Shown one piece after another: positions 1 through 40,530 of a stretch of 40,530 bases of DNA. Numbering within the stretch: position 1 is the stretch's first letter; each line of letters starts with the position of its first letter. The position numbers and the translations under genes are program-made. This DNA comes from a phage. The notes below the pieces were generated by a model. That model had not been told where the DNA came from, ran no database searches, and was given only the letters and a program-made list of their open reading frames with translations. The stretch is taken from the sequence record PZ513997.1. The stretch is one strand, 5' to 3'.

Positions 1-1443
1 ATGTCACTTGTAAGTCTAGTACGCGACACTACTCAAGATATCAAGCACAAGGCAGATATTCTTCTTGATTATCTGGACCGCCAGGAGCAAGGCTTAGGTC
101 AGGTTCAGGAGTTTGTAGAATCCTCCACTATTCTGAATATCCCTTCTTTGCGTAGCTTACTACCTTCCTCCGAGGGTCAGGTGGTGCAAGTACTAAGTAG
201 TTACAGCACCGCCGCTACACAACTCCATTTAGGTGGTGGGCAGTTCCAAGCTGTTAATAACCTGCAAGCAGAGCCAGACGATGGCGGTATTGTAGTGCAC
301 AGTACGCATCCTACGCTGGTATGGAAACGCATTAACTTCACTGCTTATGATATGCAGTTCTGGGGTGTAGTAGCTGATGCAAGTACTGATAACGCAGCAG
401 CCATTACCCGCGCTACTCAGTACGCCCGGCGTAACCGAATTGTACTGGAAGCCCCCGCAGGCAGTATTCATACCAGTGAAATGGTCCCCCTGTACGATAA
501 CATGGGTATACGTGGGCATGGTCGCGCCGAGAATACAGTATTCTACAAGACCACTAACAACGGGTTCAACTACACCAAGAACGGGGTAACTGTCCTTACT
601 GTAGATGCGTTGGCTGGGTTTGTGCCTAAAGAGTGGGACCTCGCTGATTACGAGATAAAGAGTTTCTGTGTGCATGCACAGCTTATTGGCTGTATGTTCC
701 GCAGACTTGGCCTCAGTGCTGAGAACGTAGCCACAACTCGCCCACAGTACGGCCTGCATATCGGCAAGGCAGCTACAGCGGTCGTGCGTCAGTGTACATT
801 CGAAGGTGGTTACATTGGCATTAAGGGCTATAACGTATTCAGTAGCGTCTTCGAGAGTGTAGCAGCGGTGCAGTTCAATGGCTATGGCTATGCTGGTGTA
901 AGTATCAGCGACTACCGTAACAGCACTTTATACAACTCAGGTACATCACTGGACATGCGTATCGTGCAGGTACGTGGATACCAGTTCGGCTTTGAACTGG
1001 ACCGCCTGCAGTACAGTACCCTTATCGATTGTACAGCAGAAGAAATCGTCCCTATGGCTGGGGAAACCACAAGCTACGCCTTCAGTATGTACGACCCGTT
1101 CTGTATCACAATGCTGAACTGTGCTACCGAGTTCGTTAAGGGTGGACAGATTCGTGTACTAGGTTTCGCTAACCCTAGCTTCCGACCGCAGCTTAAAGTT
1201 ACCGGATTCATTGCTATAGACCAGCAGAACCCGGCTGCGCTTACTCCCATCTACCTTGTCGACAACGGGGGTACTACAGGTATGAACGTTGTTATAGAGG
1301 CATCTGAACTATCCAGAAACACTGCTCTGAGCAATAACGGGCAGCCGAGTGTACAAGGTGCAGGAGCTAAGGTAATCCTGATTGGATGCTCTGGAGAGGA
1401 CTGGGTAGCTTCTGGTAGTGGGGTATTCACTAGACTCGCTTAA
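1..1443 (+). CDS. tail spike-like receptor-binding protein, possible beta-helix polysaccharide depolymerase
   Basis: 480 aa ORF. C-terminal two thirds are rich in short G/N/V/I/S/T beta-strand-like segments (e.g. 'GYIGIKGYNVFSSVFESVAAVQFNGYGYAGVSISDY'), typical of parallel beta-helix tail spikes. Sits beside lysis and fibre genes. No T7 gp17-type N-terminal anchor domain. Assignment is by composition and context only. Confidence 0.4.
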   Translation: MSLVSLVRDTTQDIKHKADILLDYLDRQEQGLGQVQEFVESSTILNIPSLRSLLPSSEGQVVQVLSSYSTAATQLHLGGGQFQAVNNLQAEPDDGGIVVHSTHPTLVWKRINFTAYDMQFWGVVADASTDNAAAITRATQYARRNRIVLEAPAGSIHTSEMVPLYDNMGIRGHGRAENTVFYKTTNNGFNYTKNGVTVLTVDALAGFVPKEWDLADYEIKSFCVHAQLIGCMFRRLGLSAENVATTRPQYGLHIGKAATAVVRQCTFEGGYIGIKGYNVFSSVFESVAAVQFNGYGYAGVSISDYRNSTLYNSGTSLDMRIVQVRGYQFGFELDRLQYSTLIDCTAEEIVPMAGETTSYAFSMYDPFCITMLNCATEFVKGGQIRVLGFANPSFRPQLKVTGFIAIDQQNPAALTPIYLVDNGGTTGMNVVIEASELSRNTALSNNGQPSVQGAGAKVILIGCSGEDWVASGSGVFTRLA

Positions 1444-1983
1444 ATGCTATCGAATAAAATCAAGGCAGCGCTGGCAGGGTCTTCCCTGCTGGGCGCGAGC
1501 CTATTCGCAGTAATTGAAAGCAACGAAGGCTTATCCCTCACTGCTTACAAAGATTCCGCAGGCGTACCTACCATCTGCTATGGCGAGACTAAAGGCGTTA
1601 AAATGGGCCAAAAGGCTACGCTGTCGCAGTGTCAGGCCATGCTGATACAGTCAGCAGGGGAACACGCTAAGGCTCTTGACGGGCTTCCTATGCATCTTAC
1701 GGACGTACAGCTTCTGGGAGCCATAGACCTAACCTATAACATTGGGGTATCAGGTTTCAAGAACAGCACCGTGAAGCGCAAGCTAATGCAAGGGGATAAT
1801 AAAGGTGCTGCTCAGGCCGTACTAGCGTGGCGCTACATCACTGTTAAGGGTAAGAAGTACGATTGCTCAGTTAAGGCCAACAAGGTCTGCTACGGCCTCT
1901 GGAAGCGCCGTGTTTGGGAATCCCAAGCTATTGGCAATGAATTTAAATCAATGCAGGCAGCAGTAGCTGCTATGCCTAAATAA
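1444..1983 (+). CDS. SAR endolysin, T4-lysozyme-like muramidase (GH24)
   Basis: 179 aa. 'ESNEGLSLTAYKDSAGVPTICYGET' matches the T4 lysozyme catalytic region '[21 protein letters not shown]' with the same Glu-Asp-Thr spacing. The N-terminal Gly/Ala-rich weakly hydrophobic segment 'KIKAALAGSSLLGASLFAVI' directly precedes the catalytic Glu, as in signal-arrest-release endolysins (P1 Lyz, phiKMV gp45). Confidence 0.8.
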   Translation: MLSNKIKAALAGSSLLGASLFAVIESNEGLSLTAYKDSAGVPTICYGETKGVKMGQKATLSQCQAMLIQSAGEHAKALDGLPMHLTDVQLLGAIDLTYNIGVSGFKNSTVKRKLMQGDNKGAAQAVLAWRYITVKGKKYDCSVKANKVCYGLWKRRVWESQAIGNEFKSMQAAVAAMPK

Positions 1984-3084
1984 ATGAGTCTAATTAATCA
2001 GCGCCGTCGTATCTCTAAGGGTGGCAATACCGGCGGTGGTGGCGGTACTGGGCCACAAGGACCTGTAGGGGAGCAAGGCCCTGTAGGGCCTATGGGTCCG
2101 GCAGGTGCAGATGGCCCAGTAGGTCCAGTAGGTCCAGTCGGTCCACAAGGTCCTCAAGGCCCAGCTGGGCCTCAGGGTCCGCAAGGTCTGCAAGGTCCTG
2201 AAGGTGTTCAAGGAGCTAAGGGAGATAAGGGCGATACTGGTCCAGCGGGGCCAGCGGGTCTCAACTTCCGTGCTGCTTGGGTTCCGGGCTTGACCTATGC
2301 TTTACAGGATTCAGTAGCCTACAATGGTAGTACTTGGTTTGCTAATTCGGCTATTGAGGCAGACGTAACGCCCGGTACTGATCCTCGTTGGGTGCTGCTT
2401 GCTATGCAGGGTACTAAGGGGGATACCGGACCTACAGGTCCACAGGGGCCTCGCGGAGTGCAAGGCGTGCCCGGAGACGTAGGCCCTCAGGGTCCGCAGG
2501 GTATAGCAGGCCCGCAGGGTATTCGCGGTCCTCAAGGTGATACCGGCGAGCAAGGTCCCGCAGGGCCACAGGGCGCTAGAGGTATACAGGGAGTTAAAGG
2601 CGATAAAGGCGACAAGGGTGATAAAGGGGATACAGGCGCTACTGGACCCCAAGGACCCGCAGGTCAAAATAATACCAATAATCCAGTATATACTACACAA
2701 CTTGCAGTATCTACTAGCTATTCGGCAATAGCTATTCCTAATAACCCCGGAGTATCCTTAACGGTTAGACGTGTCAGCAATAATATTGAGTATTCATTTA
2801 CTGGTAACTCCATTGCGGGTAGGTACTTCGACGTAGAATTAGTTAACTTCCCCTCAGCGGACGTAGTCAAAAGGTATCAATCTAACCATACAATAGCAGG
2901 TACTAGCCGCTATGTAGTAGGCGACCCCGCAGGCTACACTGGTACAGGATACAAGAAGATTCAAATTACTGCAAGGGATTGGGGAGATAAGAATATTATT
3001 ATCATAGACCTGTTCCACCTACAACGAGCTGGGGATGCTAACTTCAACATCGCCATTAGGATTGAGACCTTTAAACTTCCTTAA
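1984..3084 (+). CDS. collagen-like (Gly-X-Y) repeat protein, probable tail fibre or fibre-associated protein
   Basis: 366 aa. Two long uninterrupted G-X-Y tracts ('[46 protein letters not shown]...' and '[52 protein letters not shown]...') followed by a non-repetitive C-terminal domain. Confidence 0.65.
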
Positions 3085-3684
3085 ATGGCGGTAGTAAGAA
3101 AGCAGCGTAGAGTTGACGGTAAGAAGCAGAACTACTATTGGGATACTGAATTATGTATTGAGGTAGCAGCTCCTGTAAGGAAAAAGCACTATAGCATAGC
3201 TAATCCTATGCAAGGCTTGATAGGTTACGCTGTGATGCACGATAGCGAGCTTAAACAAGGTATAACAGACGCGTTTGCTAACTTTAACGGTAGTCAGATG
3301 CGTAACGGTTTAACTGGTATCAGTATACCTAAGTTGATTGAGTTAGCAGATACACAACCAGAGCTATATAGTACTGAGCATCCAGAGAGTACTAACCATG
3401 CTGCGTATGATGCAGCGCTTACTATGCTTCTAGTATTAGTGCGTGAACGTATCCCTGAATGGGAAGAGGCGTACAGATATGATATGCATAATAGTGGGTT
3501 AAATATCGTTGATTTAATGTGTGAACAAGGCTATGACACTGATAACTATACCGGTGCTATAGCTAATAGTCTTAATCAGGTTTGGAGTGAAGGTAAGCTC
3601 TTAGTAGGCACTGAGGCTAACAAGCATTGGCTTAAATCTCAGGGATTTTCTAAACTGCGTTCCCAGCGTAATAGATACATTTGA
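3085..3684 (+). CDS. hypothetical protein (weak resemblance to DnaQ-like 3'-5' exonuclease motifs)
   Basis: 199 aa ORF. 'YYWDTEL' resembles an Exo I D-x-E motif and 'NHAAYDAALTML' resembles an H-x-A-x-x-D motif, but spacing is atypical. Weak. Confidence 0.3.
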   Translation: MAVVRKQRRVDGKKQNYYWDTELCIEVAAPVRKKHYSIANPMQGLIGYAVMHDSELKQGITDAFANFNGSQMRNGLTGISIPKLIELADTQPELYSTEHPESTNHAAYDAALTMLLVLVRERIPEWEEAYRYDMHNSGLNIVDLMCEQGYDTDNYTGAIANSLNQVWSEGKLLVGTEANKHWLKSQGFSKLRSQRNRYI

Positions 3685-3861
3685 ATGGATAAAGCTAATT
3701 GGCAAGGTTATAAAACTCATGCAGATATGTTTGAGTTTCACAATAGAATTAACAACTACGCTTATCAGAGACTTAAAGCAGAGCAGGAGCTAGCAGAGCT
3801 TAGGCTACTAGCTTATAAGGAAGGGAAGGTATTCAACAATGAAGATTGGAAGAGATTTTAA
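3685..3861 (+). CDS. hypothetical small protein (58 aa)
   Basis: ATG-initiated ORF in the tiled frame, immediately after the preceding stop. No recognisable motif. Confidence 0.25.
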   Translation: MDKANWQGYKTHADMFEFHNRINNYAYQRLKAEQELAELRLLAYKEGKVFNNEDWKRF

Positions 3862-3864
3862 TTG

Positions 3865-3893
3865 TTGACTTACCTGTTTTGTAGAGGTATAGT
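3865..3893 (+). promoter_or_regulatory. sigma70-type host promoter candidate (early promoter)
   Basis: TTGACT (3865-3870), 17-nt spacer, TATAGT (3888-3893): a near-consensus -35/-10 pair with optimal spacing. Lies at the head of a non-coding-looking island, upstream of the small early ORFs. Confidence 0.45.
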
Positions 3894-4032
3894 TACATCA
3901 CACCACAACGAGGTAGGAAATAAAGAAGATGAACATTCAGAGCATGAACTTCCCGGTAATTATTAATTGTCTCTTAGCTTCTCATGTAATTCCCTCTGTA
4001 TAACCCGAGGACGCTACGTTACGCTCAGAACC

Positions 4033-4140
4033 TATTTATCTACCCCGATTCTTCAGGAGGGCAGCGGCTTATCGTTCCCGCTAACTTGCTGGCTAGTGCT
4101 CTGCTCCGTGCCTGCGCTTACCGTTACTCGGTTACTATTG
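4033..4140 (+). repeat. copy A of a roughly 100-bp repeated non-coding element (paired with 12950-13050)
   Basis: Roughly 75-80% identity to 12950-13050 by eye, including the shared 11-mer 'tttatctaccc' and core 'cttcagRagggcaRcSgcttatcgt'. Contains a 5-bp stem (agcgg/ccgct, 4063-4082) that is replaced by aaccg/cggtt in copy B, i.e. compensatory changes. Confidence 0.45.
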
Positions 4141-4332
4141 AAGCCTTACCAACCTGTACACGCACAATCATATCTTCTAGGCTGGACATGCAAGCTGTAC
4201 CGCTTTCGTAAGTACCTTCTTCCTTGCTAGATGGGACGTATATTTGGCACTACCTTTCTAATCGCCGCTACTATCTTTAACATTACACTGCCGTTTCTTG
4301 CTATCTATGGCTTAATCATGCTGTTCGCTTAA

Positions 4333-4572
4333 ATGACTAACTTCAAAACTATGATTGCTGGTATCTTGGCAGCTGCTGCTGTTACCTTCTCTATTAAGGA
4401 TGCTCAGGCTGTTCCTAACAGCATTGAACTCTGCAACTGGGGCAAATGGGCGTACGCTCAGAACATCACGCTACAGCAGCTAGTAGACACGTTAAACAGC
4501 GTTGAAGCTATGCCGATTGATGATAGAATGCAGGTAGTAGAGTGCTTTGTAGAGGAGATGTCTAAATCATGA
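4333..4572 (+). CDS. small secreted or periplasmic early protein
   Basis: 79 aa. N-terminus 'MTNFKTMIAGILAAAAVTFSIKDAQA' has the n/h/c architecture of a Sec signal peptide with an AxA-like cleavage site. First substantial ORF after the promoter island. Confidence 0.45.
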   Translation: MTNFKTMIAGILAAAAVTFSIKDAQAVPNSIELCNWGKWAYAQNITLQQLVDTLNSVEAMPIDDRMQVVECFVEEMSKS

Positions 4573-4701
4573 ATGAACGAATGGTATGAAGAGGCAATGC
4601 CGTGGCTTATCTGGGCCTTAGGCTTCCTGATTGTATATATGATTGCTAGTTACGCTGACGACGCTAAGATTGATTCTAAAGAGGAAGATAAAGATGCTTG
4701 A
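4573..4701 (+). CDS. small membrane protein (42 aa)
   Basis: Single hydrophobic helix 'PWLIWALGFLIVYMIASYA' followed by an acidic/lysine-rich tail. Junction shows 'atgaatga', consistent with an ATGA start/stop overlap that was duplicated. Confidence 0.3.
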   Translation: MNEWYEEAMPWLIWALGFLIVYMIASYADDAKIDSKEEDKDA

Positions 4702-4959
4702 ATGCTTGATATTATTCCCAACAACAAAGCTGCTAATGACGATAGATTCCAAGAATGTGATTTCGAGGAGTATCGTCAGTACGAGGCATTGAGTGTAACG
4801 AAGGGAATGGCTAAGCGCGTATGGTTACATAGATATTATGTAGGTAAGTTCGCACGTGAGGAGCACGTGCGAGTTTACAATACGCAAGAGGCTGCTAAGG
4901 CTCAGCAAGCGGTGCTAGGCGGTACTGTTACTGCCCTGCTTGAAACTGGCTTAATCTAA
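4702..4959 (+). CDS. hypothetical early protein
   Basis: 85 aa ORF in the early cluster. No motif recognised. Confidence 0.35.
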   Translation: MLDIIPNNKAANDDRFQECDFEEYRQYEALSVTKGMAKRVWLHRYYVGKFAREEHVRVYNTQEAAKAQQAVLGGTVTALLETGLI

Positions 4960-5715
4960 ATGTTTGATTTAACTACTACGAACACAGAACAGACCATGTC
5001 TAGTCTGGACTTCTTGAATAACATTATTAATCCGGCGCGTGTAGCAGCAGGGGAGAGGGAGGTTAGAAATAGGGATTTTATCAAACGCGTAGAAGACGAG
5101 TTGGACGATTTAACGGCGGGCGAAACTTTCGTTCGCTTCGGTAATACAGTAACTTATTACAATCTAACCTTAGAGCAGATGACTCTAATAGGTATGCGTG
5201 AATCTAAAGCTGTGCGTCGCTCAGTGTTAGAAACTCTGAAGAAGCTGCAACGTAAGGAGACTGACGAAGAGATTATGATGCGCGGATATATGCTGACTGT
5301 TAAGAAGTACGAGCAGTTGCAGCAAACGCTTATCATGAAGGACGCGGTCATTGAAGTACAAGAAGAGCAAATTCATAATCTACAGAACCTGTTTAATGAA
5401 GGTATGACTCCTTCGGCATTCGTTAAGCAACTGAATGGCTGTAATGCTAATGCTGTGTCGTCCTATCTAGAGCAGCTAGGTTGGATTTATTCTCGTGAAC
5501 GTAAAGGAGGTAAGGATTGGTTTGCTTATGCAAGCTCACGTGATAAATATCTGCGTCAATCAAGTTACTGCCCTAACCCTGCTTATCCTAACGTGCGTAT
5601 TCATACGGTACAGTTAACTAAGCAAGGCGCTGTTAAGCTCTATGAGATGTACTTAGACAGTAAACTTCCTATGCGTAAAGTATGGGATGGTAAATTCACC
5701 CACGACGTACTGTAA
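4960..5715 (+). CDS. putative antirepressor-like / DNA-binding early protein (KilA-C-like C-terminus)
   Basis: 251 aa. C-terminal segment 'FVKQLNGCNANAVSSYLEQLGWIYSRERKGGKDWFAYASSRDKYL' resembles KilA-C/antirepressor C-terminal domains. Weak, by eye. Confidence 0.3.
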   Translation: MFDLTTTNTEQTMSSLDFLNNIINPARVAAGEREVRNRDFIKRVEDELDDLTAGETFVRFGNTVTYYNLTLEQMTLIGMRESKAVRRSVLETLKKLQRKETDEEIMMRGYMLTVKKYEQLQQTLIMKDAVIEVQEEQIHNLQNLFNEGMTPSAFVKQLNGCNANAVSSYLEQLGWIYSRERKGGKDWFAYASSRDKYLRQSSYCPNPAYPNVRIHTVQLTKQGAVKLYEMYLDSKLPMRKVWDGKFTHDVL

Positions 5716-5883
5716 ATGCACAATATTTCTAACCCTGAAGAAATGAAGGATCTGGCACGTCACCTTCTCGAAGCGCTGGATTATAGTACGGCTACTTCTG
5801 ATGATGGTATGGTATGGTTAGAGAACTTTGAAGTAGGTATCTTGAGGGACTACATTGAGTATTTAGAAAATAAATTAAAATAA

Positions 5884-6210
5884 ATGAACGCTAAGGCTCA
5901 AGCACGTCGTTTCGGTATTTCTGTAGAAGCAGCTAAAGAGATGGAACGTAACCGTACTGAACTGGTGCAGCTTGCTCAGAAGCCGGAAGGTACTGAAGCA
6001 CGTAAGGCGCTTAAGAAGTTAATGACTCATACTTACAAAGCACAGTCCATTCCCAGCAATGACTTCTCTGATAAAGTATCTCAGCGCGGCAGTAAAGTAG
6101 CGGAGTATAAAGAACGCGGCGAACGCACTTGCCGTCCTAGCAGTAAGACGGATATTAAAGTTAATAGTTACTTTGCATCTAAATCACGTACTCCTAAGGG
6201 GATTAAATAA
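5884..6210 (+). CDS. hypothetical basic early protein
   Basis: 108 aa, Lys/Arg-rich. No motif recognised. Confidence 0.35.
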   Translation: MNAKAQARRFGISVEAAKEMERNRTELVQLAQKPEGTEARKALKKLMTHTYKAQSIPSNDFSDKVSQRGSKVAEYKERGERTCRPSSKTDIKVNSYFASKSRTPKGIK

Positions 6211-6314
6211 ATGGACCTTAATACGGCTTGGCAGATGGTAATGTGGCCTGTATGCGTCGTAATAGCAATCATCCTGATAATCGCGACTGAAGTAGAGAAG
6301 AGGAACAAGAAATG

Positions 6315-6487
6315 AATGATTCAAGAGGATGATTTTGATACTTGGTATAACATTCACGTAAGGCACCGTGCTCGTGAGGAAGCTACTAGGAGGAAACTAG
6401 CAGCGCTTAATCGCGGGCACTCTGAGAAGTATGCTAAGAAGTTAGCTTCTGAAACTTACAACGAATACCTGACGAGGAACTTAAAAT
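6315..6487 (+). CDS. small early protein, paralogue 1
   Basis: 57 aa. C-terminal 'HSEKYAKKLASETYNEYLTRN' is clearly paralogous to 'HSEAHAKKLAQGIYSEYLKRY' in the adjacent ORF 6488-6649. Confidence 0.35.
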
Positions 6488-6649
6488 GAATGACTGAACG
6501 TGAGATGTGGTATGAAGAATATGTTAAAAAACTTGCCGCCCAAGCTGCCACTGCTGCTTATCTGGTAGAACTTAAGAAACACTCTGAAGCTCACGCTAAG
6601 AAATTAGCGCAGGGTATTTACAGCGAATACTTGAAGAGGTATACAGAAT
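6488..6649 (+). CDS. small early protein, paralogue 2
   Basis: 53 aa. Tandem paralogue of 6315-6487 (see that entry). Confidence 0.35.
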
Positions 6650-6957
6650 GAATGACACAGCACCAGAAAGCACAGCAACTAGCTAAGAACTACTACACCT
6701 TCCTGATTAACAATGAATGTAACACCTGTTTCGCTTGGAATGCAGCTATGGCCCTTTTCAAACTGGAGATGCAGAAATGAATGACTGACCTTAACCCTGA
6801 ACTGATTGTAATGCGTAATGATGAAGTAACTGTACAGAACCTAGCTCGCGAGTACGATGCGCGGACTGAGCTGCATGAATACTACAAAGCTAAGGCTGAC
6901 CGTGTAGGTCTAACATTAGAAGCTTATTGCAAACGCTTTGGCGTTAAACTTCACTAA

Positions 6958-7287
6958 ATGTTGCCAGTAAACGAAGTAGTCGGGCAGTACTGGCGTATGC
7001 TTGAGACTCAAAGCAGCTTAGGCCGTAAGACATTGCAAGATATACCGATAGAGCTGCGCAGGCTCTGCCCTTTGAAATGGTGTACTGATTGGCAGTATCG
7101 TGAAGGTATGCGCCTGCTGGTAGGTTATTACAGCTATGATAACGAGAGAGCTTCAGAAGTCCTTCAGCGCATAGATTTTAATGTAATAAGGGAGTTGCAG
7201 GAGAAAGGGTATGAAGGTGCTAAGCAAGCGTTTAAGGATGCTTGCTTAGACTATTATGAATGGCAAGTATCGTACAGAGGTATCTAA
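6958..7287 (+). CDS. hypothetical protein
   Basis: 109 aa ORF directly upstream of primase. No motif recognised. Confidence 0.4.
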   Translation: MLPVNEVVGQYWRMLETQSSLGRKTLQDIPIELRRLCPLKWCTDWQYREGMRLLVGYYSYDNERASEVLQRIDFNVIRELQEKGYEGAKQAFKDACLDYYEWQVSYRGI

Positions 7288-8061
7288 ATGGCTGATGAAC
7301 TCTGGCTCAGGACGGCAAAGCGCTTGGCTGTTGGACAAACTGAACGCTTTAGGTGCTGCGGAAGAACAGCAGCAGCCGTAATAAGAAACGAGACTGATAA
7401 ATGGTCCTGCTCCTGCTATCGTTGCAAGAGCTATCACGTAGAACGTAAGCAGTATGCGCAATTAGCAGCACCTGAAGTACTGGGGCGCGAGTTACCCGCC
7501 CCTCAGGACCTGAAGCGCCTGCCTGAACTGGATGCAGGGCTTCAGCAGTTCCTTTACGGATTCTTAATATCAAAAGGTATCTGGCCTGACATGGCTGGAG
7601 ATGTTTATTACTCAGAACAATACAAGAGGTTAGTATGGAAATTATCAACGGTCAGTTACATAGCGCGAGCATTGCACGAGTATCAGCAACCGAAATGGGT
7701 CGTAATGGGGAAGCCGATGCAGTATGCAGCCGCGACGAATACGACGGGTTCATTGATAGTATTGACGGAGGATTACCTTTCGGCTTTCAAAGTTCAGCAA
7801 GTCACGGAGAGGTATTCATCTCTACAAGTTACGGCGGTAGCGTTGCTTGGGACAAGATTACCGCTGACTCTGAAGGCTGGGCTTATTAAGTTAGGTAAGC
7901 CTGTAGTGTGTATGCTTGACGATGATAAAGCTGGCTGGGATGGTACAGTCAGTGTAATAAAACAGCTTAAACCTTTCCTGCCAGTCTATGATAGGCATTT
8001 AGATGTAGACCCTAAAGCCGCTCATTGCGGTAAGATACTTGGAGCATTTGATGGACTTTAA
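7288..8061 (+). CDS. DNA primase (zinc-binding domain plus TOPRIM)
   Basis: 257 aa. Cys cluster 'CCGRTAAAVIRNETDKWSCSCYRC' (zinc ribbon). TOPRIM-like 'LTEDYLSAF' (conserved Glu) and 'CMLDDDKAGWDG' (DxD). Directly upstream of the helicase, as in phiKMV-like phages. Confidence 0.7.
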   Translation: MADELWLRTAKRLAVGQTERFRCCGRTAAAVIRNETDKWSCSCYRCKSYHVERKQYAQLAAPEVLGRELPAPQDLKRLPELDAGLQQFLYGFLISKGIWPDMAGDVYYSEQYKRLVWKLSTVSYIARALHEYQQPKWVVMGKPMQYAAATNTTGSLIVLTEDYLSAFKVQQVTERYSSLQVTAVALLGTRLPLTLKAGLIKLGKPVVCMLDDDKAGWDGTVSVIKQLKPFLPVYDRHLDVDPKAAHCGKILGAFDGL

Positions 8062-9336
8062 ATGGACTTTAATTTACTACGCGCTTTCTGTGAACGTAAG
8101 GTAATGGATAGGTTGTACGAACAGACGCCTAAGTCCTTGCTAGCACCTGATACGGTAGCGATGATTGGTTGGCTGCAACTGTACTTCGCAACTTATCCTG
8201 ACTCTAACGAAGTTAACTTTGAGATGATGAATACGCTCTTGGATATGCGAGGGACACATCTTCAGAAAGAGCAGCTGGATATTATGAAGCATATGCTTAA
8301 GACTATTCAGAACGTCCCTACTGAGCTTGTAGCAGGTACAGTTAAGACACTGAATGAGCTAGCTTACTCTGGCGAGATGGCTGCACTAGTGAGCAAGTAT
8401 CAGGCAGGTGATGAAATAGATTTCGTACAGGAAGCTAAAGCACTTGAGCGTAAGTACTCTGGTGTAGTAGCTGCTAATGATTCATTACTTAAATGGGAAG
8501 ATGGAGGTGTAGATGATATTCTCGCGGCTACTGATGAGTCTGGTGGTCTTAAGCTTACTGTGTTCAGTGAGTTGGCTAGAAACATTCGCGGCTTGCGGGG
8601 TGGTGATTGTGTCGCTGTGGCTGCTCCTGTTGACGCTGGTAAAACTTCTCTCCTTGCTGCTGCAGTAGTTAGCTTAGCTGAGCAGATGCATGAGCAGAAG
8701 GAGATTTACGCGGAGCGTCCTATACTGTGGCTGGTAAATGAATCATTAGCCAAGCGCACTGTTCCTCGTATCTATCAGGCAGCTACTGGGCTGACTCTTC
8801 AGCAGATTGTAGAGCAGCATAAAGAAGGTAAGTTCGCTGATAAGTATCTGAAGAAGGTTGGGACGTGGGATAAGATTCGCGTTAAGGATGCGCACAGTAT
8901 GAATCTGGGGCAGATTTCAACCTTACTGGAGGAAATGAAACCTGCTGTTCTAGTAGTAGATATGGTGAGTGGTATCAAGGGCGCGAATGCTGACTCAGAA
9001 CATCAGGCACTGGAGCGTACTTGGCAGGAACTGCGCATCTTAGGCTGTGAGCATGACTGTATTATCATTGGTAGTATGCAGCTATCGGCAGAAGGTTACG
9101 ATATGCTCTATCCCCCACTGACTGCTATGAAGCAATCACGCATCGGAGTACAGGGTGCATTAGACCTTTGTATTATGATGGGAAGATTGAATGTGAATGA
9201 TAAGCCGGACATGGCTAACATTCGCGGAATCTCTACCCCAAAATCAAAATTAACTAAGTCCGGCTGTCAGAGCTATGTTCAATTTCAGGTTGAATTTGAC
9301 GGAGGACGTTGTCAGTTTAAGGAGGGTACATTATGA
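8062..9336 (+). CDS. replicative DNA helicase (DnaB / T7 gp4 helicase-domain-like)
   Basis: 424 aa. Walker A 'APVDAGKTSLL'; Walker B-like 'VLVVDMVSG'. Confidence 0.8.
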   Translation: MDFNLLRAFCERKVMDRLYEQTPKSLLAPDTVAMIGWLQLYFATYPDSNEVNFEMMNTLLDMRGTHLQKEQLDIMKHMLKTIQNVPTELVAGTVKTLNELAYSGEMAALVSKYQAGDEIDFVQEAKALERKYSGVVAANDSLLKWEDGGVDDILAATDESGGLKLTVFSELARNIRGLRGGDCVAVAAPVDAGKTSLLAAAVVSLAEQMHEQKEIYAERPILWLVNESLAKRTVPRIYQAATGLTLQQIVEQHKEGKFADKYLKKVGTWDKIRVKDAHSMNLGQISTLLEEMKPAVLVVDMVSGIKGANADSEHQALERTWQELRILGCEHDCIIIGSMQLSAEGYDMLYPPLTAMKQSRIGVQGALDLCIMMGRLNVNDKPDMANIRGISTPKSKLTKSGCQSYVQFQVEFDGGRCQFKEGTL

Positions 9337-9762
9337 ATGAGCGAATGTATAGAACATAACCAGAAGGGCAACAAAGCTGGTTACGGCAATGGTTACTGGA
9401 ACGGTGAACAGGTTATGCTTCACCGCTTAGCCTATTGCTTTAACAAGCAAATACCTGTAAGTGAAATTAAAGGTAGTGTAGTGATGCACACCTGTGATAA
9501 CCCTCGCTGCATTAACCCAACGCACTTACGCTTGGGTACTCAGGATGAAAACATGAAAGATATGCAAGGCAAGGGAAGGATGAGCCAGGGCAGTAAGCAT
9601 TACATATCTAAACTTACTGAGGAGGATGTTAAGTACATACGTGAGAATTATATACCACGGCATCCAAAGTTTGGAGGTAAGGCGCTTGCTGCTAAGTTTG
9701 GTATAAATCCGGCATCCCTGTGTCAAATACGAAAAGGCCTACGCTGGAAATCCGTAAGCTAA
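9337..9762 (+). CDS. HNH homing endonuclease
   Basis: 141 aa. 'HRLAYCF...VMHTCDNPRCINPTHLRLGTQDENMKD' is an HNH_3-type motif (His, Asn, His with Cys zinc ligands). Free-standing between helicase and polymerase. Junction shows duplicated 'atgaatga'. Confidence 0.8.
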   Translation: MSECIEHNQKGNKAGYGNGYWNGEQVMLHRLAYCFNKQIPVSEIKGSVVMHTCDNPRCINPTHLRLGTQDENMKDMQGKGRMSQGSKHYISKLTEEDVKYIRENYIPRHPKFGGKALAAKFGINPASLCQIRKGLRWKSVS

Positions 9763-9915
9763 ATGTTAAAGTCAGAAGACATTACAGAGCAGGACTACGA
9801 GGTTATCCGTGCGATAGCTAATAACCGTAAGCAGGTTAAACGCTACACGCTGGATAGCAGTGAGATGATTGTACGAGCAGCACTTAACAGAGCACGGCGC
9901 GAGGGGTGGAAATGA

Positions 9916-11130
9916 ATGAGCAGCATACTGATTTGGGATATTGAAACGCAGAACGTACCTTACTATGGCGGGGTTGCTACACCTTACTGCCCAGATAACT
10001 ACATTGTGGAATCAGGCTTCAGGATTGATAGAACTAATCCAGATGGTACGGTGACGTGCAGTGATGTAGGTAGCGTGCGTTACGAGTCGCGGGAGGAGTT
10101 CATCTCAGCACCTAGTAGTCAGTGGTTGCCTATTCAGGACGATACTTGGTTAATGGTAATGCATAACGCCGCATATGAGATTAGCTGGGCGTTGACGTTT
10201 GCTAGGGAAGAGTTTGAAGCATTCCTGAAACGGGGAGGGCGCGTATTCGATACAATGCAAGGCGAGTACATTGCCTCAGACTTCCAAAACCTTTACCCAT
10301 CATTAGATGAGACGGCTCCTAAGTACGGCGGCAGCCACAAGGTTGACGGCGTTAAACTGCTATGGCAGCAGGGCGTGTTAACAGCAGATATTGACCCTGT
10401 ACTGCTGCATGAGTATCTAACAGGGCCAGAAGGTGATATCGTAAACACAGCGTTATGCTTCTACGGGCAGTGTGCAGTGTTCGCTGAGCGTGGGCAGATG
10501 CCTATGGTCTGGGAAAGGATGGATAGTGTACTGGCCTTAGCCTACTGCGAGTTCAACGGTGTGTACGTAGACATGCCTACAGCCAGAGCTAACCAGAAGG
10601 AGCAGGAGGACGCTATAGCAGAGCTGAAGCAGACGCTGCAAGGCTTCTTACCTGAACTGCCTGAGGGATTTGAGTTCAACTGGAACAGCGGTTATCATAT
10701 GAGTGCGTTGGTGTACGGCGGTACGGTTAAGTACAAGTGCAAGGTCCCGTATGACCCGCCAAAGTTTGTAAAGTTCGATGCCTACCTGGCCGATGTTAAG
10801 GGTACTCAGCAATACATAGATGTTAATGATTGGCAAGATAGCTGGACGTACAGCCGTGAAGTGTTTAAGTCTGGACGTAATAAAGGTCTGCCCAAAGTTT
10901 ACAAGGTGGAAAGTTCAGAGCAGTCTATGAAGTGGGGTGAGCGCCTGTATAAGTTCGAAGGGCTTGTGCACATCCAAGACCTACCAGCAGTATTGCAAGA
11001 GAAGTACGCAGAGCGCGGAGAGTTCCGAGGTGCTCAGACATTGGCAGATGGTACACCTGTGTTCAGTACAGGGACTGATGCTATGAAAGAACTGGCTAAC
11101 TATTTTATTGGGATGGAAGAGAATGAGTAA
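9916..11130 (+). CDS. DNA polymerase, N-terminal part (3'-5' exonuclease domain)
   Basis: 404 aa. Exo I motif 'ILIWDIETQN'. Followed in frame by the polymerase-domain ORF. Confidence 0.8.
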   Translation: MSSILIWDIETQNVPYYGGVATPYCPDNYIVESGFRIDRTNPDGTVTCSDVGSVRYESREEFISAPSSQWLPIQDDTWLMVMHNAAYEISWALTFAREEFEAFLKRGGRVFDTMQGEYIASDFQNLYPSLDETAPKYGGSHKVDGVKLLWQQGVLTADIDPVLLHEYLTGPEGDIVNTALCFYGQCAVFAERGQMPMVWERMDSVLALAYCEFNGVYVDMPTARANQKEQEDAIAELKQTLQGFLPELPEGFEFNWNSGYHMSALVYGGTVKYKCKVPYDPPKFVKFDAYLADVKGTQQYIDVNDWQDSWTYSREVFKSGRNKGLPKVYKVESSEQSMKWGERLYKFEGLVHIQDLPAVLQEKYAERGEFRGAQTLADGTPVFSTGTDAMKELANYFIGMEENE

Positions 11131-12285
11131 ATGAGTAACAAGGCTTCGGAGTTCTTCAAGGCATACAGTGAGATGACCTTGCGTGAGAAAGATTTAGGCT
11201 TCTATGAGAAGAAGGAATTTAACAAGGACGGTAGCCTGCGTAAGACTACAGGTATGCTTCCGTATGTAATCCCTCAGAAGGAAGACGGCAGCGGCATCAT
11301 TCATCACAGATTGAATCACTGCTCAACCACGACCGGACGACTATCAGCATCTAACCCGAATATGCAGCAGTTGCCGCGTGAATCTAAGGTTAAGCAGATT
11401 CTGCGTAGTCGTTACGGTGAGCAAGGTATGATTGCTCAGTGTGACTACTCAGCTATGGAAGTTGTAATGGGCTGTGTAATAACAGGTGATAAGAAACTAC
11501 TATCCTTGCTTGAAGCTGGTACAGATATGCACTGCTATCGTTTAGCATTCCAAGAGGGTATGCCTTATGAAGAAGTCTACGAGCTTTGCCATAACCCGGA
11601 TGCACCTAACCATAAGGAATGGAAGAAGAAACGAACAGCAATCAAAACCTTCAGCTTCGCAGCGCAGTATGGAGCTTCCGCTAAAGGACTGGCGTTCGCC
11701 TCTGGTGCCAGCCTGAAGGACGCTGAGAAGTTCTTAGCTAACGAAGAAGCCCTGTTCCCTGAATCTATTAAGTACCGTGATGTAATTGCAGCAGAGGTAA
11801 ATCGTACAGCACTGTTAGAGCCTATGCGCCGCGAGCAATCAGATGATGGTAGCTGGCGTATCTATCGGGAAGGCTATTTTACTGCTCCTTGTGGTACTCG
11901 TTACCGCTTCCGTCAGAAACCTGTATGGCGTGAAGGTAAGCAGGTCATGGACTTTAAACCTACAGAGATGGCTAACTATCCATTTCAAGGTTCAGGTTCT
12001 CTGCTTATGCTTATTGCGATGGGTATGATTCTGCGCGCAGGATTAGCTACGGATTGGGGTAACGGTAGTTGGTGCTTGTTAGCAACTGTACATGACTCCG
12101 TATATTGTGACTGTAAAGATGAGTCAACGGCGAGGGAAGTAGGTCAATTAATTAAGAAATGTATGGAAGGTGCAAGAGATAGAATGCTGCAACTTTGGCC
12201 TAACTTCGGAATACTACAGGACGTTAAATTCCCTGCCGAGTGTGGTATTGGTAAATCATTTAAAGAGGAGCAGGTACTTGGCTAA
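11131..12285 (+). CDS. DNA polymerase, C-terminal part (family A polymerase domain)
   Basis: 384 aa. Motif A 'CDYSAMEVV', motif B 'RTAIKTFSFAAQYGAS', motif C 'VHDSVYCDC'. Confidence 0.85.
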   Translation: MSNKASEFFKAYSEMTLREKDLGFYEKKEFNKDGSLRKTTGMLPYVIPQKEDGSGIIHHRLNHCSTTTGRLSASNPNMQQLPRESKVKQILRSRYGEQGMIAQCDYSAMEVVMGCVITGDKKLLSLLEAGTDMHCYRLAFQEGMPYEEVYELCHNPDAPNHKEWKKKRTAIKTFSFAAQYGASAKGLAFASGASLKDAEKFLANEEALFPESIKYRDVIAAEVNRTALLEPMRREQSDDGSWRIYREGYFTAPCGTRYRFRQKPVWREGKQVMDFKPTEMANYPFQGSGSLLMLIAMGMILRAGLATDWGNGSWCLLATVHDSVYCDCKDESTAREVGQLIKKCMEGARDRMLQLWPNFGILQDVKFPAECGIGKSFKEEQVLG

Positions 12286-12329
12286 GTGGTATTGGTAAAT
12301 CATTTAAAGAGGAGCAGGTACTTGGCTAA
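12242..12329 (+). repeat. exact 44-bp tandem duplication at a CDS junction
   Basis: 'gtggtattggtaaatcatttaaagaggagcaggtacttggctaa' occurs at 12242-12285 (polymerase 3' end) and again at 12286-12329 (start of the HNH ORF, GTG start, read in a different codon phase). This is the pattern expected when two CDSs that overlap by 44 bp are concatenated. Confidence 0.7.
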
Positions 12330-12825
12330 AGTTACTAAACCTATACCGGAAGGCATACGGGAATTTTGGAGATATGATTCTGAGAGTGGGAAATTAATAT
12401 GCATACAAAACATAAAGCGCACTAAGTACAGTGAAGGCATAGTTGCAGCTAGTCTTACAACTACAGGTAATTATCTAAAGCTGAATTTTAATAAGGTAAG
12501 CTACCTTCAGCATCGGGTAGCATGGTTCCTTTACTATAATGAACAACCTCCTGAAGTTATAGACCACAAGGACGGTAACGGCCTTAACAACGCTATAAAC
12601 AACCTGCGTGCTGCAGATGATGGTTGTAACATGATGGACATTACTGTAACTGCTAAATCCACTACAGGTATTAAAGGTGTCATGCCTGTACGGGGAGGTA
12701 AGCTGTTCCGTGCCGAAGTATGTGTAGATGGTAAGCGCTACCAGAAGCACAGCAAGGACGTAGCTTTCTTAGAGCAGTGGGTACAGGCTAAGCGTAAAGA
12801 ATTACACGGAGAGTTTTATAAATAG
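12286..12825 (+). CDS. HNH homing endonuclease with AP2-like DNA-binding domain
   Basis: 179 aa. HNH motif 'VIDHKDGNGLNNAINNLRAA' and AP2-like 'GIKGVMPVRGGKLFRAEVCVDGKRYQKHSKDVAFLEQWVQAKRKELHG'. Its 5' end is the second copy of the 44-bp duplicate. Confidence 0.75.
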   Translation: MVLVNHLKRSRYLAKVTKPIPEGIREFWRYDSESGKLICIQNIKRTKYSEGIVAASLTTTGNYLKLNFNKVSYLQHRVAWFLYYNEQPPEVIDHKDGNGLNNAINNLRAADDGCNMMDITVTAKSTTGIKGVMPVRGGKLFRAEVCVDGKRYQKHSKDVAFLEQWVQAKRKELHGEFYK

Positions 12826-12949
12826 ATGCTTGCTGACGCTACTGACCGTTTCCGGTTGGCTCCCTGCCTCGTCGATGTGTGTACTATACGGAAAGCATCC
12901 CTGCTTGTCAACAGCTATTTATAAGTGTACGGGAGGAACCGTTCAGTCT

Positions 12950-13050
12950 CGTTTTATCTACCCAGAGACTTCAGAAGGGCAACCGCTTATCGTCCTCGGT
13001 TAACGTCTTGCTATGTGGCACATCTTACTTACTTCGTTACTGCTTGTCAA
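12950..13050 (+). repeat. copy B of the roughly 100-bp repeated non-coding element (paired with 4033-4140)
   Basis: See copy A. Lies in the 366-bp non-coding-looking island 12826-13191 downstream of the HNH gene. Stem aaccg/cggtt at 12981-13001. Confidence 0.45.
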
Positions 13051-13191
13051 TCTCTTTCTTAAATGATTCTTACTTTCATCTACTACCTCCTATTAATAAA
13101 GTTAAGGCTGCAATCTCTGAAGACTGCATCACTAACCCTACTTAAGTTAGCGAGTCTTATTTCTCCTAGACTCTCATCTGCATCACACTGA

Positions 13192-13380
13192 ATGAAAGTA
13201 AGAATCATCAATCACGATGCTTATGGTCCTTTCTTAACTGATACATGTAAGGAACTGTACGCAGTAGGTACAGTGCATGAAGTACAAGATTTCTTCCCTG
13301 ACACGGGGGAGGTTATCTTAGGGTATGAAGATGAAGGATTTACCTTTGATCCATCAGAGTATGAAGTTGTGGAGGAGTAG
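13192..13380 (+). CDS. small acidic hypothetical protein
   Basis: 62 aa, strongly acidic ('...FDPSEYEVVEE'). Immediately upstream of the pentapeptide-repeat gene. Confidence 0.35.
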   Translation: MKVRIINHDAYGPFLTDTCKELYAVGTVHEVQDFFPDTGEVILGYEDEGFTFDPSEYEVVEE

Positions 13381-13902
13381 ATGAACTATTTAGATATCTG
13401 CGAGAAGTACAATGTAGGAAGCCTGCGCGACGCTAACCTGCGCGACGCTGACCTGTACGGCGCTAACCTGTACGGCGCTGACCTGCGCGACGCTAACCTG
13501 TACGGCGCTAACCTGTGCGGCGCTGACCTGCGCGACGCTAACCTGTACGGCGCTAACCTGTGCGGCGCTGACCTGCGCGGCGCTAACCTGCGCGGCGCTA
13601 ACCTGCGCGGCGCTAACCTGTACGGCGCTAACCTGCGCGGCGCTAACCTGCGCCTAACCTGCGCGGCGCTAACCTGTACGGCGCTAACCTGCGCGGCGCT
13701 AACCTGCGCGGCGCTAACCTGTGCGGCGCTAACCTGTGCGGCGCTAACCTGCGCGGCGCTAACCTGCGCGGCGCTAACCTGTACGGCGCTAACCTGCGCG
13801 ACGCTAACCTGCGCGACGCTGACCTGTGCGGCGCTGACCTGCGCGACGCTGACCTGTGCGGCGCTAACCTGCGCGGCGCTGACCTGCATGGGACTGACTT
13901 GA
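13381..13902 (+). CDS. pentapeptide-repeat protein (Qnr/MfpA-type fold), reading frame disrupted
   Basis: First 90 codons encode perfect A(N/D)LxG pentapeptides ('[30 protein letters not shown]...'). At 13651-13661 one 15-nt unit is 11 nt, shifting the called frame into 'LTCAALTC...'. The pentapeptide frame continues to a TAG at 13935-13937 ('...[19 protein letters not shown]'). Confidence 0.6.
13426..13886 (+). repeat. 15-bp tandem repeat array (about 31 units, one truncated to 11 bp)
   Basis: Units of form 'cgcgRcgctRacctg', head to tail with no spacers. This is the coding repeat of the pentapeptide-repeat gene. Truncated unit at 13651-13661. Confidence 0.85.
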
Positions 13903-14130
13903 TTGATTGTAATTTATGGGGAACAGTACTTTATTAGCCTATACAAGGGAACAGTACGCGCAGGTTGTCAGTCGCATACGATAGCGGAGTGGCGAAGTTT
14001 TAGTAAGGAAGAAGTAATTGCTATGGACGGGCGTAATTCTCTTAAATACTACCCACGTCTTTTAGACATCATTGATTTTTACTGTGGTAAGGGCGAGCGT
14101 CCTGATTGGGTAATGAAAATAAACAAGTAA
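13903..14130 (+). CDS. hypothetical protein (called with TTG start; true start probably the internal ATG)
   Basis: 75 aa as called. The first roughly 11 codons overlap the true C-terminus of the pentapeptide-repeat frame, so the start is probably downstream. Confidence 0.3.
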
Positions 14131-15117
14131 ATGCCGCGCATCAATGCCATTAAACTCTTCACTAAAGAACAGCACCAAGAAATTCTGAGCAAGTATAAAT
14201 CAAACGCTGAGGCAGCAGCAGCATACAACGCAGCATCTGGTTTAGATGAACCTGTGGCTTATCGTCAGCTTGTTAAGTACTGGCGCAGAATCTACGAAGC
14301 AGCTAATGGCAGTAAAGCGAAAGCTAATAAAGGGCTGGTTGAAGCGCGTAAGCTAATACAACCTTCCCCTACAGATGATATCGGTAATACTGATGTTCCT
14401 GACATGTGTCGCCGTATTCTTGTCATTGGTGACCTGCACGCTCCTTACACCCACCCTGATGCCCTCGATTTCCTTCGTTCTGTCCGAGACAGTTACGGTC
14501 CTGACATGGTTGTTCAGGTAGGTGACGAGACTGACGGGCACGCTATTAGCTTCCATGACTCTGACCCGGACTTGGATAGCGCAGGTGTTGAACTTGAGAA
14601 AGCTAAGCAGTATCTAGCTAAGGTGCATGACCTGTTCCCTAACCTGCTGGTGTGCGACTCGAACCACGGTAGCTTGGTGTACCGCCGCGCTAAAGCGCAT
14701 GGCCTGCCAGTACAGTTCATTAAAAAGTACCGCGATATCCTGTTCCCAGAACACGGTGCTAAGAAGTGGAGCTGGTCAGACGCTTGGGTATTGAATACTC
14801 CGACCGGACCAGTACGCTTCCAACATCAAGTATCTGGTGACCTTATGCTGAACGCTTCGCATGAACGCACCAGCATGGTAATCGGTCACCACCATGCGTT
14901 ATACGATATTAAGTATGCAGCAAGCAGCACGGCATTGTACTTCGGTGCGCATGCAGGTTGCTTGATTGACCACAAAGCTATGGCCTTTGCTTACGGTAAG
15001 CTGACTCGTAATAAGCCTATCCTCGGTGTAATGACTATTACCGAAGGATGTCCTAGTCTGATTCCTATGCTACTGGATGCGGAAGGACGTTGGGTTAATC
15101 GTAAGAAGAAACGCTAA
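14131..15117 (+). CDS. calcineurin-like metallophosphoesterase (phosphatase or nuclease)
   Basis: 328 aa. Five-motif MPP signature in order: 'VIGDLHAPY' (GDxH), 'VGDETDGH' (GDxxD), 'CDSNHGS' (GNH-like), 'VIGHHHA' (GHxH). Preceded by about 90 residues without a recognised motif. Confidence 0.7.
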   Translation: MPRINAIKLFTKEQHQEILSKYKSNAEAAAAYNAASGLDEPVAYRQLVKYWRRIYEAANGSKAKANKGLVEARKLIQPSPTDDIGNTDVPDMCRRILVIGDLHAPYTHPDALDFLRSVRDSYGPDMVVQVGDETDGHAISFHDSDPDLDSAGVELEKAKQYLAKVHDLFPNLLVCDSNHGSLVYRRAKAHGLPVQFIKKYRDILFPEHGAKKWSWSDAWVLNTPTGPVRFQHQVSGDLMLNASHERTSMVIGHHHALYDIKYAASSTALYFGAHAGCLIDHKAMAFAYGKLTRNKPILGVMTITEGCPSLIPMLLDAEGRWVNRKKKR

Positions 15118-15570
15118 ATGACTGAAGAGTTAATACGCGAATACCTTGCGCTAGACCCTTCTAGTCCTACTAATCTGAAGTGGATTAAGACTTCTGGCAG
15201 CCGGGTTAAGTTAGGGTCTGTGCAAGGTTATCTAAACTCGCATGGTTATGTTAAGGTTAAACTCAAAGGAAAGGCGCTGTCGCTGCATCGCGCAGTGTTC
15301 TTATTACATTATGGATACCTTCCATATGAGGTAGATCATGTAAATAGGGATAAGACTGATAACAGACCTGATAATCTTAGAGCAGCAACTAGAAGCTCTA
15401 ACTGCCATAATAAGAACTGCACGGGATTTAACTTTGATAAGAAGTCACAGAAGTTTAGAGTCCGTGTGCAAGTAACTACCACTAAGCGAATTACTGTAGG
15501 CTGGTATGATAGTCCATTTGAGGCTAGGGCAGCTTACTTAACGTTCAAAACAGCTAACAATCTAATCTAA
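15118..15570 (+). CDS. HNH homing endonuclease with AP2-like domain
   Basis: 150 aa. N-terminal 'YLALDPSSPTNLKWIK', HNH motif 'YEVDHVNRDKTDNRPDNLRAATRSSNCHNK', AP2-like 'FRVRVQVTTTKRITVGWYDSPFEARAAYLTF'. Paralogous to 21916-22392. Confidence 0.75.
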   Translation: MTEELIREYLALDPSSPTNLKWIKTSGSRVKLGSVQGYLNSHGYVKVKLKGKALSLHRAVFLLHYGYLPYEVDHVNRDKTDNRPDNLRAATRSSNCHNKNCTGFNFDKKSQKFRVRVQVTTTKRITVGWYDSPFEARAAYLTFKTANNLI

Positions 15571-16374
15571 ATGACTATTAACTTATCCTCTCTGAACTCC
15601 CTTGTTAACTCTACTGTAGAAGCTCAAGGTATTGACCAGTCTGTTACCCAGAGCGGAGGTAATTTTGCAGACGTGTTACTTCCGCGTGGAAGCTACTATG
15701 GTCGTTTCATGGAGTACATCGAGCTGGGTAAAAAGATTCCTATGCACATGGGTAAACCTACTGGTAAGCCTGCTGTAATGAACGTGCGTTTAGGCTTCAT
15801 CGTCTACACCCCAGACGGCAGCATTAAGCGTATCAACCCGTTCCCGATGGCTATCAGCAGCTTCGAGAAGGCTAAATTCAAGCAAGTGTTCGATAAGATG
15901 AACTACGACGGCACTCTGAAGCACATGGCCCAGCGTTTGGGTCAGGCGTTCATGTTCGAAGTTGAGCAGTACACTTCTAAGACTGGCAAGACTTCTAACA
16001 CTATCGACTTCCTGAGTCTGCGCCAGCTGCCTAAGTTTGACCCGAATACTGGCGCACCGATTGAACTGCCTGCACTGGATGAATCCGGTCTGCGTCTGTT
16101 CCTGTTCGACAACCCGACCAAAGAAACTTGGGATAGTCTGCACATTGAGAAGAACAACTTCATTCAGGAAGATATCCTGCAAGCTGTGAACTTTGAAGGC
16201 TCTGCATTGCAGCAGATGCTTATGGGCGGTGTTCCTGATATGGCAGCAATGGCTGCGCCAGCTGCTGCTCCTGCAGCACCTGTAGCTCTGACTGCTCCGG
16301 CTGCACCTGCTGCCCCCATGACAGCTCCAGTGGCCCCGGCTATGCCAGCAGCACCAGTTGCACCAGCTATCTAA
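15571..16374 (+). CDS. hypothetical replication-module protein with Ala/Pro-rich C-terminal tail
   Basis: 267 aa. Globular N-terminal part, then low-complexity 'AAMAAPAAAPAAPVALTAPAAPAAPMTAPVAPAMPAAPVAPAI'. A single-stranded-DNA-binding role is possible from position only. Confidence 0.35.
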   Translation: MTINLSSLNSLVNSTVEAQGIDQSVTQSGGNFADVLLPRGSYYGRFMEYIELGKKIPMHMGKPTGKPAVMNVRLGFIVYTPDGSIKRINPFPMAISSFEKAKFKQVFDKMNYDGTLKHMAQRLGQAFMFEVEQYTSKTGKTSNTIDFLSLRQLPKFDPNTGAPIELPALDESGLRLFLFDNPTKETWDSLHIEKNNFIQEDILQAVNFEGSALQQMLMGGVPDMAAMAAPAAAPAAPVALTAPAAPAAPMTAPVAPAMPAAPVAPAI

Positions 16375-16758
16375 ATGACTGTAGAAATTGCACAGACTAA
16401 AGAAGTACTGAAGACCTTCCAAGAAGTAGCAAGCGCAGTAGCTAGCTTTATCGTATCTCTGGATTCAGATGAAGCGGTATCGGTGCAGCCTATTAAGAAA
16501 GCTATCGTAAAGCTGGCTGAGCAGTACGGCGCAGACTTCGGCATCGTAGAGAAAGAGATGCGAGAGAACAACGATATTGCAGCTAAGTCTGAAGAGTTAC
16601 TAGATGACCCGCTGGTTTACGTACGCATTGCTGGTACATTAAACTCACATGTAGGTAATCTTGCAGCAGTAATCTACGACGTAGAGCAATCTGCAATGGG
16701 CATTGAAGTTATGGGCAACCTGCTCGGTACGGTTCTGATTCTGGAAGAGGCATACTAA
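16375..16758 (+). CDS. hypothetical acidic protein
   Basis: 127 aa, acidic. Immediately upstream of the exonuclease gene. Confidence 0.35.
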   Translation: MTVEIAQTKEVLKTFQEVASAVASFIVSLDSDEAVSVQPIKKAIVKLAEQYGADFGIVEKEMRENNDIAAKSEELLDDPLVYVRIAGTLNSHVGNLAAVIYDVEQSAMGIEVMGNLLGTVLILEEAY

Positions 16759-17679
16759 ATGATGATTGGCGGCGTTAATCTAGATACTCTGGCGGTTCAA
16801 CTAGAGACGCCGCCAGTCTCTGATAAGGTACTGCTGTTAGATGCAGACCAGCATATATACAAAGCCGCTAGTACTGTTAAGCGGCTTGATACTGCAATAC
16901 GTAGGTTTTACCAGTCAGTACTAGAGGAGAAATTCTATGTTAACACTAAAGAAGTTCGGGCCTACATTACGCCTTCTAATAACTTTAAGTGCGGACGTTT
17001 CCTACTACCGACCGTTAAGCCCTATCAACAACAACGTTCAACTAGAGAAGAGCTACCTCTCAAGGCCCCACTTAAAGAACATCTTATCGCTAATCCGCAT
17101 GAATACGCAGCGCAAGGTATAGAAATTGTATTCGATTACTTAGCTGAAGCGGATGACCGTATCATAGAAGACAGCATTGAGTTCGGAGAGCGAGGTGTAG
17201 TTAGCAGCTTCGATAAAGATATGAATCTGTGCAGAGGTCCTAAGTGGAATCCCGAGCTGGGCACTATCGACACTATTGATAACGAGTACGGTTGGATAGA
17301 TTACAATAAGGATAAAGGTAAGATTGTAGGACATGGCACAGCATTTTTCTGGGCGCAGATGCTAATGGGTGATACTGCTGACAACGTCAAAGGTATTCAA
17401 ACTTTAAACGGTAAATCTTGCGGTCCGGCTAAGGCTTACGAGTTCTTAAAGGACTTCACAGATTCGACCAACTCAGCTAGGGCAGTAGTCCTAGCTTACG
17501 CTGAAATTAACCAGAACTTCCTAGCCGAGGCTGAATGCCTATGGCTGCACAGAAACAAAGATGATTCAGCATTCAAGTACATACACCCTTTGTTAGACGA
17601 CGAGCTTCAGAAGTGGTGCGAGTCTCTACATTCCTACAACGAGGATTACAAAGCATGGCGACTTTCAACGCAGCAGTAG
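16759..17679 (+). CDS. 5'-3' exonuclease (T7 gp6-like, FEN family)
   Basis: 306 aa. Matches to T7 gene 6 exonuclease blocks: 'VLLLDADQHIYKA' vs T7 'ILVMDGDWLVFQA'; 'VVSSFDKDMNL' vs 'IISCDKDFKTI'; 'MGDTADNVKGIQ' vs 'KGDITDGYSGIA'. Confidence 0.8.
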   Translation: MMIGGVNLDTLAVQLETPPVSDKVLLLDADQHIYKAASTVKRLDTAIRRFYQSVLEEKFYVNTKEVRAYITPSNNFKCGRFLLPTVKPYQQQRSTREELPLKAPLKEHLIANPHEYAAQGIEIVFDYLAEADDRIIEDSIEFGERGVVSSFDKDMNLCRGPKWNPELGTIDTIDNEYGWIDYNKDKGKIVGHGTAFFWAQMLMGDTADNVKGIQTLNGKSCGPAKAYEFLKDFTDSTNSARAVVLAYAEINQNFLAEAECLWLHRNKDDSAFKYIHPLLDDELQKWCESLHSYNEDYKAWRLSTQQ

Positions 17680-17704
17680 ATGGCGACTTTCAACGCAGCA
17701 GTAG
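17655..17704 (+). repeat. exact 25-bp tandem duplication at a CDS junction
   Basis: 'atggcgactttcaacgcagcagtag' at 17655-17679 (exonuclease 3' end) and again at 17680-17704 (start of next ORF). Same signature as the 44-bp case. Confidence 0.7.
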
Positions 17705-17874
17705 AAGCAATCGTGGAACTGTACTTCAAAGAAGAGTTCGCAGAGATGGAAGCTAAGCTGTCTGACTTGTACGATGTAAGTCCTGAGTTGTACAGACAAG
17801 CGCAGGTTAAGCTAGAAGATTTGATTGCAGAGCAACATTGCTTAGATGAAGGTGAGGAGCTTGATTTATGGTAA
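17680..17874 (+). CDS. small acidic hypothetical protein
   Basis: 64 aa, strongly acidic, between exonuclease and endonuclease VII. Confidence 0.35.
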   Translation: MATFNAAVEAIVELYFKEEFAEMEAKLSDLYDVSPELYRQAQVKLEDLIAEQHCLDEGEELDLW

Positions 17875-18300
17875 ATGGTAATGCGTAAGGTTACACGTGC
17901 ACAGTTAAGAAGCATCACTATGAAACTGGCTAAGGAGCAGGGAGGTAACTGCCTGCTCTGCGGCGAGCCTTTGGACTTCTCAATTAAAGGGGCTAAAGGT
18001 GATAGCGTTGTTTGTGACCATGACCATATTACTGGACGTATTCGTGGGGCATTGCACAGGTCGTGCAATGGGGGTGAGGGGAAAGTGGCGTCCGCTTGCG
18101 GTAGGTGGATTGTTGGTAGTATGGGTAGCAGTGCTGCTATCGCCAATGCTCTGCGCAATATGGCTGACTACTTAGAGCGTGAACCTACTGACTTCATTTA
18201 TCCTACGCACAAAACAGAAGAAGAGAAGCGCCTAGCAGCTAACGCTAAGGCACGTAAGGCTAGGGCAACCCGTAAGGCAGCACAGGAGATTAAGAAATGA
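17875..18300 (+). CDS. endonuclease VII-like DNA junction-resolving enzyme
   Basis: 141 aa. 'CLLCGEPLDF...VVCDHDHITGRIRGALHRSCNGGEG' matches the T4 endonuclease VII zinc-binding/HNH-like core (C-x2-C ... DHDH-x-TG-x-RG ... CN). phiKMV-like phages carry this in the same position. Confidence 0.8.
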   Translation: MVMRKVTRAQLRSITMKLAKEQGGNCLLCGEPLDFSIKGAKGDSVVCDHDHITGRIRGALHRSCNGGEGKVASACGRWIVGSMGSSAAIANALRNMADYLEREPTDFIYPTHKTEEEKRLAANAKARKARATRKAAQEIKK

Positions 18301-18741
18301 ATGAGTGATGAATTAGAGATAGGTCGTGAGTATACTTGGGGATCTGGGGCATGTACATATGTTCGTGATGAGTATGGGATTTGGTGTTTAAGAGACAAGG
18401 GTCATAGGCTCAGTAAGGACAGGGCAGCAGAGCATATTAAATATGCTACCAGTTACAGTAAGTTCCGCTATTTGAATGATGGGAAAGCTGCGGGTCGTCT
18501 TAATGTTGACGACGTACGCAAACCTTCACATTACCAAGTATTCCCGGACGTAGAGAGTATTGAGATTATCGCACGTAGCATGACGCAAGCAGAGTTCAAA
18601 GGCTTCTGCCTCGGTAATGTTCTGAAGTACCGACTGCGTGCAGGTAAGAAGTCTGAACTTGCTACAATGGAGAAGGACCTGAAGAAGGCCGACTTTTATA
18701 AAGAACTGTTCGAACAGCATAAGGGTAAATGCTATGAGTAA
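18301..18741 (+). CDS. hypothetical protein
   Basis: 146 aa, between endonuclease VII and RNA polymerase. No motif recognised with confidence. Confidence 0.35.
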   Translation: MSDELEIGREYTWGSGACTYVRDEYGIWCLRDKGHRLSKDRAAEHIKYATSYSKFRYLNDGKAAGRLNVDDVRKPSHYQVFPDVESIEIIARSMTQAEFKGFCLGNVLKYRLRAGKKSELATMEKDLKKADFYKELFEQHKGKCYE

Positions 18742-19035
18742 ATGAGTAAGAAGATTATCGCAGTGATTGAACTTCAGACTGAAGATTTAGATTTAGCTGA
18801 GGAGTTCATGCAGAATCTGTTTCAAGCAGGTGCAGATTACGGTCACGTCCGTAAAGATTATGATTTCTACCTGATGGAAGGCGACAACGAGTTCGTAGAG
18901 GTATTACATTGAATGTGCAGTGAATGGTGTATGGCACGCTGGACTGAAGCAATTGAAGCAGGTAACGAAGCAGCAGCTAAAGACTATCAAGAACTTTACG
19001 TGCTCTGGAAAGAGCGCGAAGATAAAGCTAAGTAA

Positions 19036-21486
19036 ATGAAACACGAATCATTAGAACAGAAAGTAGAACGTCAGGTACAGCTAGAGAAGGATTACCGTAC
19101 ACGTAGCCTGAATAAGTCACGTGAGCTTGTACAGAAAGCTATGCAAGCTGGTAATCTTTCAAGCCTGCCTAAGGTATCTCGTATGATTGCAGCTGCTTAC
19201 GACACCGTAGCAGCAGGCATTGACGAGATGAAGGCAGAGAAAACAGCAGGCGTAGGCGGCAAGTACCGCAGCGTTATACGTCTGGTTCCTACGGATGTAC
19301 TGACCGTGATGACTTTAACTAAGTGTTTCGATGCCCTCTTTGTATCTGAAGGCGGCAGCTCTCGCGTGAGTGCTGGTACTCTGCTGGCTAATATTGGTCG
19401 TCAGGTACAGGCAGAAGTCCTAAGCATTCAGCTTGAGACTGTAGCACCTGCATACATGAACCGAGTGTTCGAGTACTTGAAAGAACGTAATACTACCAGC
19501 CCTTCCCACATCATGAAGACACTGCGCGCTTCAGCTGAGAATGTGCACTTAGGGCATGAGCCGTGGAGCAACTCTCAATGTGTAGCGGTAGGTAAGCTCC
19601 TGCTTCAACCAGCTTGGGAGACGGGCCTGTTCCAGTGGGATAAGGCTACCGATGCCACCCGCATGTCCTACCTTGCACCTGCACCTGAATTAGCCGAGCA
19701 CTTGCAAGAACTGGTAGAAGATGCAGATACAGTAGATATCAAGCCGCCTATGCTGGTTAAGCCTAACCGCCACGATACACTGTTCTCCGGCGGTTACCTG
19801 CTCCCTTCTACCTGTAAGCGTGGTACTTATCACAACCGCCAGATTACTCGCAGCATGAAGCGCGATGTGTCTGACGCATTCAAGGAAGCGACTGAACTTA
19901 AGTCTGCTCTGAATAAGTCTCAAGAAGTTCCTTACGTAATTAACAAGCAGATTCTTAACCTGATTAATGAGGCGCGTCGTACTGGAGTAACTGCCGGTAT
20001 GCCCAGCGCTTTCCCTGCTCCTAAACCTGAATGGTATCTGGACGGTGTACCTAAAGAAGAGTACACAGAGCGTCAGATGGATGACTTCCAAACTTGGAAG
20101 ATGAACATGCGCAACTGGTACATCAATGAGCGTGCAAGGGTAAGTAAGCTGCGTTCCTTGATTTCACTGGTTCAGATTTGCGAAGAGTTTAAAGATGAAG
20201 AAGAGCTGTACTTCCCAACCTGCGTTGACTGGCGCTACCGTCTGTACTTCAAATCAAGCCTGCATCCTCAAGGTTCTGACATGCAAAAAGCTCTGCTGTC
20301 CTTCGGTCGGGCAAAGCCTCTGGGAGAGCGGGGTCTGTTTTGGCTCAAGGTACACGTCGCTACCTGCTATGGTTATGATAAGGCCTTATTCGAAAAGCGT
20401 GCAGCTTGGACTGATGCTAATATCGAGCAGATTCGACTTGTCGCATCAAGTCCGTTTAATGCAGAGGCTTTTAAAAGTGCCGACAGTCCGTGGTGTTTTC
20501 TGGCTGCCTGCATCGACCTCGTTGCTGCTCTTGACTCTGAAAGCCCAGAGCTTTACGAATCGCGGCTTCCGGTGGCTATGGATGCAACCAACTCTGGCAG
20601 CCAGCACTTCTCAGCTCTACTGCGTGACCCAGTAGGCGGTAAACTTACTAACCTGTTCTGGGAAGGTAACGAAGAGAAAGCGGATATGTACATGGACGTT
20701 AAGCAGCGTACTGATGCTAAGGTCATCATGGACTTGGACAATCCTGAGTTCGTAGTACAGGCTCAGTTCTGGCGTGAGAACGAGATTACTCGTAGCATGA
20801 CCAAGCGCCCTTGCATGACACACGTATACTCTGCAACTGTTCGCTCGTGCTCTGAGTACATCCTCCAGTCTGCGCAGGAGGAAGGCTACGAAGGCACTGA
20901 GGAGTACAGCCTGTTCAAGCTGGCAGGTTACCTGAGTGGACGTATGAAGGCGGCGGTAGAGGACGCTAACCCAGCGGCTACAGCAGCAATGAAGTACCTG
21001 CAATCCCTGTGCTATAAAGTTCCGGCAGCCAATCACCTGCAATGGAAGACTCCGCTAGGTGGTCTGGTTATTAATCGTTACACTGAGTCTGAAGAGACTA
21101 CAGTCAAGGTTAAGAGCATGAACTTATCGCACCTGCTTATCTATAACCGTAACTACGATGTAAACAACAAGCGTAAGGCTAAGTCAGGTATCTCCCCTAA
21201 CTGGATTCACAGCTTAGATGCCACGCACTTGATGATGACTATTAATGCGTTCGAAGGTGATATCATGCCTATTCACGATTCAGTAGCTACACATGCTTGT
21301 GATGTAGATGTAATGCAGAAGGCAGTACGCGAGCAGTTCGTGCGCCTGTACACTGAGCACGATGTACTGCAAGAGATTACTGACGCAGCCGTAGAATGCG
21401 GCGCTGACTTGGAAGGTTTAGAAATGCCTGTTAAAGGTAATCTTAATATCCAATTAGTGAAGGAATCCCCGTTCTTCTTCTGCTGA
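19036..21486 (+). CDS. T7-like single-subunit DNA-directed RNA polymerase
   Basis: 816 aa. 'DATNSGSQHFSALLRD' vs T7 'DGSCSGIQHFSAMLRD'; 'RSMTKRPCMTHVYSA' vs T7 'RSVTKRSVMTLAYGS'; 'PIHDSVATH' vs T7 'IHDSFGT'. Its position after the replication genes is the phiKMV-like arrangement. Confidence 0.95.
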   Translation: MKHESLEQKVERQVQLEKDYRTRSLNKSRELVQKAMQAGNLSSLPKVSRMIAAAYDTVAAGIDEMKAEKTAGVGGKYRSVIRLVPTDVLTVMTLTKCFDALFVSEGGSSRVSAGTLLANIGRQVQAEVLSIQLETVAPAYMNRVFEYLKERNTTSPSHIMKTLRASAENVHLGHEPWSNSQCVAVGKLLLQPAWETGLFQWDKATDATRMSYLAPAPELAEHLQELVEDADTVDIKPPMLVKPNRHDTLFSGGYLLPSTCKRGTYHNRQITRSMKRDVSDAFKEATELKSALNKSQEVPYVINKQILNLINEARRTGVTAGMPSAFPAPKPEWYLDGVPKEEYTERQMDDFQTWKMNMRNWYINERARVSKLRSLISLVQICEEFKDEEELYFPTCVDWRYRLYFKSSLHPQGSDMQKALLSFGRAKPLGERGLFWLKVHVATCYGYDKALFEKRAAWTDANIEQIRLVASSPFNAEAFKSADSPWCFLAACIDLVAALDSESPELYESRLPVAMDATNSGSQHFSALLRDPVGGKLTNLFWEGNEEKADMYMDVKQRTDAKVIMDLDNPEFVVQAQFWRENEITRSMTKRPCMTHVYSATVRSCSEYILQSAQEEGYEGTEEYSLFKLAGYLSGRMKAAVEDANPAATAAMKYLQSLCYKVPAANHLQWKTPLGGLVINRYTESEETTVKVKSMNLSHLLIYNRNYDVNNKRKAKSGISPNWIHSLDATHLMMTINAFEGDIMPIHDSVATHACDVDVMQKAVREQFVRLYTEHDVLQEITDAAVECGADLEGLEMPVKGNLNIQLVKESPFFFC

Positions 21487-21915
21487 ATGAGCAATACATT
21501 AAACACAGCACAATACACAACACATCTCTACAATTGGAACAACTCTTCTGATTACATAATCAGCATTGTTAAACAATTGCATGTATGGGGTATTGGTATC
21601 CAGTTAGGAATGGATGAGGAAGAGCATTTCCAGAAGGTTGTGCAAGAGATACAAGGACACAGTGTATTAGCAGTATTCAGCGGTGATGAGCTAATCGGAG
21701 GCGTAAGTATTATTCCTCAGTTATTAGAGAATAGTCATTATACAGGTAAGAGTATGGCTACAGGATTTATGGTAGTCGAGCCTTATCACCCTAAAGCAGT
21801 TGCTACGCTCTACAGGAATTTAAAACGAATCGTTCGGGAGAACGGTGCAGACTGGCTTATATTCACACGTGCAGTATCTGACGTGGATTACTTACAGAAG
21901 GGGATTAAGCTTTGA
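21487..21915 (+). CDS. hypothetical protein
   Basis: 142 aa directly downstream of the RNA polymerase. A weak impression of an acetyltransferase-like fold, not supportable without a search. Confidence 0.3.
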   Translation: MSNTLNTAQYTTHLYNWNNSSDYIISIVKQLHVWGIGIQLGMDEEEHFQKVVQEIQGHSVLAVFSGDELIGGVSIIPQLLENSHYTGKSMATGFMVVEPYHPKAVATLYRNLKRIVRENGADWLIFTRAVSDVDYLQKGIKL

Positions 21916-22392
21916 TTGAAAGGTATTGAAGAATACATAGCTTTAGACCCAAGTAGCCCTACGTATCTTAGCTGGATTAAGGCACCTCTTAGAGGACGTG
22001 TTAAAGTCGGCGAGCCGGCATTAATTTCCTTAAGCAAGACTAATTACTATCGTGGGAAGTTTCAGCAAAAGAACCTGCTTGCGCATCGCGTGGTGTACTA
22101 CCTCGCTACTGGAATTGAACCTCCAGCAATGCTAGACCATACAGACGGTAACAGGCAGAACAACAACCCAGATAACTTAAGGGCAGTAACTGCTCGAGAG
22201 AACAATCACAATAGGCATGCATGTAAAGGCTACCACTGGCGAAGTAACAGAAATCACTGGTGCGCTCAGATACATGTAGATGGGAAGGAGATATACCTAG
22301 GCTCCTTTCAAACTGAAGCGGAAGCTAGGGCAGCTTATCTAGAAGGTAAGCGGATATACCACCCAAGTGCACCGGTACATTTACTTAACTAA
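21916..22392 (+). CDS. HNH homing endonuclease with AP2-like domain
   Basis: 158 aa, TTG start as called. 'EEYIALDPSSPTYLSWIK', 'MLDHTDGNRQNNNPDNLRAVTARENNHN', AP2-like 'WCAQIHVDGKEIYLGSFQTEAEARAAYL'. Paralogue of 15118-15570. Confidence 0.7.
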   Translation: MKGIEEYIALDPSSPTYLSWIKAPLRGRVKVGEPALISLSKTNYYRGKFQQKNLLAHRVVYYLATGIEPPAMLDHTDGNRQNNNPDNLRAVTARENNHNRHACKGYHWRSNRNHWCAQIHVDGKEIYLGSFQTEAEARAAYLEGKRIYHPSAPVHLLN

Positions 22393-22614
22393 TTGGTTGG
22401 ATTGACTGATACAGCGGCGCTGGAAGCACAGCAGAAGGCGGCGCGTGAACAACAGGAAGCACTGCAAGCGCAGGCAGCTCTGGATAACGATCAGTCTGGA
22501 GAAAATCTCACGCAGGTTGAATCTGGTGGTGCAGCTAATGCATCCGGTGCATCTATTACAGCAGACCAGCGCAAGCGCCGTCAGGGTGCAGCATCAACTG
22601 CCTTAGGTATCTAA
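22393..22614 (+). CDS. hypothetical protein
   Basis: 73 aa, TTG start as called, directly upstream of the portal gene. Confidence 0.3.
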   Translation: MVGLTDTAALEAQQKAAREQQEALQAQAALDNDQSGENLTQVESGGAANASGASITADQRKRRQGAASTALGI

Positions 22615-24171
22615 ATGCAGAAGCGTCTATCCGAACTGTTTGTTAAATTAAAGGACCCTTCAGTTCTAGACGCTAGTGAACAGTTCGCTAACTGGACTCT
22701 TCCTAACGTCTTTACTAAGGATATCTCCGGTAACGATGGTAGACGCACTTCACTTCAACGCGATTACCAAAGTACTGGGGCACTACTAATTAACTCAGCT
22801 GCAACTAAGATTGCAAACGCCTTGTTTCCACAAGGTAGTCCATTCTTTAGATTTGCAGATTCAGAAGAGCTTGCTAGTGTAATAAGCGAGCTTGGTATTC
22901 AAGGTACTGTATTCTCAGCTCAGGCAGAGATGGAGGACACAGCATCAAGTCTAGTATTTACTCGTGGCGGCTACGCAGCTAAGCTACGTGCCACTAAGCT
23001 CCTGCTTGTAACTGGTAATGCCTTAGAGTACTTCGATGACAGCACAGGACGTAGCTACATCTACAGTGTACGTGATTACGTAACTAAGCGAGATGGTGCA
23101 GGTAATGTCTTAATGACAGTTCTGCGTGAGCGTATCAGCGTAGCAGACATCCCAGACGATATCAGAAGTGCACACTTTGCACAGAAAGATACTTACGATG
23201 ATGTCGCGCTCTATACTGGTATCATGCGTGAGAACCGAGAGACGGGTGCTGTATATAAAGTTTATCAAGAAGTAGAAACCTTCCCTGTTGGCGAGGCTAG
23301 TTACTACCCTGAGAACGAATGCCCTTATATTGTGTTAGCATGGAACCTAGTTAACGGTGAGCATTACGGACGTGGCCTTGTTGAAGACTATGCCGGAGAC
23401 TTTGCACGATTATCAGTTCTGAGTAAGAGCCTGACCTTGTATGAGGTTGAAGCTGCTCGCGTAGTGAATATGGTATCCTCTGCCTCTGGTGTAGATATCG
23501 ACTCATTACAGGATGCTGAGACAGGTGAGTTCGTACAGACTAACCAGCCTGCTGGTTCTCAGTCTGGGGTATGGGCACACGAAGGTGGTAATGCTCAGAA
23601 GATTAACTCACTACAGCAAGAGATTCAGTTGCTGGAGCAGAAGCTGGCACGTGCATTCATGTACGGAGGCAATACTCGTCAAGGCGAGCGTGTAACGGCT
23701 TATGAGATTCGTCAGAATGCTCAGGAAGCTCAGGCTGCTCTAGGCGATGCTTACTCTACACTTGCAGATAATTGGCTTCGTAGACTCGCGTACTTGTACG
23801 TTCTGAATAAATACCCTGAGATTAAACCTCAGCTTGACCTCGGCATTATGTCATTAGACGTAACCGTAGGTACTGCTTCCTTATATAAGGCTGCACAAGC
23901 AGACCGTTTACTTGAGGCAGTTCAGAGCCTGCAATTAATTGTACCAGTCCTACAGCAGAGTACTGCACGTACTAACGTAGATGCGTTGATTGATACCGTA
24001 CTAGATAGCTTCGGCGTACAGTCTAATAAGTTCTTCTATACAGAGGAAGAGCTACAGGCTATGCAGCAGCAGCAACAAGCACAGCAGCAGCAGGACGTTC
24101 AGGCACAGCAGTCATTACTGCAAGCTCAGGACCCTACTATCGCTGGTGAGCAATTAGGTTTAATTCCATAA
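22615..24171 (+). CDS. portal (head-tail connector) protein, T7 gp8-like
   Basis: 518 aa. Size and position (first large gene of the structural block, before scaffold and capsid) match T7 gp8. Gln-rich C-terminal tract. Confidence 0.75.
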   Translation: MQKRLSELFVKLKDPSVLDASEQFANWTLPNVFTKDISGNDGRRTSLQRDYQSTGALLINSAATKIANALFPQGSPFFRFADSEELASVISELGIQGTVFSAQAEMEDTASSLVFTRGGYAAKLRATKLLLVTGNALEYFDDSTGRSYIYSVRDYVTKRDGAGNVLMTVLRERISVADIPDDIRSAHFAQKDTYDDVALYTGIMRENRETGAVYKVYQEVETFPVGEASYYPENECPYIVLAWNLVNGEHYGRGLVEDYAGDFARLSVLSKSLTLYEVEAARVVNMVSSASGVDIDSLQDAETGEFVQTNQPAGSQSGVWAHEGGNAQKINSLQQEIQLLEQKLARAFMYGGNTRQGERVTAYEIRQNAQEAQAALGDAYSTLADNWLRRLAYLYVLNKYPEIKPQLDLGIMSLDVTVGTASLYKAAQADRLLEAVQSLQLIVPVLQQSTARTNVDALIDTVLDSFGVQSNKFFYTEEELQAMQQQQQAQQQQDVQAQQSLLQAQDPTIAGEQLGLIP

Positions 24172-24990
24172 ATGTCAGAAGCAATTCAAGATGTATCTAG
24201 CGCCGTTCCAGAAACTACTGTTATTGAGAACGTTGGCGGTCCTAAGATTCCTGGGCCTCAAGGTGGCGTCAAAGCTCCGAACATGCAAGGAGTAGCACAG
24301 CCACAGGAACAAGAAGTTCCAGCAGCGTTAGATATTCAGGCACTGGCGCAGTCACTTAACAAATCAGAGACTGTTACTACTGAAGAGAAAGAACTTGCAG
24401 AGACAGGCAACCCGGCAATTGATGCTGGTATCGCCATGCTTAAACAGGTAGCTAAACTGAATGACGCAGATATGGTCCGTGCCATTGGTAAGGCAGTTGA
24501 GCGTGGTGATGCTACTCTAATTGATACGGCATTTATTAAGGAACGCTTCGGCGAACATGCTGCATATGCAGAGCTATTAGCTAAGGCTTATCTGGATGAC
24601 CAAGTAGGTCAAGCTCAGAAAGCAGTTAACTCGGCATATGAAGCAGCAGGTGGCAAGGAGAAGTGGGAAGCAGCTGCGCAGGTATTTAATGCAAAGGCCC
24701 CTCAGCATCTTCGTAACGCGGCACGTGCTTTAGCAGACTCTGGAGATATTCAGGGCGCCTCTAAGCTCGTACTGGAAACATGTCAATCAATGGGAATGAT
24801 TGCTCAGGTTAACCCTATGCTGAAAGGCGGTGCGGGTACAGCTGGTGCACTTACTGCCCAAGCGTTCTCTGAAGAGTACGCTAAACTCCGTAAAGAGGTC
24901 GGCAACCGTAGCCTAGAATCTAGTGCTTTCAACGGTCGCTACCAAGAGCTTCTTGCTCGTCGTGCTGCTGGTAAACGCGCTGGCATTTAA
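24172..24990 (+). CDS. capsid assembly scaffolding protein, T7 gp9-like
   Basis: 272 aa, acidic and Ala-rich, between portal and major capsid genes. Confidence 0.55.
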   Translation: MSEAIQDVSSAVPETTVIENVGGPKIPGPQGGVKAPNMQGVAQPQEQEVPAALDIQALAQSLNKSETVTTEEKELAETGNPAIDAGIAMLKQVAKLNDADMVRAIGKAVERGDATLIDTAFIKERFGEHAAYAELLAKAYLDDQVGQAQKAVNSAYEAAGGKEKWEAAAQVFNAKAPQHLRNAARALADSGDIQGASKLVLETCQSMGMIAQVNPMLKGGAGTAGALTAQAFSEEYAKLRKEVGNRSLESSAFNGRYQELLARRAAGKRAGI

Positions 24991-25182
24991 ATGAGTACAG
25001 TAGTTGAGGTAGTTTATAAGGACGGAACTTCAGAGGTTCTTGAAGGTTATACCGAGGTAAATGGAGGTAACACCGGGGCATTTCTGTTAGTTAGTGCTTA
25101 CCCTGAGTCACCTTCCCTTCCTAGAATTTACTTTAGCCCAGAAGCAATTAAATGCGTTAAGAAGTACACTCAAGTAGATTAA
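24991..25182 (+). CDS. hypothetical protein
   Basis: 63 aa ORF between scaffold and capsid genes. Confidence 0.3.
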   Translation: MSTVVEVVYKDGTSEVLEGYTEVNGGNTGAFLLVSAYPESPSLPRIYFSPEAIKCVKKYTQVD

Positions 25183-26175
25183 ATGGCTGATACTGCATAC
25201 ACTGGCAACTCTACTCGTCCACATTGGGGCGGCGCGTCCTCCGACGTTGATATTCATCTGGAAGTTTACCAGAATGAAGTAGATTCCCGCTTCGAATACC
25301 AAGCACTGTTCTTGGGCCTGTCTTCTCAGCGCTCTACTGCTGACCGCTCTAACACCTACCGTATTGACCGCCTGAACACTTCTAGCGTTAAGGGCCGTCA
25401 GTCTGGTGTAGCTCTGGACCCGACCCCAGTACGTAACGATAAGATGATTATCGTAGTTGATACCGTACTGTACATCCGTAACCCGATTGACTATCAGGAT
25501 GACTGGACTGCTCCAGACTTCCTTACCGAGATGGGTCAGAACAACGGTTACGAGTTCGCTGAGACCTTCGACCAAGCGCACCTCATTCAGCTGATTAAGG
25601 GCCGTTCTTGGACTGCTCCAGAACATCTGAAGCCTGCATTCTCTGATGGTATCGAAATCGCTGCTACTCTGTCACTTGACCCTGCCGATCAGGACCGTAT
25701 GGAACTGGACGCTATGCGCATTAATGAGGCGCACAAGAAAGGTGTTGATGAGCTGATTAAGCGTAAGGTTCCGCTGGGTGATATGGTTACTCTGGTATCT
25801 ACTGAGATTTACTCTAAGCTGCTGGAACATCCTAAGCTGTTCAACCGTGACTTCGGTGACTCCAACCTTGACGGCTTCAAGCAGCGTCGTGCTGTAGTTA
25901 TGAATGGTATTCCGGTTGTCGAAGCTGTAGAGTTCCCAGAAGCCGGCGCGCATCCGCTGGGCAGTGCTTACACTGTTACTGCTGATGATGCTGCTTGCCG
26001 TATGGTAACCTTCAGCAAGTCTAAGACTCTGGTAACTGTAGAAGCTAAGCCGTTCACCGCCCGTATTTGGGACGATGAGCTGAACTTCGCTAACGTGCTG
26101 GACTGCTACGCAATGTACACCGTCGGTAACCGCCGCCCGGATACTGCCGCTGTAGTCAAATTCACTTACGCTTAA
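25183..26175 (+). CDS. major capsid protein, T7 gp10-like
   Basis: 330 aa. Size and order match T7 gp10A. Local resemblance, e.g. 'VVMNGIPVVEAVEFPEAG' vs T7 'VMGFEVVEVPHLTAGG'. Confidence 0.8.
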   Translation: MADTAYTGNSTRPHWGGASSDVDIHLEVYQNEVDSRFEYQALFLGLSSQRSTADRSNTYRIDRLNTSSVKGRQSGVALDPTPVRNDKMIIVVDTVLYIRNPIDYQDDWTAPDFLTEMGQNNGYEFAETFDQAHLIQLIKGRSWTAPEHLKPAFSDGIEIAATLSLDPADQDRMELDAMRINEAHKKGVDELIKRKVPLGDMVTLVSTEIYSKLLEHPKLFNRDFGDSNLDGFKQRRAVVMNGIPVVEAVEFPEAGAHPLGSAYTVTADDAACRMVTFSKSKTLVTVEAKPFTARIWDDELNFANVLDCYAMYTVGNRRPDTAAVVKFTYA

Positions 26176-26376
26176 ATGGCCTTACTGGCAAGCATTGGTG
26201 CAAAGCCCATGACTAAACGTTATGAAGCTAAGCGTGCGCTTAAGCAAGTGGAAGTCGAGCTTAAACGAGTATCTCCAGAAGCTACTGCTGAAGAGGTAAT
26301 CGAAGTAGTTGTAAGCGTACTTAAATCTAAGCTCGGTGTAGCTGAGCCAAAGAAGAAAGCTAAGAAAGCTGAATAA
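26176..26376 (+). CDS. hypothetical protein
   Basis: 66 aa Lys-rich ORF between capsid and tail tubular genes. Confidence 0.3.
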   Translation: MALLASIGAKPMTKRYEAKRALKQVEVELKRVSPEATAEEVIEVVVSVLKSKLGVAEPKKKAKKAE

Positions 26377-26931
26377 ATGCGTCTTATCGATGCAGTGAAC
26401 GTAACATTAGAAGCTCTGGGTGAATCTAGAGCTGTAGACTTGAACAGTAGCAATCCCTCAGTAGGCTTAGCTAAAGCAGCTATCGAGCGTACTCGACGTG
26501 GGGTGCTCAGTACCGGTCACTGGTTTAACGTGATTGAACGTGAAGTAGTACCAGCTCAGACAGGTCGTATCAGTATCCCGTGGAAGCAACTGGCTATCTA
26601 TGGTATTGACGGTAAGAAGTATTCCGAGCGTGATGGTATTCTCTACGACTTAGTAGAGCAGACTAATAGATTCGAACAGCCTGTTAAGCTGCGTGTAGTA
26701 CTGGACTTTGACTTCGAGGATTTACCAGAGCACGCTGCATTATGGATTGCGTATGAATCCGCAGCTCAGGTATACTCTAACGACTTAGGTGCAGATGCTA
26801 CCTATCAGATTCTAACTCAACAGGCGCGTGAGTACGAAGCGCTTACCCTGCGTGAGCATTTACGCAATCAGCGGTACAGTACTGCGCGTACTCGTAACTC
26901 AGGCCGCATTCGTTATGGCTTCCGTATCTAG
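26377..26931 (+). CDS. tail tubular protein A, T7 gp11-like
   Basis: 184 aa. N-terminus 'MRLIDAVNVTLEALGE...' follows the pattern of T7 gp11 '[26 protein letters not shown]'. Position matches. Confidence 0.65.
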   Translation: MRLIDAVNVTLEALGESRAVDLNSSNPSVGLAKAAIERTRRGVLSTGHWFNVIEREVVPAQTGRISIPWKQLAIYGIDGKKYSERDGILYDLVEQTNRFEQPVKLRVVLDFDFEDLPEHAALWIAYESAAQVYSNDLGADATYQILTQQAREYEALTLREHLRNQRYSTARTRNSGRIRYGFRI

Positions 26932-29265
26932 ATGGCTACAAGACCTAGCTCTAACGCATTAGAAGGTACTATCCCTAGCTTACTGCAAGGGGTCTCTCAG
27001 CAGATTCCACGTGAGCGTAAGCCCGGTCAGTTAGGTTCTCAAGTGAACATGCTATCTGACCCCGTTACCGGTATCCGTCGAAGACCTGCTGCTAAGCTGC
27101 TTCAGGACGCTACAGGTATTCCAGCGCCATTAACAGGTAAGCTATTTACTGCTTACGTAGAGCGTGGTACTGACGGCAGACATCTACTGATTGACACTAC
27201 TAACGGTAACTGGTGGCTTCTGGCTAAGAATACCGGCAGCATAGTTAACCGTGGTAATAGTCCGTATCTGATTGCTAGTATAGGCGCGGTATCCATTCAG
27301 ACTGCCAGTGTAGGTGGGTTAACTTACATCCTTAATACCGAGCAGAGGCCTGTTACTAACATTAATAATGGCAATAAACAGAACCCCGCTAACACAGGCT
27401 TTGCCAGAGTACTGACAGGTGGCTTTAATAAACAGTGGACTCTTAATGTATACGCTAATGGAACTGTTTACACCAGCAGCTTCTATCAGAGTCAGGATGA
27501 TATAGCAGGTTCCACTGCTGCTGCTATAGCTGGTAAGTGGCGTGATGGGTTACAATCTCAGATGCCAGCAAACTCAGTGTTTGTGCAGGGTAGTTCTATA
27601 TTCGTTAGAGGTACGAACGTATCTGTAGAGACTGATGCAGGTACTGCATATGCACTTACTTCTGGACAGTCTCGGGTAAATCAGGAAACTGACCTACCAG
27701 CAGTACTACCAGCAACAGCAGACGGTGCACTATGCGCAGTAGGTCAAGCAGGGGCAGATAGTACTTGGTATCAGTACGATTACTCTAAACGTAGCTGGAT
27801 TGAGACTGGTGCTTATAATAGCATAAGCAGCGTTACTAACGTACCTTTAGAATTGGCAGTAGATGATAATATTATCGAACGCCCTTTCGAAGGTAGGCTC
27901 TCAGGAGATGACGAAACTAACGCAGACCCTTACTTCATTACCAACGGTTACTTCACAGGTATTGCGGCATTTCAAGGGCGGCTAGTACTACTGTCTGGTG
28001 CAGGTATTACATTCTCAGCGTCAGGCCTGTATCAGCGCTACTATCGAAGCACAGTAACCTCACTGTTGGATACTGACCGTATAGATATTGCGGCAGCATC
28101 TGCGCAGGACTCTGTGTTCCGCACAGCCTTACAGTTCAACCGAGATTTAACTATCTTTGGTGACAGTATGCAGGCAGTAGTACCGGGCGGTGGTGCGTTA
28201 ACCCCTACAAACGCAAGCGTAACATTAACGTCAGAGTTCTCGAGTGACAGTCGGGTTGTGCCAATTGTCGCAGGTCAGACTATCCTCTACCCGAACCGTA
28301 GGAACGAAGGTTATGCAGGAGTGCTTGAGTTCTTGCCAAGTCCTTACACTGCCAGTCAGTACACTACGCAGGATGCTACTGCGCACCTGCCCCGTTATAT
28401 ACCGGGCCGTATCATGAAGATGGTACTTAGCTCCGTAACTAACATAGGATTTATTCAGTACAGCGGTGAGCGTAACGCACTGCTTGTGCACGAGTATCTC
28501 TGGACGGGTGATGGCAAGGCGCAGGCTGCTTGGCATAAGTGGACGTTCAAACAAGAAGTACTGAGCGTGCATAGTCAATCAGAAGTAATGTACTTGTTTA
28601 CACGTAACCCTAGCTCAGGTGAAGTACAGGTCCAGACTATTGACCCCCGCGAAGGGTTTGTAGCTGATGGCTTGTACGAAGTTCCATACCTAGATGCGCG
28701 TACCTTAATGAGCGTACAAGGCGGTCAGTTCACAGTTCCAGCGCATTTACGCGGCTCTGATTACATGCAAGACCTTGCGTTAGCATATCCAGAGACTAGT
28801 GGATTAGCAGGTGATAATGTTGGCATTCTATCCTATGACGGAGATACAGGTAAGGTAGTAAGAGGTGTTCCAGATGGTAACTATTATATAGGCTTCCGTA
28901 TTCCGAGCAGCTTTACTATTACCCCGCCTATGATAAAGGACGCTAACGATAACTTGGTAGGTTCTGGGCATGTACGCCTGTTGCGTCTAGATGCAGCTGC
29001 GCGTAAGTCCGGTGTATTCTATGTAGAGGTCAAGGACACTGCCAGAGGTGTAGATAATGATAATCTATACTCAGGGCTGTTACTGAACTCACGAGAACTT
29101 GCGCCTGACCTAGCTCCTAGATTTGAACTAGGTAACGTTATAATCCCTTGCAGGACTAACTCCGATACTACTGAGGTTACTTTCAGTACTCGAGATACGT
29201 TAGAAATGAACATACTGGATATCTCGTATATCCTTAAATACAGTCCACGTCGTAGACGTATATAA
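26932..29265 (+). CDS. tail tubular protein B, T7 gp12-like
   Basis: 777 aa (T7 gp12 is 794 aa), directly after gp11-like gene. Confidence 0.7.
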   Translation: MATRPSSNALEGTIPSLLQGVSQQIPRERKPGQLGSQVNMLSDPVTGIRRRPAAKLLQDATGIPAPLTGKLFTAYVERGTDGRHLLIDTTNGNWWLLAKNTGSIVNRGNSPYLIASIGAVSIQTASVGGLTYILNTEQRPVTNINNGNKQNPANTGFARVLTGGFNKQWTLNVYANGTVYTSSFYQSQDDIAGSTAAAIAGKWRDGLQSQMPANSVFVQGSSIFVRGTNVSVETDAGTAYALTSGQSRVNQETDLPAVLPATADGALCAVGQAGADSTWYQYDYSKRSWIETGAYNSISSVTNVPLELAVDDNIIERPFEGRLSGDDETNADPYFITNGYFTGIAAFQGRLVLLSGAGITFSASGLYQRYYRSTVTSLLDTDRIDIAAASAQDSVFRTALQFNRDLTIFGDSMQAVVPGGGALTPTNASVTLTSEFSSDSRVVPIVAGQTILYPNRRNEGYAGVLEFLPSPYTASQYTTQDATAHLPRYIPGRIMKMVLSSVTNIGFIQYSGERNALLVHEYLWTGDGKAQAAWHKWTFKQEVLSVHSQSEVMYLFTRNPSSGEVQVQTIDPREGFVADGLYEVPYLDARTLMSVQGGQFTVPAHLRGSDYMQDLALAYPETSGLAGDNVGILSYDGDTGKVVRGVPDGNYYIGFRIPSSFTITPPMIKDANDNLVGSGHVRLLRLDAAARKSGVFYVEVKDTARGVDNDNLYSGLLLNSRELAPDLAPRFELGNVIIPCRTNSDTTEVTFSTRDTLEMNILDISYILKYSPRRRRI

Positions 29266-29832
29266 ATGTGGCAGTACGTAGCAGCACAAGCCGCCGCTTC
29301 GCTGTTCCAGATTGGCGGCCAAATTGAAGCGCAGGTTGAGCAGTCTAAAGCGGTACAGGCTCAGCTGGCTAAAGGCATAAGCCAATTAAACTTACAGCGC
29401 AGTCAGTCAAGACGGCAGACTAGCGCTGCCTTATTCAACGTTCAACAAGGTAAGCAGCAAGCACTGTCTCAGGTAGGCCTACAGGCCGCAGCCTCGGATA
29501 CTGTAGGTGCAAGCGTCAGGGACGCAGTTGCTACAGTTAACGTACAAACAGACCGTCAGGATACTGCGGTACGTGCTCAGCAGCTGGCACAGGAGCAAGG
29601 CTTCTTCCAGCAGGCAGAGGTACTTATTCAGAATGCTAGGGCTAATACTCCTCAGCAGTCAGGTCAAGATATTGTATTCAACGCTGCACTGTCTATTGCA
29701 GGTAAGGCAGCAGGCTCCGCAGCAGCAGACGGGGTACTTGGGGATAGTGATATTCTAGGCTCCTTAGGGGAGTTCGGGCAATCTCTTAGTGGTACATACC
29801 AATCGTGGAAAAGTTATTTAGGTGGTGAGTAA
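29266..29832 (+). CDS. internal virion protein, gp14-like
   Basis: 188 aa, Ala/Gln-rich, first of three consecutive ORFs of increasing size that mirror T7 gp14/gp15/gp16. Confidence 0.5.
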   Translation: MWQYVAAQAAASLFQIGGQIEAQVEQSKAVQAQLAKGISQLNLQRSQSRRQTSAALFNVQQGKQQALSQVGLQAAASDTVGASVRDAVATVNVQTDRQDTAVRAQQLAQEQGFFQQAEVLIQNARANTPQQSGQDIVFNAALSIAGKAAGSAAADGVLGDSDILGSLGEFGQSLSGTYQSWKSYLGGE

Positions 29833-32523
29833 ATGCCGATTAATCCGCAGCGTCAGGGGCTTAACTTAAGTCCTGTACAATTACAAGCTACACAGCAGAA
29901 CTTTCAAACAGGTATTGGTGCAGCAGCTGTAGATGAATCAGGTCAGGCGCGTAGTGCTGCTATCAGTAAGTTCCTTAGTGATGCTGTAGGCGGCTTCCAA
30001 GAACAGGCTCAAGTATACGGTGCTAAGGCAGCGGTACAAGGTGCTCTAGATGCTCAGAATGCTGTTAATACAGCAGCCGAGAAGGATGAGCGTGTAAAAC
30101 AGCAGAACTTCCTATTACGTGACTCCTACGAGTCTGGGTATGTATCTGCCGCAGTAAGTCGTGAGCTAACTGATTGGCGTACATCTGCACTGCAACGCGC
30201 ACAGGAAGCAGCGGCTAATGGCCTATCTGACGATGAGTTCAGATTGCAGGAGCAGGAGAGTACTGCTAAGTTCTCAGACCAACTAAGCAAGTGGCTTCCT
30301 TCACTGGATAAGCAGGCTGCTATAGCTACGCTTGAACAGGTACGTACATCCAGTGCAGCGAACTTCACAGCATTTCAAGAGAACCGTGCTAAGGTTGCAC
30401 GCGCTAAAGCTGATACTACTCTGGACCAGAACCTGACAGCCTCGGGGCAAGAGTTCTTTACTCGTGTACAGGAAGGTAACGTTGCAGCGGCTGACTTAGC
30501 TATCGTCTCTGGTATGGGTGCTGTACTTGGCGCTAATCATCTGGATAAGGATGACAAGATTGCTAAGGTTAAGGACTACCTTGTTAGCGTAGCTCAGAAC
30601 ACAGATGACCCTTTGGTTATCGACCGCCTTCAGAAGATTGCTACTGAGCAGCTAGGCATTAACTCCGTAGACGTTAACAAGGCACTGCTGTCTGAGTTTA
30701 AACGCGCTGGTAATCAGATGGAAGCATCTGTGCGCTTTAATATCGCTGACCAGCTAGAGTCCCTTAAAGGTGCATCTCCTGAGCAGCAGGAAGCTACATT
30801 AGCCCGCATTCGTTCAGATGTACAACGTTACGGACAACTGGGCGTATTAGGTGCAGGTACTCAGCTCGACATCTGGGCTAGTGCTAGTAAGGTACGTGAT
30901 GAGGCTGCTGATAAGTATGCGTTCCAAGTAGCGCTTGATACTAAGCAACCGTCAGCAGTACTAGCAGGCATGTACGGGGGGGATGTAGACAAGGCCCGTA
31001 AGGCTATTGAAAATAACTTCCCAGATGACCCTACAGGTAACGCTAACTTGTTACAGTATGGTAAGACTGCTAAAGATGCATTCATCGTACAGCGTGCGCA
31101 TGAACGTACTTCTAAGTTAATGGCAGATACCTTAGCCTCTCTGGACAGTCTAGGTGAGGACGGCACTGTATCAGCAGCTAACAACGCAGCTATTGCGTCT
31201 TGGGTGCAGTTCTACCAATCCGGCGGTGACTTAGACCGCGTAAGTCTTAGCTCTGCTGTCCCTGAAGAGTACCGTGGTATTATCCAACGTGCTGCTGCTC
31301 AAGGTCAGTCTAACGCCAGTAATATCATTCTGGATGATGTACGTCGCCTTGCACGCAATAAGGCTAGCGGTCGTTACGATAACCTCCCAGCTAATCCCCC
31401 TGAAGCTGCTATTGATGCAGAGTCTACAGCTAACTGGTTCAGCTTCGGCGATACTGCTGATGCTCAACGTACAGAAGGCCGTGTAGCATTGCAGGAAGAA
31501 TACAAAGCGCTTTACCGCTCTAACCCTGAGCTGCTTGTTGGTAAATCCCCGGAGGATATTAACACGCTTCTTAAGGGGAATATCCAATCTCGTAAGATTG
31601 AGGTAGAAGTAGCAGGTAAGCCACGTCACGTATATCTTCCGGCAGGTACTAAGATTCAGGACTTCATGGGTTCTTACCGAGGTGACGCTGAGCAGTTCCG
31701 TACTGCGTTAAGCCAGCAGATTCAGGTTAGCGTAGATGCCGTAGCAGACCCTTCTAAGGTAGACCGTGTAATCGTCCAAGCTGGTACAGCTGGTGCTCAG
31801 GCTCAGAATCTTACAGCTACTGTTATTACTACCGATGGTATCATGCAGAACATTAGCATTGATAACGAGCAGGTACAGCAGCTAGCACAGCAAGGTTATA
31901 ATGAAGCCTTAGCAGGCGGTATCAAGATTGGCGAACAGGCTATAGGCTCACGTCCTGCTACCTTCTGGGATGCAGACAACGGTAGGACTATTAGCTTGAA
32001 CGTTAACGGTAAGAACAGCGTAGGACTTCCTCCTGCTGTGTATTCTGATATCATTGCTACTACTGCCCAGTTCGAAGGATTCCGCGCTACTAAAGCTAAG
32101 GGTTCTGTGGGCTTCGGTCTGCATGATAACTCTGGACTCCCTGTACCTGATAAGCTGACTCCTGAGCAAGGTGTAGAGTTATTGAAAGGTGCTATGGAGA
32201 AGCAGTACATTCCAGCAGTGCAGAAGCAGCTGAAAGGGATTACTCAAGACCCTAGCGCTTTGAAAGTACTGGTTGACTTGAACTATCATGGCGGTAACGG
32301 CAGCTCTATGCCTGTAGCAGATGTTCTGCGTAAGCTCAAGGATGCTAATAAGTCTCCTGTAGGTTATGCTAATAATAACGCTGATAGCTTTGATACTCAG
32401 GCTGTAGTAGGGTTGAACGTACTGAAACAACAGCCAGCTTATAAACAGGCTCAGGCTAGTCGTAAGAAGTACCTAGAGACTAACTACTGGCAAGCAGTGC
32501 AAGCAGTCCGTTTAGGTCAGTAA
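29833..32523 (+). CDS. internal virion protein, gp15-like
   Basis: 896 aa, Ala/Gln-rich and predicted helical, in the gp15 position. Confidence 0.55.
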   Translation: MPINPQRQGLNLSPVQLQATQQNFQTGIGAAAVDESGQARSAAISKFLSDAVGGFQEQAQVYGAKAAVQGALDAQNAVNTAAEKDERVKQQNFLLRDSYESGYVSAAVSRELTDWRTSALQRAQEAAANGLSDDEFRLQEQESTAKFSDQLSKWLPSLDKQAAIATLEQVRTSSAANFTAFQENRAKVARAKADTTLDQNLTASGQEFFTRVQEGNVAAADLAIVSGMGAVLGANHLDKDDKIAKVKDYLVSVAQNTDDPLVIDRLQKIATEQLGINSVDVNKALLSEFKRAGNQMEASVRFNIADQLESLKGASPEQQEATLARIRSDVQRYGQLGVLGAGTQLDIWASASKVRDEAADKYAFQVALDTKQPSAVLAGMYGGDVDKARKAIENNFPDDPTGNANLLQYGKTAKDAFIVQRAHERTSKLMADTLASLDSLGEDGTVSAANNAAIASWVQFYQSGGDLDRVSLSSAVPEEYRGIIQRAAAQGQSNASNIILDDVRRLARNKASGRYDNLPANPPEAAIDAESTANWFSFGDTADAQRTEGRVALQEEYKALYRSNPELLVGKSPEDINTLLKGNIQSRKIEVEVAGKPRHVYLPAGTKIQDFMGSYRGDAEQFRTALSQQIQVSVDAVADPSKVDRVIVQAGTAGAQAQNLTATVITTDGIMQNISIDNEQVQQLAQQGYNEALAGGIKIGEQAIGSRPATFWDADNGRTISLNVNGKNSVGLPPAVYSDIIATTAQFEGFRATKAKGSVGFGLHDNSGLPVPDKLTPEQGVELLKGAMEKQYIPAVQKQLKGITQDPSALKVLVDLNYHGGNGSSMPVADVLRKLKDANKSPVGYANNNADSFDTQAVVGLNVLKQQPAYKQAQASRKKYLETNYWQAVQAVRLGQ

Positions 32524-35500
32524 ATGGCTCAGTTCCTGAATCAAGAAGCTAACCCCGCAATAAAGGATTCTGCTAAAGGTGATACCCTAGTAGAAGTACA
32601 GCAACCTCAAGAGACTGTCCGTTGGAATGATGCTACTGACTTAGGTGCATCTGCACTTGAACGTGCATCTTTAACAGCACAAGCTAAGACTCCAGCTGTA
32701 ACAGCAGGCGAGTCCTTCATGGCTGGTGTAGGTAACTCTATTGTTGCTGCTTCATTACGTAAAGCATTCTCCCCTGACTTCCCTACTGACACATCCTTTA
32801 AACCTATTGAGATGCTTCAGAAGGATAATCGTACTCGTATCTATACTCCTAATCAGGAAGAGATTGAGTACTTACAAGGTTCAGTATCATTAGAAGACTA
32901 TAACTACCGCATTGAGCAGATGCTTGAACAGCGTGAGCGTGATCAGACAGCAGGGGCTAACCTTATCTCTGGTATTGCAGGCTCCGTTATCGGTGATGCT
33001 CCTACACTGCTAGCTCCGTTTGCAGCTGCTGGCGTAGCAGGCCGTGCAGGTCTAGCGGTCCGTTCAGCTATCCGTGCAGCAGACGTAGGTTCAGCTTACT
33101 ATGCACAGGACCAGCTGGGACAGTCCGAAGGTATTACCGCATTAGTAGCAGCAGTATCAGGTGTAGACCAGCTGTTCGATATTCGTAAGGCAGTTAACGC
33201 AAGACGCGCTGTTCAACGTACTGTCGCAGGTGCAACGGAAGACGTAGCCGATACTGCAGCTAACAACGCTGTAGATGCAAGTACTGGTACTACTCGTGGC
33301 AGTACTCGTACAGAAATGCAGTTCGATGAAGCTGCTCCTACTAAGCGCACAGCTCCAGACTCGGATGCCTTTACTACTAAGATTGATTCCTTAGAATCTA
33401 CCCCGCTTAAGAAACCTATTCGTATCCTGAAAGGTCAGCAGGCTCGTGTAAGTGTACGCGCAAGTGACGTTACTAAGAACCTGTTAGCACGCGATGTACT
33501 GGACGAAGGCCAGAAGGCATTGCTGCGCTCGCTGGACGGTATTATCGATGATGTACCTGTACACCTCGTAGGTGACACTAACATCTCTAGCCGTTATAAT
33601 CTGGCTAACAATGCAGTTACCCTGCGTGCCTCTAAGAAAGGTCCCCGTACTTGGAACACCTACGGAGATGCTATTAATGGTCTGGATTCTAATACTGCTA
33701 AAATTGCTGTGCATGAGCTTATACACGCTGCTACTGTACGCGCTATTCAGTCAGGTACTCCAGAGGCATTGGAAGCTACCGCTAACCTTACTCGTATTCG
33801 CGAGCAGCTTCTTACTAGCCCTAATCTTAATGCGCGTATGCGTTACAGTCTGAGCAGTAACGAAGAGTTGCTTGCAGGTCTTGCAGATGATAAAGGTCTG
33901 GTTAATCTTCTGCGTAATACTGAAGTAGAAGGTGCTAGCGCTATTCGTCGTATTGCCCAAACTATCCTTAAAGCATTAGGTGCTAAGGTAGAAGGTAATG
34001 CCCTAAACGCTGTGCTTGATTCCTATGACGCACTTCTAGATGTAGCTGCTAAAGAACGTGGTGTTACTCGCTATAAATCTCAGGCGTTCTCTGAGTATGG
34101 TGAGTTCGCCGATACAGCTAATGGCGCAGTTAAGCAGCTGGATACCTTTAAGAAGACGTTCGCCCGTAGCTTCAGCCTGTACGATAACATTGCCGAGGGT
34201 TCTAAAGAACTAGCAGACTTGTTAGTATCTGACGGTGCAGCAGTAGGTGCTCGTCGCCCTTCAGTAGCTGATTATAAGCGTAACCTTCAGTTAGAACTGG
34301 ACGGTGCTGCTTCTGTGGTTGAGAAGGCTATTGTCGACTCACTGCGCGCAGATGGTATTGGTTTACTGGATGCGTTCTTGCAACGTAACAAGTTCAAAGC
34401 TGCCCGTCGTGAGCGTGAGTCTAAACTTGCACAGTACCTTGACCAAGCATACTCAGCGGAGACAGCAGGTCGCGAGATTCCTACCCCTCCGCAGGATATC
34501 GCCCCATTAGTTAAGGCTTACGTAGATTCTGAGTGGGCTACTAAATGGTATGACCATCTCCAGAAGTCTGGACTGGTTGAGGTGGATTCTCAGATTAAGC
34601 GCAGTCCTTACTACTTCCCACGCTCGTACAGCTACGACGCTATTCGTCAGCAGATTAATACTGGTGCTCGTCAGGCTTCTGACTACCGTGACCTGTTCCG
34701 TCAAGCCCTGCGTGATATCTATCCCGATATGACAGCTGAGGTTGCTGGTCGTGTAGCTCGTGAGATGTTCGAAAGCATCTATAACGGGAAGTCTAAACAG
34801 ACCGGTCCAGCATGGCGTAGTATTCTGGGGGGTGTAGGCAACGAAGTTATCGTTGATGCAATGCGTGCAGCAGGCGTAGCAGACGACCAGATTCGTAACT
34901 TCCTTACTACTAACGTAGCACGTGAAGCGACTCAGACGTCTCGGGTTAAGAACCTGCGTACCCGTAACCGCTTTGACTTGCAGAAGGAATATGTAGTTAA
35001 CGGTCAGGCTATGCGCATGGCTGACATTCTGGATACCGACGTGGCTAAGCAGATGCAAGGTTATACTAACCGCGTATCAGGCCGTGTAGCATTTGCATAC
35101 GCAGGTGTAACTGACCTGAATGCACTGGAAGGTATGATTAACGCAGCTAAGTCTACAGTACGCGATCCAGACCGTTATCAGAAGCATGTAGACGATACTA
35201 TCGACTTCATGGTAGGTGCACCTGTTCAAGGTTCAGAAGTACCGGAGATATTCCGTGCAGCTGGCAACCTTGCTAACGCCACTGTACTTAAGAACTCCGG
35301 TTTGTATCAGTTGGCAGATACTGCGCTAGCTATGAAAGAGTTTGGGATGGCCCGAGTACTTCGCAGCATGAAGAAAGAGAAGTGGTGGAAGGAAGCTACA
35401 GCGGTCGCTAAAGATGCTAGTCAATCCGCCCGTCTTGATTCTATCCTGCGCGGCAGTATTCAGAAGGAACTTCGGTTCCGTTGGTTGAACTCTTATGCTG

Positions 35501-36294
35501 ATGACAACTTAGACCTTACCCGTAGTTCTCGCTGGTTCAACATTACGCAGAACATCGGTCAGGCTGCACGTCACGTAAACGGTATGGGTCTGGTGCATCG
35601 TCTTCAGACTAACGTTAACGCAGGTATCGTAATGGACGAGCTTAAGCTCATGCTGAACGGCGATGCAGAAGCTACTAAGCGTTTACAGCGTTGGGGTCTT
35701 GACCCTGAACTTGCTAAGCGTATGCAAGCTGCTGCTAGTCCTGATGTAGATGCTTTACTGCCAGATGACTTACAGCTTCAGCTAGAGATTATTGGTACTC
35801 GTCTAATGGATCATGTTATCCAGCAGATTCGTGTAGGTGAGACTTCTCACTTTGCACAGTTCAGTCCAGTAGGTCGCGTAGTAGTTGGTTACGGTAGCTT
35901 TGCTGTAGCTGGTACTAACAAGATTCTACGTCGTGAGTACCGTGATAACGGCTGGATTGGCTTAGCACACCTTGCTGCGTATCAGTTCCCTTTGATGTAC
36001 CTTATTACTCAAGCACGTTTATCTGCTGATGGTAGGAAGGAATCAGAAGGTAAGATTATTGCAGAGGCTGTTAAAGCTATGAGCATCCTAGGCGGGTTCA
36101 GCTTCGTAACTGGTATCTTCGACGATCAAACCCCTAAACATAGCCTGACCGCTACTGGTTATGCTATGAACATCTTAGGCCTGATTCAGAAGGTAGCGGC
36201 AGGTGAAGCAGGCCTTAAAGACGTGTCCCGCAGCCTCCCGCTGTTGCAGGAGTTCATGCCGACCCGTGCAATCATTAATAACTTTGGAGATTAA
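32524..36294 (+). CDS. internal virion protein, gp16-like (ejection/core protein)
   Basis: 1256 aa, largest ORF, immediately before the tail fibre gene, as for T7 gp16 (1318 aa). No lytic transglycosylase motif recognised by eye. Confidence 0.6.
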   Translation: MAQFLNQEANPAIKDSAKGDTLVEVQQPQETVRWNDATDLGASALERASLTAQAKTPAVTAGESFMAGVGNSIVAASLRKAFSPDFPTDTSFKPIEMLQKDNRTRIYTPNQEEIEYLQGSVSLEDYNYRIEQMLEQRERDQTAGANLISGIAGSVIGDAPTLLAPFAAAGVAGRAGLAVRSAIRAADVGSAYYAQDQLGQSEGITALVAAVSGVDQLFDIRKAVNARRAVQRTVAGATEDVADTAANNAVDASTGTTRGSTRTEMQFDEAAPTKRTAPDSDAFTTKIDSLESTPLKKPIRILKGQQARVSVRASDVTKNLLARDVLDEGQKALLRSLDGIIDDVPVHLVGDTNISSRYNLANNAVTLRASKKGPRTWNTYGDAINGLDSNTAKIAVHELIHAATVRAIQSGTPEALEATANLTRIREQLLTSPNLNARMRYSLSSNEELLAGLADDKGLVNLLRNTEVEGASAIRRIAQTILKALGAKVEGNALNAVLDSYDALLDVAAKERGVTRYKSQAFSEYGEFADTANGAVKQLDTFKKTFARSFSLYDNIAEGSKELADLLVSDGAAVGARRPSVADYKRNLQLELDGAASVVEKAIVDSLRADGIGLLDAFLQRNKFKAARRERESKLAQYLDQAYSAETAGREIPTPPQDIAPLVKAYVDSEWATKWYDHLQKSGLVEVDSQIKRSPYYFPRSYSYDAIRQQINTGARQASDYRDLFRQALRDIYPDMTAEVAGRVAREMFESIYNGKSKQTGPAWRSILGGVGNEVIVDAMRAAGVADDQIRNFLTTNVAREATQTSRVKNLRTRNRFDLQKEYVVNGQAMRMADILDTDVAKQMQGYTNRVSGRVAFAYAGVTDLNALEGMINAAKSTVRDPDRYQKHVDDTIDFMVGAPVQGSEVPEIFRAAGNLANATVLKNSGLYQLADTALAMKEFGMARVLRSMKKEKWWKEATAVAKDASQSARLDSILRGSIQKELRFRWLNSYADDNLDLTRSSRWFNITQNIGQAARHVNGMGLVHRLQTNVNAGIVMDELKLMLNGDAEATKRLQRWGLDPELAKRMQAAASPDVDALLPDDLQLQLEIIGTRLMDHVIQQIRVGETSHFAQFSPVGRVVVGYGSFAVAGTNKILRREYRDNGWIGLAHLAAYQFPLMYLITQARLSADGRKESEGKIIAEAVKAMSILGGFSFVTGIFDDQTPKHSLTATGYAMNILGLIQKVAAGEAGLKDVSRSLPLLQEFMPTRAIINNFGD

Positions 36295-37503
36295 ATGGCT
36301 TACAGCTGGCAAGAACAACGCTTGCCAGCGGGAAGTCAGACCGTACCTGTAGAGATTCAGTACCTTGACCGCTCGTACATTCATTTGTACATCAACGAGG
36401 TTGAGGTTACTGACTTTACATGGGGTAGTGATACGCTTATCCGGTTTGACCAAACGCTGGCAGAAGAGTCTACTGTACTACTAGTTCGCCGCACCCCGCG
36501 CGAATACCTGTACCTTATGTTCTCTGAGGGCGCTGCCTTTATTAAAGAGAACTTGGATACACAGAATCGTCAGTTCCTGCATTTAGCTCAGGAGCTTGTA
36601 GAAGGCCGTTCTGTTGACGGTTTCTTCGGTAACATTGATATGAACGGCTATCGGATTGTTAACCTGCGCGCAGGCGAGCAACCGGGGGATGCTGTTAATA
36701 AGGGCCAGTTGGATGCTGAAGCTTTGAGAATATCTGCGTTAGAGAACACATTCGTCTCTCAGACTAATTCTTATCCGTGGTATACTACTGCCACAGAACC
36801 TACAGATATACTTACACCTCCGCTAGTCTTTAATAAAGCATCTGTGTATATTAATGGAGTATGTCAGACCCCAGGCTACAGTTATGAAGTAGTAGCTAAT
36901 ACTATTATGCTGGCTGACCCTATTCCGGCAGGTACACACGTATTTGCACGTTTAGGTGAGGATGTTACGGACCTAGTACCTGACTATGCTACAGGCAGCC
37001 AACTACAGGCAGTAGCCCAACGTACTACGCTAGTAGAAGAAGATATGCAGACTGTGCAAGCATCTATGAATAGTTTGCAATCTGACGTTACTTCTTTAGA
37101 CACCTCTAAGGCGGCTAAAGGTGATGCAGGGCTTGCTCAGTTAGGAGCTACGGCTGTAGGGTCTGCTGTATTTAAAGCAGCTTCACAGGTAGATGCTAGA
37201 GCTGCTATCGGCGCTAATAGCTCACTAAGCCAACAGGCCCAGCAGACTTTTAGAGATGCAGCCACTGGTTTTACTATTAAGATGGGAGTACTCCCAGCTT
37301 CGCTGACTTCCCCTTACACGGTAACATTTGATATTCCGTTTACTGCCTTATTTCAAGTGCAGCTTACAGGCGGCCCTACTACTGGGGAAAGTGCTACAGG
37401 TAACGCGCAGGTTAGTGCACTAGCAGCATCCTCGTTTACCTGTAAAGCAGCAGCAGTAGCAGAGCTACAAGGCTGCTATTGGGTAGCGTATGGTACCAGT
37501 TAA
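36295..37503 (+). CDS. tail fibre protein, T7 gp17 N-terminal-domain-like
   Basis: 402 aa. N-terminal region 'VPVEIQYLDRSYIHLYINEVEVTDFTWGSDTLIRF' follows the pattern of the T7 gp17 tail-attachment domain. Shorter than T7 gp17. Confidence 0.65.
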   Translation: MAYSWQEQRLPAGSQTVPVEIQYLDRSYIHLYINEVEVTDFTWGSDTLIRFDQTLAEESTVLLVRRTPREYLYLMFSEGAAFIKENLDTQNRQFLHLAQELVEGRSVDGFFGNIDMNGYRIVNLRAGEQPGDAVNKGQLDAEALRISALENTFVSQTNSYPWYTTATEPTDILTPPLVFNKASVYINGVCQTPGYSYEVVANTIMLADPIPAGTHVFARLGEDVTDLVPDYATGSQLQAVAQRTTLVEEDMQTVQASMNSLQSDVTSLDTSKAAKGDAGLAQLGATAVGSAVFKAASQVDARAAIGANSSLSQQAQQTFRDAATGFTIKMGVLPASLTSPYTVTFDIPFTALFQVQLTGGPTTGESATGNAQVSALAASSFTCKAAAVAELQGCYWVAYGTS

Positions 37504-37803
37504 ATGGCTAAGGCGGCTACAAAGAGTCGCCTCGCTGAACTGCATAAGATGTTCACCGAGGCACTCATTTCAGAATTACAGCAGGCTAAGGATGAAGAGC
37601 TTCCTATGCCTGCGGCAGATAAATCAGTTATCGCTAACTTCCTAAAGGCTAATAACATTACAGCCGATGCAGACTCTACAGAGATGCAAGAGCTACGTGA
37701 TGAGTTCCAAGATGAGTTGGCAGAGAAACGTAAAGCACGGGCACAGGAACTGTTAGCGAAAGCTGGTGCAGACCCCGAAGACCCATTAGCAGGCATCTTA
37801 TAA
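37504..37803 (+). CDS. terminase small subunit, T7 gp18-like
   Basis: 99 aa, helical and acidic, directly upstream of the large terminase. Confidence 0.5.
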   Translation: MAKAATKSRLAELHKMFTEALISELQQAKDEELPMPAADKSVIANFLKANNITADADSTEMQELRDEFQDELAEKRKARAQELLAKAGADPEDPLAGIL

Positions 37804-39516
37804 ATGATGGCTGTCACTCTAAAGGACTTCCGAGAGTTCGCATACTTAGGTATGAAGTTCCTCGGCTTTGACCTTACGGAGATGCAGCGCGATATAGCTG
37901 ACTTCATGCAGCACGGTCCGCGTAAGCGCATGGTGGCCGCACAGCGTGGCGAGGCTAAGTCTACACTCGCAGCTCTCTATGCAGTCTGGCGCCTGATTCA
38001 GGACCAGAGCACGCGTATTCTTATTGTATCCGGTGGTGAGAAGCAGGCATCTGAAGTAGCTACGCTTGTTATCCGTATGATTGAAACGTGGCCTTTACTG
38101 TGCTACCTCAAGGCTGATAGTACTCGCGGTGACCGTACCTCTTATGAGGGTTACGATGTTCACTGCGACCTGAAGCCTTTGGATAAATCTGCCAGCATCG
38201 CGTGCGTAGGTATTACCGCACAGCTTCAGGGTAAGCGTGCTGACCTGCTAATCCCAGATGATATTGAGACTACTAAGAACGGCTTAACGCAGACTATGCG
38301 TGAGCAGTTGCTTAGCATCTCTAAAGACTTTGCAGCAATCTGTACGCACGGTGATACCTTGTATCTTGGCACGCCTCAGACTAAGGACAGTATCTACAAG
38401 ACGCTTACGGGTCGTGGCTTCGAGGTTCGTGTATGGCCCGGTCGTATCCCTAATCAGGAGATGCGCGAGCGTTACGGAGAAACCCTAGCCCCGTATATTC
38501 AAACCCTCATCGACGCAGGGTACAAAGAGACAGGCTTCGGGTTAGATGGTACGTTAGGTGAATGCACCGATAAAGGACGCTATAACGAGGAAGCCTTGAT
38601 TGAGAAGGAACTGGACTTCGGCCCAGAAGGGTTCCAATTACAGTATATGCTCGACACAACCATGTCCGATGCACTGCGTACCAAGATTAAACTCAGTGAC
38701 GCTTTGATTTACACTGGCTCGCATGATGCAGCGCCTGACCGACTGAACTACATGGCTGATAAGCGCTATCTCTACGGAGAGGAACATGAGGGTATTCGAG
38801 GTCAGCAGTTGTATGTGCCGAGTCACGTAGGTGAGCACATGCTCAACTATAAGCACAAGCTGCTGGTACTTGACCCTGCTGGTAACGGTGGTGATGAAGT
38901 ATCCTTTGCAGCTGGTGGTGCAGTCAGCTCTTACATCCATCTCTTTAGTGTAGGTGGTTTGCAAGGCGGGCTTAGCACAGAGAACGTAGATACCTTAATT
39001 GACCTAGCGGTCGAGATGGGTATTACTGATATCTTCGTCGAGCGTAACATGGGTCACGGCACGGTAGAATCTTTGATTATAAACCGTCTACGTGAACGTA
39101 GTATGCCCGGCATTGGTGTCAGGGGCGGTTATAACACGTCTCAGAAAGAGAAACGTATCATTGATACTATCTCCCCTGTTACGCGTCGTCACCGCTTTGT
39201 AGTGCACGCTAGGGCGCTGGAAGACGATATCAAGTACTGTATGCAGTACAGTCGTGATAAGCGCTGGCTTTACAGTGCGTTCCAGCAGTTATCCGGTATT
39301 ACTTATGACCGTGGTAGCCTGGCGAAGGATGACCGGGCAGACGCTATTAGTATGCTCGTAGCTGAACTGAACTCGCACCTCGTAGAGGATGAGAAGCAGG
39401 CAGCAGAGAAGGACCAGCTTAAGAAGGCGTTAGACTTTATGGATAACCCTATGGGCTGGAAGAAGTCAATGGTACAGAAGCGCAAGCGCGGTGCAAGCGC
39501 ACGTATCGGTTATTAA
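37804..39516 (+). CDS. terminase large subunit, T7 gp19-like
   Basis: 570 aa (T7 gp19 is 586 aa). Walker A-like 'AAQRGEAKSTLAAL'. Last large gene of the structural block. Confidence 0.8.
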   Translation: MMAVTLKDFREFAYLGMKFLGFDLTEMQRDIADFMQHGPRKRMVAAQRGEAKSTLAALYAVWRLIQDQSTRILIVSGGEKQASEVATLVIRMIETWPLLCYLKADSTRGDRTSYEGYDVHCDLKPLDKSASIACVGITAQLQGKRADLLIPDDIETTKNGLTQTMREQLLSISKDFAAICTHGDTLYLGTPQTKDSIYKTLTGRGFEVRVWPGRIPNQEMRERYGETLAPYIQTLIDAGYKETGFGLDGTLGECTDKGRYNEEALIEKELDFGPEGFQLQYMLDTTMSDALRTKIKLSDALIYTGSHDAAPDRLNYMADKRYLYGEEHEGIRGQQLYVPSHVGEHMLNYKHKLLVLDPAGNGGDEVSFAAGGAVSSYIHLFSVGGLQGGLSTENVDTLIDLAVEMGITDIFVERNMGHGTVESLIINRLRERSMPGIGVRGGYNTSQKEKRIIDTISPVTRRHRFVVHARALEDDIKYCMQYSRDKRWLYSAFQQLSGITYDRGSLAKDDRADAISMLVAELNSHLVEDEKQAAEKDQLKKALDFMDNPMGWKKSMVQKRKRGASARIGY

Positions 39517-39699
39517 ATGGCAATTGCAGCAGCAACTTTGGCACAGAAGACTGAACTTCAACGTCAACTGAATATTCTGGCTAAGGACATTTACCAGATT
39601 CTTACCCAGCCTTTGGATGCAGTGTCAGTAGGCCCGACCTTTGATGCTAAGATTCCGGCACTAGAAGCAGCTATCGCAGCTGTTAAAGCAGCAGCATAA
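39517..39699 (+). CDS. hypothetical protein
   Basis: 60 aa, Ala-rich helical ORF. Confidence 0.3.
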   Translation: MAIAAATLAQKTELQRQLNILAKDIYQILTQPLDAVSVGPTFDAKIPALEAAIAAVKAAA

Positions 39700-40098
39700 A
39701 TGATTCGTGCAGCCGCTGGGTTAGTACTCGTTACGGCGCTTACAGGATGCTCAGCGGCTTCTGCACTATCAGGATTAGTCGGCACTAAGCCAGACCTGAC
39801 AGTGCAGGCTGGGGCTGAGAATACTAAGCAGACCGTAGGTTTGAACAGTAGATCCGACTCCAGCACGGATACAACAATCAAAGATTCCAATGTAGGTACT
39901 CTAGACACTTCTACAAAGAAGCAGTCAGTTACTACTGGAACTATCAATACAGAGCGTGTACAGGTTGTTAATAATGACAGTACAAGCATTATACTAGCAG
40001 GGTTGGCGGGTGCAGCGGTTCCAATCGCAATCCTCATCATTATCCTGCTTTTCCGCAAGCTCGGAAGGAAGGGTGACGTAGATGAGTCTACCAATTAG
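39700..40098 (+). CDS. outer-membrane lipoprotein with C-terminal transmembrane helix; candidate unimolecular spanin
   Basis: 132 aa. N-terminus 'MIRAAAGLVLVTALTGC' is a lipoprotein signal with lipobox L-T-G-C. Ser/Thr-rich middle region, then a hydrophobic helix 'LAGLAGAAVPIAILIIILLF' and basic tail 'RKLGRKGD'. Topology and size match phage T1 gp11-type u-spanins. Confidence 0.5.
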   Translation: MIRAAAGLVLVTALTGCSAASALSGLVGTKPDLTVQAGAENTKQTVGLNSRSDSSTDTTIKDSNVGTLDTSTKKQSVTTGTINTERVQVVNNDSTSIILAGLAGAAVPIAILIIILLFRKLGRKGDVDESTN

Positions 40099-40284
40099 AT
40101 GGGTGGTGGATGGGTGGCTGATATCATGTCTTGGCAATGGGGCACTATCTCTTTTATTGTAGGTACTGTAGTAGCGGTACTAACGTTTCTTTGGAATGCC
40201 TACTATAAACGCAAGGAGTACTTGCTGAAAGAGAAAGCATTACAGAAAGGCTTAGAGTACTACGAGTTCAAGAATAAACCATAA
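40099..40284 (+). CDS. small membrane protein, holin or pinholin candidate
   Basis: 61 aa. One clear hydrophobic helix 'ISFIVGTVVAVLTFLW' followed by a highly charged C-terminus. Adjacent to the spanin candidate. Confidence 0.4.
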   Translation: MGGGWVADIMSWQWGTISFIVGTVVAVLTFLWNAYYKRKEYLLKEKALQKGLEYYEFKNKP

Positions 40285-40530
40285 ATGACTAGGTACGGAG
40301 CAGGTGCACACACTTTTCGATTTGGGAGTGGTGCACGGGACAGGATTGTAGTACCAGATGCAGGTACTACTGTAACGGTAGAGTACTGGTCTGGTACAGA
40401 GTGGGTTATGGACGTAGATTCACCAATTGACTCTCCAGCTACACTTTATACGCGGCTTGTACGTGTCCGCTTAACTGCGGATGGCGGCTTCTCCTTTGAT
40501 GTAGTGGAGGCTATTGATGAGTCTAATTAA
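40285..40530 (+). CDS. hypothetical protein
   Basis: 81 aa ORF ending at the last base of the window with TAA. Confidence 0.3.
   Translation: MTRYGAGAHTFRFGSGARDRIVVPDAGTTVTVEYWSGTEWVMDVDSPIDSPATLYTRLVRVRLTADGGFSFDVVEAIDESN

Follow-up and report, generated by a model that had tools for sequence, protein, structure and literature searches.

A frameshifted pentapeptide-repeat gene of Escherichia phage vB_EcoP_PAS7, its probable gap origin and its accessory gene family

A run of 15-nt units, preceded by an ATG and interrupted near its middle by a unit that is 4 nt too short, raises the questions of whether the locus holds one gene or several, how the interruption arose and what an intact product would do. 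An earlier note on this DNA had read the locus as a disrupted gene for a candidate DNA mimic of the Qnr/MfpA type. Here we analysed the locus within the whole stretch of phage DNA in which it was presented (40,530 nt, sequence record PZ513997.1), called the window in the following; all coordinates are those of the window unless another sequence is named.

Relation of the window to the PAS7 genome

Comparison by BLAST of the window with the genome of Escherichia phage vB_EcoP_PAS7 (OQ921331.1; Autographiviridae, Slopekvirinae) gave blocks having 0 mismatches, with gaps at gene borders only. Each gene in the window abuts its neighbour, with the intergenic DNA gone and overlaps between calls written twice, and calls on the minus strand stand in flipped orientation, as at 12826-13191, which is PAS7 10216-10606 reverse-complemented. 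The window is a series of PAS7 gene calls joined head to tail and not natural DNA, which means that ORF ends, overlaps and missing promoters as seen in it are not biology. The odd ORF ends at the locus studied here are a product of this concatenation. The assignment of the DNA to a T7-like phage was correct in the broad sense, as given by the PAS7 taxonomy.

Missing from the window are also 88 nt found 5' of the gene (PAS7 10779-10866; 3190-3278 in the locus L001). This segment contains a hairpin terminator, AGCCCT-GCGTAGGA-AGGGCT followed by TTTATT, together with an AT-rich stretch (TTGTACAGTAATAAATTAAT...). Both the hairpin and the AT-rich stretch are kept in all five related phages, suggesting that the gene forms a separate transcription unit.

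Some further features of the window were seen. Its gene borders are unreliable, for example at 13380/13381, 13902/13903 and 14130/14131, and the first three genes (tailspike, endolysin and tail fibre; blocks 1-3084) stand in reversed order as compared to GenBank. Three tiny abutting ORF calls of 32, 45 and 42 aa at 12826-13191 correspond, in reverse complement, to a 365-nt gap without annotation in PAS7 (10226-10589), between the HNH gene and a 62-aa gene, and probably represent non-coding sequence that was taken for genes. The DNA polymerase is present as two ORFs, 9916-11130 and 11131-12285, with the next gene at 12286-12825. An 8-nt overlap of these two ORFs is seen in PAS7, in phage P64441 and in an ERZ27239236 contig, and since the split is thereby conserved among relatives it is not a PAS7 error. 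An HNH endonuclease gene directly follows the polymerase in PAS7 and in the ERZ27239236 contig, and is absent from that place in P64441.

The repeat array and the frameshift site

The features of the locus are as follows.

13381-13419, plus strand: start codon and 13-aa N-terminal leader, with the leader pattern MNY(L/Q)xIC kept in 5/5 syntenic orthologues
13381-13902, plus strand: called ORF of 173 aa, consisting of the leader, 15.6 true pentapeptides and an 82-aa out-of-frame 'LTCAA' tail
13422-13887, plus strand: tandem array of about 32 pentapeptides, as defined by Tandem Repeats Finder, a unit table, Pfam Pentapeptide (E=1.2e-67) and GC content
13643-13664, plus strand: frameshift site, with an 11-nt unit occurring twice (CTAACCTGCGC x2), also in OQ921331.1
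13654-13898, plus strand: units 17-32, forming the second array half and read in the pentapeptide frame, from three-frame translation of the real genome
13899-13906, plus strand: TTGA written twice, a construction artefact from the 4-nt overlap of two PAS7 calls
13903-14130, plus strand: C-terminal domain, which has its own call as a 75-aa 'hypothetical protein' with a TTG start (WMX18798.1), with the motifs GCQxH, EWR, MDG and GKGERPxW
13386-13889, minus strand: spurious ORF across the array, a 'modular polyketide synthase' in GenBank (WMX18797.1)

Tandem Repeats Finder reported only one array, having a period of 15, 31.3 copies, 87% matches and a score of 659, in agreement with the about 31 head-to-tail units counted earlier. 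The frame set by ATG 13381 gives A(N/D)L(R/Y/C)(G/D) in every unit, whereby the Ala (GCT) and Leu (CTG) codons are constant in all units and variation is confined to the three codons for outward-facing residues. The proposed coding of A(N/D)LxG pentapeptides was thus confirmed, both by this translation and by Pfam PF00805, which matched the repaired product described below with 223 bits (cut-off 20.2; E=1.2e-67) and the called ORF with 98 bits, in the latter case not beyond about residue 91. The GC content was 69% in the array and 47% in the window.

One odd unit comprises 11 nt as compared to 15, with GGCG absent between 13653 and 13654, exactly as had been noted, and GenBank OQ921331.1 carries the same 4-nt gap at about position 11139. 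The gap, which leaves the two 11-nt units as perfect copies, is located 1-4 nt from the midpoint of the array, and both halves of the array are otherwise perfect, without any sequence decay at its flanks. Downstream of the gap the called ORF continues in the 'LTCAA' frame to 13902, the shifted 'LTCAALTC...' reading that the earlier note had pointed out, while three-frame translation showed the pentapeptide frame to have no start codon until TTG 13903. The repeat array, its coding nature and the 4-nt gap are real, far beyond chance.

One repaired gene in place of three annotated features

In the PAS7 genome (10867-11612 of OQ921331.1), the pentapeptide frame that follows the gap continues through the next call, to a stop at window position 14130. 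When 4 nt were added, the gene became a single ORF of 249 aa, with the 13-aa leader, 32 pentapeptides and a C-terminal domain of about 70 aa. The deposited sequence has no ORF that joins leader, array and C-terminal domain; they came together solely upon the 4-nt addition. The PAS7 C-terminal domain retains all 18 invariant columns of its relatives.

This model replaces the proposed true frame ending at 13937 and the 186-aa product derived from it. In the window, TTGA is found at both 13899-13902 and 13903-13906 (window GACTTGATTGATTGTAA, PAS7 GACTTGATTGTAA), and this duplication shifts the frame a second time, thereby producing a false protein end at 13937; the conserved C-terminal domain was missed in that product, and the real repair gives 249 aa.

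The PAS7 locus is one frameshifted pentapeptide-repeat gene, and the reverse 'modular polyketide synthase', the 75-aa 'hypothetical protein' and an uncalled forward ORF, as three features in relation to the GenBank record, all represent that gene. The polyketide synthase annotation (WMX18797.1) was rejected: the sole Pfam match of the reverse ORF was Decapeptide, with 34.5 bits where the cut-off is 45, the orthologous genes are all on the plus strand, and the repeat is open in several frames. The gene has the DNA polymerase and HNH genes on one side and a phosphoesterase gene on the other. The called ORF 13381-13902 is on record nowhere, and the neighbouring 62-aa gene was found in the GenBank record only. 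The value of these results for the PAS7 locus is mainly corrective, in that they concern a misannotated gene in a processed window.

Orthologues and repeat-number variation

The nearest relative is the syntenic, intact XXQ42861.1 of Escherichia phage vB_EcoP_P64441 (Slopekvirinae), having 193 aa and 20 units. Four metagenome contigs of related phages (from ENA/Logan) also carry the gene, syntenic and intact, with 11, 8, 8 and 4 units, counts that may be collapsed as they come from metagenome assemblies. These four contigs share the MNY..IC leader and the upstream hairpin. As in PAS7, the genes of P64441 and of the contigs lie between the 62-aa gene and the phosphoesterase gene, and they have the leader, the hairpin and the C-terminal domain (71-78% identity) in common with it; all five syntenic orthologues are single intact ORFs (5/5), in contrast to the frameshifted PAS7 gene with its 32 units. 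An exact match to the PAS7 leader was sought in IMG/VR, and none was found there.

Using the C-terminal 83 aa as query, tblastn gave 56 phage records, and 120 proteins were found in a large collection of proteins, almost all of them bearing the name 'pentapeptide repeat-containing protein'. The C-terminal 74 aa matched PHROG 37032 with E=3e-32, which gives the PAS7 protein a C-terminal domain of the orf232 type (PHROG 7713 / 37032). Among P22-like phages, Orf-232 of ST64T has 14.7 units and is encoded in the early-left operon, between ral and gene 17, with further homologues being orf232 of phage L, ORF19 of ST104, gp42 of epsilon34 and gp37 of g341c. These have, like PAS7, a leader, a 15-bp A(D/N)LxG array and the same C-terminal domain (61-66% identity to that of PAS7), but they differ in having another, longer leader (MNSADLSKILEEHKVW...), in belonging to temperate phages and in being intact. 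In Vibrio phage 24, the homologue is flanked by methyltransferase genes on one side and a primase gene on the other. The PAS7 gene is an ordinary member of a phage and prophage accessory family that is already annotated in many phages, and the genomic position of this gene family is early or accessory. For the homologue in Yersinia phage fEV-1, a parallel to T7 ocr as 'first gene' was considered and rejected, because that genome starts at its terminase genes and the first-gene position therefore has no ocr-like meaning.

A survey of IMG/VR comprised 80 loci, 54 of them complete. Intact genes, with about 3-34 units, were found at 53 of the 54 complete loci, and about 26 of the 80 contigs start inside the array; many of the NCBI homologues are likewise marked 'partial'. 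The sole frameshifted locus among the complete ones (L011, IMGVR_UViG_2909216862_000002) is a P22-like prophage copy with deletions of 2, 2 and 1 nt clustered mid-array at 2640-2760, where the loss of frame seems to reflect a poor consensus and not biology. Members of the family are frequent in phages and prophages of enterobacteria, and their arrays routinely break short-read assemblies.

Bacterial contingency loci resemble the PAS7 array in being tandem repeats within coding regions that rapidly change in copy number. The unit length of contingency repeats cannot be divided by three, and they thereby switch the frame; the PAS7 unit of 15 nt is divisible by three, and slippage would alter the length of the protein, not its expression. 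Although phages L and ST64T share >99.9% identity, their orf232 genes differ by one 15-bp unit, in frame (PMC8022706), which marks the array as a fast-changing, in-frame variable-number repeat. Whole units are accordingly gained and lost with the frame maintained, and the helix predicted from them differs in length among close relatives, from 4 to 34 units or about 1 to 8.5 coils.

Origin of the 4-nt gap

The PAS7 genome was assembled using MIRA 4.0.2 from 2x150-bp MiSeq reads (PMC11522302). Reads of 150 nt are too short to span the array of 466 bp, in which the central units are nearly identical copies of ANL(R/Y/C)G. The chance that a random position would lie as near to the midpoint of the array as the junction does is 0.006-0.019, a probability that is post hoc and subject to the fuzzy borders of the array. 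That the gap lies where the array is most distant from unique sequence, in a MIRA assembly of 2x150-bp reads, favours an artefact over a recent null mutation. The same is indicated by the many contigs that start in the array and the partial NCBI homologues, by the three small indels mid-array at the other frameshifted locus, L011, and by the lack of decay flanking the gap in a gene that has kept all of the invariant C-terminal residues. Against this stands that a clean 4-nt deletion without microhomology is atypical for Illumina data or an assembler, which would normally need reads bearing the deletion. On balance we find it somewhat probable that the gap is a short-read assembly error, and this explanation, which was among those first offered, stays live.

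The deletion could instead be real, with the PAS7 stock having a recently pseudogenised and dispensable accessory gene, a reading that we consider possible but not the probable one. The resulting null allele would give the 173-aa product, with about four beta-helix coils followed by the nonsense 'LTCAA' tail and lacking the C-terminal domain. The deletion is, after all, present in the deposited genome, indels of 4 nt are rare in Illumina data, and the gene is accessory, length-variable and missing from many relatives, making its loss on the isolation host plausible. The location of the junction at the array midpoint, with the low chance probability given above, and the inability of 150-nt reads to span the array nevertheless speak against a real deletion, as do the intact genes in the 5/5 syntenic orthologues and at 53/54 other loci. 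Nor did the junction have any microhomology, as a sign of replication slippage, whether evaluated as a loss of 4 nt or as a gain of 11 nt. Since there is no decay elsewhere in the gene, any real inactivation must have been recent.

It was also considered whether the interruption has a function, either as a slipped-strand on/off switch, as a programmed -1 frameshift, or for separate synthesis of the C-terminal domain from TTG 13903. Two forward frames are open through the array, which accounts for the long shifted ORF, a weak GGGA is found 7-10 nt upstream of TTG 13903, and distant relatives include short proteins having only the C-terminal domain. A slippage of 15 nt preserves the frame, however, as in the documented in-frame loss of 15 bp in this family (PMC8022706), and the on/off switch that had been suggested is thereby unsupported. 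For programmed -1 frameshifting or transcriptional slippage, a slippery heptamer (XXXYYYZ) or a long homopolymer would be expected, but no such heptamer was found anywhere in 13381-13902, nor any homopolymer of at least 5 nt in that ORF. A -1 shift would furthermore give a four-residue unit and break the register of the helix, and the orthologues are single ORFs. A functional interruption is therefore, in our judgement, highly improbable. The gap would thus most likely be an assembly error, next most likely a very recent inactivating mutation, and not a regulatory device. Taken as a whole, the explanation that we lean towards is that of one PAS7 gene, belonging to the accessory family, with a gap that most likely stems from assembly.

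The pentapeptide fold and its relation to Qnr and MfpA

From the Pfam match, the repeat region of the PAS7 protein is predicted to be a pentapeptide beta-helix, and the right-handed quadrilateral beta-helix that the earlier note had said to look for was recovered as the fold. This is shared with Qnr, MfpA, AlbG and McbG, which also have the Pfam repeat. A characterised phage pentapeptide-repeat protein was not found in literature searches. The repaired product scored 61.2 bits with the NCBIfam model for Qnr (cut-off 240), 68.8 with that for MfpA (cut-off 360) and 48.6 with that for QnrB (cut-off 460). With scores far below these cut-offs, the protein shares the fold of Qnr and MfpA but not their family membership, so that of the proposed Qnr/MfpA signature the beta-helix was upheld and the family was not. 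A match to the NCBIfam 'Alr5209 family' (208 bits, cut-off 125) was rejected as evidence for orthology, because that score is a sum over four repeat stretches of a repeat model of 113 positions.

It was then considered that the intact protein could be a DNA mimic like Qnr and MfpA, binding gyrase or another enzyme acting on DNA such as a restriction enzyme or RecBCD. The common fold would agree with this, as would a length of 32 units resembling that of MfpA and Qnr and the P22-like copies that adjoin ral near abc1/abc2. In known mimics the outward residues are typically negative (PMC10886550), but the repaired PAS7 protein has a net charge of +3 and a pI of 8.3, with 18 R+K and 16 D+E in the repeat region, and the net charges of the orthologues range from -6 to +5. 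An electronegative DNA-like surface, as judged here from composition, was thus lacking, and with a near-neutral charge DNA mimicry is unsupported. Helix length, from 4 to 34 units in the family and 4 to 20 in the orthologues, is too variable to match a fixed segment of DNA, with the proviso that metagenome arrays may be collapsed. Other differences to Qnr, MfpA, AlbG and McbG are the absence of Qnr loops, a C-terminal domain that is unlike the dimerising helix of Qnr and MfpA, and the encoding by a variable-length tandem array at the DNA level. McbG and QnrB did not inhibit BREX (PMC7261183), which shows that the fold alone gives no anti-defence activity, and a PADLOC search with the PAS7 protein gave no match. 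The likeness to Ocr (T7 gp0.3), ArdA and Arn lies only in the proposed logic of an early phage protein that occupies a host enzyme, since these have unrelated folds and are strongly acidic whereas the PAS7 protein is near neutral. We regard DNA mimicry, which had been put forward for this gene, as quite improbable.

The C-terminal domain and the possible role of the family

Each member of the family consists of a short leader, a pentapeptide beta-helix encoded by a near-perfect 15-bp array and a conserved C-terminal domain of about 70 aa with a putative alpha/beta fold. The C-terminal domain had no match in Pfam, NCBIfam, PADLOC or PDB sequence searches, and among the PHROGs it matched only families of unassigned function. 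A profile made for it collected 630 clusters at 50% identity. In the best 150 profile proteins, Pentapeptide repeats occurred in 77, a YdcK solenoid in 25, and hexapeptide or bactofilin repeats in a few. Occurrence of the same C-terminal domain on different solenoids makes it the constant, autonomous module and the solenoid the variable one. Residues that hardly vary are Gly-Cys in GCQxH, Trp in EWR and Met in MDG. A solenoid of variable length together with a C-terminal domain lacking a recognisable fold or family is of modest wider interest, in that a function found for one member could extend to hundreds of genes.

Judging from fold, genomic context and variability, which are the basis for any functional reading here, the protein may perhaps be an early accessory protein whose C-terminal domain serves in assembly or in binding to a conserved partner. 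The fast-changing, charge-mixed surface of the helix could then conceivably act as a protein-interaction rod or a steric blocker in host takeover or counter-defence. On this reading it would not be an acidic DNA mimic of the Qnr/MfpA/Ocr type.

A more far-reaching proposal holds that the proteins combining a solenoid with the GCQxH/EWR/MDG domain form a large, unrecognised class of counter-defence or host-takeover proteins, that array slippage tunes the solenoid in an arms race, and that the PAS7 frameshift is a real and selected loss or truncation allele. We consider this proposal unlikely. If true, it would concern a class of 630 clusters in which one C-terminal module is carried on pentapeptide, YdcK-type, hexapeptide or bactofilin-like solenoids.

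Two observations were finally made among distant relatives (P0121-P0270 in our numbering). Some are proteins of 56-90 aa that consist of the C-terminal domain with almost no solenoid, and one protein of 525 aa (P0228) has a helical 'DW..VS..D.A..GG..LL' part that is repeated four times.

Follow-up and report, generated by a model that had tools for sequence, protein, structure and literature searches.

The phosphoesterase gene and its replication-module setting

An open reading frame running from ATG to stop at exactly 14131-15117, on the + strand of the window (the whole 40,530 nt stretch of phage DNA analysed here), encodes a protein of 328 aa. The protein carries a Pfam Metallophos match (PF00149) on residues 95-257, at 27.5 bits and E=5e-6, above the gathering cut-off of 21.5, and 60/104 of its relatives contain the same match. 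Moreover, PHROG_221, labelled 'metallo-phosphoesterase', matches the whole protein (E=8.8e-109, profile positions 14-360 of 367), and the product is 100% identical to WMX18799.1, a 'phosphoesterase' of Escherichia phage vB_EcoP_PAS7. The presence of a metallophosphoesterase gene at this locus is confirmed, far past what chance would give. An earlier note on this DNA had proposed a calcineurin-like metallophosphoesterase with a full motif set, and this reading is borne out by PF00149 above its cut-off, by PHROG_221 and by the conserved metal ligands. Searching the PDB sequences with the single protein gave 2qjc as the best match (E=0.44), and the family profile had no match in the PDB. An NCBIfam scan of the protein returned sub-threshold noise only (YfcE at 12 bits, with a cut-off of 56), and PADLOC profiles did not match it. 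The features of the gene and its product are as follows.

14131..15117, + strand: complete CDS whose 328 aa product is a PHROG_221 phage metallophosphoesterase (Bxb1 gp47 / L5 gp54-type MPE family), from the ORF, the identity to PAS7, PHROG_221 and PF00149.
14131..14358, + strand: predicted helical domain at the N-terminus, residues 1-76, with a fourth helix in addition to an HTH-like bundle of three.
14359..14406, + strand: linker, residues 77-92, Q-P-S-P-x-D-D-(I/L/V)-G-x-T-x-(V/I)-P, (nearly) invariant in close relatives (alignments A1 and A4).
14407..15105, + strand: catalytic MPP domain, residues 93-325, the part common to all relatives.
14428..14439, + strand: motif I, G100-D101-L-H103, in which D101 and H103 are metal ligands; the family-typical P105-Y106 comes next, from alignments and direct reading.
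14521..14535, + strand: motif II, G131-D132-E133-T134-D135 (bridging Asp D132), from alignments and direct reading.
14659..14670, + strand: variant of motif III, S177-N178-H179-G180 (GNH-like), with N178 and H179 invariant, followed by a basic helix Y184-R-R-A-K188.
14824..14826, + strand: motif IV, H232, invariant in alignments A2 and A3.
14884..14895, + strand: motif V, G252-H253-H254-H255 (GHxH), from alignments and direct reading.
14956..14970, + strand: family-specific motif G276-C277-L278-I-D280, with G276, C277 and L278 invariant in alignment A3.

Phage vB_EcoP_PAS7 belongs to the Slopekvirinae of the Autographiviridae. The window is collinear with its genome and shows 0 mismatches within the collinear blocks. 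Compared with PAS7, intergenic DNA is absent from the window, overlaps between genes occur twice, and a small number of short segments stand in place as their reverse complements. The 84 nt found 5′ of the PAS7 gene, including a Shine-Dalgarno-like 'aagga', are likewise absent, and ATG 14131 stands directly after the stop codon of the preceding gene. By its sequence, the window looks like a concatenation of called CDSs; therefore, promoter and ribosome-binding signals upstream of the gene are not assessable. The coding sequence at 14131-15117 is itself unaffected by the lost intergenic DNA.

In the window, the gene follows a helicase gene and that of a family A DNA polymerase (9916-12285). Downstream lie genes for a PHROG_862 protein, a T7 gp6-like exonuclease, endonuclease VII, a gp1.7-like kinase and RNA polymerase; the exonuclease, endonuclease VII and dNMP-kinase genes span 16759-18741, the dNMP kinase occupying 18301-18741. 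With the polymerase on one side and these three genes on the other, the location inside a replication module that had been claimed for the gene is upheld. Free-standing HNH homing endonuclease genes are present on both sides of it. In a Vectrevirus the gene order is exonuclease, HNH, phosphoesterase, nucleotide kinase and ligase. Moreover, in 4 of 5 unrelated metagenomic contigs the neighbours are genes of replication or nucleotide metabolism, in various combinations of Pol A, ERF, primase, helicase, DNA methylase, dNMP kinase, NT5C, ThyA/ThyX, RNR and dUTPase. The metagenomic relative L007 sits among uncharacterised genes on a contig that is uninformative. Taken together, the conserved location of this gene is a DNA replication and nucleotide-metabolism module. 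The N-terminal half of the window polymerase contains, as read by eye, an Exo I motif 'WDIET' and an Exo II-like 'HNAAYE', and a Pfam scan of this polymerase called no exonuclease domain. Since the polymerase seems to keep Exo motifs of its own, a separate proofreader is not obviously needed.

Catalytic domain, fold and family

The core common to all relatives covers residues ~94-324, and approximately half of the relatives consist of the catalytic domain alone (~235 aa). When 104 diverse relatives are aligned, D132, N178, H179, H232 and H255 are invariant, whilst D101, H103, D135 and H253 are at least 90% conserved. That the catalytic residues are (near-)invariant across more than 100 diverse relatives implies selection for catalysis. 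Motif III has S177 where the MPP consensus has G. Just after motif II comes the best-conserved of the family-specific stretches, the loop H137-A-x-S140-F-H142-D-S-D-P-x-L-x-S-A-G152, which includes the lowest pLDDT of the structure model (<50 at residues 138-141), and residues 137-152 are probably a mobile active-site loop. Inteins are located in four motifs of the relatives, namely motif I, motif II, motif V and GCLID. Three relatives (P0124, P0127 and P0178) carry one between E133 and residue 134, and a fourth (P0241) carries one between the G and C of the GCLID motif. Inteins within motifs, together with the flanking HNH genes, make a pattern typical of conserved replication and nucleotide-metabolism genes. 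Judged by its motifs, the protein is a predicted phosphodiesterase that binds a binuclear metal of the Mn2+/Mg2+ type.

An AlphaFold2 model was built from a 77-sequence alignment (mean pLDDT 82.6, pTM 0.72), and its catalytic domain has the alpha/beta sandwich fold of the MPP superfamily. When the model was compared with the PDB by Foldseek, the neighbours included Mre11, LpxH, Vps29, DP1 and MJ0936, at E values of 1e-5 to 1e-2 and ~12% identity. The small-molecule enzymes MJ0936, YfcE and LpxH equal the nucleases in Z and E-value as structural neighbours; therefore, the fold alone leaves the substrate unfixed. The structure search that the earlier note had envisaged thus places the protein in the MPP superfamily but does not rank the sub-families, as Mre11, LpxH, Vps29 and DP1 fall in one E range and are not separable. 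Judging from the model, the domain forms a sub-family of its own within the MPP superfamily, on its nuclease/phosphodiesterase side.

Matches to the protein were found by tblastn in 643 phage records, and in 611 of these the match spans 80% of the protein or more. The hosts are mainly Klebsiella, Escherichia, Pectobacterium, Pseudomonas, Aeromonas, Vibrio, Proteus and Salmonella; the matched phages include KP34-like, PhiM1-like and SP6/K1-5-like podoviruses, and the usual label is '(metallo-)phosphoesterase'. A search of 1.84 billion cluster representatives recovered 1,631 clusters at E<=1e-3. Hmmsearch of the six-frame translation of T7 with the family profile returned nothing at E<=10, in agreement with the earlier statement that T7 has no such enzyme. 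The family is widespread, already annotated and partly characterised in actinophages, and so is neither an orphan nor unusual. When the literature was searched for functional studies of the Autographiviridae branch, with its helical N-terminal module, only genome descriptions were retrieved.

The link to the actinophage enzymes comes from profile comparison. Bxb1 gp47 matches PHROG_221 at E=4.5e-116 (positions 110-363 of 367). Using hhalign, the window family profile (A2) was aligned with a seven-sequence actinophage alignment of the Bxb1 gp47 / L5 gp54 / A10ZJ24 gp48 family (A5), giving a probability of 99.1% with E=9.3e-19 over 212 columns and pairing window residues 93-314 with gp47 residues 2-241. 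Against Bxb1 gp47 alone the value was 96.7%. Of the controls, lambda NinI reached 50.7% over 73 columns, T4 gp47 16% and T5 A1 4.4%. In the hhalign pairing D101, D132 and H253 correspond to D10, D41 and H175 of gp47/gp48. On these alignments, the protein is a member of the phage MPE family of Bxb1 gp47, L5 gp54 and A10ZJ24 gp48.

Bxb1 gp47 serves the Bxb1 serine integrase as its recombination directionality factor, and phage DNA replication requires it as well, as Savinov et al. 2012 is related in PMC11795197 and PMC12287305. Its directionality role has been termed moonlighting, and a weak 3′-5′ exonuclease activity was seen for which contamination was not excluded (PMC11795197); according to the account of earlier work in PMC12287305, gp47 itself showed no phosphoesterase activity. 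A10ZJ24 gp48 is toxic and has both phosphodiesterase and DNase activity; it breaks down the genomic DNA of the host, and the replication of phage DNA in M. tuberculosis depends on it (PMC12287305). Its mutants D10G and D41V are inactive, and H175D is inactive with loss of toxicity (PMC12287305). The only published anti-defence role of the family is exerted via host-DNA degradation (PMC12287305).

The N-terminal extension

Approximately 92 residues stand ahead of motif I, so that the N-terminal extension noticed earlier in front of the catalytic core is real. Such extensions vary across the family. Among the best 150 representatives, motif I could be located in 124; 67 of these 124 lack an N-terminal extension, and in 53 the extension is 60 residues or longer. 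Helices are predicted in the window protein at residues 12-21, 25-36, 45-57 and 62-74/76, and the full-length and isolated-domain models agree. H15, L19, A28, Y32, R45, Q46, V48, W51 and R52 are invariant in the N-terminal domain of close relatives, the last five being held by helix 3. The linker has a pLDDT of 57 at residues 71-80 and 85 at residues 81-90.

The helical bundle is weakly similar to homeodomain/Myb DNA-binding folds. Moreover, other branches of the family carry Pfam-significant HTH_23, HTH_24, HTH_psq or HNH_repeat (homing-endonuclease repeat) domains at the N-terminus, and it is because HTH domains occupy this same position that an HTH-like reading of the extension is suggested. 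A Pfam scan of 17 N-terminal sequences of the window branch found no HTH match and no Pfam family, and hhalign of the window-branch N-terminus with the HTH_23-bearing N-termini of relatives was not significant (1% probability). The loop between helices 2 and 3 is long, variable and insertion-prone in the alignment of close relatives, which argues against a canonical HTH. We infer a divergent HTH-like module that would tether the protein to DNA or to a partner.

Function and relation to known systems

With moderate confidence, we favour the hypothesis that the protein is a binuclear-metal phosphodiesterase acting on DNA in replication or recombination and/or in the breakdown of host DNA, with the N-terminal module as a tether. 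A DNA phosphodiesterase is suggested because of the full-domain homology to the gp47/gp48 family, the catalytic residues, the published activities of gp47 and gp48, the DNA-binding domains carried by relatives, and the replication-module context with its inteins and HNH genes. Like its studied relatives, the enzyme would hydrolyse phosphodiester bonds in DNA, as an endo- or exonuclease in the middle phase of infection. It may process replication or recombination intermediates or DNA ends, or it may help to break host DNA down into nucleotides, and the adjacent exonuclease and dNMP kinase could recycle nucleotides released from host DNA. The helical bundle of ~76 residues and the conserved PSPxDD linker would keep the catalytic domain on DNA or attached to a partner in the replisome, and other branches of the family would have gained bona fide HTH domains independently at the same position. 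Identity to gp47 is ~18-20%, so substrate specificity may differ, and this counts against our model. A bolder version, which we hold only tentatively and think rather improbable, is that the Autographiviridae branch fused a divergent HTH-like module to a gp47-type MPE, giving either an accessory nuclease tethered to DNA and working alongside the family A replisome, much as the proofreading/processing subunit DP1 does in archaeal PolD, or a targeted degrader of the host chromosome that also blunts host defences. If either form were true, the protein would be a replication factor so far missing from the picture, widely conserved in KP34-, SP6- and PhiM1-like phages, and one that T7 does without.

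The substrate might instead be a nucleotide or an RNA end, with the enzyme serving salvage or end repair and feeding the dNMP kinase and the RNR/ThyX pathway; a 2′,3′-cyclic phosphodiesterase/3′-phosphatase, an oligonucleotidase or a nucleotide pyrophosphatase would be candidate types. In bacterial Pnkp, the MPP domain has 2′,3′ phosphatase activity (PMC3675462). Neighbouring dNMP kinases are recurrent (18301-18741 in the window, and contigs L002, L006 and L019), accompanied elsewhere by NT5C, thymidylate synthase/ThyX, RNR, dUTPase and a dGTP diphosphohydrolase-like gene, and the generic phosphodiesterases MJ0936 and YfcE and the pyrophosphatase LpxH are equally good fold neighbours. However, the fusion of DNA-binding domains in many branches points to polymeric DNA as the substrate, and the studied family members act on DNA (PMC12287305, PMC11795197), which makes a salvage enzyme possible but doubtful. 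For the anti-defence role raised by the earlier note, in which the phosphodiesterase would destroy cyclic-nucleotide or -oligonucleotide immune signals (CBASS, Pycsar, Thoeris, type III CRISPR), we found no positive evidence and consider it unlikely. Cyclic nucleotides can be hydrolysed by MPP enzymes, e.g. CpdA/Rv0805, and the fold does not fix the substrate. Moreover, D29 gp66, a different mycobacteriophage MPE, is cited in PMC12287305 as using cAMP. Nevertheless, such a role is opposed by the broad conservation of the protein (611/643 phage matches spanning at least 80% of it), by the inteins and DNA-binding fusions of the family, by the want of any PADLOC-related match and by a location in the replication module rather than with early accessory genes. 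Literature searches for a phage MPP that degrades immune or cyclic signals found none. The known signal-degrading phage enzymes Acb1 (2H phosphoesterase) and Apyc1 (metallo-beta-lactamase) have folds other than MPP; their phosphodiesterase chemistry is that of the proposed analogy, whereas the window protein shows the MPP fold only.

Two further readings are less probable still. In that of a mainly non-catalytic cofactor or regulator, comparable with the directionality role of Bxb1 gp47 and with the N-terminal domain regulating transcription or replication, it can be pointed out that this domain resembles DNA-binding folds, and that gp47 reportedly acts as a directionality factor independently of its phosphoesterase motifs (work of Ghosh in 2006 and Savinov in 2012). 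This is very unlikely given the (near-)invariant catalytic residues across more than 100 diverse relatives, the absence of any N-terminal domain in about half of the relatives, and the lack of an annotated integrase gene in PAS7 positions 1-24680; the phage group of PAS7 is, moreover, strictly lytic. A lambda-PPase-type Ser/Thr/Tyr protein phosphatase acting on host or phage proteins, another option of the earlier note, can in effect be discarded. Lambda NinI (PPP family) is also a phage-encoded MPP, the superfamily core is common to both, and hhalign to NinI covers motifs I-III. However, the PPP signatures GDxHG, GDxVDRG and GNHE are replaced here by GDLHAP, GDETDGH and SNHG, the weak alignment to NinI extends over its 73 columns only, NinI falls in PHROG_246, and no PPP phosphatase was present in the Foldseek top 50.

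The gene is conserved in many marine phages and in hundreds of podoviruses, candidates for therapy, that infect Klebsiella, Escherichia, Pectobacterium and Pseudomonas; in these genomes its only label is 'phosphoesterase'. Under the favoured reading, the homology to gp47/gp48 gives it a testable function, that of a replication-associated DNase/phosphodiesterase, and pinpoints D101, D132, H179 and H253 as key residues. Should the N-terminal module prove to be a DNA or replisome tether, this would account for the targeting of a promiscuous nuclease in the course of infection. No new class of biology is opened here, and the protein is an ordinary yet poorly understood enzyme of the replication module.

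Amongst known systems, Mre11/SbcD (T4 gp47 and E. coli SbcD) have a capping domain and a Rad50/SbcC partner, both of which are missing here. The model has no C-terminal capping domain, as the protein ends at residue 328 in the core beta-sheet (strands 298-304 and 307-312), and no Rad50/SbcC-type ATPase gene was found in the PAS7 annotation of the region or amongst the scanned window ORFs. Together with the 16% obtained for T4 gp47 by hhalign, this excludes true Mre11/SbcD membership, so of the Mre11/SbcD-type nuclease proposed earlier the family assignment falls whilst nuclease-like action remains the best-supported reading. Membership of the DP1 / polymerase B-subunit group was also rejected, with no OB fold, a helical N-terminal extension and a polymerase of family A. 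PolD DP1, the archaeal 3′-5′ proofreading exonuclease, and the B subunits of eukaryotic Pol alpha/delta/epsilon show 13% identity to the window protein; the partner of a DP1-type protein is a family D or B polymerase, whereas that of the window is family A and seemingly has its own Exo motifs. The minimal MPPs MJ0936, YfcE and Vps29 are 12-13% identical, and the phage domain is ~70 residues larger and has family-specific loops. T5 A1, a predicted MPP, is a pre-early protein needed for host DNA degradation (PMC7824862). It provides a functional analogy only, as a phage MPP-type protein linked to host-DNA breakdown: A1 has 556 aa and is encoded by a pre-early gene, whereas the window protein has 328 aa and is encoded in the replication module, and hhalign (4.4%) indicates no specific relationship.

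The closest comparison is with the actinophage proteins, although at the low identity to gp47 given above several differences are apparent. The helical extension of 92 residues at the N-terminus of the window protein is missing from gp47; motif III reads SNHG instead of the GNHD of the gp47-type family, and the loop after motif II reads HAxSFHDSDPDLxSAG compared with PQPSRWxKGTxxEF. Unlike Bxb1, the window phage is a lytic podovirus that presumably has no serine integrase, and thus a recombination-directionality role is not expected. On the other hand, Bxb1 gp47, L5 gp54 and A10ZJ24 gp48 share with the window protein the same PHROG, the same motif set, a P after motif I and a G-x-L-x-D motif, which is GCLID in the window protein and G-H-L-M-D in gp47. 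The spacing is also similar, D10 and D41 of gp47/gp48 pairing with D101 and D132. Moreover, the Bxb1 gp47 gene lies between the DNA polymerase gene and the primase and endonuclease VII genes, in a replication module, as does the gene in the window.

Architecture of the window relative to PAS7

In sequence, the window is the genome of Escherichia phage vB_EcoP_PAS7 (PAS7), whose phosphoesterase WMX18799.1 is 100% identical to that of the window; the collinear blocks contain zero mismatches. The gene arrangement of the window is nevertheless unnatural, in that ORFs are joined end to end exactly (at 13380|13381, 13902|13903, 14130|14131, 15117|15118, 15570|15571, 16374|16375 and 16758|16759); the stretches 3967-4230 and 12826-13193 are further examples of the unnatural arrangement. 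Intergenic DNA of PAS7 is missing, including 84 nt with a ribosome binding site (RBS) 5′ of the phosphoesterase gene, whilst overlapping gene ends are doubled, such that PAS7 9686-9729, for example, is present twice. Moreover, at four places a short segment is present as its own reverse complement. Taken together, the window has the appearance of called CDSs strung together, each set to the + strand, and therefore promoters, terminators and RBSs cannot be assessed from it.

Genes surrounding the phosphoesterase

Features of the window discussed here
9916-11130, family A DNA polymerase, first ORF (404 aa)
11131-12285, family A DNA polymerase, second, abutting ORF (384 aa)
12286-12825, free-standing HNH homing endonuclease (PHROG_99, E=2e-40)
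13381-13902, +, pentapeptide-repeat ORF (Pfam Pentapeptide, E=1.6e-28)
15118-15570, free-standing HNH homing endonuclease (PHROG_99, E=6e-45)
15571-16374, p21, conserved 267-aa protein of PHROG_862 (function unknown)

The family A DNA polymerase is called as two ORFs, as it also is in PAS7, whose annotated CDSs for it share an 8-nt overlap; the split may be real, a frameshift or programmed. The Pfam DNA_pol_A match is confined to the second half. No Pfam exonuclease match was found in the first half, where an Exo I-like ‘WDIET’ and an Exo II-like ‘HNAAYE’ can be picked out by eye.

Underlying the pentapeptide-repeat ORF is a 15-bp unit that recurs 31 times in tandem at 13422-13887. Midway through the array the frame switches from units of the (A/G)(D/N)L(Y/R/C)G type to LTCAA units, a switch that may stem from either a genuine indel or a mistake in assembly. 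In the PAS7 GenBank record, the complementary strand of this repeat is labelled ‘modular polyketide synthase’, a label that is almost certainly spurious.

Just 3′ of the phosphoesterase and HNH genes lies p21, which gave no match in a Pfam scan and ends in an Ala- and Pro-rich C-terminal tail of ~45 residues. We regard p21 as a candidate replication-module partner, perhaps SSB- or annealase-like.

A conserved loop after motif II

The strongest-conserved family-specific segment of the phosphoesterase, HAxSFHDSDPDLxSAG (residues 137-152; window 14539-14586), is also the lowest-confidence part of its AlphaFold model, with pLDDT <50 at residues 138-141. This segment is possibly a mobile substrate-binding lid.

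Inteins and homing endonucleases

Relatives of the phosphoesterase from outside the window (P0124, P0127, P0178, P0179, P0215 and P0241) carry inteins. At least four different insertion sites are used across the family, every one within a catalytic or invariant motif: in window numbering, after H103 (motif I), after E133 (motif II), after H255 (motif V) and between G276 and C277 of the GCLID motif. One of these inteins has a LAGLIDADG_3 match. In the window itself, the region holding the phosphoesterase gene is bracketed by the HNH genes, one on each side. An HNH gene also directly adjoins the phosphoesterase homologue in a Vectrevirus and in a metagenomic contig (L003), and some mycobacteriophage homologues of gp47, the member of this family from phage Bxb1, are split or are labelled ‘phosphoesterase + HNH endonuclease’.

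Follow-up and report, generated by a model that had tools for sequence, protein, structure and literature searches.

The prototype of the unimolecular spanins (u-spanins) is T1 gp11, which was reportedly described as such by Summer et al. in 2007. It corresponds to protein YP_003934.1, encoded at 43581–43982 of NC_005833.1. T1 gene 11 complements the lambda RzRz1 lysis defect, and the T1 u-spanin family has 28 members, in which KP34, NTUH-K2044-K1-1, F19 and phiKDA1 are placed together with T1 (Kongari et al. 2018, PMC6139136). T1-type u-spanins have thus already been reported both in T1-like siphophages and in KP34-like podophages, and nearly all members of the family are accompanied by a pinholin and a SAR endolysin (Kongari et al. 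2018, PMC6139136). None of the u-spanins has a periplasmic Cys, and the JPred pattern of the family is a short helix in the periplasmic region followed by four or more β strands (Kongari et al. 2018, PMC6139136).

The gene described here is located at 39700–40098 on the + strand of the window, by which we mean the whole stretch of 40,530 nucleotides that was analysed. We conclude that its product is very probably a T1 gp11-family unimolecular spanin, which would carry out the last lysis step of Escherichia phage vB_EcoP_PAS7 (PAS7 below); the function is assigned by homology.

Relationship to T1 gp11 and gene context in PAS7

The first-pass annotation had proposed a T1 gp11-type u-spanin from the architecture of the protein, and sequence comparisons support this assignment. 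BLASTP aligns the protein with T1 gp11 over residues 11–130 (122/132) at 42% identity and 61% positives (E 1e-27), and with gp54 of Klebsiella phage KP34 over 128 residues at 64% identity (E 1e-52). Kongari et al. 2018 (PMC6139136) required members of a family to share 40% identity or more across 40% or more of the length, and both comparisons lie above this threshold. The protein and T1 gp11 also both match phrog_1804 ('Rz-like spanin') from end to end, with E values of 6.8e-40 and 9.7e-45 respectively. Among the features of the family, the following are present: a lipobox Cys, no Asp at +2, a Cys-free periplasmic domain, a predicted C-terminal TMD, and a lysis cassette. Because the protein is a clear relative of the tested T1 gp11 and has already been annotated as a spanin, we regard the gene as an ordinary one: it is already known, as a member of a catalogued family and as an annotated gene in GenBank.

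Relatives are numerous. A tblastn search with the spanin gave matches in 1027 phage records, mostly from Klebsiella and Escherichia podophages and T1-like siphophages; among the matches listed, most of those that are annotated are named spanin, Rz-like spanin or U-spanin. In a large protein collection, 534 proteins match the spanin.

The window region is 99% identical to PAS7 (OQ921331.1), a phage of the Autographiviridae, Slopekvirinae, whose host is E. coli O103. The window does not represent a natural stretch of contiguous DNA, but consists of 64 coding sequences joined end to end. Each of the 64 ORFs runs from start codon to stop codon on the + strand, and together they cover positions 1–40530 exactly, without gaps. 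Compared to PAS7, the intergenic spacers are gone and the gene overlaps have been resolved, with the bases common to the overlaps duplicated; the pieces at 3967–4230 and 12826–13193 are inverted, and the first three genes are in reverse order. The large terminase is 570 aa long in the window, 37 aa shorter than the 607 aa of the GenBank annotation. As a result of this concatenation the holin next to the spanin is cut short and the lysis genes are dispersed. Promoters, ribosome-binding sites, terminators and gene order are unreadable from the window. We therefore read the context of the spanin gene from the native PAS7 record. The PAS7 paper (PMC11522302) does not discuss the spanin or the holin.

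In native PAS7, the start of the spanin gene overlaps the stop of an upstream 60-aa ORF (TAATG), and the overlapping A has been duplicated in the window. The overlap suggests translational coupling of the two genes. The 60-aa ORF, which lies directly upstream of the spanin gene in the window also (39517–39699), is Ala-rich, has no TM segment, and corresponds to phrog_7375, of unknown function; P64441 has a hypothetical ORF of equal length in this position. The 3' end of the spanin gene overlaps the start of the holin gene by 17 nt, and the gene for a SAR-type lysozyme is located 1.6 kb downstream of the spanin. The holin and endolysin genes are separated by two others, for a hypothetical protein and a tail fibre adaptor. 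In P64441 and KP34, spanin, holin and endolysin follow one another directly in that order.

The holin is a P21 S-type pinholin (Pfam PF04971, E 8.3e-8, above the cut-off; phrog_20 holin, E 4.7e-18). In the window it is 61 aa long (40099–40284, + strand) and begins at an internal Met, whereas the native gene encodes 82 aa (OQ921331.1, 38427–38675). The window version therefore lacks 21 N-terminal residues, and with them most of the first TMD, which is weakly hydrophobic. The endolysin (1444–1983, + strand) is 179 aa long and belongs to the T4-lysozyme family (Pfam PF00959, E 1.8e-26; phrog_7 endolysin). Its N-terminus, KIKAALAGSSLLGASLFAVI, is weakly hydrophobic and rich in Gly, Ala and Ser, and is followed by E28-8-D37-5-T43. 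Together, this N-terminus and the E-8-D-5-T spacing form what we take to be the SAR endolysin layout, as in the P21 R-type enzymes. In the PAS7 lysis set the u-spanin is combined with a P21-type pinholin and a SAR endolysin, which are the usual partners of the family.

We note a separate feature of the window, a tandem repeat at 13422–13887 within 13381–13902 (about 10867–11375 in PAS7), which consists of approximately 31 copies of the 15-bp unit CCTGCGCGGCGCTAA. On the + strand, the first half reads as a classic pentapeptide-repeat protein; from there on the repeat is read in a different register (LTCAA...), a change that points to either a frameshift or an error in sequencing. GenBank labels the opposite strand of the repeat 'modular polyketide synthase', which looks like a misannotation.

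Predicted architecture and conservation of the spanin

The single 132-aa protein claimed in the first-pass annotation is confirmed as an ORF with an ATG start and a stop codon at 39700–40098 (+). Its translation is MIRAAAGLVLVTALTGCSAASALSGLVGTKPDLTVQAGAENTKQTVGLNSRSDSSTDTTIKDSNVGTLDTSTKKQSVTTGTINTERVQVVNNDSTSIILAGLAGAAVPIAILIIILLFRKLGRKGDVDESTN, a 100% match to WMX18827.1 in the PAS7 record, where the identical protein is labelled "putative spanin". The topology was derived using a regex pattern and a Kyte–Doolittle hydropathy script, and is a prediction only. It consists of a lipoprotein signal peptide, a periplasmic domain, a C-terminal TM helix, and a short cytoplasmic tail.

The signal peptide, residues 1–17 (39700–39750), has the sequence MIRAAAGLVLVTALTG followed by C17, and ends in the lipobox LTGC (L14-T15-G16-C17; 39739–39750) to which attention had already been drawn in the first-pass annotation. 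A PROSITE-PS51257-like rule recognises it, with Arg3 in the n-region, the uncharged hydrophobic stretch GLVLVTA, LTGC, and Ser at +2. Cys17 is predicted to be lipoylated and to form residue 1 of the mature spanin. With Ser18 at +2, the Asp that acts as a Lol-avoidance signal is absent, and sorting to the outer membrane by Lol is therefore predicted.

The periplasmic domain, delimited by its composition and by alignment with T1 gp11 and the podophage homologues, comprises residues 18–96 (79 aa; 39751–39987). It is Cys-free, and 54% of its residues are Ser, Thr, Asn, Gln or Gly. The family motifs that it has in common with T1 gp11 are SALxGL, P-D, Q-x-GAENTKQ and DSN(V/I)G-x-(L/I)D-x-S-x-KK. If extended, approximately 79 residues could plausibly cross the periplasm.

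The predicted C-terminal TM helix, residues 97–118 (IILAGLAGAAVPIAILIIILLF; 39988–40053), has a 19-residue Kyte–Doolittle maximum of 2.83. It is preceded by NNDSTS, which is acidic or neutral, and followed by RKLGRK, with four basic residues within seven positions. The short tail that ends the protein, RKLGRKGDVDESTN (40054–40095), is basic near the membrane, as seen from the sequence and from the podophage alignment. On the positive-inside rule, NNDSTS before the helix and RKLGRKGDVDESTN after it predict an N-out/C-in orientation with the C-terminus in the cytoplasm, in agreement with the C-terminal helix and basic cytoplasmic tail described in the first-pass annotation. In the podophage subfamily the helix begins with ILAGLAGAAVP (residues 97–107; 39988–40020), a Gly/Ala-rich stretch of the small-xxx-small type.

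The two anchors are strongly conserved. Both the lipobox and the C-terminal TMD are kept in all of the 120 homologues listed (out of 534). Among these 120, the lipobox is LTGC in 113, LSGC in five and LAGC in two, and the family-aligned Cys is followed by Ser in every one, directly in 113 and after the second Cys of a tandem lipobox in seven. Residues L14, G16, C17, S18, S21-A22-L23, P31 and Q36-x-GAENTKQ are among the positions invariant in the alignment, T1 gp11 included, and R119 and K124 are invariant among the podophage homologues. The seven homologues with an extra Cys all have it in the tandem lipobox (LTGCLAGC), and have no periplasmic Cys. These are close homologues (P0017, P0020, P0022–P0024, P0026 and P0027), with sequences such as LTGC-LAGC-S, and it is the second Cys that aligns with Cys17 of the window spanin.

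AlphaFold2, run with an alignment of 18 sequences, gave a low-confidence model (mean pLDDT 50.5, pTM 0.19). The best-scored part is a helix at residues 96–121. Helices are modelled at the signal peptide and the TMD alone; residues 16–95 have no assigned secondary structure, and the periplasmic part therefore contains neither β strands nor predicted helices in this low-confidence model. A sequence profile search of the PDB found no related solved structure, the matches being insignificant and composition-driven ones to Thr-rich insect antifreeze proteins (E 0.44). The Pfam scan assigned the spanin to no family, and gave no spanin, SlyB or Rick_17kDa match; a sub-threshold match to Tad_C (E 0.082) was rejected.

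It is conceivable, but in our judgement rather improbable, that in the podophage subfamily the periplasmic domain is a flexible Ser/Thr-rich tether, disordered as a monomer, which gains β structure only on oligomerisation after loss of the murein, and that this oligomerisation is driven by LAGLAGAA, the Gly/Ala-rich stretch with which the TMD begins and which T1 gp11 does not have. The structure-free, low-confidence AlphaFold2 model is compatible with a disordered tether, and is no proof of it. As to how a β-rich or disordered tether might fuse two membranes, the locus gives no special handle, and no u-spanin structure has been solved.

Alternative readings and the search for a second component

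A protein with these features might also be read as an ordinary phage lipoprotein, such as a superinfection exclusion protein of the Cor or Llp type, in which the hydrophobic C-terminus is incidental. JGI does call some of the homologues 'outer membrane lipoprotein SlyB', a name that the ILAGLAGAAVP stretch may explain, and the Gly/Ala-rich start of the TMD, LAGLAGAA, is reminiscent of glycine-zipper lipoproteins. However, the negative Pfam result for SlyB and Rick_17kDa argues against this reading, as does the retention of the C-terminal TMD by every listed homologue. The homology to T1 gp11, for which spanin function has been demonstrated, is full-length, and the gene adjoins and overlaps that of the holin. 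A lipoprotein of this kind would, moreover, leave the phage without any spanin. We consider it very unlikely.

The conservation described above bears on a second possibility, in which the gene is a mere remnant, dispensable or in decay, and the outer membrane is broken by some other factor, for example a cationic 'disruptin' peptide like phiKT gp28. Such a peptide is reported to be used by the spanin-less podophage phiKT (bioRxiv 10.1101/515445), and small ORFs of unknown function flank the spanin gene. Against this, the ORF is intact, and the anchors and many periplasmic residues are invariant down to approximately 63% identity, a pattern indicative of purifying selection. By hydropathy the flanking 60-aa protein is not membrane-active, nor is it visibly cationic. 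We attach hardly any probability to a relic.

A further spanin component was sought by scanning for lipoboxes in all six frames and from all start codons, in both the window and native PAS7, and by scanning all annotated PAS7 CDSs for TM segments. Within 39700–40098, the alternative frames of the + strand contain no ORF of at least 20 aa with a lipobox, in line with the statement in the first-pass annotation that no embedded Rz1-like ORF was apparent. The scan of the window gave five ORF entries with a lipobox. Three are antisense, two of these being alternative starts of one ORF, and among the five only 39700–40098 is an ORF in its own right on the coding strand. Being the only entry that is both standalone and on the coding strand, the spanin lipobox is not a chance finding. 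No other credible lipobox ORF was found in or near the lysis genes of the window or of native PAS7.

The remaining one of the five entries is a 30-aa alternative-frame ORF at 31793–31885 (+), inside the gene for an 896-aa internal virion protein, which has the lipobox-like N-terminus MLRLRILQLLLLLPMVSC. This is probably a chance occurrence: no more than 12 residues would be left in the mature form, and the ORF lies well away from the lysis genes. The antisense entries likewise look like chance hits.

Among the annotated PAS7 proteins, none is laid out like an i-spanin, with an N-terminal TMD followed by a long periplasmic domain. Apart from the spanin and a weak internal segment in a DNA polymerase CDS, TM-like character is confined to the holin, the SAR endolysin and two early peptides, which are 34 and 42 aa long. 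The first-pass annotation had named a separate Rz/Rz1 pair in the native genome as the observation that would count against a u-spanin; the lipobox and TM scans found no such pair in the PAS7 genome, and no other spanin candidate. Annotation does often miss o-spanin genes (196/528; Kongari et al. 2018, PMC6139136), but that our protein is only half of a two-component spanin, with an overlooked partner that is either an Rz1-like o-spanin (embedded or separate) or an Rz-like i-spanin, is the least probable reading of all, given the results of the six-frame lipobox scan in and near the lysis genes and of the search for i-spanin-like proteins among the annotated CDSs, and the presence of both anchors on the spanin already.

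Proposed role in lysis and comparison with known spanins

The mechanism proposed here for the PAS7 u-spanin combines what is established about the biogenesis of lipoproteins with what has been published on T1 gp11. The precursor would be exported by Sec and processed at Cys17 by Lgt, LspA and Lnt, with lipidation of the Cys and cleavage of the signal peptide by signal peptidase II. The lipidated N-terminus would then be carried to the outer membrane by Lol, while the C-terminal TMD (97–118) would remain in the inner membrane and the basic tail would face the cytoplasm. Every spanin molecule would thus be threaded through the murein and tether both membranes. At lysis, the P21-type pinholin is expected to depolarise the membrane, which would free the SAR endolysin and lead to degradation of the murein. 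The spanins, no longer confined, could then diffuse, oligomerise and collapse, leading to fusion of the inner and outer membranes and release of virions. Fusion by oligomerisation and collapse is a model (Kongari et al. 2018, PMC6139136; review PMC9636201), for T1 gp11 as well.

In this STEC-infecting phage the gene completes an ordinary lysis set, together with the pinholin and the SAR endolysin; beyond correct annotation it has little import.

Like lambda Rz/Rz1, the PAS7 spanin would presumably link the inner and outer membranes across the murein and disrupt the outer membrane after the endolysin has acted. Rz/Rz1 is made up of two polypeptides, whereas the PAS7 spanin is one, and lacks an N-terminal TMD, coiled-coil helices and periplasmic Cys; the Pfam scan detected no sequence similarity between them.

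The likeness to T1 gp11 is much closer. At 132 and 133 aa respectively, the two proteins are of nearly equal length. They agree in the L-[ST]-G-C lipobox followed by Ser at +2, in the periplasmic domain, which has about 80 residues and no Cys, and in the C-terminal TMD with a basic tail behind it. Three motifs recur in both: CS-x-x-SALSGL, Q-x-GAENTKQ and DSN(V/I)G. The lipobox aligns with LSGC of T1, although the signal peptide of the PAS7 spanin is five residues shorter, and the TMD of T1 gp11 is without the Gly/Ala-rich start (ILAGLAGAAVP) found in PAS7. The phages themselves differ: PAS7 is a T7-like podovirus (Slopekvirinae) and T1 is a T1-like siphovirus. The gene order differs also. In PAS7 the spanin is first in the lysis cluster, upstream of the holin gene and overlapping it, whereas in T1 it is last (holin, endolysin, spanin).

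KP34 gp54 and the other Drulisvirus and Slopekvirinae proteins named 'Rz-like spanin' or 'U-spanin' have the same architecture as the PAS7 spanin, and the KP34 gene occupies the same position in its genome, after the large terminase and some small ORFs and before the holin. The differences from KP34 and P64441 consist of the two genes that separate holin from endolysin in PAS7, and are otherwise ones of sequence divergence.
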